A stretch of 64,000 bases of DNA. Origin: Guillardia theta CCMP2712 (Eukaryota; Protista; Cryptophyta). The DNA lies in assembly GCF_000315625.1 (NCBI RefSeq), contig NW_005434646.1, positions 124,001-188,000 of the forward strand, read 5' to 3'. Below are positions 1 to 64,000 of this stretch, in pieces. Each line of letters opens with the position of its first letter. Positions within the stretch are counted from its first letter, which is position 1. The notes beneath the pieces were generated by a model. The model was given only the letters and a program-made list of their open reading frames with translations. It had not been told where the DNA came from and ran no database searches. Position numbers and translations under genes: made by a program.

Positions 1-1525
1 AAGAGTACGACGACAGTGCAGGATCTCCGAGGGATATAGGGTCCTTTCTGAACAGAAGCGCAGCGTACATCTTCAAGACCGCCAAGATTCCTGAGGTTGT
101 GAAGGAGAGCTTGAATCAAACGAGACTGTGGAACAACATGACAGAGCTGCACGAGACCGTGAGAACTTTCAAGGCCATCCTCCATCACCTCTCTAAGTCC
201 TCCGTGCCCCCATCAGAGCAAGACCAGTACCTCGCTACCTGCTTCAAGGCTGCTGCGATCCCTGTGCAGGCGAGGCTGAAGGGGCTGCAGGAGAGGCAGG
301 CAGGCAACAAGCCTACCAAGATTCTCCTGAGCTCCCTGAGCTCCTTCAACAAGACGTTTCCCACGACCCCAAGAGAGGCCATGTTGCGACGGAGACTACA
401 GCAGAGCAAAGAGCAGTGCAGTCCGCGGGGCATTGGAAGACGTCTGGAGCTGAAGCCTGTCCTGCTGCCTGCTGAGATTCATCAGAAGATGCTGGTGGAG
501 CAGTTCGAGCTCAGGTTGGCCTACCTGGGGATCGAGAGCTCAAAGATTCAGTTCCCTCAGGAAGACCGCCAAGTCATCAACATCATTGAGGAAGGGGAAG
601 CATTCGCAGAACTCGTCCGCAACACCAAGGAGCTACCGAGAAACCAGTCCGCGTGGGGCAAGGCAGAGCAGAACATCCTATCATACCATCTATGCAAGGC
701 TGCCGCGCTCGGAGACATCGGTACCCTCGAGAAGCTCATCCTCCATGGCGCCAGGGCGTCTTGGGCTTGTCCCCCATGGGGCGACACTCCTTTACATGCC
801 GCCTGCAGGGCAGGGGAGGGCAAGGCTGCGTCCTTCCTCATCGCCCGTGGAGCCAACCCGCACGCACTGACTGAGATGGAGGGGTGGACCCCGCTGCACA
901 TGGCGAGCGCATCAGGGAACAGAGACCTTGTGGAGCTCCTCCTGCGTATTGGATCGCGTGTGACGCTGCAGGGTCCTCCCCCCTTCGACCTTAATGCGTT
1001 CGACTGCGCAATCGTGAATGGCATCGACAGGAGTGACCCTGTGGTCATCCGCCTTCAGAACACGTTAGAAAATGTGCTGGGGAGGAGGGACATTCCGACA
1101 TGGGAGGAGAGGATGTTGCAGGAGAAGAAGCAGAAGGATTTAGAGTTGAAGCAGATGAAGATGGGGATCCAGGTGAGGAGGCCGAGCATATTGACCTGCA
1201 GGATGATCTTCACTGAGCGGGTTGCAGACTCATGCTAGGATCATTCCCAATATGCATGTGCATGTTGACTCAAACCTTCAAGATCGAAAGAGGTTTTCCC
1301 TTAGAACTTCATTCCCTCGCTTTTGCTCACACTCGTTGCAGCTATCTTTATCATAGGCGAACTTTGTTGGACAGCATGCAGACGCAAGAATATGACCGTT
1401 CAGATCGCAGCAATAGGATTAGCGTGCTGCACGGCGAAAAGAGGGAAGAGAATCCTTCGAACTTCACACTAGGGCCTTCAAAGACCCAAGAGATGGAATT
1501 CGACACATCAGACGACCTGCTATGA
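1..1525 (+). CDS. Ankyrin-repeat protein, 5' end outside window
   Basis: Frame open from base 3 through ORF 99..1238; ankyrin motifs GDTPLHAACRAG and GWTPLHMASASGNRDLVELLL; probable introns from 1173 and ~1292, last exon ending TGA 1525. Confidence 0.8.
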
Positions 1526-1682
1526 GGGAGTAAATCATGCTGTTATGCTGGGTGTCTTGTCACAAAGCGACATCTTCTTTTCCTTACGGTACTTGTTGAA
1601 TCTTTACAGAACTTGAACTTTAGATTGGATTGTTTAAAGTGAGAAACTCATGATCGATCGCCTAGTCCCTTGCGTTGTCCTC

Positions 1683-3039
1683 TCAGAGCGTTAACTTGGA
1701 CTTCCTGGACGACGTGCGAGTCCAGGCCTGTGTGGCCCACAGCTTGAGCTTGTTCTGATGTCCTGCCTTCACCACCCCCATGGCCTTGAATCTGCAGTGT
1801 CGTGAGCCGATCGAGACAAACGAGGGGGTAGCAACAACAAATGACAGGATGGGTGAGGGAAGGGAGTGGTTGGGGGAGGAGGGTGTGGCATCGCAAAAAT
1901 GAAACCAGGGAGAGGAAGGAGGAAGGAGATACAAGAGAAGGGCAGACAACAGAGCACTCACTGCTCATTGCTGCAGATGCTCAACGATTCCATATCCATC
2001 TCCTCCTCCTCAAACCTTCTGACAACCTCCTCCCCGAGACCAAGATTCCTGATCCACTGACCGATCTTGTCGATCCCCATGTTGACAACAGGAGTCAGCG
2101 CTGGTCCGACGTCTTCTGCAGAGACAGGTCAAGAGAAGCGCCATGAGCGGAACGAGCACAAGACCTTGAGGGAGAGACTGAGAATGCCCGTCCATGGTGG
2201 CAGGAGGGACAACGGAGGGAATTTCTGGCATTCCTCCTGCATTGCTTCCTCCCTTCATCTTCCTGACTTTGTCCTTGGAGAAGTATGCCCTAGTTTCCAC
2301 GCAGTTGCGAAGCATCGCAATGTCGTACTTGCGGTCGGGGTCGTTGTTGTACTGCCCGTCAGGGTGAGCCTTGATCTGTTCCACAAGGTCCGTGAGGTCT
2401 CGCATGCTCATCTTTCCCGATGTATTCGGATACACAATGGCCAAAGGCTTCTCTGTGCGCCGCCTTCCATCCTTCGGTGGGCGACCAGGTTGTGATGAAG
2501 GATGGAAATGGGCGATGGCGAAAGTAAAAACACTCGTTGAGAAGGCTTCTTCTCCCAACTGAGAGACTGCCAGGTTGCTTCTTGCTGCTGTCGAGCAGGA
2601 CTGCATCATCAGCGTTTCACACTTGCCCTTGAAGATGGCAGCGGCTTGCTGCTCTGAAGTAGCGGGTTCTTCCGAGAACTGATCCCGGTTCAAGGGGGGG
2701 CCTCGCTTCTTCTTCTCGCCCCTCATAGACTCATCAAGCCTGTCTATCTCTGACTGTCGCTTTTGAGGCAATCCACCATCCTCCATGTCTTCGTCCTTCT
2801 CGAGGGACGTGTCATCGATCCCCGACTGGTTCTTCTCACCCTCACGCTCCTGCTCCTGCTGGTGGACCGTTCCCTGAACTCGTCGCTGCAGCTCGTTGAC
2901 CGGACTCCCCTACTTCACCAGCATCATCTGCAGCATCCTGCCTTCCGTTCGCTCCCACTCCCCCTGCTGCTCCTGCCACTGCCGCCGCTCCTTCCCCCCC
3001 CCCTCCTCCTCCTCCTCCTCCTCCCCTCTGGGCCTGCAT
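1683..3039 (-). CDS. Hypothetical protein, multi-exon
   Basis: Core ORF 2010..2786 extends upstream in frame to ~2910; Gly-rich candidate first exon from ATG 3039; no recognisable domain. Confidence 0.45.
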
Positions 3040-3581
3040 GACTTAAATTTTAACTCTTCGAGCTCTCCGCGTTTCTGGCCACCCCCACCCCCTCCTGTTA
3101 GACCACCCCATCTCTTACCACAAATTGCTTTAAAAGGAACCCCGTCCGTTGAACAATTCGGAGGCACCCGGTCACCCAGTCACCGTGGCCGGACTCAGTG
3201 ACTCCCGAGCCTCCGGTGCCGGGCCTCTCTCATAGACGGTACTGAGCCTCGGAGCACTCAGCCGGGCTCAGTTGGGCTTGAGCTATCGTGTGACTATCCT
3301 GATTGTCCTCGTACTGATCTTTACTCTGTGACTAGTCACTGAGTGGAGGAGGCCCGGAAGAAACATCATTTATCGAGTCACTGAGTCAAGTTCATAAGTC
3401 CTCCGCTGCGAGGCGAAGCCTCTGCAGCTCCTCCCCATCCTTCCCTGCCCTCTTCCGCTTCCTGTGATCACCGTCAGCACTGGCGTGACGCGCGCAGGAC
3501 ATAGAATGCATTGCCTTCGCAGCCTCCACTGCTGGCATTTGATTGTGACCCACATAACAAACGACGCACTGAATATTCCTC

Positions 3582-5397
3582 CTACGAGCGAGCCAGCAAC
3601 GAATCTGAGATATTGTGAGCGACTAGTCTTTCTCCCTCCTCCTTGACATGACTTACGGGTCGTTGAATATGTCGATTGTAGGAAAATCCCCCCAGAGGAA
3701 GCTCAGTCCGATCTAGAGCATGGATGTCAGCCTCGCCGCCTCCTCCTATTCCACTCAAAGAGCACAGGACCTCCTCGTCCTGAAGCCACTGCACAAGTTC
3801 TGCGAGCACGCAAGGTCAGCAATCTTCAGCGAGAGCTCAAAGTTTTACCCTGCATGTTGCACTGTCTCGACTTATCCTTGGCGTAGCAAAGCATCGGGTT
3901 ATCAGCGCTCCAGCGAGCAGAAGACAAGGACAAGACACTATCACTCAGTTAGCAGCGAAATCTCGCAGGTTGTCTGTGTTACCTGAGAGACATCTTGCTG
4001 CTCATCTGTACAGTCAAAAGTCAGATCACGCGACTTTACATCAAGTGAGAGGACCGTCTGAGGAAACCATGAAGAGTTGAGGTAGTTCCACTCCTCGTTC
4101 TCCTCGGACTCTGCGAGTGACAGGGCCCATTCTTCAACAACAGTGCTTCTCAGAAAGAAGAAAACTTCGGTCCCAACTTCTCTCAGACTCCAGGAGCCCT
4201 CCTCCTTCAAGCTGTTGAAATCCAACCTTTCATCCCCCTCCATCGCACGCCATGATGCTTCAGTCGATCTGCGACCTTCCTTCGGTGTTTTGGGAGCTTT
4301 GTGTGAAGTTTTACGAGCCAGACTCCCAGTAAGATTGTACTGAGTCGAATTCTGAAAGACCTGCCAGAAAAAGCCTCAGAAAACTTCAAATTTGATCACA
4401 CAGAATAACAAATTCAAAGCAAAGAGGTCACCTCGCAAGACGAGTGCTGGAGGTTGCAAAATCCCGCAAACTCGATCTGCCAATTTGCCTGCTGCATCCT
4501 AATATTGATCAGCTCGAGAGCGTACTTGACAGCTCCTACAAAGGAAACGAGGACTTCTTCCTTGCTGAATGTGTTCATATTTACATTGATGAGCTGGATC
4601 GCACAACTGACAAAGGCCCCTGATACATCGATGGCTACAGGAGCAAGTGACGCATTCGTCCAGTTTCCTGAAGTTATGTTACTCGTTAAGTTGTAGACGG
4701 TCTTGTTGGCCATGGAGATGTTATGAGATGGAGGAAGGGTGTTGTTCACTCCCATAGAGGCGTTTTCCCAATGTTGCCCGTGCTCATTCGAAGCAGGAAG
4801 GGTTTCATTCCTCGAGGAGCATTTCAATTCGCTGGTGAGATTTTCATATGATGGCACAGCAACAAACACATGCAGAGAGTCGTTCTCCTGCATACATGTC
4901 TGCAAAGAAAGAGTGTAATACGAACCCGAGCTCTGAGCAGCCTGGTGTTCCACTGCCACAAGGCACGTCTGCTCCTTGTCCCTCATGTGTAAATTGCCGA
5001 CTGAGTCAACACAGAACGTCTGTGCTTCACTTGCATTGCACGGAGCAAGCTCCAAAGTAGCGTCTGATGTGTTTACCACCCGAAGACAGTCCGGCCCCTG
5101 AGATCCCAGCATTACCATACTGTTCTTGAACGTGACATGCTCTTGTGCGACCGACTGGTTGCCACACTGCAACAAGTGTACGCCAGCATAGCTTGCAGTC
5201 CAGTTGCTCGCGGTCTGGTCGATGCAGAGAAAGCTGCTGTCAGCCTTCAACCCAATATTGAAAGAATCCTGTGATGACTCTTTCGTCGCGTTCCCTACAC
5301 CCGAGTCATCCCTCCTCGCGCTGAAGGAAGCAGAGCATGTGAAGATGTTTGCTATCCCAAGCGCAGCGAACAAGAGAGATTGGCTACGAGTCTTCAT
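3582..5397 (-). CDS. Secreted glycoprotein with ricin-B (beta-trefoil) lectin-like domain
   Basis: Signal peptide MKTRSQSLLFAALGIANIFTCSA; three C..(L/V)..C subrepeats (LCIDQ..LLQC, DCLRV..LAPC, TCLVA..LQTC); many N-x-S/T sites; further exons at ~3984-4343 and ~3582-3810. Confidence 0.6.
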
Positions 5398-6384
5398 GTC
5401 CTTACAGCAGACTAGAAACACTCCCTATGAGCTCACGAACGATGCACCCACATGCGACAGGAACGCGGGAGGATCAAGCTCCACTTCCCCTTCTCACCAG
5501 TCAATCTGCATCAGGCTCACCCCACCAAACTTCACAGATGAACTCTCCAACGCTTTCAAGTCACTTGTGTGACATCTGCATGGCGTCCGAACTCGCTGCT
5601 CAGTACGGAGAGGATCTGGAGATCGCGTCAGCTAAGAAAGTGATCTTCTCCAACAATAGGAGAACAAGACAAGAACGAGCGGATGCAATTGGTTCCTAAG
5701 GGCACAAATAAAAGGATTCAACACAGTGATGTATCCTACCCTCCACCGAAAGCTTCTTTCTCTACCCTCCTGTTGTTTAGTCTACTCATAAACCCATTCT
5801 CATTCTGAATCTGCAGCAGCATTCCATACCAGCACAGCTTCCTGAATCTCTTGGAAAGCCTCATAACATTGTTGCGCTCTTCTATGCATGGTTTCACTCC
5901 CTCGCTCTTCTGCTCTCTGCTCGTCATCCTCCCCTCCCATCACCAGCTCCCTGTGCCATCGGAAAGCAGCATCGGGGGAGAAGGAAATCCAGGAAGGGGT
6001 GGGTACTAGAATAGGTGCGTGAGCGGTTCAATGATGGGGTAGGGGGTCCTTCTCTATACCTCCATCGCCTTCTACCGAACCGGGGGAAATTGTCAATCTA
6101 TTTAGCTAAACACATAAAAGAAAGTGATGAGCTAAAAGAATTATTAACGGGACTGATGGGGGAGTTGGTCCCCGATTGTTGCCTTGGCCATGGCAGCAGC
6201 AGCAGGGTTAGCGGGAGTTGTGGCGATGGTGGTAGGCGGATACTTGAGATCTCATGCCGAGAAGAAGAAGAAACAAACGATGATGATCATGCACACTCCC
6301 CGCTCAAACGTGAGGCCAACACCTCGAGTACAAGTTCCTTGCTGAACTAGAACTCTTTCACAGGTGCGAGATGTGTGGGTGAAA

Positions 6385-7948
6385 ATGGAGCAGCTTGAGA
6401 TGGAGGAGGAGCATGTGAGAGGGAGGAAGAGACACGATTTGATGAAACCTATGGAGTACGTCAAAGTGGTGAGGAGGCGGAGAGATTCATGGCATGAGTC
6501 CCCCTCACACAACCTGCTCGCAGGTTGGGGAAACTTGGGCGAGACCCAACGAGGCTGTGCCAGACAGATTTGGGAAGATGCATGTGAAGAGCCGTGGATG
6601 AAGAAAATCCAACACTCACAGGGAATTATCCAGGTAGCAATCTTGGATGAAATCGTTGAAGTCTGTCAAAAAGTTAGATGTGAAGGTAAATCCGAGAGAA
6701 TATCGTAGGAACGACTGAGCTCGCTACCAGGGAAGAATGTTTACTCTGTTGACAACATGAACTGTGGGAAATGCTCCTGGTATCAAGATGAGACGGTGTG
6801 GAAACACACAGCCCCAAGGGATCTTGTTTCACCTAGGACTCTCGTAGGTCTTGTCCAAGAAAAGGCGAGGCGGAGACTTGTACTTGCGTGATCCAAGTAT
6901 GGCAGCGCAGAACTCAAGGAGAGAGTTGCAGGCCCTCGAACATGACATTGTGATGTTATCCTTCTTACATATCAGAGTGCTCACTGCATCCCAGGTGGAG
7001 CGATCAACTATCCAGCTACAAGGAAAGGTCGAAGCATGTAGGGAGATTTTGAAGGCTTTGAATCGCAAGGTAAGGAACACTGCCTTAGCGGTGAGGAGTA
7101 ACCAGACATGAAGTCTCAGAAGTCTGTCAGTGAACTTTGCGAGAAGTGGGAGGTGATGTTTGTTACTGTGATGTCTCTTGTTCATGATCCTCTGAACAGG
7201 CGACCTTGAGACATAAATATGGTGGACTAATTTTTGTATTTTTTGTGTTAGCTTCAAATTTCCTTGTATTTCTTGTGTTTGCTCACCATGACGCTCCTTG
7301 TAGACGCACTTCAACGGAATCCTGACGATATCAACTGCATCAAGATAGAAGAGTCCGTCTCTCTGAATCATCTCTTCGTTGACAACTCCTCCAAGTGGAG
7401 GTACAGTCATCGTTGGCTGTTGCAGTCCTCATACCCAACTAGGCCGTCCAATAGCGAAAGCAGCTACAGGAACGCTTACTTGCCCAATGAGACGATGCCT
7501 CCCCCGGTGCTGGGCGAGCTCTGGCTCTGCTTGACTCGCTTCCCATCTGAATCTCCTGCAGATCATAGTCGGAACCAGGGAGGAGGAAAAGGTAATTCCC
7601 ATGGGCAGACCTTTGTTCTTTTGCGGATATGTCGGTACTGAACCAACTCCCCTCGGACGACGACTGGTAGATCGGCAGTACTTCCTCCTCCTGCACCTGT
7701 GACACTCGGCAGGTGTTCAAGGCCATGCGCGATGATTCAAAGCCTGCCATCTGCGAATATGGCACGGAGGAGGAGGTGAGGAGGGTATGAGGGAGAGGTG
7801 AAGAAATAACAGCCAGCAGGTGCTGGACAAGATGCGGGCAGAGTCAGCTAAGTCGCTCCGACTAGGGAACATGTTGTGGTGGACGGGTTGTAGCTTCGCC
7901 GCTATGTCTGTCTACATGTACTTCAAGGGAAGGCGAGATAGGCGCTGA
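6385..7948 (+). CDS. Multi-exon hypothetical protein(s) with C-terminal transmembrane helix
   Basis: Exon fragments in ORFs 6364, 6851 and 7264; terminal exon LGNMLWWTGCSFAAMSVYMYFKGRRDRR* ending TGA 7948; may be more than one gene. Confidence 0.35.
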
Positions 7949-8061
7949 AGTCGGTGAAATTCAACTGGGGAGAGAATGAAGGTCCTTACGCACTCCTCCA
8001 CACTCGAATCATCCTCACAGGCCTTTCGTCTGTGTAGTTTACTCTCCTTTAAGAGCCGTCC

Positions 8062-10119
8062 TCACATCTCTCCTGCAACGTCTCCCTGCCTCTCTGCTGC
8101 CTCTCCTGCCCAGCCCCAATCCACCGCATGACCGTCCACTAGGCCTTCCTGGTAGCGCGGCTTCTCCTGGCCATCGCCCGTGAAGGCATTAACACCCACC
8201 ACAGGTGGAAGGTGCTCAGCTTCCGTGAAGATCGGTCGACGCCTTTCACGTTGCACTGGGGAGACAACCTGTGGTGACCTGCTCCTGCCCCGGCCCTCCC
8301 GCCATGATCTCTCAGGCGTCTTCTGCCGCTGCGGCGGGGAGCGGTCCCGTCGTCCTCTGTCCAGCTCTGGCTCCCTTCTCTTGAGCTCTGGGGAGATTCT
8401 TCCAGAGCGACCGACTGATCCAGCTCTTCCTCTCCACCTCCCGTCAGATTCTCTCCTATCGTCTCGACCGCGCGTGGCGTTGGGCTCGTCTCTCCTTGGG
8501 GGGGAGCGACGGCGGGGAGGAGAGCGATTCCCGGGCATCTGACGGCCTTCAGAGCGACGATCGCCTCGTCCCATCTGGTGAAAAGTTTGAGCAGGTTCCC
8601 TGAACCTGGGAGGTGACGCCCTCGATCGATCCATCTGCGGTGGAGGACGGCGTTGGAAGGACCGGTCTCGATCCTCCCTCCCTTGGAAGGACCGGTCTCG
8701 CTCGTTCCTCCTCTGGGGGGACCGGTCTCTCTGTACCCTTCCCTGGGGGGACCGGTCTCGCTCGTTCCTCCTCTGGGGGGACCGGTCTCTCTGTACCCTT
8801 CCCTGGGGGGACCGGTCTCGCTCGTTCCTCCTCTGGGGGGACCGGTCTCTCTGTACCCTTCCCTGGGGGGACCGGTCTCGCTCGTTCCTCCTCTGGGGGG
8901 ACCGGTCTCTCTGTACCCTTCCCTGGGGGGACCGGTCTCGCTCGTTCCTCCTCTGGGGGGACCGGTCTGGCTCGATCCTCCTCTGTTCGCCGAAGCGATC
9001 CCTACTTCTGTCTGGATTCACTTCTCCTCGTCCGAACTCTGGCCGTCGATCACCTCTTGCATCAAAGTTTGAACGTTTCCCTTCTCCACCGTCATGGCCG
9101 ACCTTCGCCCCTGGTCTGCTTTGGGCGTGGTCTCGAAAGGGAGCACGATCCGGCGAACTTCGTCTGCGTCTTGGAGATCTTTCGGCATCCTCCCAGCGCT
9201 TATCCTTCCCATGATCATCTCTGCCTCTCATCGAGTTTCTTGCCATCTCCCCACTCGCCACTGGGTTCTGATCATCCGGAGGTGTCCTAGGCTGGAACAA
9301 TCGTTCACCTCCTCCCAGCGGTGCACCGTCCCTCGGCAAGCTGGGGGAGTCGCGAGCTTTCCATGCTGGAGTTGTGAGTGCCCGACCCCGACCAGCCCCA
9401 GGAGAAGAGACGAGCGCTGGTTGCATGGGACGAAAGCGATCGCCATGTCTGCGATCGGGTGTGGAAGACGTGTTCACTTCAAACCTCCTCCTTTTGGAGA
9501 AATCTCTGTTGTCAGGCTCTGGCGATACAGCAGGTGAGTTTCTCCCTCGCTTTCCAGGTCTTCTGCCGTCCGATGAGCCGTGAGCAACATCAGCTACAGG
9601 AGATCTGTCAACAGGTGTAAGTGAGCAGCCGCAAGGATTTGATATCGCGCACCGATCTCTCCTAACGGAAGCCTGATAATCAGCCGAAAGTTCTGTGTTG
9701 CGGGCATCTGATTCAGGTATCTGATCTCTGGCAGTCTCAAACGACTTGTCTCCTCGTGCGTCTCCTTCTGCTGCTTCATCTTGAAACGCCGAGGTCGGCA
9801 GGTTCGAATCATCCCTGCGGACATAGCGTTTGTTGTCTACACTGTGGATCCTCAAGTTGTCCGTCCTTTGGACGCTCTGATCGGTTTGTTTCGATTCAAG
9901 CTTCTGACCATCCCGCTTTCGCTGCAGCACCTCCCTCAGGTCATACCCTATGTCCACTGACACATCAACATCGCCATTCTCTTCTTGGGTTTCTGGGCCT
10001 TCAGAGGACAGCTCCTTGTCACCATTTTCTAGCGATTCTTCCTCTTTGCTCTTGGGGTTGTCAGGAAGATTCGCTCGAGCTTCTCTGCGCTTCTTGAGGC
10101 TTTCACGCAAGTCAATCAT
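8062..10119 (-). CDS. Arg/Asp/Ser-rich (RS/RD-like) low-complexity protein
   Basis: 726-aa ORF with RDRSP and RRRSPPRR motifs; likely start MIDLRES. Confidence 0.65.
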   Translation of the reverse strand: MIDLRESLKKRREARANLPDNPKSKEEESLENGDKELSSEGPETQEENGDVDVSVDIGYDLREVLQRKRDGQKLESKQTDQSVQRTDNLRIHSVDNKRYVRRDDSNLPTSAFQDEAAEGDARGDKSFETARDQIPESDARNTELSADYQASVRRDRCAISNPCGCSLTPVDRSPVADVAHGSSDGRRPGKRGRNSPAVSPEPDNRDFSKRRRFEVNTSSTPDRRHGDRFRPMQPALVSSPGAGRGRALTTPAWKARDSPSLPRDGAPLGGGERLFQPRTPPDDQNPVASGEMARNSMRGRDDHGKDKRWEDAERSPRRRRSSPDRAPFRDHAQSRPGAKVGHDGGEGKRSNFDARGDRRPEFGRGEVNPDRSRDRFGEQRRIEPDRSPQRRNERDRSPQGRVQRDRSPQRRNERDRSPQGRVQRDRSPQRRNERDRSPQGRVQRDRSPQRRNERDRSPQGRVQRDRSPQRRNERDRSFQGREDRDRSFQRRPPPQMDRSRASPPRFREPAQTFHQMGRGDRRSEGRQMPGNRSPPRRRSPPRRDEPNATRGRDDRRESDGRWRGRAGSVGRSGRISPELKRREPELDRGRRDRSPPQRQKTPERSWREGRGRSRSPQVVSPVQRERRRPIFTEAEHLPPVVGVNAFTGDGQEKPRYQEGLVDGHAVDWGWAGEAAERQGDVAGEM
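8658..8975 (-). repeat. Coding tandem repeat with 60-nt period (two 30-nt subunits) encoding RDRSPQRRNE-RDRSPQGRVQ
   Basis: Sequence lines 8701, 8761, 8821 and 8881 are identical. Confidence 0.95.
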
Positions 10120-10699
10120 CTCGCCGGTCGCACTAGAGCCTCTCAGATCCTGCGCATCCGCCTGCCTGCACCGCAAGTGATCAGAGGGAGCCGAACTAGC
10201 GGGATGCAGTCTAGGCTTCAAAAGAACCAGCACATACGACACAACTCATAGGAGTGCTATGTGGACTACTATAGGATCTACTGTAAGATCACTCCACTCC
10301 TTCAAAACTCAGGCAGTGTATTGTGGAGAGTATGAGTGCAAAGGAAAAGTAGAGGGTAAGAAAGAGCCAAGATACAGTTGTTAAGAGACTTCAGGACAAC
10401 GGGGCTGAAGGCAAGATCCACTGAGTGTGGACAAGACAGGAGAGGAAGGAGCGAGACAGGAGAGTCAAGAGGGTTCGGAGCTAAATAGAGTGAGCATGAG
10501 CAAGACGAGGATAGAGGCATAGCAGCCACAGTGGAGTTCTGTAAGAGCAGCGATCATACACGAGTGCGCTCGTGGGGATGAGGGGGTGGGGTAGAAACAA
10601 GAGAAAGAAAGGGGTGGTCTTTGAGTCTACGAGGCTACAGGACAGTAAAAACGAATTCGTGAAGATTATGGTAATATGAATGCTGTCCTTGAATATTTA

Positions 10700-13242
10700 T
10701 CTGAGGTGAGCTGTTTTGGAGTCTTCATTCAAATCAGAGCAGGTTCTTCAGAGCTTGCATGTCTAGTAGGTCTGGTGGCTTGTGCCGGTGAGGCTGGTCC
10801 AGCCTGCCTTGGAAGAGGTCGTGAACGCCAGAAACGAAGTCGTCCTGCCGACCGGCGGGTCCATGCCTGAGCTGAAGCTTCTTCCTGCTCACGTTGCGAG
10901 GTCACGTCATCAACATGCCTCAGGGAAGCTGCACCTGAATCGGATGAGGCGCTTCGCCAGCCCTCGCCTCAGCGTCAGTGTGTTCTTCCTCATCGCACGC
11001 TCCTGAGCGACCATAAGGTCGCAGAGATCTCGCACAGCCTCCGCCTGCGTCTGGTTCATAGAGGAGAAGAGCTGCTCTTCTCGATCCTTGATAAGGTCGG
11101 CCACGCCTTCATCTCGAGCGAAGTAGTTCCTCCCTTGAGCAAGGACGTCCTCCGTGCTCTTCAGGATAGACTCCCACGCCTCCCTGACCTCTGACGTGAG
11201 CCCCGCATGCATGCGAGTCAAAGTCGAAGTCACTCACGGGTTCCGATAGATGGAGCTGGGGTCGTTGCTGTCAAGCTCGGGATTCCCATACTTCCAAGCA
11301 TCCTGTGCTCTGTCAGACACCAGAAGCAACCGGGGCCTCGTCATCACATCGTTGGGAGCTGTCACGTTCTCTACATCGTCACGGGACATCCTGTAAACTC
11401 GAATGACAAGAGAACGACAAGGTGATGGGGAACGAGGGGGGAGGGAGAGGGCGGAAGGCGGCGCTACCTGTGGAAGAGCTCGGGAGGAAAGTGAGGGTGT
11501 CTTTCTTTGCATCGAATGGCTGAGTACGGTATCCCTCTGAAAACACACTTCTCTCCCATGACCGACTGACAAAGTGTGAGCCTGTATGGCGATCGTGCGG
11601 GGTAGGAGATCACCTCCAGGAAGTTGTACACTTCCCTTCTCCTATACTTCTCTGCGATGTCGATGGGTTTCATACCTGCTGTCTGTCAATGCTCAGTTCG
11701 ATTTTCTCGACTGATTTGCCTCTGAAGTTTTTCCGCCACAGGTCAGCTCCGAGCCAGACAAGGATCTTTGCTGTCCTCAAATCTCCCTTATAGCAGCAGA
11801 GGTGCAACGGTGTATCCTTTCTGCGCTCAAGATTATCAGGTTGGACCGGTGAAGCCGCGCTGATTATGTTGGACCTGTAGTCTTGTGCGTTCACATTCGA
11901 TCCCAAGTTCACTAGTCTCTCAGTCGTGTCCGCATGGCCCTTAGAAACGATGAAGGACTACACAATTGGCAATTTCACTTACATAGAAGCTTGACACATG
12001 CACTGCAAGGCGCTTGTAATCGTCCTTAGCGTACAAGTTTCCGTCTGTTAGCTCGAAGAAGTCGGAGCAGACGTCGGTAAAACCATATCTTGGCACCAAT
12101 TACGAACTTCTGACGACGTAAATGAAATGGAAGAAAAAACCTTGCAGCAACATGCAGGGCGTTTCCGTTGGATTGGTCTCTAGCTTCAAGGTTGGCTCCC
12201 ATCTGGCAAATTTGATCACATATCACAACAGCACGTCTATCTGCCTTACTTCAGCCAGCATGCGAAGAGTTCGGCCGTGTCCCCCGAAAGCAGCCCACAA
12301 CACCTTGTCATGCGAGTAATTGTCATGAATCCATCACAAATCAAGAACTTCCTACCGCTGTGTATCCAAGAGGGTTCGTGTAGTCTACCGCGTTCAAGTA
12401 GGCACCGGCTTCTATACACGTTCTGAGGTCGGTCCAGTGGAAAGCACCCAGTCAAAAGAAACTTGATTGACAGATTCTTCTCACCTTGCAAGGTTGGTCT
12501 GCCCATTCTCACAGCATTTCCACAACTTCTTCGTGATGTCCCACAACTTGTCGACAAGGCTCACGGCATATTTGAGCATAATAATCAACTCACCGAGACC
12601 AACTCGTCACTTTCACTCCGCAAGGGGAGAAAATATGAGAACGTCGAGCTAGCATGTGAGTGACTTTTCTATCCAACAAGCGCGCTCCAACTCAACTCAC
12701 CGATCATAGACATAATACATGGGCGAGTTGAAATGAGCCTGGAGTGAAGTCACACAAGTCAAGCTTAACAGATCCTGTCGCACGGTCTTCCGTGTCATGT
12801 TCTTCCTTCCATGCGGGATGTAGGGATCCTGGGAGAGAGTCAGACGTGTATGAAGAAGCTCAACGACGACCTCTTCAGCAAGGATCAAAGGTTGCAGAGA
12901 TTTGAGCATGTTCGCCCAAGACTTGTTCTGAGCATACTTGATGCACCCTACAGTCTTCCACCAGGTTTCATTTGCTTCCTTCATAGACTGGAAATAGTCC
13001 AGACGAAAATCAAGGAATTCTGGCTCGAGCGAAGCTTCCTTTAGCGCCTTCTGGTCTGGATCAAGAATCCAGCGGGGAGGAGCCACGGGGATATGGAGAA
13101 AGTAATCCTTCCCTTCGAAATATCGTGTCTTCCTTCCATCGAGGTAGTCGTATACACTCGGTAGAGGAGTTTGCTTGAGGGGGGATGTAAGAGCTACAGC
13201 TCCAAGTTGAAGCAAGAGCAAGAGATGCCGTCGAATGATCAT
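10700..13242 (-). CDS. Signal-peptide-bearing ankyrin-repeat protein, multi-exon
   Basis: N-terminus MIIRRHLLLLLQLGAVALTS; ankyrin exons GANLEARDQSNGNALHVAAR, DTPLHLCCYKGDLRTAKILV and KPIDIAEK; 3' end approximate. Confidence 0.7.
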
Positions 13243-13809
13243 GACAGGTAGAAATAATCACCGCAATCCGTGCTTCATCCTTTGGTTTTCAACACAAGAG
13301 ACACATGGCTGAGAAATGCTAGAGCAACCTCCCTTGCTCCCGATGTACACCAGTTCTCATCTGCACCCTCCTCTCTGACTCTCTATTACATCCCGCTCTC
13401 TTGTCTTTCCATTATCTTCTCTTCATGTAACCACTTTTCTCTTCCTCTTCTCTCCTCTCCTCTTCCTCTTCTCTCCTCTCCTCTCCTCTCCCCTTTCATG
13501 AAACTGTGTTTTCCAATCCGACCGCTTGCATGTTTCGGTACCCCCACCCACTCACACTCAGTAGAAGTAACCCCTACCCAGCCCGCAAGCATTTCCATGC
13601 TCTGCTCATGAGTCGCATAGACAAACGAGGAGGAAGGAGGGACGAAGGAGGGGAGGAGAATGGTTCTAGGAAGCAGGAAGACAGAAAGAGAGGATGAAGC
13701 AGGGGGGGGAGAAGGCGAGGCGAGGAGAAAAGTAGCGGAGCTAGGAAGCGCCGAAAAGAAGAAGAGGTGAATGATGTTCATTGACCTTTACCCTACCGCA
13801 CCAGGTTGA

Positions 13810-16549
13810 ATGAGGAACCTGCACAAGCTTCTGCCCCTCGTTATCTTCCTCCTTCCTCTCTGCGACCTCCATGCTACTCGATGGGATTTGTGCAAGCACC
13901 CGACTTCCTCGCTCCTCGTGTTCGAACGATGTTGGAAGAGCTTGCCGCATATCCGAGGGGGGTGAGTGCATGCGTCCTTGTCCTTCTCCCGTCGCTTCTC
14001 GACAGGTTGACGATCATGCATGTCAGCAGCAAAGATAAATCGGCTAACGACGAGTGCGCAAACTGCAAGAAGACAAGGGACATGGTAGCTGAAGGAGATC
14101 AGACTGGTTGTGGATAACATGCATGCAGGTGGAAACGCTGCTAAAGTGTCCTTGGTGCCGGAAGTTCTTCTACTGCGGGAGTGAATGCCAGAAAGAGCAC
14201 TGGCCAGAGCACAGGTCTGTGCATGCTCTTGCCAGATGAAGGTAATGACGTCACTCAAGAAACTTCTGTCCTCCTCGTTCAAGTACATCCAGCAAAGGGG
14301 AGAAATTGGAGCTCAAGGCTAAACCATTAGAGCAGAAGATCCTTGAGACAGAGACTGAGGTTACAAGCGTCTCCTCCCTTTCCGTCCTCCTCCTCTCCTC
14401 TCCTCATCTCCTCCTCTCCTCCTCTCCTCCTCTCTTCGCCTTTTCCATTTTTCGCTCCAACATCACATCACCATCTGTTGCAGGAACAGCGAAGAATCAG
14501 GAGGAGAAAAGAGCTTGCAGAGAACGTGGATGACGACGATCTGCCTGAGGGCTGGACCATGTGTTCCTCTTGTCAGAATCCAGTGCTCATCGCCTGGTTG
14601 GAATGTCCTAGCTGCTTCCGTCCCATCAGTGAAGTTGAAGACGATAACGTAAGCTTCTTCTGATGGAGAAAGCAAGTTTCTTGCAATGATGCCCTCTCTT
14701 CCTCCAGCCTGTCTCCAACATTCCTCCTATACAGCTGGCGGAGATGAAGAAATCCGGGCACTACAAACTGGAAGACACCGAAGAGTTGATGCGAGCGGCA
14801 GAGGACAACGACATTCAGTCTCTCGAGAATCTGGTGAGGCCTGATTTCTTTGCCATCTCAAACCTTGATTCTTGTCCTCTAGATCAAGAAAGGAATCGAC
14901 GTGAACTTCAAAAGCTCAGAGCTTTACGGGTGAGAAATCGTTGTGTATCCTCGATCGAGTCGTCGCCTCAATCTCACCACTGCCATCCACCTCCTCCTAC
15001 TCGACTCCTTCGACTCCTGATCACTAACTCCTCCCCCTGTCCCTCCTCCTATTTCTTGTCCTTGGCTCGGTTTCTCAGGTCCTCTCCACTACATTACGCC
15101 TCCATCAGAGGAAGCGTTGAAGCGGCTCGCCTTCTCCTCGCTGCAGGAGCGAAAGTGAACATTGTGAACTCTCAGAAAGAGTCACCTCTCCACTGGGCAT
15201 GCGAGGGAGGGAAGAAGGAAATGGTTGAATTGCTGGTCGAGCAGGTCAGCTGGACTGAGGAGGAGACGAGGAGACGACGGGAAGGAGAGGGCGGAGATGA
15301 GAGGAGGAGGGAGGAGGAGGCGGGAGGAGGCGGGGGGGGGGGGGGAAAGACAGTTGATGGCTGCTTATCGATTGCAGGGCGGCGACTGCAAGTTACGAAG
15401 CAACTTCGGAGAGACTCCGCTGGACTTTGCTATCTCCTCCTGCAATCTTGAGGTGCTGGACGCCTTGAAGAAAGCAGGCGTGAAGGTGGATGACTGGATG
15501 ACTGAGGATAAGAACAAAGTGTGGGAGGAAGAGGAAGAGGATGAGGATGAGGAACAGGGGGAGAAGGAGGACGAGGATGAGGATGAGGATGAGGAACCAT
15601 TCTATTTGTATGAAAACGTCACCTACAACAAAACCGCTGAAAGTAATATAAGCAGTGGAGCTGATGGCGAGGAAGCTGACGATTCTTGTGAACAGGAGAG
15701 TACAGAAGAGCACGTCTTGAGGAACAAGACAGGAAGTTTAATGAGGAAATCACTTCTATGAAGGTACATGACTCTTGATGCTGTTGTTCCTTCGTTTCCT
15801 CATCGCTGAGACAGGAAAATATAACACAAGGGTGGAATGACAAGTTTGGCCTCCAGCAGAATGAGATGGCCCAGGAGCAGTCTGAAGATTTTGGGACGCG
15901 AGACAGGGAGGAGCCGCCATGGGCTGAGCAGCGGCGAATCATTCAAGAGAAGATGGAGAAGGTGAAGGGATGTGTAGGGGATTGAAGGGGGAAGGGAACC
16001 AGGAAGAGGAAAAGATGGGAAGAGAGACAGAGGAGGAGGAGACGGGAGGGAAACTCACGTCTTGACCATCTGCAGGTTCGAAGTGACTTCGAGAAGAAGA
16101 TGGAGGAACGGGATCAGTTCATCGCTCAGGTTAGCGACCTCGTGGCATTCCAGAAACTAAGATGGAGGAACAGGGGGGAGACGCAGACGACTGGCCCATC
16201 TACATCCCCACGGATCAACCTGTGATGAGTAAGCTGAGGAGGTAGTGTACCTCCCTTTGCACAGACGCTCCCGCAGGTGTCGGACAGGTTGTGGACTGCG
16301 AGGAGGAACCGGGCCAAGCTAAACCGGGGAAGGAAGCCGCTGAGATGAAGGGGAGTTGGGATACAGTGGAAGGAGAGGAGGCAGAGAGTCTGATACAGAA
16401 GATGATCCGAAGGGAGATGCAAGAGAAGGAAAGGTCTGGTTGAGGCCTTGAACGAGATGTTGACCATCGCGCAGGGTAACCTCGACCAAGTTCCAACCTT
16501 GTCCTCTCTCCTCTCCAGGGACATGGACGAAACGGACATGGAGGACTGA
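13810..16549 (+). CDS. Signal-peptide-bearing ankyrin-repeat protein with CxxC..CxxC zinc ribbon and acidic tract
   Basis: ATG 13810 gives MRNLHKLLPLVIFLLPLCDLHA; MCSSCQNP..LECPSC; SPLHYASIRGSVEAARLLL, ESPLHWACEGG and GETPLDFA. Confidence 0.7.
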
Positions 16550-16622
16550 ATTGCGAGAGTGTGAGGAAACGAAAGTGAGCAGGAGCAGCGGCAGTAACTC
16601 CACGACTTTGCAAGTGATACCA

Positions 16623-17522
16623 TCAAGTGTTTCCTCCTACAACCTGCTTCGTCCTCCCTTTGCTTGTCCGGACAACGACTCCCCATCCATCATCGATGTC
16701 CTGCTCAAAGAATCACACGCATCACGTACGAAGCAGCATACACACCGCCTGCTGCTCAGCGGTGAGCTCAACTGTCTCGGGAGCAGCCGAGGAGCCGCCG
16801 TCTTCCTCCATCATCTCACAGTCCGAACCTCCATCGCTGCTGTCCTCCTCCCCCTGGTTGTCTGCTACACATTGATCCAGGCTGGCCGCAGGGGCACTAG
16901 AACGTCCTCGTCATGGCAAGTAAATTTCCAGTGGGTACAAGACCTGAGCAGAGCACGAGCTTCTTCAATGCTGCCAGACCGCACAAGTTCGAACAATCTG
17001 CAGATGAGATGGGAAACCTTCGGTGATGGTGAGAAAGAGGAATAGACGAGGTTCAAGACTCACCTCATACGGACTGTCATCATCCGCCTCCGTGTTGAAC
17101 ATTTCCTGTTGCATTCTCACCGCCACTACCTCACGCTTACGAGGGAAAGTGAGCAACCTGCAGGTATTGATCCAGAAATTCCTCCAACTCGCTGGGATCA
17201 GGAGCATTCCGCTTCGTCTGTCGCCTCCGTTAGCAAAGAGACTCATACTTTTGTTCTCGCACCACAAACCCTGAGACAGTCTGCTCTATCAAACTCTCTC
17301 GTTTCGCCATGTTGTCGCCGTCCCCCCATTCGTTAGTGACCTGCACGCTTTTCAGCTTCATGCACACCCGCATACTCTACATCTACCGCAAGATTCAACG
17401 CTGTCCACCTCTGCAGCAGCAAACGTCAGCAGCAGCGCAGCAAGTGAGCGACGTGCCTGGTAGACTGTTCGGACTGCATCGGCAAAGAGGGAGACAACAG
17501 AAGGGTCGAGCTGAGACGCCAT
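16623..17522 (-). CDS. TSR2: Pre-rRNA-processing protein TSR2 homologue
   Basis: Spliced reading MASQLDPSVVSLFADAVRTVY-RWTALNLAV...ELEEFLDQYLQ-EMFNTEADDDSPYE...acidic tail DDGWGVV matches TSR2 family motifs (WTAL.LAV, FNT..EDDS, DDGW.VV). Confidence 0.75.
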
Positions 17523-18064
17523 GAGGTTTTCCTGCCACCACGATCAGTCTTGCACGATTGTGAGCATCCCAATGATCGATGAAACCAGCTGCTTGCGACT
17601 ACCATTAAAACCTCTCATGGAGCTCTCGAACAAGTGCTCGGTCATTCGTTCCTTTTTCGACCTCGTTTCCTTATCCTCTCGCCTCCTCTCGTCGCTCCTC
17701 TCTCCCATGTTCTCATCGTCGCTTCCCCTCTCTCCCATGTTCTCATCATCGCCTCTCCTCCTCTCCTCCTCTCCTCCTCTCCTCCTCTCTTCTCTCATGT
17801 TCTGACTGATCAACGAAAATCGGCACGTGTGCATCGGGCACCACGACTCTGAGGCAAGCCGGAACGATGCTTCAACAGCAGGGGTAGTCTAGCAGTAATA
17901 CATAGGGGTACACATGACACTTTTGTAGAACCCGGTACATCAAAATGATTGAGAAGGAAAAGAGTAGGGTGGGGGTACTATTCCACAAGGACAGCAAAAC
18001 ACGTATACCCAATCACATATACTTTGTTTTCTGCCCCACGACGCCTCTTGGCGACACTGGGACC

Positions 18065-19360
18065 ATGCGCGGGGAGAGGAAAGCGCTGCTTCCCTTTGCC
18101 TCCTCCTCCTCCTCCTCCTCCTCCTCCTCCTCCTCCTCCTCCTCCTCCTATCTCCTACTAACCATCCCACTATGTCTTACGGCCATGGTTCTTGTTGCGT
18201 ACACTGCCGGTCCTACATCAGAGACGATGCTGTACTCTCTTGGAATGACCGGGCCTCGCTATGAGCCTTGGGCAATGCATTCCCTTCCTCGGCCCTTTGA
18301 CGAGCGGAGACCTCTCGGACTCGTTCAGGTTCTCATTGTTTTCCTCTTGTATGCTGCTCCTCTTCCTGCCTTGTGAGATGCTGTTCTCACTCCTCGACTA
18401 GTGGTATGCTGATGTGTTCGCTGCAGTACATGCCGGATAACACGACAGATTGGTATCCGAATCAAGATGTTGGTGAGCTCAAGCTCGTCAACGGCAGGAT
18501 TGTGGGACATGAGGAAGTTGAAAACGTTACGGCTAGCGAGTCGAAGAATGAGACAGAAGCAGCAGCAGAAGGCGAGGAGACTGAGGCTGAAGAGGGTGAA
18601 GGGGCTGAGGAGAGTGAAGGAACAGAAGGGGAGGAGGAATCAACTGAGGGAGCAGAAGGAGAAGGAGAAGGAGAGGAGCCAGCTGCGACGAAGAGTAGAC
18701 AAACGATGCTCAAGGTTGTGAAAGGGAAGGAGAAGAAAACATACAAAGTATTGGATCCTGCGGATTGGTTGAAAAACAAGGTTACAAGCACGGTGTCTGC
18801 CATGAGAAATTCTATCAAGACATCAAACATGAACAAGAGGAGAATCCCTGATCCTATCGAATGGATGGAATCAAGATACTTGAAGCATGTCCATGGCGGT
18901 AAAGTACTTGCTGGCCATCCTTCCAGCCAATCTTCACAGGTGAGTGGGAGATTTTCCTGTGAAGGAATTTAACCCCTTGCCTGGCAGATGCAAAGAAGAC
19001 AGCGAGTTGTTGGAAGCCACAAGCTCCACACGTCGAAGCTTTCTCAGCTGAAAAGTTTGGCCTTGAAGGTGCATTTTGCAGATTGCGTGCCACAAGCTCC
19101 ACACGCTCATGCCTATGACTTGTTTTCATTAGGGGAAGTTCAAGATGGCAAACAAGAAGTCTGAACTTCTAGCACTGCAACATGCGAAGATCCTGGGATG
19201 CAAGGGAATCCATTACCGCGTTGAAGGACATTCTCTTGCCGCTGCCCCTTGCGCATCAGTGACTTTGCTTCTCTGTCACGTTTGCTCTTCGATGACGCTT
19301 GCTACAGCAAGCCGAAGAGTTCAAGGTGCTCAGAACTCAAAGATTCACTCGCCGTGGTGA
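18065..19360 (+). CDS. Type II membrane or secreted hypothetical protein with Glu-rich tract
   Basis: Hydrophobic segment YLLLTIPLCLTAMVLVAY; exons in ORFs 17945, 18373 and 19145; 3' end uncertain. Confidence 0.45.
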
Positions 19361-19979
19361 CCAAGGCACCACCGTCAAGGGTGCCCGAGAGGATCTGGTT
19401 CGAACAAACTGACCGATCGGTTCCTTGCGCTGATTTGCTTTACCTCAGGGTGCGGGCGAGTTCAAGGCAATCTACAGGGGTAGAGATCTTGCTTCCTACG
19501 CTGATGACCAATTTTTCTCACCTGTAAAGCACTTGATGTCCCTTGTGTTGGACTCCTGAACCTTGAGACAGGCTTCTCGAGTTCCCATGTCGAAGCTGAA
19601 TCTCTTCGGCAACAAGGCGGACGAGGTAAGAGCAGAGGCCAAAACCAATCGGCCTGACGTGAAGTATCAGGCTGATGATGAGCTGTTAGCAACTCAGAGA
19701 AAGGTGAGCGTGTAACCTTCAACTCAAGGATTCTTGACACCTGTATCATCTGCCAGGCTAGCGCAAGAACGCAAGGTCAACAGGCCCAGAGCCCTTCTCA
19801 TGTTTGGCATACATGGTAGAGATGGCAAGAGAAGCCTTGCATCAGTGTACAGTACAGAACATGAAGGTGGTTGTTTGAATTGAAATGGTTTTTCACAATT
19901 TATTTTGACAATCACTATCATCACATCACCCCTCAACCAACTAATGCACCTTTACAGTCTCATGTACAAGTGAGTGACA

Positions 19980-21296
19980 TCACTCCTCGTCTTGCTTTAT
20001 CTTGGGGTAGTAGAGAACATCTCTGGGTGCATGATCGTTGCAGAACACAACGATGTCCCTGGATAACAAAGCATCGAGTAGGAAAAGGATGCTATCTTGC
20101 CCCAGACGTCGGTGGGTCCCCATGAGGACCGCAAGACGCATTTCAAAATTCATTGGCGTGCAAACTGTTGTTGTCCTATGCGCCTTTGCTAGCAGTGCCG
20201 ATCCGACCTCCCCAATATCATTCTCTTCCAGGTAGAGCCCTTGGAGCGAATCGTTATGATTGAGCATTTCTGCCAAGCTTGCCGCACCATCATCCGTGAT
20301 CTCGTTGCATGCTAATCCAATCACCTTCAAGTTGCTGTTCGATTCCAGTGCCCTGGCAAGAGACTTTGCGCCTTTGTCTGTAATGCCGTTACATACCAAA
20401 CCGAGGACTTTCAGAGCAGGGTTTCTCTCCAGCATCCCGCTGAGGATCTCCGCCCCACAGTCTCCGATGGCATTGTAACTGAGCTCAATCTTCGTCAGGC
20501 ACTTGCTCATCAAGCACGCCTGCGACAAAGCAGAAGCACCAGACTCAAGGATGCCGTTGAAACCAAGACCCAAATATTGAAGTGAGCTGTTTCTTTGGAC
20601 CGCATCAGCAAGAAATACAACCCCAGAATCACCAAAACCATTGAAGCTCAGCTCCAACGATTTCAGGCTTGAATTGTGTTTAAGACCCGCTGCTAGGCAA
20701 GCAACTCCATGCTGCGAAATGCCGTTGCTAGCAATGTCAAGAGACTCTAGCGTTGAGTTGGCAATCAGAACGGCCGACAAGGCACTAGCGCCCTGATCCG
20801 AAATACTATTAGAACTGAGATCCAGGAGCTTCAAAGTTTTGTTGTATCTGATCTCACGCGCCAATGCAACAGAAAGCAACGGAGTTATGTCGTTGTCGCC
20901 GAGAAATAGCGACTTGATCTCGTCTAACCCTCCCGAGTCATCGCCCTCAGGAATAGGACGTGAGTGGCTCCCTTTTTGGAGATCTAACGAGATTTCGATT
21001 CTATCTCTTCCATCAATCGTTTCAGTCGTCCAGAACCTCAAATTTCCATCAGCAAAATGATCTGACTCAACAAGGCAAGGAATTGCACCATGAACCACGT
21101 CTGTCTGTTCACAACCAGCACCAGTGCTGTCTCGCCGAGTAGTTGACCACTCAGCACGCTCTGTTGAAGGTGTCTCGTTCAAGAGGAAAGGAACGGATCC
21201 AGGGACATTGAATCGGTAGAAGGCTGCTCGATGGAATTCAGCATCACCTCGTGGCATGTTGGGTATTGCCAACGCACGATTAGAGAATGCCCTCAT
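19980..21296 (-). CDS. RNI-like (NLRC3-type) leucine-rich-repeat protein, intronless
   Basis: About nine 28-aa repeats LxxLxLxxNxIxDxGAxxLAxxL; C-terminal AVLMGTHRRLG motif. Confidence 0.9.
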   Translation of the reverse strand: MRAFSNRALAIPNMPRGDAEFHRAAFYRFNVPGSVPFLLNETPSTERAEWSTTRRDSTGAGCEQTDVVHGAIPCLVESDHFADGNLRFWTTETIDGRDRIEISLDLQKGSHSRPIPEGDDSGGLDEIKSLFLGDNDITPLLSVALAREIRYNKTLKLLDLSSNSISDQGASALSAVLIANSTLESLDIASNGISQHGVACLAAGLKHNSSLKSLELSFNGFGDSGVVFLADAVQRNSSLQYLGLGFNGILESGASALSQACLMSKCLTKIELSYNAIGDCGAEILSGMLERNPALKVLGLVCNGITDKGAKSLARALESNSNLKVIGLACNEITDDGAASLAEMLNHNDSLQGLYLEENDIGEVGSALLAKAHRTTTVCTPMNFEMRLAVLMGTHRRLGQDSILFLLDALLSRDIVVFCNDHAPRDVLYYPKIKQDEE

Positions 21297-23023
21297 GAAC
21301 AACAAATCTTTCTCAATTCATCCACTGCTCCACGTTCAGCTAGTTATGTACAAAGTATGAAATGAAGGTCCTACTTATTGCAAAAGCCAGAGTCTCCAGT
21401 TGAAATCGATTAGTAAATTCTGAAATCCTGAAGGCTTCCAAGGAAGTGTTGGTTTGTGCGATCTCGTTGTATCAGTGATTTCTCAATAAAACAAAGCTCT
21501 ATCCTGCAGGAGACACGAGCTGCACGATTCTGTTTATTCTGGTTCTCTTTGCTGCCTCCACATCCCTCCTGTTACCAATCTCTCCACACGCATGGGCCGC
21601 CAAGCTCGGGTTTACTACAGATTGAGAAGGTGTGATCTCAACAATAATCTCGTTTTTAAAAAAGTAAAAAGTATGTACATATGCGACCCCTGCCGTCTAA
21701 AACTTGTTTTGGAGGGCCTTGTATATATGGGACAGTTTTTTATATAATGCGTGCAGAAACACCGATAATTATATCTGTCTTTGTAATATTTATATCAAAT
21801 TATGTACTTGATTTTCATATTTATGTATATTTCTCACAACGAGGGACCAGGGACTTTGGGGAAGGTCGGACGAGCTCAGATTTAATTACATTTTTATAAT
21901 CATCCAAATAGTGTATTTTCGAAAATGTCTTCAATCAGTTTTTATTTTTGTATTGCATCCCTGGAGGGCGACTGGCGGCTTTAAACTGGGTGGGGTACCC
22001 CCAAGGAGGGGTAGGTCTGTTATGATTCGAGAATACTACGGGTACTTTACTATTTGATTTCATAGTTTTTACTGGTGGGTCTTATTACAGGTATCTCAAT
22101 CGAGGACATTTAAGGGAGGACCTAGCGACCCGTCTCCTAAACTCACCCTACCCCTTTGATCACCATATGTGCACAAAAGACCGGGTCAAAGGATGATATC
22201 TAAGTCCCTAAAATCTCTAAGTGAATCACTAAGTCTGTACCCCCATGCTATCTGCATTGAATCTTGGAGATTACGGATAGCTTCACCCCTACCCCTACAA
22301 ACTTCACGGCCAATACTCAAAAGCGATGAGTGTGAAATAATACCAAATATTACAAATTGATTTGAAAAATTATATCATGATTTCAGCCTTGGATCAGTAT
22401 TTGAAAACTTGGTTACTTTGTGACTCACTTGATCGCTTGACCCCACCCCCGTCCACCGTTTGGTAGCATCTGTGCTGTACGAGTATTTACGAGGGAGGAT
22501 TTACAGGTGCTCTATAAAGGTATCAAAAGTCTCTAGTGAACTCCTATGATCGAAACGGCATCAGCTTACCTTGTCCCACTCCAGAAGCTCCTGGGAGTTA
22601 TAAGGTAGAGATGCGTCTCACCTTGCGACCTCACCACGGTCTTCCACTCTTTTTGTGTGTGCAAACTTCAGTCTTCAGTCCCCACTAGGCTGGACCGGAC
22701 TGCTGCCGTAGCGGCCCGCCGTCCCGGCCCGGGACCTCCCGGGCCTCCATGACCGGGCCGTGACTCTAATAATATCGATTGCCTACTTTTTTTCCTCACT
22801 CAAAGTGACTGAAGTTTGCCCTTCTTTTTGAGTCAATAAAAGAAGAAGTTAAAAATCTTTTCATGATGCATCGAAGAGAGGCGACTATCATGGTGAGATG
22901 CGATCACAGCGAACGGTTTCTAGAAACCTCAAGACAAATGAGTGGTTAGCGATTGTTGCTTCATCTGCATCTTACAAAAATACATGGATGCCTCAGAAGA
23001 AGATTTGCCCGTTTTCTTAGCAT

Positions 23024-24343
23024 ATGGAATTTGCCAAATTATGTATCGCTTGTAACCTCCCCCAAACGCTAGAAATCTGGATGATGATTCGAAACAGTTG
23101 CAAGAAAGCACGGAGAATCACTCCAAAGAAGTTCATAACATTCATCTTACTAGGATCATTGTCAATTGTTATATTGCCGTTGTTTCATGATTTGGAGGAC
23201 GGCATTGTGATTTTGCAAGATTACACTGATACGAAGGAGGCCAGATCTAAACTCGCAGACGTATACCAGCATGGTATCATCTGGTTACATGGATACATGC
23301 ATCTGAGCTGTGTAAGACCAGACTTGATTAGCGTGGTCGAACTTGGGGAAGGCGGTGGACTTGGCAGTATGATCCAAATGGCTGCTAAAAAGGTTGTTCA
23401 AGTGATTGGCGAAGGTCGGATACCAGTTTTCTCTGGGCATTACAAATCATATACACGAAATGCGATTTGTTCGACTTATCTACGTGGCGAGAGAATTTGT
23501 GGATCTCAGTGTTTCTTCGAACCTCTGGCCGTATGTGACAACAAGCTAGTTGATACCATCAGTCTCTCAGGGAGTGACCTGAACGCAACCTGGATGGCAA
23601 GAACAGACATTGCTGGCTGTATGATCCCAATCAATTTCAGCCAATACGGGCGGAGTTTCTGGTACGGAGTTGTGCAAGGGTACATGGTCAGGCTGAATTC
23701 AAGGATGACTGAACGCGTGCAATTCTTTCACCAGAAGTTGGGAGGTCAACCATTTGACATTGCAGTCCATTTGAGACTCGGAGACAAACTTACTGATGCA
23801 GATTCCAGGCAGAGCAGATTGTCGCGCATGCCGACTCGACAAATCGTTCAACTGTTTTGGAAACAGGTTCTGATGATCGCTGAACCGATCAAAAAGGTGC
23901 GGTCTCGGCCTATTTCGGTGTATCTTGCATCCGACACCCTCATGGCTTTGAACTTGTTTCTTGCTGAAGCAGCAGATCACGCGATGATTCGAGTGTTTCA
24001 TATCTCTACAAAAACTCAGAACATATCAGGTCCTAATGTACAAGTGATGGAGTACGTGGACAAATCCAATGATGCTTATGAACTCTCTGAGGAGTTGATT
24101 GTTGAAATGTCCTTGATGATGAAATCTAATCATTTTGTGGGCATATGTATGTCACAAATTGCTAGAATGGTGGAACAGATAGGGAAGGCATCTGGCACTC
24201 TTCGATCTGCTGTTGCAATCGATTATGAGAACATTCCGGTACATTGCATTGCTAAATTTGGTAGAGAAGATGGTTGGACATCGAGCAGATTTGGATTTAC
24301 ACATTTGGCCAGACTCATACGAAACAATCAGATTCATGAATGA
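23024..24343 (+). CDS. GT23 (FUT8/NodZ-like) alpha-1,6-fucosyltransferase-like Golgi protein, intronless
   Basis: N-terminal TM anchor; GGGLGS, AVHLRLGDK (cf. FUT8 GVHVRRTDK), VYLASD and SNHFVGICMSQIARM (cf. DFLVCTFSSQVCR). Confidence 0.8.
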   Translation: MEFAKLCIACNLPQTLEIWMMIRNSCKKARRITPKKFITFILLGSLSIVILPLFHDLEDGIVILQDYTDTKEARSKLADVYQHGIIWLHGYMHLSCVRPDLISVVELGEGGGLGSMIQMAAKKVVQVIGEGRIPVFSGHYKSYTRNAICSTYLRGERICGSQCFFEPLAVCDNKLVDTISLSGSDLNATWMARTDIAGCMIPINFSQYGRSFWYGVVQGYMVRLNSRMTERVQFFHQKLGGQPFDIAVHLRLGDKLTDADSRQSRLSRMPTRQIVQLFWKQVLMIAEPIKKVRSRPISVYLASDTLMALNLFLAEAADHAMIRVFHISTKTQNISGPNVQVMEYVDKSNDAYELSEELIVEMSLMMKSNHFVGICMSQIARMVEQIGKASGTLRSAVAIDYENIPVHCIAKFGREDGWTSSRFGFTHLARLIRNNQIHE

Positions 24344-25560
24344 TGTCATGAAATGGATTAACACATGGGGCAATACCCTGTTTGTGGATAACGTTTCAAA
24401 CAATCTTACCTAAATTTTTTCGCTTGCTCATACATTTCGTGTATACTTTTACTTTTTTCTCGAGCAACTATTTTGTACCGCTGAAAAGTAAAAGACATGA
24501 TCTACGCAGAAGCAATGTGAATTCTCCATCGCCTTGGTCATGTCTGCTTCTTGTTGCAATAGCTCCACTGTTTGGCTTCCACACGCGATCTAAACTTCTC
24601 TGATCATCCGATCAAGGATCTGACATATATCAATGCCGTCACAAAAGTTGTGGACGGTGCAGTGTGAGAATCTTGCGGTCAAAGATTCTCAGCTTGTGAT
24701 CCTTGTGAGGTTTACAATTCAACTTTTGACAACGTTGTGAGAAAGGACATGTACACAAACAACGCGTTCTCTTTTGCTCCTACCATCATTTCCTGTATGT
24801 TTCTGCATGACGATCTCATGAGTCACGGCTGTGATCTAGTGCTTTCTGTCAGGTACTCTCCAGGGGTACTCTCTCCATGCTCACCCTCGCCCTCATCCTC
24901 GTTCAAAAGAGCCAGCCTCAGACAGGCTCTCGCCGCCATGCTACGCCCCTCCCTACCCCGGCCTAACTTGTTACTACAGCTGCTATTAAACGCCACCGGT
25001 GGTCACGATGGCATGACCCGGTCCTGCCTCACGAAAGTACCCCTACGATTTCACAGGAGCTTCTACAAGTCAGCACCACGGGTGATTCTGATATCTGTAA
25101 CAACCGGTACTAGCATGTGACTGCTCTAGCTGTCTCAGTCTGACCACCCGCCTGCACCCCCACCCTTCCAAACCTTTACCACCCCCTCTTTCATGTTGCA
25201 TCTTCTTGTGTGACCGGTCCATTTCAGAGCTGTCTTCCTCACAAGTATACTGTAGGGTAGACACCCCTACCCTGACTCAATCTTAAGTACCCAGGTAGTC
25301 GGTGGGTACTTTTAGCCCCATGAATGGGCTTATCCCCCCCAAAAGCTCTTCAAAGTCGGAGGGTCCCATCCCGTAGTAAGCATCCACCACCACCGCCATC
25401 TCTTCCTCCTCTTCCATCTCTTCCTCCTCTTCCTCCTCTTCCTCCCCTTTAGGAAGGTTGCCTGCTGGCTGACCACATTGTTCAGCAAATCTCAGCATCA
25501 CTTGTTCACGGAGCTTTCTCGCTTCTACGAAATCCCACTGATCATCGACAATCTCTTGCC

Positions 25561-27603
25561 ATGCTGAGCTTCTTCAATGACTCTGAGCAGGCTCCCCTCA
25601 TGATGTCCTGCCTGGAAAAGCTTCGTCCACGAAAAGATCTGAGCAAATTTTTCGATCTCTGGCAAACTAGATTTTTTGTTCTGGTTGACAAACAGCTGAA
25701 ATACTTCAAGCGCTATGAGAATTACTCCAATGGTGAAGAGCCTCTCGGAGAGATCTCGTTGGAGAGAGCCTGGTTGATCGAGCAGGAGTCGAATAGCCCG
25801 AGCAAGAAGAAGGTCATCAGCATTAGGACCCCCTGGCGAGATTTCACACTTCGTACGGATCAAGAGCGGATATTTGAAAATTGGATGAAAGCATTCGATT
25901 CTATCGGGCTCGTCAAGTGCGCCAAGGAGGAAAAACGTTTGAAAGAAGAGGCTCGGAAGGATCTGTCTGACGAGGACAACGTCACATGGACTAACGAGAT
26001 GCTGTCCAACTCAGATCACAGCCAGTCCAATGACAGATCTCACCAAGACTTGTCCCCACATGTACAACTGCAGATACACGAGCGTGAGAACTCCTCTTCG
26101 TCTTCCAGCCATGAATTCAACCGATCAGATGATGTCATTTCCTGCAGTCTCTATCTGGCCAACGAGACAGAAGTTCGACTTGATTCGACCCCGCAGAGTC
26201 TGATATCATCACGAGATAGAGCAACAGCCGACGGTGAAGGAACGATCCATGTGCACCCTCTGAATGCTGCTCCATCCACCCCCGAAGGGCTTTCTGCGGG
26301 TCTTAAGAAGAGCAAAATCAAGGACAAGGCTCGTAACTCAGCAGACAAGTCACGCTCAACAAGACCAAGCTCTTCAACAAAGAATGAGCTACGCGAACTT
26401 CACAAAGAAAGTGCAGTAGAGGCAACAGGTGTCGTGAAGTCATGTGAAATTCAGTGGACTCCAGATTACGATCCCAACACTTCTCAGAGTTCAGTTTCTC
26501 CTCCTCCTCCTCCCCCACCGCCGCCGCCGCCGTCCTGTCCTCCTCCGATTCACCGCGAACAGCACAGGGCCAGTGACACTTCAAAGAAGAGCGACGCTAC
26601 AAGCAAGCTCTCCTCGAAGGCTGCGTCTGCTCCATCCTCAACGTCAAGCCAAGGCGCGGCATCGTCATCAGGAAACAAGCAAGTATCTTCTCTGCCGCCT
26701 TCCTGTCAACTGCCTCCTCCTCCTCCCCCACCGCCGCCGCCGTCCTGTCCTCCTCCGATTCACCGCGAACAGCAAAGGGCCAGTGACACTTCAAAGAAGA
26801 GCGACGCTACAAGCAAGCTCTCCTCGAAGGATGCGTCTGCTCGATTCTCAACACCCAAGGAGAATAGATGTACTGCATCGTCGTCAGGAAACAAGCAAGC
26901 ATCTCCTCCTCCTCCTCCTCCTCCTCCTCCCCCGCCGCCGCCGCCGCTGCCTTCTTGTCATCCGCTTGCGTCTCCAATAATCGACTCTGTGAAGCGAAAT
27001 TCAAGTGGTGCTTCATCACTTTTGCCGTCGCCTCCTCCTCCTCCTCCTCCTCCTCCTCGACATTCGCCATCGGCATCAAGAGAGAAGTCAGAGCATTTAG
27101 CGCATGGTCGTCCAGACTTGAAGGTGAGAGCTTGCGGTGTTGACGATTGCGAGCAACCACTGAAGTCACTTCGCAGATTCAACCCGACAACACCTGTGCC
27201 GCTCCTTCTCCGCCTCCTCCCTTTCCTCCTCCTCCACTCCCTCCTGGTCACTGCACCATGCATCAAATGATCGTTCTTTGATGTGTGTGATCGCAGGAGC
27301 AGGGAAAGAAAGGAAGAAAGTAGCCCCGCCCCCCTCCAAGCTCCGACCTCCACCAACAAAGAGCAAGAGCGGCCAACACAAGTTCAAAGAGGCGGGGCTA
27401 GGTGAGTGAACGATCTCCATCTTCTCAACCAACTCGCAGCTCACCGGCGTCGGGCAGGAGAGGAGAGGAGAGAAGCGCAGACAGAGCGATCAGAGGCACT
27501 GACGCTGCAAGAAGAACTTCGGAACAAGTTGAAGGGTCGGCGAGTGAAGTCAAGAGGATCGGAGGAGCTGAGAAAGATGAGTACAGGACCAGCCTTATGT
27601 TGA
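25561..27603 (+). CDS. PH-domain protein with polyproline tracts (probable actin/membrane adaptor)
   Basis: PH signature WQTRFFVL..LKYFK..EPLGEISL..FTLRT..ENWMKAF; four poly-Pro runs; last exon LQEELRNKLK. Confidence 0.85.
26500..26905 (+). repeat. Internal ~210-nt duplication in the PH protein
   Basis: PPPPSCPPPIHREQxRASDTSKKSDATSKLSSK..SSGNKQ occurs twice. Confidence 0.9.
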
Positions 27604-27864
27604 GATGACTGCTTAGTCTGTTGGAACAGGACCGGGACAAGGAAGTAGCAATCACGATAGTACCATAGTTCAACTCTGATAAACACTCCGTTAGATCTCT
27701 ACCAGTTGTCTCATTTTTGACCTTGACTTACTTCAAGACTTGATGGTGGCTGTAGTACGGTACCGGGACTCTGGCGGGCGGCGGTGCGCGCGGCTCCGAG
27801 CCGGAGTCCAGGCCCGGCGCTCAGGGCCCGGCGCCGGACGGTTACACATGCTGCTTGGAACGAC

Positions 27865-28903
<1,039 letters not shown>

Positions 28904-29199
28904 AGCAATCAATGTAGTTATCTTGTAATCTGATTATTAAAACAAAAATCGTGCTGCGCATTCATGTTCCATACTCTCTCGCCTTGTAGGTAGAGGGTGG
29001 GTGAATTTCTCTGTGGAAGCAGCAAAATCCCAAAACTTGAGGGCGGAGTCATGAGGGTGGTGAGCTTCTTGGATGGAGGATCGGGGAGTGACGACGTTAA
29101 GGGGCGAGATATTAGGGTGATTTGAGAGCAAAGGAGACAAACTCCTCCTTGTGTTCTGCTGACATAGGTCATTCATAGCACAAGATCTGATCTGTGGTA

Positions 29200-30846
29200 T
29201 GGTACCTGCCCGACATTGCGTGCTTGTTTCTTAGAATGTTTGGTCGGCGTTGTTGAGTAGTCTGACATATCCCATTCGAAAATGTTTGCCGGATGCGGCC
29301 GGGAGGTCCTGATCCGAAGGTTGACTTCAGTCCCTGGTGACCCTTTGATCAGGTTCGAGATCTGACAAGGCTGTCAGTTTGAACAAGGGATCAAACTCCG
29401 ACTTCTCACCGCCTCCACAGTTTGTTCTTTCTCCATTGCCGTCCTGTTTTGCAGACCCTCCTCAAACGTGTGCGAATCGACTGAAACTATCTCATCTCCT
29501 ACCTTGATACCACCCTGACAGAAGGCGCTTCCTTCCATCATGACTTCCATGACAATCACTCTGCCAGACTCGCTTACTGCAAAACGAATTCCAAGCCCCC
29601 CGTTCCCCCCCCTCTTCAGCTTCAGCTCCTTTTCTTCCTGCTCCTCTTGCAAGCTGAACTTGCTTGCCGGTACGAATCTCTTGTCCTCCTGCAGGATGCC
29701 AAAATCGACAGAAACATCATTCACTCGCCTTCTGTCTGGATCAACTCGGACCAAGGTCTGCATAGCAGACAGCTGCTGGTGAACAATGATTTTCTCTCGC
29801 TTCTCAATCATCAAGAGCTCTTGAGTCTGCAACGCTCTTTTCCGCCACTGTCTTATCTCATTGACCTTAATGCTGAGCTCTTGCAGGAATCTCTTGCTCA
29901 GCTCATCTTTCTCTGCACGGAGCCTTTGAATTTCCATTTCCAGGTCGGCCCGACTCTTGGTGGCAAGAGAGAAGTACTTTTCTTCCTTGGAAAACGTCGC
30001 AGAGAGCTGAGGTCCATTGGGAGGTTGCGAAGCATACATGCTGACCTGGCCGATGACTCTTGGGCTGTCAGCTAAAGTTACAGTCGTCTAAAGGCACAGG
30101 CAAGGCCAGGTCAGGCTCGAAGGAGAGAGGAAGGGGGAGACAACAAGAGTAGAAGCGAACTCGAGGATAGGAGCGTGAGACATTGGAAAACGATAGCATG
30201 CAGAGGTGCACGTTGTGCTGAGAGAAAACAAAGGAATTCAGTCAGTCAGAGATGGTGGACTCAAGAGGGTCAAGAATGATCGAGTTTCGAGCCATCGCCA
30301 AAGTGAGGAAGGAAGTGGAAGGCAGAAGAGAGACAAGATCAGACGATGATCACAGGTATAGCCTCAGAAGATGATGAGCATGAAACGTCAGTATGTGAGA
30401 GGAGAATGGAAGATGAAGAGAGGGGAACAAAGAGCACGGACACCGCAGACAAATTGATAGGAGGAGGACTGGATGGAAACGAAAGGTATTCATTATAGGC
30501 AGGAAATCGCAGGACTGTCCAGCAGGCTGGGAGGGACGATGAGGAGAGTGTGGATGAAAGCAGGCGAGACGGGAGGAGGGAGGAGAGAGATGACTGACAG
30601 GAGAGAAGAGGAGAGGGACGACTGAGAGAAGAGAAGAGGAGAGGGACGACTCAGAGGAGAGGAGGAGAGCAGAGGAGAGGAGAGGGACGACTGAGAGGAG
30701 AGGAGAGGAGAGGAGAAGAGAGGAGAGGAGAAGAGAAGAGAGGAGGAGAGAGGAGGGGGAGGAGAGGAGAGGCAAGAAGGCCTGACGACAGCGTTTGAGC
30801 ACCTCAGAAGCCCATCGAGCGATGAATTCGGCATTGACCTTGCCAT
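29200..30846 (-). CDS. Coiled-coil + PDZ-domain protein
   Basis: LKRGGNGGLGIRFA..VIVMEV..GSAFCQGGIKVGDEIVSVD is a PDZ consensus; upstream coiled coil; ends approximate. Confidence 0.75.
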
Positions 30847-31048
30847 CCCGCTGCTGCGACTACTCGAAAAAAAAAAAAAAAAACTTGAAATGTTGAGGTC
30901 AACCATCTCTTCGCGCGCACGAACAGAAAATGCGAAATTGAAAATTTCACACGCGACCAGAAAATTACGTCAGATGACCGGATTTTTCGTAGATGGAAAA
31001 TAGGAACCATGGCATGAGGAGGAGCGGGAGGATCTAGAGGAAAAGGAA

Positions 31049-31178
<130 letters not shown>

Positions 31179-31499
31179 GGTGGTGGAAGGTATTACGAGA
31201 AACACGAGATGGGTGGTGAAGGACTACCAGGAGCAAGAATAAGAGCAGCAGAATATAGCATGATCGATTGATAGGCAAGGAAAGGACGAGGAAGAGGGGC
31301 CAATGCAAACGGAAGAGGGGGAGATGGTTCAGCATTGAGGGATACAAACTATCTAGATCGATCTCTTACCCTCCTTACAGACCGATCGGCGAGCCATAGG
31401 AGTCCTGTTATGGACCTTTGAAGATACAGATATCATATGGAGCTTGCGTTCATGGCACCGTGGGGTCACAGCCTTGCCAATGTTGTGATATGGATGGCG

Positions 31500-33750
<2,251 letters not shown>

Positions 33751-34075
33751 GGTTCTCACCTGGCTTCAGACGGATGTCATCGTATCTCCCCTCGCTCCTC
33801 TCTGGGTCAAAGTTGCGCTGAGGATGATGGGAATACGGGTGAACAATCAATGGACGGAGGCGGAGTACAGAGATACCCTGAGGAGGTGAGGGCAGAGTAG
33901 AATGGGAGGAGAGGTGGGAGGGGAGGGGAGGGGAGAGAAGGGGAGATGAGAGGAGGGAGGAAGAGATGGAGAGAGAAGGGTGGAAGGAGAAGGGGAGAAA
34001 AGCAAGTGGGAGGAGGAGAAGGTAGAGGTGGTGGGCCGAGAGGGTAGGAAAGGACTGTTCTGATGATTGTTTAGG

Positions 34076-35404
34076 ATGGGATTCGGAGTGAAGAGGATGG
34101 AATCTTTGAAGTCGTTTGTTCTCGCCAGATGGTTCCCCCCCGCTCTCGTGCGACACCTGGACTACTCGCTCCTCGTTGTCGAGCGGGAGCAGAGGAAGAG
34201 AGTCGCTATCATCGGCTCCGGCATGAGCGGTTGTGTCGCTGCTCATGTGCTTGACGGCTTCTTTGACGTGCGCATGTTCGAGTCGAAGCCGCAGGTCAAC
34301 CTGGCGGGGAACAGCATCGAGCTGGAGGGAGGGAACGTCGTTGACGTTCCTCTGCGCATGGTGGGCCCTCACTACTACAAGACGATGTGGAAGCTGGTGC
34401 GATCCCTTGGGGTTCGGACGGAGACGGTGAACTTTGACGTCTGCTGCTATGACGAGGAGGGAGTGAACGCGACGACGGAGACCTCGCTGCTGAAGACAGT
34501 CCTCGCTCGCTTCTTCCTCCTCCCGTCCTTGGCAAGGCTCACATGGGTCGTCTTTTTGTGTCGACCGCAGGGCCAGGAGACGTTCGGGGGATACATGCGG
34601 AGACATGGGCTGAGGGAGACGGAGGTGTACCAGGTCTTCATCAAGAGACAACTCAGCTGGATGCTCTCATGCTCGTTCGCGATGGTCGAGGACTACCCAG
34701 CAGACTTCATCCTCCCCTTTCTCAGCTCCATCAACCCTCTGCTCGCCTTCAACAAGAAAGTCCTCCGCATCCATCCCACCAATGACGTCCTGCAGCGGGC
34801 GCTCGTGGAGGACAAGGACGTAGTTACCAGCTTCAGCGTCCCCCCACTGCGGAGAGAGGACGGGACCGTGAGCATCGGGGGGGGCAAGTTCGACTACGTG
34901 CTCCTTGCCACGGAAGCCTCGGCGGTTCACAAGATCCTTCCGGAGCCGTGGACTGAGTTCTTTGACAAGTTCGTCTACCACCCGAGCTCCTGCGTCATCC
35001 ACACTGACTGCCGTCTCATGCCCGAGCGTCGGGAGGACTGGAGGACCGTCAACGTGAAGGAGAGCGGAGGGGACGGGTCCTGCATGCTGTCGGTATGGAT
35101 GAACGCCTACTACAGGGACAGCAAGCTCCCGAGCGATGTCTTCCAGACTTGGAACGCGCACGCGCGACCGGAGGACGGGAAGCTTGTCGCTCAAGTTCAC
35201 TTCACTCGCGTCGTCCACCAGCTCCAGTCGCGGCAGCTCATGGAGCAGGTCAGGTCAGCGCAGGGGAAGGAAGGGTTCTTCTTCTGCGGGGCATACGCCA
35301 TGGAGGGGCTGGGGCTGCTGGAGCAGGCGGCATCATCAGCCTTGGACGCTTGCGAGAGAATTTTACAGCAGCAGCTGGAAGAGAAGGAGAAACTGATGAG
35401 ATGA
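34076..35404 (+). CDS. FAD/NAD-binding flavoprotein (COG2907 / amine-oxidase-like)
   Basis: Rossmann motif RVAIIGSGMSG..AAH.L..FE; VDVPLR; VIHTD..LMP..R..W; QGKEGFFFCGAY..GLLEQA. Confidence 0.85.
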   Translation: MGFGVKRMESLKSFVLARWFPPALVRHLDYSLLVVEREQRKRVAIIGSGMSGCVAAHVLDGFFDVRMFESKPQVNLAGNSIELEGGNVVDVPLRMVGPHYYKTMWKLVRSLGVRTETVNFDVCCYDEEGVNATTETSLLKTVLARFFLLPSLARLTWVVFLCRPQGQETFGGYMRRHGLRETEVYQVFIKRQLSWMLSCSFAMVEDYPADFILPFLSSINPLLAFNKKVLRIHPTNDVLQRALVEDKDVVTSFSVPPLRREDGTVSIGGGKFDYVLLATEASAVHKILPEPWTEFFDKFVYHPSSCVIHTDCRLMPERREDWRTVNVKESGGDGSCMLSVWMNAYYRDSKLPSDVFQTWNAHARPEDGKLVAQVHFTRVVHQLQSRQLMEQVRSAQGKEGFFFCGAYAMEGLGLLEQAASSALDACERILQQQLEEKEKLMR

Positions 35405-35899
35405 TAGTAGAGACAAGTACGCGCTCCTCCCCCTCCTCCGTCTTCCTCCTCTCTCCTTCAACCCTCCCCGCACCAGCCTGATCTCTCCTCTCTCGAACAG
35501 ATCAGATCCATGTGGATCACGAGAAGCAAGGATTCCATCAGCCTTGTGTAACATTTATCACGTCCAGTACTCCTCCTCCCTCATCATCATCTTCTCCTTC
35601 CTCGTCTCCTCCTCTTTCATCTTCTTCTCTCTTCCTGGCTCTCTTTCGGTCCCTCGGATCCTCCAGCTCCAAGGATGAAACTTCTCTCGAGAACCTACCG
35701 ACGACAGTCTGGAGGAGGAGACGAGAATGGTTGAAGGGAGGGAGGAAGAAGGGCGAGGAGGAGAGAGCGGAGGAGGGTGGGGAGGAGAGAGTGGAGAGTC
35801 AGAAGCAGGGGATAGGGGACGATGAGAGGGAAGAGAGAGAGGAGGAGGGGGAGGAGGGGAGCCAGGAGAGGGTTGAAGGGTCGCGGGCAAGCTGGGAAT

Positions 35900-36275
35900 T
35901 CCGATGCTACTTGACTCGCTGAGATCTTGCTTGGTTTCACTCCCTTCCTCCGACACGCTGACAAACGACGAGTCTTCCACCCCTCTGCTTCTGCATGCTT
36001 CCTCCGCCTCATCCTGCTCCTCCTCCTGCTGCTCCTGCTGCTCCTGCTGCTCCTCCTCATCCTCCTCCTGTTCCCCCCCCTCCGCCTTCTCCTCCCTCTC
36101 ATTCTCGAGCATTGTGCTCCTCTTTTCGTCCCATTCTCTCCCTCCCGGCAATGGCTTGGGACGAGGCAATTCACATCTCAAGAGTGGAGAGGGAGGCACA
36201 CGCTCCGAGTCTCCTGCTCCTGCTCCTGCTCCCGCTCCTGCTCCTGCTCCTGCTCCCGCTCCTGCTCCTGCTCCC

Positions 36276-36322
<47 letters not shown>

Positions 36323-38240
36323 CGCTCCTGCTCCTGCTCCTGCTCCTGCTCCCGCTCCTGCTCCTGCTCCCGCTCCCGCTCCCGCTCCCCCTCTTTCCTC
36401 AGCTGTAGTTTCAAGCTCCCAAGCACCATCTCCTTCCTCTTCTGCCAGGACTGCAAGCAGGCTGAGGTGCCGGGAGTCTGAATGGCATCCGAGTGAGGGA
36501 GCGAAGCGAAGGAGGAGGTGAAGGTCATGATGACGTGGAAGGGAGAGCAGGGCTGTTCAGAAATGACAGGAAGATAGGAAGTCACAGCAGTAGAACGAGC
36601 AGCAGGAGCGGCAGCAGTGGTGGTGGTGGAGGAGGTGGTGGTGGTGGTAAGAGGACGAGGAGGAGGAGAAGCACACTTAGAGTCCGAGCAGTGGGATGTC
36701 ACCTGTGAGGGAGTCCAGGTCTGCCGTGTCTTCACTCGTCATACCGAACCTGTGAGTTCGTCACGAGGGGAAAAAGAAGGAGGGAGAGAAAGAGGGAGAG
36801 AGGGAGAGAGAAAGGGAGAGGGAGAGAGAGAAAGAGGGAGAGAGACGGAGAGAGTGAAAGAGGGAGGGAAGGAGAGGGAGGGGGAGCAGAGGAGGGGAGG
36901 AGGAGGGACGAGGATGAGAGACGAACAAGCAAACGGAGGAGGCTTCAGGCTCCTGCATGGCGGGTCTGTGGGGATCCCGTGCGGTGATGGAATCTTCATC
37001 GCCACACCGTCTCTCAGTGAAATCATCGAAGGATTCCTTCACCCGAGACACCAGCTGCTGCTGCTCCTCTCCTCCTCCTCCTCCTCCTCCTTGACTGCAT
37101 TCCTTTCTCCGGCTGTCCTCTGCTTCACCCCAGTCCCTTGGCTCATCATCCTTCATCATAGCTTCACTTCCCTTCCAGCAGGGAACCTGAGATCTCGTAT
37201 CCTCGTCTTCATTCTTGTCATCATCTTTCCTTGCCACTCCCCTTTGATCCTTCTCCTTCTCCTTCTCCTTCTCCTGCTCCTTCTCCTCCTCCTCCTCCTC
37301 CTCCTTCTCCATTGCAGTCTCTTGCAAATTCCCCGTCGCATCTTCTCCGTCCTCGACTTGAGAGGCTCCACTTTCCCTGTAGCCTTGGAAGGAGCCGACG
37401 GGGGCAGGCAGGAGAGCGGAGCTGTGCTGGGGAGGAGGAGAGAGCGTAGAGAAGAGGAGACAGGATACGAAGAAGAACCAGTAGCTGCATGCTTCTATAA
37501 GTAAGCCTCGCCATGCACCCTCCGCTCCTGTTTTGCACATGGCGGAGCCAGCTGAGATCCGCAGCGTTATCGCTATGAGGAGGAGGAAGAGGAGGAAGAG
37601 GGGCAGTAGCAGTGACTTCCTAAGAGGCTGGAGAATGTCGGGCTTGTACATGAGCAGCAGGAGGATGCGAAGAGAGAAGAAGAGGAGGAGGAGGGAGGGA
37701 AGGATGTAGAAGTCCAGCAGGAACAGCAGAGAGGCGAAGCTGTTGCTCCCATTTTCGCACATCTCCCGCTGCATCTCCTTCACCAGCTCCTCGTCCTTCC
37801 TCATCGTCCTGAACGCGTTGGCAACCCCAAGCCATCCCAGGCAGCAGAGGAAGCAACAGGCGTCGATGGCCTGCGATACCCGACGGAAGAAGAGGAGGAG
37901 GAGAGCGACGAGTGCAGGCCAGGAGCCCCTCTGCCTCCTCCCTGCGCGCGCAGAGAAGGTAGAGAGCTCAGACTGCCTGAACGAGGAGCTGCAGGAGCGA
38001 AGGCTAGCAGGGAGCAGCAGTATCTCGAGACTTCTCATACCGAGGATGAGCAAGGACTGACCATGATCCCCCACATCCCGCCTGCTCCTGGCCTGGATGA
38101 CAGAGCGAGAGACGGCGGAGATGAAAAGGACGATGCAAAGCAGGACGAGTGACGCCCTCTCCTCTGTCTCTCCCGCCCATGTGCTGTTGACCTCTCCTCT
38201 CCTCTCCCCAGCCATGCCGCCGAGTGACTCGTCGTCCCTG
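35900..38240 (-). CDS. Multi-pass membrane protein with low-complexity acidic C-terminus
   Basis: Hydrophobic helices in ORF 36761..38425; exon structure unresolved. Confidence 0.45.
36211..36388 (+). repeat. (CTCCTG/CTCCCG)n microsatellite, i.e. (GAGCAG)n on the minus strand
   Basis: Direct reading. Confidence 0.95.
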
Positions 38241-38730
38241 TTTCCTCTCGCTTCCTTGCCTCGAAATCGCTCGCTTCCCCCTGGCTTGTCATGCGCATAT
38301 TGACAGAAGTTGTACCTCCGTGCTCCTCCATTTTCGTGAAGGCAGTGGAGAGAGGAGGGGGCCCGTTGCTCGCTGGTCTCGTCGGCGACCTCAAGGCGAT
38401 AGTCCATGCTGGAAAGGGAGAGCAATACAGTAGGAGCTATCTTCCTCTCTCATTCACTTGGACCTTCCATAAAACACGAGTAACATAAGTTAGCAAGAGT
38501 AAATACAGTATGTTCTCCTCATCCCTCGTTTTCCCTCCTCTCCTCTCTCCTCTCCTCCCTCCTCTCCTCCTCCGAGGCCTCCTCTCTTCCCTCCCTCCCT
38601 CCCTCCCTCCCTTCTCCCTCCCTCGCTCTCTCCCTCCCTCTCTCCTTAGCTCTCTTCCTTTATTGTAATGAAGTGGAACCCTGCGAGGAACCTCTATTGC
38701 CCGCGGGGGTGGAACACTTAGAAAATGCGG

Positions 38731-38830
38731 NNNNNNNNNNNNNNNNNNNNNNNNNNNNNNNNNNNNNNNNNNNNNNNNNNNNNNNNNNNNNNNNNNNNNN
38801 NNNNNNNNNNNNNNNNNNNNNNNNNNNNNN
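38731..38830. other. Assembly gap (100 N)
   Basis: N run. Confidence 1.
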
Positions 38831-39104
38831 CCCTCCCTCCCTCCCTCCTTCGCTCCCTCCCTCCCTCCCTCTCTCATGACTGTTTTTTTGTCGCTGCTCC
38901 CCTGAGGCGAACTCGCAGGGAGTGGAGTCTGCAGTGGAGTTACAGCAGGGGGTCTTGCCGTCCTCCTCGCAGGAGCCTGCCCTTGCGCTACATCTCAGTG
39001 TAGGGGTTCTCCTCTTGTCAGCCTCAGCTACTATGGGCGGATCAGATGGTGACACTCCGACAGGTTGCCGCTGAGAGGCAAGAAGAGACTCGCCCGGCCG
39101 TATG

Positions 39105-39259
39105 CTACTCGTTCATCGTAGTGGTAGTACTACTCCTTCATCGTAGTGGTAGTACTACTACTACTCGTTCAACGTAGTGGTAGTACTACTACTACTCGTT
39201 CATCGTAGTGGTAGTCGTTCATCGTAGTGGTACTACTACTACTCGTTCAACGTAGTAGG
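39105..39259. repeat. Minisatellite of six 21-31 nt self-complementary units (CTACTCGTTCAWCGTAGTGGTAGTA)
   Basis: Direct reading. Confidence 0.9.
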
Positions 39260-39620
39260 CTTCTAATCCTCCTACCATCCAATCTGTAGAAACAATTGGA
39301 GATCCGACAGCCTGAGACCGTGAGAGCTAGGGCGAGGCATGAAAACCTGGAGCTCACCTGCCCTTGAAACGGATGCTCACCAACCTCGCGGCAGACATCT
39401 CTGGCCACACGTTCTTTACGGTTCACATTTATCTTTTGCTATCTGACAGCCTGAAGGAAAAACTCCATCAAGCATGTACGCCCTCCAACCGTAAACATTG
39501 CAACACTTTGTTGGGTGGTTTACAAAGTTGCGATCAATCGAGGATAGAACTCGCGTTTCAGTCGCGGCACGGTTTACTATCACCTAACATCATAACATAT
39601 ACCTCCTAGACTACTATTCG

Positions 39621-40411
39621 TCACAGGCTGTATGGCAATACTTGTCCGTCCCTCAGCACACATCGGCATTCCCCTCTTCCGTCCACCAGCAGCACGTCCA
39701 GGCCTTCGACGAGCTTTGTTTCTCGCAGTGTCAAGACCATGATAGCAAGCGCTTCTGCATGCGGCGGATTCCCTCCCACCACATACCCTCGGTTGATAGT
39801 TCTCGGCATACTTGCATGCTATGTAAAGGTTTCGAGATCTCGTGCATCAAGTTTGCGAGCTCTTTCGAAACAGATTGTTCCTTGCCTGCGAAGCCAAAGT
39901 CTCGCAGCTGCCGACAGACTGTCTTGCTGTACTCATTCAGTGTGTTCTTCGGCTCCGTCAACAGATGGCCCGTCAAAAACGTCTTGATACCGTCGGTAAG
40001 AGACATGCTGCAGTTGTACCGTGATATCCCGATCTCAATCAGCGCTCGATTGTTGACGATGAAAGCTTTCAGCCTCATATCCTGCAACTGCAGGTTGAGT
40101 GCGTTGATGAGTTGATCCTTGTTGGCCTCCAGGCTGATCTTTTCATTCTTGAGATCGTCGATCTGCTGGTCCTTGTCCTCGATCTGCTTGTTCGTGTCCT
40201 TCTCCAGCTTGATGCTCTGCTTTATCGCTTCATCGTACAAGAGAGTTAAGATCCCGGCACTCTTGTTATCGCCTGACTGTTGTACTATTTCTCACATGAT
40301 TGACACCATGATATAGATCTCATATTTCCCTGATCGGCTATGGTGGTTTCACGATTTTCTTCATTGTACTGAATTAATCATCCTTAAACCTGGTCGCCGC
40401 CTTGCTGCCAT
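39621..40411 (-). pseudogene. Coiled-coil protein gene with an apparent frameshift near 39810 (possible pseudogene)
   Basis: ORF 39731..40240 reads as protein to ..HEISKPLH; a protein-like continuation GYVVGGNPPHAEALAIMV..QVLPYSL lies in another frame (39621..39809). Confidence 0.45.
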
Positions 40412-40601
40412 AGCGATTTCCTGCAAACTCACCCACCCCCTCCTGCAGAGGTACCCCTAAGATTCCTATTAGAAATACCGGTACTACACCCTTTTATTCC
40501 GAGTTCCACCCCCCCTGTAGTAGTAGGTTCCACCCAGGGTTCTACCCCCGTACGATGGGGGATGAGGGCTAACAGTGAGGGGCGATGGCGGGGAGTGCGA
40601 A

Positions 40602-41350
40602 ATGCTGAGACTGGAGTTCGAAAAGAGGGAAGGGAGAGGAGGAGGAGGAGGAGAGGGGGGTCAGGGATCAGCGATGTCTATCGGATCATCAAACACACGA
40701 AGGCTGAGGATACTCGTCGGGCTGTTTGCCTTGACTGCAGTCTTGCTATGTGGCCTGATAACCTGGGAGCAAACCGAAACGAACGAGGAGCAAATGTGGC
40801 CGCGACAGATTGCAGGCGATGGTATGCGGAGAGCCGATGCAGCTGATCGCAAGCTCCTCATGCTGTCACCATCCCTCTACGTTGCGGGCGTTGGTGATGG
40901 TCTCTTCTCACTGGTGAAGTTTTTCCCTGTTGTAGAACCTTGTTGGGGCTCACACTCGTTTTCAGTTTATCCTTTACGTCTTGTTGATCATCTCGGTAAT
41001 ACCCAGAACCTTGTTGTCTTCTTGCTCACCTTGCCCCAGTGTGCCGTTGGCTGCAACATCCGCAACGGCTGTCCGCTCATTCTAATCTCAGTCATCGTTG
41101 TTCTGGTTGTGACCCTCGTCCTCGTCCTATCGCCTCGGGTTTGCCCTTCTCCTTCCTCTCCCCATCACGTCCTCACGTCCTCCCCCGCAGGTTCCTCGGC
41201 AGGAGCTCCAGGCGCTGGCTGAGCAACAGAAGTACCAGCCCTTTGACAGGCAGGTCTCCGCGTCTAGAGCATTCGTTGACCTCTTGCGCAGGTTGTACAT
41301 ATGGCAGGCACTGATCATGTCGCTGGTGTGGCTGGGGCTGGTGAGCGAAA
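40602..41350 (+). CDS. Small type II membrane protein, multi-exon
   Basis: RRLRILVGLFALTAVLLCGLITW anchor; short exons follow. Confidence 0.4.
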
Positions 41351-42105
41351 TCAACTGATGTTCTTGCCGTCTCATCGCCACTTGTCTCCTCCTCCTCCTC
41401 CTCTTTCTCCTCCTCTATCTCCTCTATCTCCTCCTCAATCTCTATCTCTGCCTCCTTCTCCTTCTCCTTCTTCTCCTTCTTCTCCTTCTTCTCCTTCTTT
41501 CTCTGTGTCTTCTCTCTTGCTCATCTCTCATCTCTTTCTACCTTGTCCACCACTTCATGTTCTTTGTTGTTTTCTTTTACACGTCTTGTTGCCTCGTCGG
41601 TTCGTGAACTTCATTTCAGTTGATCGCGCTGATCTCCATGTTCCTTTGTCACTGTATCAAGCCCGTCTATGCCAAGTCTTTAGAGGATTGAATTTGCTTC
41701 CATTAATTCCATAAATAAAAGTCATATGCGCTCACCTATGACATGCTCAGCTCCTGCCTTCCGCTCCCTCAGGCCGCTACTTTCCTGCTCAATCCTCTTC
41801 GTGCTCGGAGGCTCCTCGTCCTCCTCGTCCTCCTCGTCCTCCTCCTCCGTCTAGTTCTGACTCCAGCAGCCGCCTAGTGCTGCCATGGCTGGTGCCACTC
41901 GAGTCACTGATATGACTCGCAGTGACCCGAGCCCAGGCTGTCACCGTGGCACTGGGCCGGGCACTGACAGATCGGACCCGTGATCTTCTACTTTATTTGA
42001 CGTGATAGTGACAGGGCTTGTGGGCTCGCCTCAGGTGGAGCTGCTAGAGGCGTGGTAGGGCAGGCGTGTAGACACGGGAAGAGTGTTGTACAGATCACAG
42101 CGACC

Positions 42106-43658
42106 ATGGAGGATGCGGAGGTGAAGGAGGGGGAGGAAGCGAACGACGTGGAAGAGGCAGAGACATGGGCGAGGTGGAGGAGGAGACGGGGGGTTGGGTG
42201 GAGGAGGAGAGGGATCCAGGCATCTAGAAGGGAAGAAGATGGTGAGACGGTCTTGCTGCAGGTTGTTGTGATGAACGGCAAGGAGCGCCTGAACGTGCCA
42301 TGCAAATTGAGCTCATCCTTCGGGGAGCTGAAGAGTAAGGTAGGGGACGACTCCTCTGAGCACCTGGGGGTGTTCCGCTGCCAGTGCTGAAAGGTTTCTA
42401 GATCTCGGATCTGACAGGCGTCCCAGCCTCCCATCAGAAGCTCATCCACAAGGGGAAGGTGCAGTATCACCATGCACGACAGCGCGGCTGAGGTCCATGC
42501 AGCAACCAAGAGACGTCGACACCTTGCAGGCTGCCGGAGTGAAGAGCGGAGATAAGATGATGCTCATGAAGTCGCCTTCCGCCGCCAAGGATACTGCCAT
42601 GGAGGAGTAATGCATGATCACTGTCCCCTCCTCCTCCTCCTGATGTTCCCTCCTCCTTTCCCCTCCTCCCCCTCCCAGCCAACCAACTCCTCCTCCTCAC
42701 AATGATGTCCCTTCCCCTCTGACTTGGTTGACCCCCTTTCACAGGAAGAGGCTCTTGAGCGACAAGCGCAAGCAGGAAGCAGCTGAGTCCCAAAAGCTCC
42801 GGGACGAGCACCGAGCCGGAGCTCTCGATGCACCGATGCCGTTGGACCTGAGCTGTTCGCCTGCTGTTGCTAACCTTCCTCTCAGAACTCCTGCCAGCCA
42901 ACAGCAGGCGACGACGGTGGTCGAGGACGAGAGGCTTCCTGGTGAGGCCGCGCTGCTCATCTCTCAAGGAAAGGTGAAGTACAAGGTGGCGATCGGGGAG
43001 GGGAGCCGGAGCGTGGAGGAGCTGAAGCAGAGGGTAGCGAAGCTGACGGGGGTAGACGCCAAATTCCATCGCCTCATCTACAAAGGAAAGGAGCTGAAGG
43101 ATAAGGCTAGTGTGGAAGAGCTGGGGTTGAAGGACGGAGACAAGATGCTTCTGCTCTTTGCTGAAGGACATCACAAGGCTGTTGACGAGACGGCGCTTGT
43201 TGAGGAGCTGAAGGAGGACGTGACGGTCCTTGAAGGGGACGTAGGCAAGCTCATGAAGAAGTGCGAGCACGGCTTGTTCGGCGACGATCAGAACGAAATA
43301 TCCATCCGTCTCGGAGTCCTCTGCCAGGTTTCTATCAGCTTCGCTCTTGCCCGTCGTCTGCCGTGACCTGCCTCCTCTACCTCATACCGAACTTCTTGCT
43401 CCTCTCCTCTCCTCGTCCCCTTTCTCTCATTTCTCCGTGATCTGCCTTGCTCTTCCGTGTTCCTTCCTCGTGCCATGGACTCTGTGACAACTAACGCGGG
43501 AGCAGGAAGGAGAGAGGCTCCTGGACAACATCCGATACCTCGAGCGAACGCCAGAGGGCAGGGACCTCCGGTCGTCCGCAGAGGAGAAGTTAAAATCTCT
43601 CATGCAGACGCTCGAGAGTCTGAGGATGAAGCATGTGGTCGGAGCCCATAGGAAATGA
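42106..43658 (+). CDS. Double ubiquitin-like domain + BAG-like co-chaperone
   Basis: UBL1 ..FGELKSK-ISDLTGVPASHQKLIHKGK-TLQAAGVKSGDKMMLM; UBL2 VEELKQRVAKLTGVDAKFHRLIYKGKEL..LGLKDGDKMLLL; C-terminal helical BAG-like segment. Confidence 0.75.
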
Positions 43659-43926
43659 GTTGCTGCTCCTCCTCGATAGCGTTCTCTCTCCCTACCCTTC
43701 TCCTTTCTCTCTCTCTCTCTCTCTCTCACCCTCTCCCTCTCTCCCTCAGCTCTTCCATTCGGGCGCATACAGAACATTCAATTTTACTGAGCTCTAGACA
43801 AGCAGACGCTTCTCAGCTGTGGGCGAGAAGCCACGGCGTCTCTAGAGCCTCAGCTCTAGTCACGTCACACCAATACGAGTAACTCACCCTCAGACAAGCA
43901 GACGGGGCATGCGACTTTACCTGCCC

Positions 43927-46263
<2,337 letters not shown>

Positions 46264-47035
46264 AACTGTCAAAATCCTTGGTTTGACCGCGGGTGACAAG
46301 ATCGAACAAAGTTTCAAGATCAATCAAAGATACCCAAGTCTACTGCGAAGTCTTGATTCATATCAGAACTAGTAGAAACATCTTCGGCGGGTAAGCAAAG
46401 CTTTCGGCCCTCCACTCCAAAGCAGTGAAATTCTTCTTAAAACTGATTGGACCTTTAGAGATCACTTTTGCTCCCCGGAACAACAGGCTTGTTTCATGAT
46501 ATCCTCTGTGATAGACCACCAATCTTTCGCTCACACAATTCAATGATCAAAGTATTCGCTCTCTCAACAAGGTCCCCTTGGGCCATCTTTCATGGTTCTC
46601 CTGTCTCGCTCTATTTCTTCAACCTTCTTTCCTCTCGCTCTCTCTCTCTTCTTGCTCTTCTTCTCTCCTCCTCCTCCTCCCTCATCTCCCCCCTTCAGCG
46701 CTCCTGTTGTCCATTCCAACAGAGCCACTCAAATCCACCCACCCTCGTCCTCCGGCTCAAAACCTACTCTTGTGAGTACCCTACCCCACTTTTTGATGAC
46801 CTCATGGCTTCAAACCGACCCCCTCGCTCTATTTTCAAGAATATACCACCCTACCCATGTACTATTCCACACTTGCCCGGCGTTGCCCGGGATTTACTCA
46901 CTTCAAAAACATCAACCGCTGCAAATTTCATACCTCTGAGCCTCGGAGCGCCTCTGCAACAAACTGGCAAGAAATTGTTAGGGAGTCTCCTTGAAAACAG
47001 CTTGACAAGCTCGAAACTTGTGTAGAGTGTGAAGC

Positions 47036-49411
47036 TTAGACAAGCCCATTGCTGTCATGGAACGAAGAGCACCCTTCAAACGACGAGTCTGTCTTTACCT
47101 TCTTCACTCTCCCGTTGCTCGTGGCATCCGCTGACTCCGAGGCCTCCCCCAAGGCCCTCTTCTTCGCAGATTCCAGCTCTCCATGCTCGTCTTCCAGCCG
47201 CATCCCTTCGAACTTCGACTGGGAGTAATACTCCTTCTTCACCCATTCCGGCAAGGCCCTCCGCTTCACCACCTGCACCCTGTCAAATCAGCCAGCCACG
47301 AGGGCAGTCGGTTAGGCCATACCTTGATCGAGATGCTGGTTTGAGTTGGATCTGTTATGTGTATCCCCAATAGGAACTCCTTCACCTGACAAGAAATTGG
47401 CAGTTGATACACGAGCGCTTCACACGGAAAGAAGGAAAGGGAGTAGCAGGAGGAGGGAGGTAGAAGAGAGGGAGGAGAAGGTGAATCGCCCCGTGGGAAC
47501 ATCGCCGAGCGAAGAGAAATGGATGAACATACGGGCTGGGTAAAGTCGACGCTCTGTCCTGACGCTTTCATGTGCCTGACGAGATTGTCGTCGAACTTCA
47601 GCCCTAGGTAGAAGAAAATGTTCTGCCAAGGGCCGTCCTCGGGGTCCCCTGACGACAACAAGGTTCACTGGCTTCACCGGGCCCGTTCCTTGAGGCATCA
47701 CCTCCTCCCAGATGCTCCGCTGGTATGGGCCCGAAGTGCCGCGTGCAAGGATGAACGATATACAGCCCTAATTGACTAGTCTTCGCACCCAAAACCACCC
47801 AGACATCCAAACATCACAAACGCAGCTGAAAAAGACAATCGCAGCACCGTCAGTTTCTCTACTAGCTTCCGTATCTGAGACTCGACATATCCAGAGAAAG
47901 CTTCAATATGCTTCTCTGAGCCAAGTACTTCGATCTTTACAACCACAGATGAGTTTGAATTCGACCCTTCACATGCAAATCCATCACCTGCACAAAGGTC
48001 CCATACTGTTTGAAGAACATCGCAGGTTCAAACAGATCATTGTACGAGGACTAAGGCACAAGGTAAGTATGCAATCAAGACAGCAGATGCAGGCTTGCAC
48101 TACTTCGCCTTGAGCCAGCCCTTGTGTCAAGCTGTTTGCTCTGGAGATTTCATTCCTAATCACGTTGAGCGCTGAATCTGTGACGTTGAACGTTGAGTTG
48201 TCCATGGGGTACGTCGGGGTGATGACGGTGAGAGGACGTCTGCGAGCAGGTCAGTGATGGCAGCTGGAGCACGGGAGCAATCTTCATGCCTTGAAAAATG
48301 ACGTCTGGTAGGATCCCACGCATGCAGGTTATACCGTTCTTGGCCGTCCGGAGCCTGACACTCCTCCGGAGGGGCGACGATGATGGCGTCTTCGAACTTC
48401 CAGTGCTGTCAAGCGAAGAAGCAATCTTCAGCTCGCCTGCAAAAAAACCGCGATAGATACCTTGTACAAGTGGAAGAACTTCTCCAGCAGAAGCGAAGGA
48501 CACATCTTGGGGTAGAGCTGCGCCACCTGTGCTGCCATTATCCCCCATGCTACCCCACCTGGAAACCCAATCTTGTCGAGATGAGGGTCAAAGGCTGTCG
48601 AGCTGGAGTATTGCGACTTTCACTCACAATTTTCGAGTAGATCTCCCTGCGACGAGCCCAGAGCTTGATCGCTCGCAGCAGGACTTTGAAGTTCTCGATG
48701 TTGGGAACTCGTTGCAACAACTCGTACGTCACTCGCGGCCCGTTCAGGCAAGTGATCTGGACAACGTCAGCCTCGACAGACTCACATTGATTGCCAGCTC
48801 ACATCCTTCGTGTCCTCAATCCTCAAAAGATGACGGTCCAGAGCAATGTTCAAATCGGGAGGAATCGACCCGCAAGGCATGCGGACCATGCCCAAGTCGA
48901 TGTCGAAGCCGCAATACTGAAACTTGATCACAGGAGCAAAGGCATCTGCCAATGACTTGATGCATGTGATGCCTTCAACCTCTGCTAGCTTTGCAGGTAC
49001 TCGAGAGAAGAACTCCGATCGGTTGACGACCTCTGGTATGATACACAGCAGGTCGATGTCGGAGTCGTGAGAATGTACCCCCAGGCAATAAGAGCCGAAT
49101 GGTGCAACCCTGCATGAGCAATCGAAATCCAGCGAGATGTTCTTCGTCTTGCAGATCTCGCAAGTCCAGGTCTTCATAATCTTCTCGATGTTTTCCAGAG
49201 CCTGCTCTCTTCTCTTGTTGCATTCCTTGTCTTCATACGCCCCAAGTTGTTTCAAAGTCTCCATCAGCTTATCATTCAGCTGCATGTCGGCTACAGAGGG
49301 ACCATCGAACGAGAGTGGCTGTGCTTTCTTGTTTACTTTGTACTCGATCTTCTTCTCCTCCCCCAGGCCTTTATAGATCCATCTCATCGCGTCGGCCTCG
49401 TCCTCGGACAT
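47036..49411 (-). CDS. PAP: Canonical-type poly(A) polymerase, copy B (tandem duplicate)
   Basis: Same motifs and introns as copy A, offset 3148 nt; catalytic GS and DxD intact. Confidence 0.93.
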
Positions 49412-49841
49412 GATCGGTCGTTTCCTACCTCCGGAGTCCCTTGTCCACCGCACCACCCTACCAGTGTGCTGGGCACCACCCACCTCCTCTGGTGCGTTTG
49501 CTGGGATACGGCCCCCGAATGATACAAATTCTTTACTCACTAAATTTAACTAAAGTTATCCCCCTTCTGTCGAAACCGCTGTAACGTCTGTGTTTGAAAG
49601 TATGCAAACAGACTTTCAAACTTCAAAGTTTAGGCACCGCAACTTGATCCCACCCCCCCCATTCCCCCATTTGATCTCTCATTCGCACCCCTTCTGCACC
49701 ACCCCTCTCCTCTCACTCCCTTTGGCCTCGCGGACCCCCTATGGTCCTGCGTAGACCACCCCTTCAATGCCCAAGCTCGTGTTTAGGGAAGAAAAAGGTC
49801 AACTTAAAAAAAAGTTGCTCCTGCTCGTGCAGTCGGTCGCC
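49412..49841. promoter_or_regulatory. Probable bidirectional promoter between PAP copy B and RPL13a
   Basis: 430-nt head-to-head spacer with C-run/CACCC motifs and AT-rich elements (TAAATTTAACTAAA, CTTAAAAAAAAG). Confidence 0.55.
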
Positions 49842-51129
49842 ATGTTCGAGCCTACCGTCGTCGTTGACTGCCGCGGTCACCTGCTGGGAAGGCTTGCGAG
49901 CATCATCGCTAAGGAGGTACCTCCAGCCAGCCTCCGAGAGACGATCAGAGCTTGATAAGTTCGTTGGGGAGGGGGGAAAGCGACGGGTCGAGGGAGGTCG
50001 AGGGAGGTCGAGGGGGTGCCATGTCTTGTTTCACTTGTCTTGCTCCTTCCGTCCTCTCAGTGCGAGTTCGATCCCGAGGAGCTGTGTTGATGAACGAGCA
50101 CGTGAGGAGTTCATATCTGTGATGTGTGTGAAGAGACGCAGGATACGGTGGAACAGAGATTTGTTCTGAAAGGGCAGGAGGTGCTGAAAGGCAGGCAGAA
50201 GATGTGTATGCGTGCAACGCTCGTTGTGTGTTCATGGCTTCCTGTCATGAGATCCTCTCACAAATATGTTTTCCATGCGTTTCAAAACTTTTTCCTAGAG
50301 TGCTAACTCTTTCTCAACAGCTTCTCAATGGCCAGAGGGTTGTGCTTGTCCGCTGCGAGGAGGTCAACATCAGCGGGGCCTTCATTCGCAACAAGCTTCT
50401 CTTCATGTCCTACCTGAGGAAGAGGAAGAACTCCAACCCTTCGTCCGGCCCCTACCACTTCCGTGCCCCGTACGTACTCGCCTTCCCCTTCCTCCCTCCT
50501 GACTAGTTTCCGACCAGCTCGCGCATGGTGTGGAGAACTATCCGTGCTATGATGAAGCACAAGACTCCCCGCTGCCAGGCTGCCCTCGACCGCCTCAAGG
50601 TGAAGGAGCAGGAGGGAGAGAGTCAGAGGCTCACGAGTTCCCGCAGGTGTTCGACGGAGTCCCCCCCCCATACGACAAGGTTAAGAGGATGGTGATGCCG
50701 GACGCCCTCCGCGTCCTCAGGCTCCGGCCCGGACGCAAGTACACCAACCTCGGGAGAATGTGCAGCGAAGTTGGATGGAAGCACAGGGACACCGTGCTTG
50801 AGTTGGAGGAGAAGCGCAAAGTCAAGGGAGCGGCTTACTGGGCTAAGAAGAAGGAGGCCATCAAGGTCTGTTAGCTCGCTCGCTCCTCGCTCAGCTGACC
50901 TTGTTTTCTCCGTCCTCGCTTCTCCGCGTTTTCAGATCCGCAGAAAAGCCCTCCAGACTGCGGTACTTGCTGACCGTTGCCTGCCGGCTCCGTGAAGTTG
51001 ACGATGAGTTGCAGGCTAAGGATCCCAAGGTGCAGAAGATGCAGAAGATTCTTGATATTGTTGAGAACCCTAGGTAAGACTGTCAGTCTGTACTGCCCGG
51101 CTCTGACTCTCAGCCCTTTCAGCATTTAA
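49842..51129 (+). CDS. RPL13A: 60S ribosomal protein L13a (uL13)
   Basis: [25 protein letters not shown] / [27 protein letters not shown] / SRMVWRTIR / [11 protein letters not shown]..; introns 49917-50320, 50470-50517, 50600-50646, 50866-50935 and two more; stop TAA 51129. Confidence 0.97.
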
Positions 51130-51205
51130 TGTTAAGATTTGTTGATGTGTTGATATGCTTCTAGCGATCGAATGAAGTTTGGGGGGTCTTTATGAAATTT
51201 CGTCT

Positions 51206-54200
51206 CTATTGTTCACCACAACATCTGAAACCTTCACAATACAACCTATCACGTAGATGCGCGATGTTACCATCCTTGTCATGCCGGATCATGGGAGGAG
51301 ATCCTGCTCTGTGACAAGCCAGACTCGAAAGGATCGTACGAAGGGCTCCATGCTTCGTCATCCTCAACAGGTTGCTTGCTCCTCTTCGTCTTCTTCCGCG
51401 GCTTCCTATCTCCTGCTCCAACTGGGTCATTCCCTGACGCACAACAACAAGAAATCCTCTACCTGCATCCTCGATGGAGTAGTCCAACGAGAGCTCATAC
51501 ATCCCACCTTGCTCGTCTTCTACTTCCTCCCGCTGTTCAGCAACCTTGCTCAGCGCTCTCTCCCTCCTGTGGTAGGTCTTCGACCCACAGTCTACGGCCT
51601 TGCGGCGGCTCTTGTTGTGCAGCAGCGCAGCCTCGAACTCCTCCCTTGCCTTGAGGTGCATCGCCACCTTGCCGCTGAGTTCGTCTGAGGAGCTGCTGAG
51701 GTTGCGAAGGATCTGGCGGAGGTATGCTAACTTCTCCTCAGACGGGCCGACCTTGGGCCACTCCCAGAAGGGGATGGCATGGAACTTGTAGCCGATCTGC
51801 TCCAGGTGCCGGTGCTTCATCTTGGTGCTGCCAGACCGCTCGTAGGAGTTGAGGAGGAAGTGGAAGGGCCCGTCGACCTCCAGCGCGCAGCCGAGGGAGG
51901 GCATGAGGATGTCGAGGGAGTACCCGACGGAGAGGTCGATGAACTCCTCTGTGCAAGTCACTCCGAGCTGCTCCATGTGGTCCACCACGTCCGTCTGCAG
52001 GCGGGAGGAGGTGACCTCGGAGAGGAAGCGGCTGTAGAGCGCCTGCCGAGCGGTGGACGGGGAGATGCTCACCAGCGGCTGGTTGGAGGTCAGGGTTACG
52101 CCGGTCTCGTTGAGCGCACAGAGCACAAGGTTGGTAGCTGCTGCACGCACGAGCTGCTCCCAGCTCATGGTCTCCGACGCTGCTCTCCCCCTCCCTCCTC
52201 CCTTGCTGGGGGCCGGGAGCGAGATTTTCTCCTCGCCAGCCGCGTCAGCGTACAGCAGGTCGTGGAGACTCTGAGTGACGGAGACGCCTGGGGGGAGCAG
52301 GCGGTCGAGCTCGAGGGTGAGGAGGAGCTGGTGGACCTGGCGGAGGCAAGTCCAGCTCATCTCGTGGATGCGAGAGGAGGCGGTTCGACGGCACCACTCG
52401 AGCAGGTGCTGGTCGTCGATCTGGAGCACAGCTGAGCTCCAGCAGATGTTGGCGATGCCCTGGTCCTCGTCCCCGAGGAATCTGATGCGCGAGACCATCT
52501 GGCAGGCTTGACGCACGAGCGCATCGTCCCGGATGTCCAGCACAGCCAACGCGTGCATCACGTTGGAAGCCGCCTGAGCCTCCATGGGCTCCTCCTCCTC
52601 CAGCGCGATCGCGACCCGCTTGAAAAGATGGCGCACAAGGTCCACGTCCCTCAGCGTCGCGCGTGCCAGCGCGTTCATGACGTTGGCGACGTTCTGGATG
52701 TCGAGCAGCAGGGGGTCGATGCGCTTGGCTGCGGAGGCGAGGTGAAGGAAGAGGGCGTCGATGTCGACGTGGCAGTCCTGGTCAGAGAGGTCTTTCTGCA
52801 CCCTCGAGTAAGCGTTGAGGATGTTGGCGACCGCCTGCGCGTTGAAGTCCTCGAGGGGGATGAGCTGGGCGGCGAAGGCGAGGTGCTCGAAGACCTTGAC
52901 GTCCACCTGGTCGAGCTTGGCGAAGGCGTTGACGATGTTGCTGATCGCCTGAGCGTTAAAGTCGCTCTGGGCGTCGAGGAAGAGGATGACAACAGCCATG
53001 AAGTCCATGAGGTACTTGCGCGTCTCCTCCTCCACGTCCAGCCTCATGTACGCGTGCACGATGTTGCTCGTGGCTTGCGCGTCGAAGAGGTCAGGGTGCA
53101 TCTGCTGGACAATGAGAGAGAGGTGCTCGAGGAGACGGCGATCGTTGATGTCCATCCTTGCAAAGGCGTTGGTGATGATGGCGATGTTCTGAGCATCGAA
53201 GACTCCCTCGTACAAGTGGACGGGGGTAGAGCAGATAATGGAGGACAGGTGCCGGAATGCCTGCTCCATCCGGCTCCTCTCCAGCAGCTCGAGCTCGTTC
53301 AGCCTTGCAAGCGCGTTGAGGTAGTTGGAGCAGCTCTGCCCGTTCCACTCGCTGCTGGGCAGTTCGCATCCCACCTGCACCAGGTGCTCGTACAGAAGCT
53401 CGTCCTTCCAGTCGCTCTTGGCGTACGCGGCGGTGATGAGGACGAGGTTCTGACCGTTGAACGCCAGCGCGCTCGTCTCCTTGATGCGGCTAGAGAAGTA
53501 GGAGGGTATCTTGCTTGTTGGGAAGAAGGAGGAGCGAGAGATGGTGTGTAGGATGCTGGCCATGATCGTCAGGTCGAACTGGTCGAGAGGAAGGAGGACG
53601 CCGACTGACTCGAAGAACACAGCGAGCTCCTCGTCGAAGTAGTTGGCCCGCGTGAAGGCGCTGAGGAGGAGGGTGAAGGAGCTGGGGTCGAGCTCGGAGG
53701 GTGTCAGGTGGCAGGTGAGGAAGGCAAGGTGAGAAAAGATGGAAGAGGGATCGTCCTCCTTCTCGAGCTCCTCCTCCTCTCCGTCTCGATCGACGAGCTG
53801 CAGGAACTTGGAGTAGGCGAAGATAACGTTGCCGAGCGCATGAGGGTTGGAGGTTTCTGGGGTGATGCGGCGGAGCATGCGAGCGAGGTAGCGCATGGCA
53901 TCGACGGCGAGAGGATCGTCGTCGAACATCTCGACCTGAATGCACGTGAGCAGGAAAAGAGGGGAGAGAAAGAGAAGGAGGGAGGGAGGGAGGGAGGGAG
54001 AGAGGGAGAGGGAGAGGGAGAGGGAGGGGGAGAGAGAGGGGGAGGGGGAGGGGGAGAGAGAGGGAGAGGGAGCGAGAAAGGGGGAGAGAAAGGGGGAGAG
54101 GGGAGAAAGGAGGAGCAGGAACACAGACCTTGACTATGGCAGTCATGAGGACGGCAATGTTCTGGAAGTCAGAGGCCGAGAAGCTCGTGCAGAGGATCAT

Positions 54201-55427
54201 CTCAAAGATGAAGTGGAAGAGATGCTCGCTGAAGATCTCGAAGCGCGAGTAGGCGTTGGCGATGAGAGCGAGGTTCTGGGGCTCGAAGGAGGAGGGAGAG
54301 AGGGTTGTTGCGACTGAGTTGAGGAAGGAGAAGAGGGGCCGGTCGATCTCTGCCTTGCGGATGTATGCGTTTGCGATGACGCCGATCGCCTGCAAGAATG
54401 TTGGATGAGAATGAGAGAGGGGAGGAGGACAGGAGGGGGAGTAGCAGACACAGGGGGGGAAGAAGAGGAGGAGGAAGAGGAGGAGTAAGAGGCAGGAACA
54501 CGAAAAGTGGAGGGGACCGTTGGGAAAGAAGGAGAAGGAGGAACAGAAGACGAGGAGGAGAGGAGGAGAGGAGGAGAGGAGGAGGAGCGAATGAGGAGCA
54601 GCAGGAGGAGCAGGAGGAGGAGGACCTGGCCGTTGTAAGCAGAGGGATCGATGGTCAAAGCGAGGGAGGAGAGGAAGGAGAACAGCTTCTCGTCCTCTAT
54701 CTCTGCTTTGATGAAGGAGTTGACGATGTTGGCGATGGCCTGTGGCTGAAACATGTGCGCAGGAAGCGACTGAGTGATGCGAGAGAGAAAGCAGAAGAGC
54801 TCCTCGTCCACTGCATGCTCAGTCAGCGACCAAGAAGATGGAGGAGTGATGGAGGAGGGGAAAGGAGAGAAAGGAGGAGGAGATGGAGATGGAGGAAATG
54901 GAGGAGGAGGAGGAGGATTAGAGCATGGACAAGGAATCAGGGAGGAAGGAGGTAGAAGAGGAGCAGTCAGTCCTACTTTCTTCCAACTTGGCGTAGGCAT
55001 TGAGGATGCTGCTGATGGACTGACAGATGAAATCGTCAAGCGAGCAACGAGACAGGCATGAGATTTGGAGGAGGCGAAAGACGAGAAGACGAGAAGAAGG
55101 ATAAGACGGAGGATGAGACGGTGGATGAGGAACACGAGGAGAAAGGCCAGAAGGAGAAGGATGAAGGGGAAGAGGAGGACATGGTGGTGGTGGAAGAGGA
55201 GGAGAAGGGGGAGGAAGACGAAAGGTTTCAAACGCGCCTGTGCGCTGAAGTCGGAAGGGTCTCTATCAAGTATTCTTTCCTTGAGCATGTCGAGCAGCTA
55301 GCAGGAACAAGATTCCAGTCAGGGGGTGAAGTTGGAAGGGGGAGGTTGACAGTACCTCCTTGTCTTTCAGTTCTGTCTTCGCCATCGCATTGACGATGTT
55401 GGAAATGGCCTTGAAGAGATGTCATAT

Positions 55428-55470
<43 letters not shown>

Positions 55471-55907
55471 GNNNNNNNNNNNNNNNNNNNNNNNNNNNNN
55501 NNNNNNNNNNNNNNNNNNNNNNNNNNNNNNNNNNNNNNNNNNNNNNNNNNNNNNNNNNNNNNNNNNNNNNNGGGAGGAAGTAGAACTTCCTGTGCGTTGG
55601 TGTTCCCAGCCTTCATGGTCTTGACAACGTGAAACAGGCGGAAGAAAACTTCATAAGAGCCGAGATCCAACTTAGCGTATGCGTTCAAGACCAGCGCCAG
55701 GGCCTGAACCAGCGAATGAGGTGATGAAGATGAGGGGGAGGAGGAGGAGAGGGAAAGCGAAGAGTTGAGGAGGATGGAGACAAGTAGTTGATCGAGCTCA
55801 TGACCTGAGCTTCCCATTTGTCGTCGGGGGTGGAAAGAATCAAACCCTCGAAATGATTGAAGATAGTCTCATCCTTTATCTGCACGAGAACAGTTGAGCA
55901 GGAAGAG

Positions 55908-55939
<32 letters not shown>

Positions 55940-58266
55940 CACTATCATGGTAACAATGACGATGGTGGTGTTGTCATTGACATCCTGGATTCCACATGCA
56001 ACAATCCGCATCCTCTCCCCACAGCCATCACCTCGAGCTTCGAGAAGGCGTTGAGAATGTTGGCGATAGCCTGTGTGTCGTACACGAGCTTCCCCACCGA
56101 AGAAAAATTGGGAGAGTCATCGTCATTGTCCGAATCCTCGTCGACTGCACTGGCGTCTCTGGCAGAAGAAATTCACGATGGAGATGTTGCGATCAAGACA
56201 AGGAAACCTCGGAGCATGTCCAACGGACGTGATGAAGCGAGAGAAATGCGAGAAAAGCTTCATGTCCTTGTTTCCCACCTGAGAATGATCAACATTGGCA
56301 TCTCCCTCCTCCCTCTCGTCTCCTCTCCTCCTTCTTCTCCTCCTTCTCCTCCTCCTCGTCTCCTCCTCCTCCTCTTCACCATCGTTATCGCCCCGTGCTC
56401 ACCTTAGCATTCGCATTGAGGATGTTGGCGATGGCCTGGGACGAGAACTTTGATGTGCTGATCTCAGTCGCCATTTTGTTGAGGTGCGCAAACAGCTCCT
56501 GGTCGTACATCTCCAGCCGCGAGTACGCGTTGAGGATGTTGGCAACAGCCTGCGAGTCGCACCTGCTGCTCTGAAGGAAGAGCACAGCTTGCTTCATGTG
56601 CTTCAGGACCTTCTCCTCCTTCATGCCGACTTTGGCGTACGCGTTCACAATGTTGGCAATGTTCTGCGACGAGAAGTCGCTCATACCGAACGACAGGATG
56701 ATGGGCACGAAGGCTTCAAAGATCTCCTCCTCCCTCCTGTTCAGCCGTGCGTAACTGTTGAGCACCAGCGCCGTGCTCTGCGTGTCCCACGCGCTGCGGT
56801 CGAGGTGCTGGGTGACGATGGCCAAGTAGTCGAGGATGGGGGAGGAGGAGAAGGGAGACTTTGAGAAGCTGTTGAGAAAGATGGCTACAGACTGCGCGTT
56901 GTACTCGTCAGGAGGGATTCTTTGTGCGTATGTGGCGATACTCTCATAAAGATTTCTGCGTGAAAGCTCATCAGGTAAGGAGGAGGGAGGAGAGAGGAGG
57001 GAGGGGAGCACGTGAGGAAGGGAAAGAGGGAGGAGAGGAGAAGAAGGGTGGCAGGGAATGGTGACATGAAAATGAGAAGCGAATGAGAAAAAGATCAGAC
57101 GAAGAGGTAGGAGGAAGAAGAGGGAGAAACAATTGACGAGGGTATGGAGCAGAGTACGAAGAGGAGGAGGGGGAGGAGAAGTGGTAGGGAGGAGGAGGAA
57201 GAGTACCTGGGGAACATCCTTCTGCGAGCAAAGGCATTGATGATCATGGCGAGGGATTGAGTTCGGATCGACATGTCAGTCTCCATGAGCTCTTGGATCC
57301 TGGTGGCGCTGACGTCGAAAAGATCGTCGAAACCCTCACGATAGGCTGCGGCGTTGAGAGCGAGAGCAACGTTCTTAGCGTTAAGAAGGTGCACCCCATC
57401 CTGAGATCAAGTGAGGAGACGAAGGGAGGGAGGGAGGGAGGGAGGGAGGGAGGGGAGCGGTGAGCGATTGGGAAAGGGTGAGGATGTGAGGGAAGGAGCT
57501 GGGGGAAGCGAAGAGAGGATACTTATGGGCAGGCTTGCAGGGAGCAGGGGAGAAGAGAGGAGGGGGGAGGGGCAGGAGGAGGAGGAGGAGGAGGAGGAGG
57601 AGGAGGAGGAGGAGGAGGAGGAGGAGGAGGAAACAAGGGGAGAGAAGAGACAGAGGAAGCTGAGGTCACAGCATTCACCTTGACAACTCTCCCTAGCTTG
57701 ATCATGACAGCTTCGAGCCTCCGCTGCAGCACCTTGTCGCCCCTCGCCTGCTTCTGCAGCCTCTTCAGATGGTTCATGGCAGCGACCGCGTCCGATGAGT
57801 AGATGTTTTGATCCATCCCCCGCATCATCAAGTCCTCGAACAGGCTGAGTAGCTCGCCCAGGTTCTGATAGTTCCCCATGTTCTTGGGCAGCAGAACGCG
57901 GTTCCTCCCACTCTGCTCCTTCAGCAGCCCGATCCTCCCTGCTGTCTTCTGCAGGAACGGCCTGTCCCAGCTCTGCCCCCTCGGGCTGGGGGAGGAATCA
58001 GAGCTATCGAACCGCACTCGCTTCCAGCTCTTCCCCTCGTCGTCCTTGTACCTCCGCGTCTGCATCGCCAGCAGCTGCAGCCCGGCGCGAGGAGGGCGAA
58101 GGTGCGGCAGGTAGCACAGAGAGCTGGGAGGAGAAGCGACCAGCGGCAAGGAAGGGGGGCGGAGCCACGCCATGCTGCTGCCATCGCTACACACCCATGA
58201 AGAAGCGACGACGAGGAGGAAGAGGAGGAAGAAGCCGTCTGGCCTGCAGCTCCCGTTCCTCATCAT
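51206..58266 (-). CDS. Helical-repeat (OPR/HPR-like) RNA-binding protein with C-terminal RAP domain, probably plastid-targeted
   Basis: Many ~38-aa repeats F.AQ.IANI.NA(F/Y)A.L; RAP motif GYSLDI..ALEVDGPFHF..TKMKHRHLEQIGY..IPFWEW; signal peptide followed by A-W and an R/P/S-rich transit-like region. Confidence 0.88.
55431..55571. other. (TG)n microsatellite running into an assembly gap (N 55472-55571) inside an intron of the RAP gene
   Basis: Direct reading. Confidence 0.95.
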
Positions 58267-58523
58267 GCTTGTAATGGAGCTCAGGTGGGACAGCTGGGCA
58301 GCATTTCTAGCTCAGAATGGTAGGAAGTTTTTCTTTCTTCCCTTTCCTTCTCCCCGGCTCTTCATCTCCTCTCGTCTTCAGTCCCTGCCTTGATGCGTCA
58401 GAATAACTCGTCCGATCTGGCCTGCTGCTGCCCCTCCTCCTCCCCCTCGTTCTACTCCTCGTCCTACTCCTACTCCTCGTTCTACTCCTCCCTCTCCCCC
58501 TCGTTCTACTCCTCGTCCTACTC

Positions 58524-61500
58524 CTACTCCTCCTTCTCCTCGTCCTCCTCCTTACCCTCCAAGTTGGTCCTGTTGTGCCTATCATTTTCTGATAGTCTGC
58601 CATCGTACTTGCTTTCATCAAACTACGTGTCACCTCAACCTCTCTCTCTCTCTCTCTCTCTCCTTCTTTCTCCCTCCTCCCTCCACCCTCCTCGGTCCTC
58701 CCTCATCCCCCTGGAAAGGGTGTACATCCCCCTGGTTGTTCTCACCTCTTCACCTTGGCTGCTGCTGTTGATCTGGTTTGCGCCATGGCATCACATACCG
58801 GATTATATGGCATGTCAAAGCACTCGTACTGCACATTGCAAGCTATCACTTCATGTCTGAGTAAGGCGCACTACTGAGAGAGACATCGAGGACAGAAAGA
58901 AGATAGAGGAAAAGAAAGATCGAGTACATCAGCAGTGGAGGTGCGCTCTGAGCTCTTCTACCAATCTGCTCAGATCCTAGGTATCCTGACATGAGTAGTT
59001 AAAACTGACATGAGCCAAGAGATACTTACGACATCGGCTGTGTTCATGCGTTTTCTCCTGCAGTCTGATGCAGACACCGTAAAACATGCTCNNNNNNNNN
59101 NNNNNNNNNNNNNNNNNNNNNNNNNNNNNNNNNNNNNNNNNNNNNNNNNNNNNNNNNNNNNNNNNNNNNNNNNNNNNNNNNNNNNNNNNNNGGGAGGAGA
59201 GGATAGGAGGAGAGGATGGGAGGGGGGTGGGAGGAGAGGATTGGAAGGGGATGGGAGGAGAGGAGAGGAGGGGGATGGGAGGAGAGGATTGGAGGAGGGT
59301 GGGAGGAGAGGAGGGGAGGGCATGGGATGGTGAGGTGGCAACAGGAAGCAGAAGTTGACGGGTTACGACTGATCCAGCAAGACAGCGAGGTCGAAGGTGA
59401 AATTCACAACAGGGAGGAGGAAACTTCGATCAGAGGTGGAAGGGCTTGTACTTGTATGCAATCAATCCTTCAAGCGCCTGCCTCGTTGGTGTACGCTGCC
59501 ATCGACTGCAGGATGGCAACGACGTCGTCGCGCCCACTTTTCTGCCAGCAACCCCAGTGAGTGGATGGAGCACGAGCACTGGTCAAGGATCATCCTGACC
59601 TTCGCCACGTCCTCCGGCAGGTTGCCGTGGCTGCATCGGACCTGACGAGCTCCGGCTTCAATGAGCATCTGCAAGGAGGTCAGCAAGATTCTCGCCCACA
59701 AGGTCAGACCTTCACAATCTCCACGTTCCCTTTGGTAGCCGCGGCATGCAGCGCCGTCAAGCCCTCCCTGTCACTAGCCGCTCAGCTCCAACTCGGGGAG
59801 TACAGCCAAGTACCTCGTTCTGATCATGACGTCTGCTCCCGGTCCATCCATGTCGTCGATACCATCGCTCGGCCGCTCCCCCTGCTCCACTTTAGCACGT
59901 ACGAGAGAGAAGCAAGGCTGGACCAGCAGCTCCTTGACTATGTCTGCGAAGCCCATGAGGCAGGCCTGCCATGCAAGAAACGCGTCACGGGGGTGAAAAC
60001 AAGAGGCAAAGGAGTGGAGGAGATGCATGGGATGAGCACAAAGTAGTAAAAGAGGAAGGGAGCTAAGAGCAGTCCAGAGCAGAGCAAGTAGGTTGGGTGG
60101 TCAGGAATTGGTATAAGGTGGTAGTGTGATACCCGGATTAAAGGAGACTCTCCCTTGGCATCTTCTCCGATCTGCAAGTTGATGTTTGTCCTGCATTGCA
60201 AGTGAGCAGCAGGCAGAAGATAGTCTGCAGCTCACTTAGAGTGATGGTGAAGGACTTTCACGATGTCCTTGTATCCATGATTGCATGCGAGGTAAAGAGG
60301 TGAGATGCCCAGCGCGTCTGTCTGCAGGGAAGTCGATCAGGATGTGCAACGAAAACGCGCGAGCGGAATACTCGATTGGGATCGGCTTGTGCTTCTAGGA
60401 GCTCGCGGACGCAAGCTGTTTGTGCGTAAGATGGTCTGGTCAAGAAGAACGAGGGTCTGAGAAGACCTGTTCTCGAAGCCGAAGCTGGTTTGTTGAACAC
60501 CGCGTAGAAGAGAGGTGTATACCTGAAGCGAAAGTCAAGAAGCGTTTAAAATACAGAGCAGCGCTTTCTTGCCTCCCCTTCTTCACTTCTCCAGTTCCGT
60601 TTTCGTTCATCGGGTATCCATGGACGCATCTAGCGCATCGAGAGCTGAGCAATCATAGCAAGTCGACCCCGCACCTCACCTTGTAATTCCATTGTTCAAA
60701 GGGGTTGTAGAATTAGGATCCGCTCCTGTGGAAGGCAGAAGTGAGAATCTCAGCAAGTCCAGCAAATTTCAGTGCCAGGATGACCTGCTGCTAGCAGAAC
60801 TCGAACAACGGAGTCGTGAGCATTGTACGCGGCCTGATCACCACGGTCACTGTAAGAATGAAATGTAAAGAATAGGATGCCTTGTGAAGAGGAGTCTCAT
60901 GATCTGCAGCGGGGACGTTCACCGATGCAGTCTGTAAAGGAGGAATTTGAACATTAGAACGAGCGCAAGTTCAACTGAGCACCAAAATCGAAACAACAAG
61001 AAGATTGTATCGATCTCACATTCAACATGCCCAAAAGAAATCTGCAAACTCCCATATGACCATGGAACGAAGCCAGATGCAGCGGCTGCTTCATGGTTAA
61101 GAATATTTTGCTCCTGACTGAGGAGTCAAACACCTGTATCAACGTCGTAGGCATGTGGATGGCTGCATGGATACGAGCAGCAGCGAGAACTTTTGGGGGG
61201 AGATTGAAGATGTTTTGAAGCACTGAAACATCCCCATGTTTGGCTGGTCAATCAGACGGTTAGTGCGACTGCAAGTGACATCGGTGAAAACCAGCGGTGA
61301 AGATCTGATTGCTCAAGGCATGTCCAAGCTGTCGGATGGCTTCTGTTGGGTTTGATGGAAGGAGACTGTTTGTGGCCTGAGACACGAAAACTTCAAAATT
61401 CGGGAGGACGACAAAATGACTGCAAATAACCAATGAAGCCAAAACAGAATAGACGGTATTGAGTTCTGATGCATTCAGGTCACCCGGACCATGTCCTGAC

Positions 61501-63205
61501 GCATGCGATCATTCTATGGTAGAGCATAATCGAATAAATCACCGAAGTTGACAGGAGTGAATCCAGTATTCGATCCAGTTCTCATTTGAAATTGTGCTTG
61601 GTTTTGCCCTTCATTACTTGATGCTCCCTGATTTTCCAGGGAAATTGTCAGTGTGGATCAGTGAATCATCCCTTCATAATGGAAATAACGTGTGCGAGAA
61701 GCAGATCAGATGAAAATAATGTACCGTGAAGACAAAGGGTTGCGGAGGGATCGAATTCTGCGTGTTTGAAGTCCAGGGTGATTGATTGGAAGCCTGGGGA
61801 AATTGATTTGAAGCCTGAGGGCGTTGATTTGAAGCCTGAGGGCGTTGATTTGAAGCCTGAGGGCGTTGATTTGAAGCCTGAGGGCTTGGATTTGAAGTCT
61901 GGGGGCTTGGATTTGAAGTCTGGGGAGGTTGATTCGAAGTCTGGGGGGTTTGATTCGAAGTCTGCGATGACGAATTGGTCGGCTGGGATGGCTGAGAACC
62001 TGAACTGCCACCTGGCCCCGCAGCATCTTGTCGTTGTGCCCCTCCAGCTGAGTCTCCAGACAGGTCATGATCGTTGCCGCCGTCCCGCTGATTGTTCGGC
62101 CTTCCCGTCTGCGTGCTATCAGTGTTCGGTGAGGGCGTGTTCAACACGGAGGTTTGACCAGCCGCCATCACCCAGCCAAGGGCCATCTGCTCAGGGCGAA
62201 TCCAAGGATCCGGACGGTTGGGAGGAGGAACGCGGAACGTTCTCATTGCAACTTGCAGCGGGTTCCCAAACTTCAAGACGTCAAGCAACCATATTTCAAG
62301 TCTGAGCTCGGTCGTTTCATCCTCCAGTCGACTCAACGCAGCCAACCCTGAAGAAGAGATTTCGTCCGATGACAAGCCATCTTGGCTGGCGGATCCATAG
62401 GTGAAGTCTGTCTGATGCTTCATGCACATGAGATCGAGGTCCAGTTTCTTGGATAGATGAACGATCATTTCTCTCATCCTGTCCTTATCCGCACATATAG
62501 GCCATCCTCGTTTCATGAGAGTATGGACCGCAAGGCATGCCGTCCCAACAACAAAGAAATTCCCGAAGTCACGATGCCAATTGGGCCATTTGAAAGCGCT
62601 CTTCACAGCTTCGATTGCTTCAAGAATTTCTTCATTGCTTGTCACTCGAACATTTACCGTTTGCCCACTCTGCCCCGGAAATTCAGGGAAGGTCGGAAAC
62701 TCGAATCCGCTGAAAGGCCTGATCACCATGATAGTCAGGCATAGAATGGGGAGGTTGCGATGATATGTTCAGACCGGACCTGTTCGAGTTGAGAAAACCA
62801 CTTTGGACTGCGGGGCCTTCATGATTGGCATGCATCCCATTGGGAGCATTGGTGGCGGCTCCTTGAGCTTCCAACTCTGGGTCAAGGGTTACCCCGCGAG
62901 CATGCACAACATCACATGAAACCTTCTCGAGTTTGCACCAGCGCCACGTTCTCCAGCTTCACTTTGATCCGCTTTCCTCCATCAGTCCTCACACAGAGCA
63001 GCCCCTTCCCAACAATATCCTCCACATACCCCATGTGCCCATTGTAAGAAACACTTCTTTGCAAGCTTTGTAGCATGACCCTATCTCCAATCTGTACCTC
63101 GGCAGGTTCCCCCTCGACGGGAAAGAATGGCCGATCGTCGCAGCGATCATCGTCGCTGCTGACTTCAATGTTGTCCCATCTGCTGTAATCAACATTCCTG
63201 CTCAT
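58524..63205 (-). CDS. Large multi-exon protein: Cdc37-like N-terminal motif, SH3/KOW-like domain, Q/P/S/N repeat and ankyrin repeats
   Basis: MSRNVDYSRWDNIEVSSDDD; GDRVMLQSL..YNGHMGYV..IKVKLENV; ankyrin exons QPLHLASFHGHMGVCRFLL, ACLMGFADIVKELL; plausible GT-AG joins link the parts, but this could be two genes; gap at 59092-59191. Confidence 0.6.
61785..61965 (-). repeat. 21-nt coding tandem repeat (PQ[AT]SN[QP]x), about 9 units
   Basis: GATTTGAAGCCTGAGGGCGTT repeated on the + strand. Confidence 0.9.
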
Positions 63206-63438
63206 ACTCGCAGCTTCGCTCCTGTATATTCAGACCGTCACGTTCGCACTCCGCCTCTATCTGATCTCCTCGCCCCTCCCCTGAGCTGTTCTGTAGGTAG
63301 ATACCGGTCAACTTCCACCAAGAAGATGCTACCTTCTTCTCCTCCTACTCCTCGTCTCCTTCCCGCGCTTCCTCACTCTCTAACCCTTTTTGCAGCCTCC
63401 TCACCACACCCGCCCAGGATTGACTGAGTGCCACGCCC

Positions 63439-63503
63439 GGCCGGGTCTGTTACACCGGGCCCGGGGAGGTGAGGCCGGGTCTGTTACACCGGGCCCGGGG
63501 AGG
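63439..63503 (+). repeat. Perfect 31-nt direct repeat GGCCGGGTCTGTTACACCGGGCCCGGGGAGG x2
   Basis: Copies at 63439-63469 and 63473-63503. Confidence 0.95.
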
Positions 63504-64000
63504 CCCGAGGCTCACCTCCCCGGGGCCGCCCGGGGAGAGTCAGTCAGGCTGGGCCCCGTGACCCGGGTCAGTCCCTGACGGGCCTTGTAAGAGGGTGCTG
63601 ACTCTGACAGGGGGGGGTTGGTCACCGCGGTATCGAATTTAAAGGGGGTGTGGCGGCGCTGAGTGGTGTAGTGCCAGGCTGGGGGTTGCAGTGAGCCTCG
63701 GAGGGTGGGGGGGTCACCGGGTGGGGGGGGCGGGGGGGCAAGGGTGATGGCAGGGGTACGAGATTATCTGATCTTGTGCGAAGAGGCCGGTAAGCGGAGG
63801 GTGGGTGGGGTGGCGGAAGGGGGGAAGCAGGGGGTGGGAGAACCCAAAGCCTAGTAGTGAGCCTCCGGCAACAGATGCATCAGACCGCACCATGACGTCT
63901 GCGACCGAGACGGCGAGGTGATGGCCGGGGAGAGATGTAGGGGGGAGGATGCGAGGGGAAGGGAAAGAGGGTGAGGTTAGCAGGCGCTGCTATGAGCATG

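Follow-up and report, generated by a model that had tools for sequence, protein, structure and literature searches.

Many eukaryotes retain several canonical poly(A) polymerase (PAP) paralogues, and those of mammals (PAPOLA, PAPOLB and PAPOLG) and Arabidopsis (PAPS1-4) are old, expressed genes. In canonical PAP, ATP is selected through an induced fit that involves many contacts. Yeast Pap1 (2Q66/1FA0) and bovine PAP-alpha (1F5A/1Q78) have a three-domain architecture that is common to both of the Guillardia theta PAP copies described here, which we have designated copy A and copy B. A comparative paper reports that Asn226 of the yeast enzyme contacts the N6 of adenine, that bovine Val154 is thought to stabilise adenine and that GLD-2 has an Asp at the position of yeast PAP N226 (PMC7470959). 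Nothing on N226, V154 or M310 was found in PMC10578478, PMC7498324 or PMC6232586. As in mammals and Arabidopsis, where expression can differ between paralogues, G. theta has the canonical PAP duplicated in one genome. The mammalian and Arabidopsis paralogues keep their ATP-site residues (PAP-gamma, for example, has N and V at the sites equivalent to G. theta residues 245 and 159 in structure alignments), whereas copy B has lost the conserved Asn, its transcripts were undetected and the G. theta pair is diverged by only ~1%. The reading that we favour, with a probability of roughly 0.6, is that copy B is a young duplicate, silent or nearly silent, on which selection has been relaxed.

The window, a stretch of 64,000 nucleotides from contig NW_005434646.1 of G. 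theta CCMP2712, was aligned with itself using BLAST. This revealed one long direct repeat, the PAP pair, in which 43929-46263 and 47083-49411 shared 98.4% nucleotide identity across an alignment of 2341 nt that contained 20 mismatches and a small number of indels. The two copies lie in tandem, both on the minus strand, and each has 11 exons and ten short introns. The features of the locus were as follows:

43927-46263, minus strand: copy A, canonical poly(A) polymerase, GUITHDRAFT_94125, 564 aa

45655-46263, 45480-45608, 45313-45423, 45142-45257, 44956-45091, 44840-44902, minus strand: coding exons of copy A, first part

44700-44786, 44554-44632, 44385-44500, 44175-44237, 43927-44112, minus strand: coding exons of copy A, remainder

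47036-49411, minus strand: copy B, canonical poly(A) polymerase, GUITHDRAFT_162826, 581 aa with the last exon read straight through

48803-49411, 48628-48756, 48461-48571, 48290-48405, 48104-48239, 47988-48050, minus strand: coding exons of copy B, first part

47848-47934, 47702-47780, 47533-47648, 47323-47385, 47036-47272, minus strand: coding exons of copy B, remainder

48240-48289 (copy B) and 45092-45141 (copy A), minus strand: GC-AG intron 4; the joint 45091>45142 (ends CT..GC) is present in the X6 RNA contig

46264-47035, minus strand: unique spacer between the copies, containing the copy A promoter and 5' UTR (to at least 46622)

The exon structure was drawn up by three-frame translation by eye, after which the joints of copy A were confirmed by the splice joints of an RNA contig from run X6; the copy B model was made by transferring these joints. 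GT/GC..AG ends were kept at all ten introns, and the frames of both copies were open. The transcript-derived MMETSP ORF P0266 was exactly the copy A model, and P0162 (GUITHDRAFT_162826) had 100% identity to the copy B model over residues 1-561. In P0265 (GUITHDRAFT_94125), which otherwise corresponded to copy A, the 147-nt intron 9 was kept in frame. The 90% protein cluster of P0162 also contained P0265, P0266, two partial MMETSP ORFs and one JGI ORF. Existing annotation describes GUITHDRAFT_94125 and GUITHDRAFT_162826 as poly(A) polymerase, with the same name for both in UniProt, and a literature search found no paper on either.

The near identity of the copies, and the presence of assembly gaps elsewhere in the window (N runs at 38.7, 55.5 and 59.1 kb), would be in keeping with alleles or haplotigs misplaced in tandem, an assembly artefact that the earlier note had itself named among the outcomes that would refute its proposal. 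However, none of the N runs was within 4 kb of the pair, and in two DNA runs of different studies, X2 and the likely source run X1, the gene body was about twice as deep as its flanks. Contigs of the flanks and spacer had a depth of 56-59 in X2 and those of the gene body 112-122; the corresponding values in X1 were 3.7-5.6 and 9.6. Additionally, a single-depth contig (46234-47121) joined the 5' end of copy A to the 3' end of copy B in both X1 and X2. The haplotig reading was rejected because of this 2:1 depth and the bridging contig in two DNA runs, which leave it extremely improbable; the tandem pair is real and does not represent alleles.

Pfam analysis of the predicted proteins of copy B (P0162) and copy A (P0266) at E <= 0.001 returned, in each case above the cut-off, PAP_NTPase (PF20750; 151 bits for B and 155 bits for A), PAP_central (PF04928; 146 and 149 bits) and PAP_RNA-bind (PF04926; 44 and 48 bits). 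The other Pfam matches were overlaps with the generic NTP_transf_2 and MTPAP-like palm families, and no further family was returned. Non-canonical TENTs have NTP_transf_2 and a PAP-associated domain, whereas copy B has the canonical PAP_central and PAP_RNA-bind and is therefore not a member; its likeness to TENT4A/B, GLD-2 and Cid1-type enzymes is confined to the non-A tailing function that had been proposed for it. Both copies aligned with bovine, human-gamma, budding-yeast and fission-yeast PAP structures with E-values of 1e-65 to 3e-81, those for the bovine and yeast PAP chains being 3e-81 and 2e-79. The nearest relatives outside G. theta shared only 47-50% identity, with the exception of one 215-aa fragment (70%). 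Animal PAPs have a long Ser/Thr-rich C-terminal region, which is missing from both of the short G. theta proteins (564 and 581 aa).

The FGS, DSDID and FDIDL motifs were the same in A and B, and the catalytic D118, D120 and D172 (yeast D100, D102 and D154) were unchanged, in agreement with the earlier note's statement that the catalytic GS and DxD of copy B are intact. Column 118 was D in 230/230 PAPs and column 172 was D in 228/230. The triphosphate and ribose contacts K234, Y243, V253 and T329 (yeast K215, Y224, V234 and T304) were present in both copies and are conserved across PAPs. Copy B thereby had the canonical PAP domains, the catalytic core and the triphosphate/ribose contacts; the Asn that contacts adenine and the conserved Val beside the adenine were absent from B alone and present in A.

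Comparison of the coding sequences of B and A showed 12 replacements (A to B: G18E, K44Q, Q66K, V103A, V159A, N245K, F280H, S312A, H318R, A335D, I341V and K562T), five synonymous changes, one 2-aa in-frame indel and a 17-aa tail found only on B. This is close to the approximately 12 replacements and 4 silent changes that had been counted by eye. The introns differed by three substitutions and a 12-nt indel. The identity between the A and B proteins was 97.7%, too close for structure prediction to tell them apart. Four replacements had been flagged previously, at bases 48631, 48201, 48936 and 49104, and each of them was found in a base-by-base list of differences. Their equivalents, taken from HMMER alignments to PDB chains, were as follows:

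48631-48633, minus strand: N245K, AAA in copy B and AAC in copy A (at 45483-45485); equivalent to yeast N226 and bovine N239

48935-48937, minus strand: V159A, GCT in copy B and GTT in copy A; equivalent to yeast V141 and bovine V154

48200-48202, minus strand: A335D, GAC in copy B and GCC in copy A; equivalent to yeast M310 and bovine Q323

49103-49105, minus strand: V103A, GCA in copy B and GTA in copy A; equivalent to yeast F85 and bovine F98, two residues before FGS

The alignments to yeast and bovine PAP agreed with the N226, M310 and V141 equivalences that the earlier note had proposed. Of the two copies, only B departs from yeast Pap1 by a Lys in place of N226 and an Ala in place of V141, and only B carries Asp where the yeast enzyme has M310. 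Two of the four flagged sites, N245 and V159, are documented adenine contacts; V103 occupies a variable position, and M310 is a putative residue of the adenine site.

The rarity of the copy B residues was determined in an alignment of 230 PAPs pooled from two homologue searches, one a representative-library search with exon 1 and the other a word search seeded with the best full-length relative, which between them had pointed to P0162. Position 245 was N in 216 of the 225 PAPs that aligned there (96%) and K in none. Position 159 was V in 204/229 (89%) and A in none. Position 335 was variable (M in 137, Q in 46, A in 23, and also I), with D in 0/230, and position 103 was a variable hydrophobic residue (F, Y, V, L or I) among the 230. 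Within the 20-21 cryptophyte-type relatives V159, N245 and A335 were invariant and F280 nearly so, while V103 was V, I or L; the states of copy A at these five positions matched 19-21 of the 20-21 relatives. This bears out the earlier note's view that copy A keeps the canonical Asn and Val, which are the ancestral states. K44 alone looked derived in A, on the basis of the single closest fragment. Judged from these alignments, nearly all of the polarisable replacements lie on B's side, with A apparently keeping the ancestral states. Metagenomes were searched for wild variants with a protein pattern and with an exact DNA pattern spanning the N/K codon, and neither gave a match.

The gene-body contigs of X1 and X2 were mosaics of A and B letters, as is expected of a de Bruijn assembler that pops the bubbles between near-identical copies. 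The contigs of X1 or X2 showed 15 of the 18 letters that are specific to B in 47298-49411, and the B letter of V159A was present in an X1 contig. The B letters at 48184/48201 (one bubble) and 48631 were not re-seen in the Logan contigs of X1 or X2, which had A letters there. These 3/18 letters could mean that K245 and D335 are reference errors, or the chimeric consensus of a collapsed repeat, such that the copy B protein is closer to A. However, both sets of contigs are double-depth mosaics in which one path is kept per variant, and the two unseen bubbles compare with ~2.75 expected by chance (11 bubbles, two runs). Furthermore, the 15 other B letters were confirmed, and 48184 and 48201 are linked within 17 nt, unlike random error. 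An error in the reference is accordingly improbable, and the K245 and D335 letters are neither confirmed nor contradicted by the contigs of X1 and X2.

Analysis of RNA data revealed transcripts of copy A. An X6 RNA contig of 1909 nt had the A letter at 10/10 diagnostic bubbles and extended into the private 5' UTR of A, an outcome with P = 0.001 if A and B were equally abundant; X6 contig 15 spanned 45655-46622. The X6 depth was 0 over the diagnostic region of the last exon and the 3' end of copy B (46872-47245) compared to ~80 over that of A, and RNA coverage of the spacer reached zero before the copy B stop codon. In the raw 3'-tag reads of X24, of which ~6% of the RNA run was read, the depth was 47 at the 3' end of A and 0 in the bins over the B stop codon and 3' UTR. 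A depth of 3-4.6 at 47059-47432 in X24 was rejected as a sign of copy B expression: the ~30 reads were accounted for by 31 reads that map to two places, 47181-47272 is identical in A, and the depth was 0 in the bin that holds the private stop and 3' UTR of B.

Between 0.32 and 0.47 of the sampled words of copy B were present in each of eleven RNA-like runs from six studies, where the computed expectation was 0.43-0.49 from A transcripts alone and 0.60-0.68 with B transcripts. All of the transcript-derived ORFs in the 90% protein cluster (3-4 from MMETSP and one from JGI) were of A-type, and the B-type came from genome annotation only. A B-type transcript was found in none of the X6 contigs, X24 reads, 11 RNA-like runs or MMETSP/JGI ORFs. 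As contigs drop minor variants and the RNA conditions were limited, expression of B at a few percent of A, or under conditions outside these data sets, could escape detection, which also counts against silence as part of the young-duplicate reading. Copy A is the transcribed working gene and B is probably silent, or nearly so, in the RNA data examined; lack of copy B expression was one of the outcomes that the earlier note had listed as fatal to its proposal, and as far as these RNA data reach it is the outcome that was obtained.

The dN/dS between the copies, calculated by the method of Nei-Gojobori, was 0.74 (13 nonsynonymous changes at 1317 sites and 5 synonymous changes at 375 sites), with dS of ~0.013. 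With the 18 substitutions available, a dN/dS of 0.1 was rejected (P = 5e-5), as was 0.2 (P = 0.008); 1 was not rejected. Of the 564 positions, 84 are >=85% conserved across PAPs, and the replacements of copy B struck two of these out of 12, compared to 1.8 expected at random. The replacements are thus spread over conserved sites as if without constraint. It had been suggested that the excess of replacements fits either positive or relaxed selection; relaxed selection fits the random spread, but positive selection finds no support in a dN/dS that is not >1. There was no disabling lesion in copy B, with no frameshift, premature stop or splice-site loss. This open frame is uninformative, because at the present divergence the chance that 18 random point changes create no stop codon is 0.44.

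In the young-duplicate reading, copy A is the working gene, and copy B lies between upstream and downstream flanks unrelated to those of A. From the time when the two were last identical, copy B would have changed with no sign of purifying selection; that time, at the dS of ~0.013, would be either that of the duplication or that of the most recent gene conversion. N245K and V159A would then be unconstrained and probably activity-lowering changes in a redundant copy, with relaxed constraint as their likely cause and reduced activity of B as their likely effect, and the open frame and splice sites of B would survive only because the copy is young. Copy B resembles a young unprocessed duplicate, or pre-pseudogene, in its introns, new flanks, undetected transcripts, dN/dS near 1 and changes to invariant residues. 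Unlike a typical pseudogene it has no frameshift, stop or splice loss, and that name cannot be asserted from sequence. What speaks against the young-duplicate reading is that the open frame, every splice site and the three catalytic Asp residues of B are preserved, as they would be in a functional gene, and that three of the 12 replacements fall in the putative adenine site.

These three, V159A, N245K and A335D, are at positions reported or, for A335D, proposed to line the adenine site, compared to ~0.5 expected if the pocket comprises ~25 residues, which is our own post-hoc estimate. This mild enrichment hints at adaptive change, and is the sole pointer in that direction. The earlier note had proposed from such changes that copy B may be a neofunctionalised tailing enzyme. 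In this reading copy B would be expressed under some condition outside the data examined, and K245, D335 and A159 would reshape the base pocket to give non-A or mixed tails or a change in processivity. The contact to adenine N6 is lost with N245K, V159A is a change at the adenine site, and K, A and D were found at positions 245, 159 and 335, respectively, in 0/230 PAPs. The catalytic residues, K234, Y243, V253, T329, the frame and the splice sites are intact, and a divergent ribosomal-protein gene lies ~430 bp from copy B, so that a promoter may be available. However, since ATP is selected through many contacts, the likelier effect of a single Lys is a weaker enzyme and not one with a new specificity. 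Given also that B-type transcripts were lacking in the RNA sources examined, that dN/dS was indistinguishable from 1 and that the changes are spread as they would be without selection, the inference of a non-A tailing enzyme was left unsupported, and we consider neofunctionalisation quite unlikely. It is more doubtful still that B is a naturally re-engineered canonical PAP in which Lys at the position of the N6 contact, together with Asp at the M310 position, alters the choice of nucleotide or makes it promiscuous, and which is switched on solely in a life stage or under a stress that the RNA data do not represent.

If copy B were nonetheless a non-A tailing enzyme, it would be the first derived from a canonical PAP; current understanding is unchanged unless it proves to be expressed and active. 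For annotation, the working PAP GUITHDRAFT_94125 can be set apart from its probably non-functional twin GUITHDRAFT_162826. For enzymology, copy B is a natural example of a canonical PAP, intact in other respects, with Lys in place of the Asn that contacts adenine N6, and is a cheap construct with which to gauge the share of that Asn in ATP choice.

The homology between the copies runs from the first base of the ATG to the T of the copy A TAA, introns included. Upstream and downstream of the copies, the flanks gave only CT-rich low-complexity matches. A simple tandem duplication should also have copied the 0.8-kb spacer, and these boundaries would be better explained by an older pair whose conserved block, along with its 46-147-nt introns, has been homogenised through gene conversion. 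Such an older paralogue is more likely to be functional, which weighs against the young-duplicate reading and in favour of copy B being an ordinary functional second PAP, expressed at a low level or under specific conditions and homogenised by gene conversion, with differences that are tolerated or slightly deleterious. An intact ORF, homology that runs exactly from the ATG to the stop of A with unshared flanks, and the frequency of multiple canonical PAP paralogues in eukaryotes are all in keeping with a second PAP. Purifying selection is hard to square with the loss of an Asn conserved in 96% of PAPs and a Val conserved in 89%, dN/dS <=0.2 was rejected and no transcripts were found, and we regard a functional second PAP as possible but rather unlikely. 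Gene conversion could also keep a silent copy looking intact, and so does not decide the status of B.

The PAP locus of Baffinella frigidus, compared for synteny as a guide to the ancestral copy, shares no neighbours with the G. theta pair. With homology that ends at the start and stop codons and short introns that are identical, the pair is suited to the study of gene conversion or unusual duplication in cryptophytes. The longest difference-free stretch between the copies was 424 nt, compared to a mean spacing of ~106 nt between differences, which by rough arithmetic is unremarkable as a sign of gene-conversion mosaicism.

The homology between copies A and B was found to be sharply bounded: it begins with the first base of the ATG start codon and breaks off at the first base of the copy A stop codon (TAA). 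As window positions, the boundary sites were:

43927-43929, homology-block boundary site
46261-46263, homology-block boundary site
47083, homology-block boundary site
49409-49411, homology-block boundary site

Comparison of the flanks of copy A with those of copy B revealed no similarity except CT-rich low complexity. Despite these unrelated flanks, the two copies shared all ten introns in nearly identical form. A plain tandem duplication leaves unexplained why the block ends at the ATG and the TAA with its introns kept; such sharp-edged homology may instead stem from gene conversion acting on an older pair. The C-terminus of copy B (47036-47110) differed between the NCBI model, which was 572 aa, and the simple read-through frame, which was 581 aa, the differing end of the NCBI model resulting from a predicted extra splice. 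Neither C-terminus was supported, as no copy B transcripts were found.

Introns notable for their splicing or their splice sites were:

44238-44384 (copy A) and 47386-47532 (copy B), intron 9, 147 nt
45092-45141 (copy A) and 48240-48289 (copy B), GC-AG intron with donor GCATGA, conserved in both copies
44501-44553, intron 8 read-through in the JGI transcript ORF P0269

Intron 9 has a length divisible by three and contains no in-frame stop. It was kept in some transcripts, as contig 14 of the RNA run X6 was unspliced (depth 34) and another contig was spliced (depth 71). The resulting 49-aa insertion was also present in the MMETSP transcript ORF P0265 and in the NCBI model GUITHDRAFT_94125 (613 aa), and the intron-9-retaining form is possibly an alternative isoform with the insertion inside the RNA-binding domain. 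Use of the GC-AG intron was borne out by a joint in an RNA contig. P0269 (475 aa, A-type) continued through intron 8 and was afterwards out of the PAP frame; it is a copy A transcript with a retained intron.

The 5′ UTR of copy A was at least 359 nt, as an RNA contig extended to 46622 (region 46264-46870). RNA depth upstream of copy A was gone by ~46870, ~170 nt short of the copy B stop codon, and the two copies therefore lie close together in head-to-tail order. The following gene was divergent from copy B, at an ATG-to-ATG distance of ~430 bp:

49741-50300, plus strand, ribosomal protein uL13 (RPL13a-type)

Although this neighbour is presumably highly expressed, exon 1 of copy B had no RNA contig coverage.

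Between 5 and 20% of the stretch's sequence words were found in the freshwater and lake-water metagenome runs X17-X20. G. theta is a marine isolate; these words could represent conserved parts of relatives, or carry-over. Self-comparison of the window additionally revealed short tandem or direct repeats:

8659-8968, ~60-nt register, at 8.7 kb
26500-26946, ~210-nt offset, at 26.5 kb
61760-61964, ~42-60 nt, at 61.8 kb
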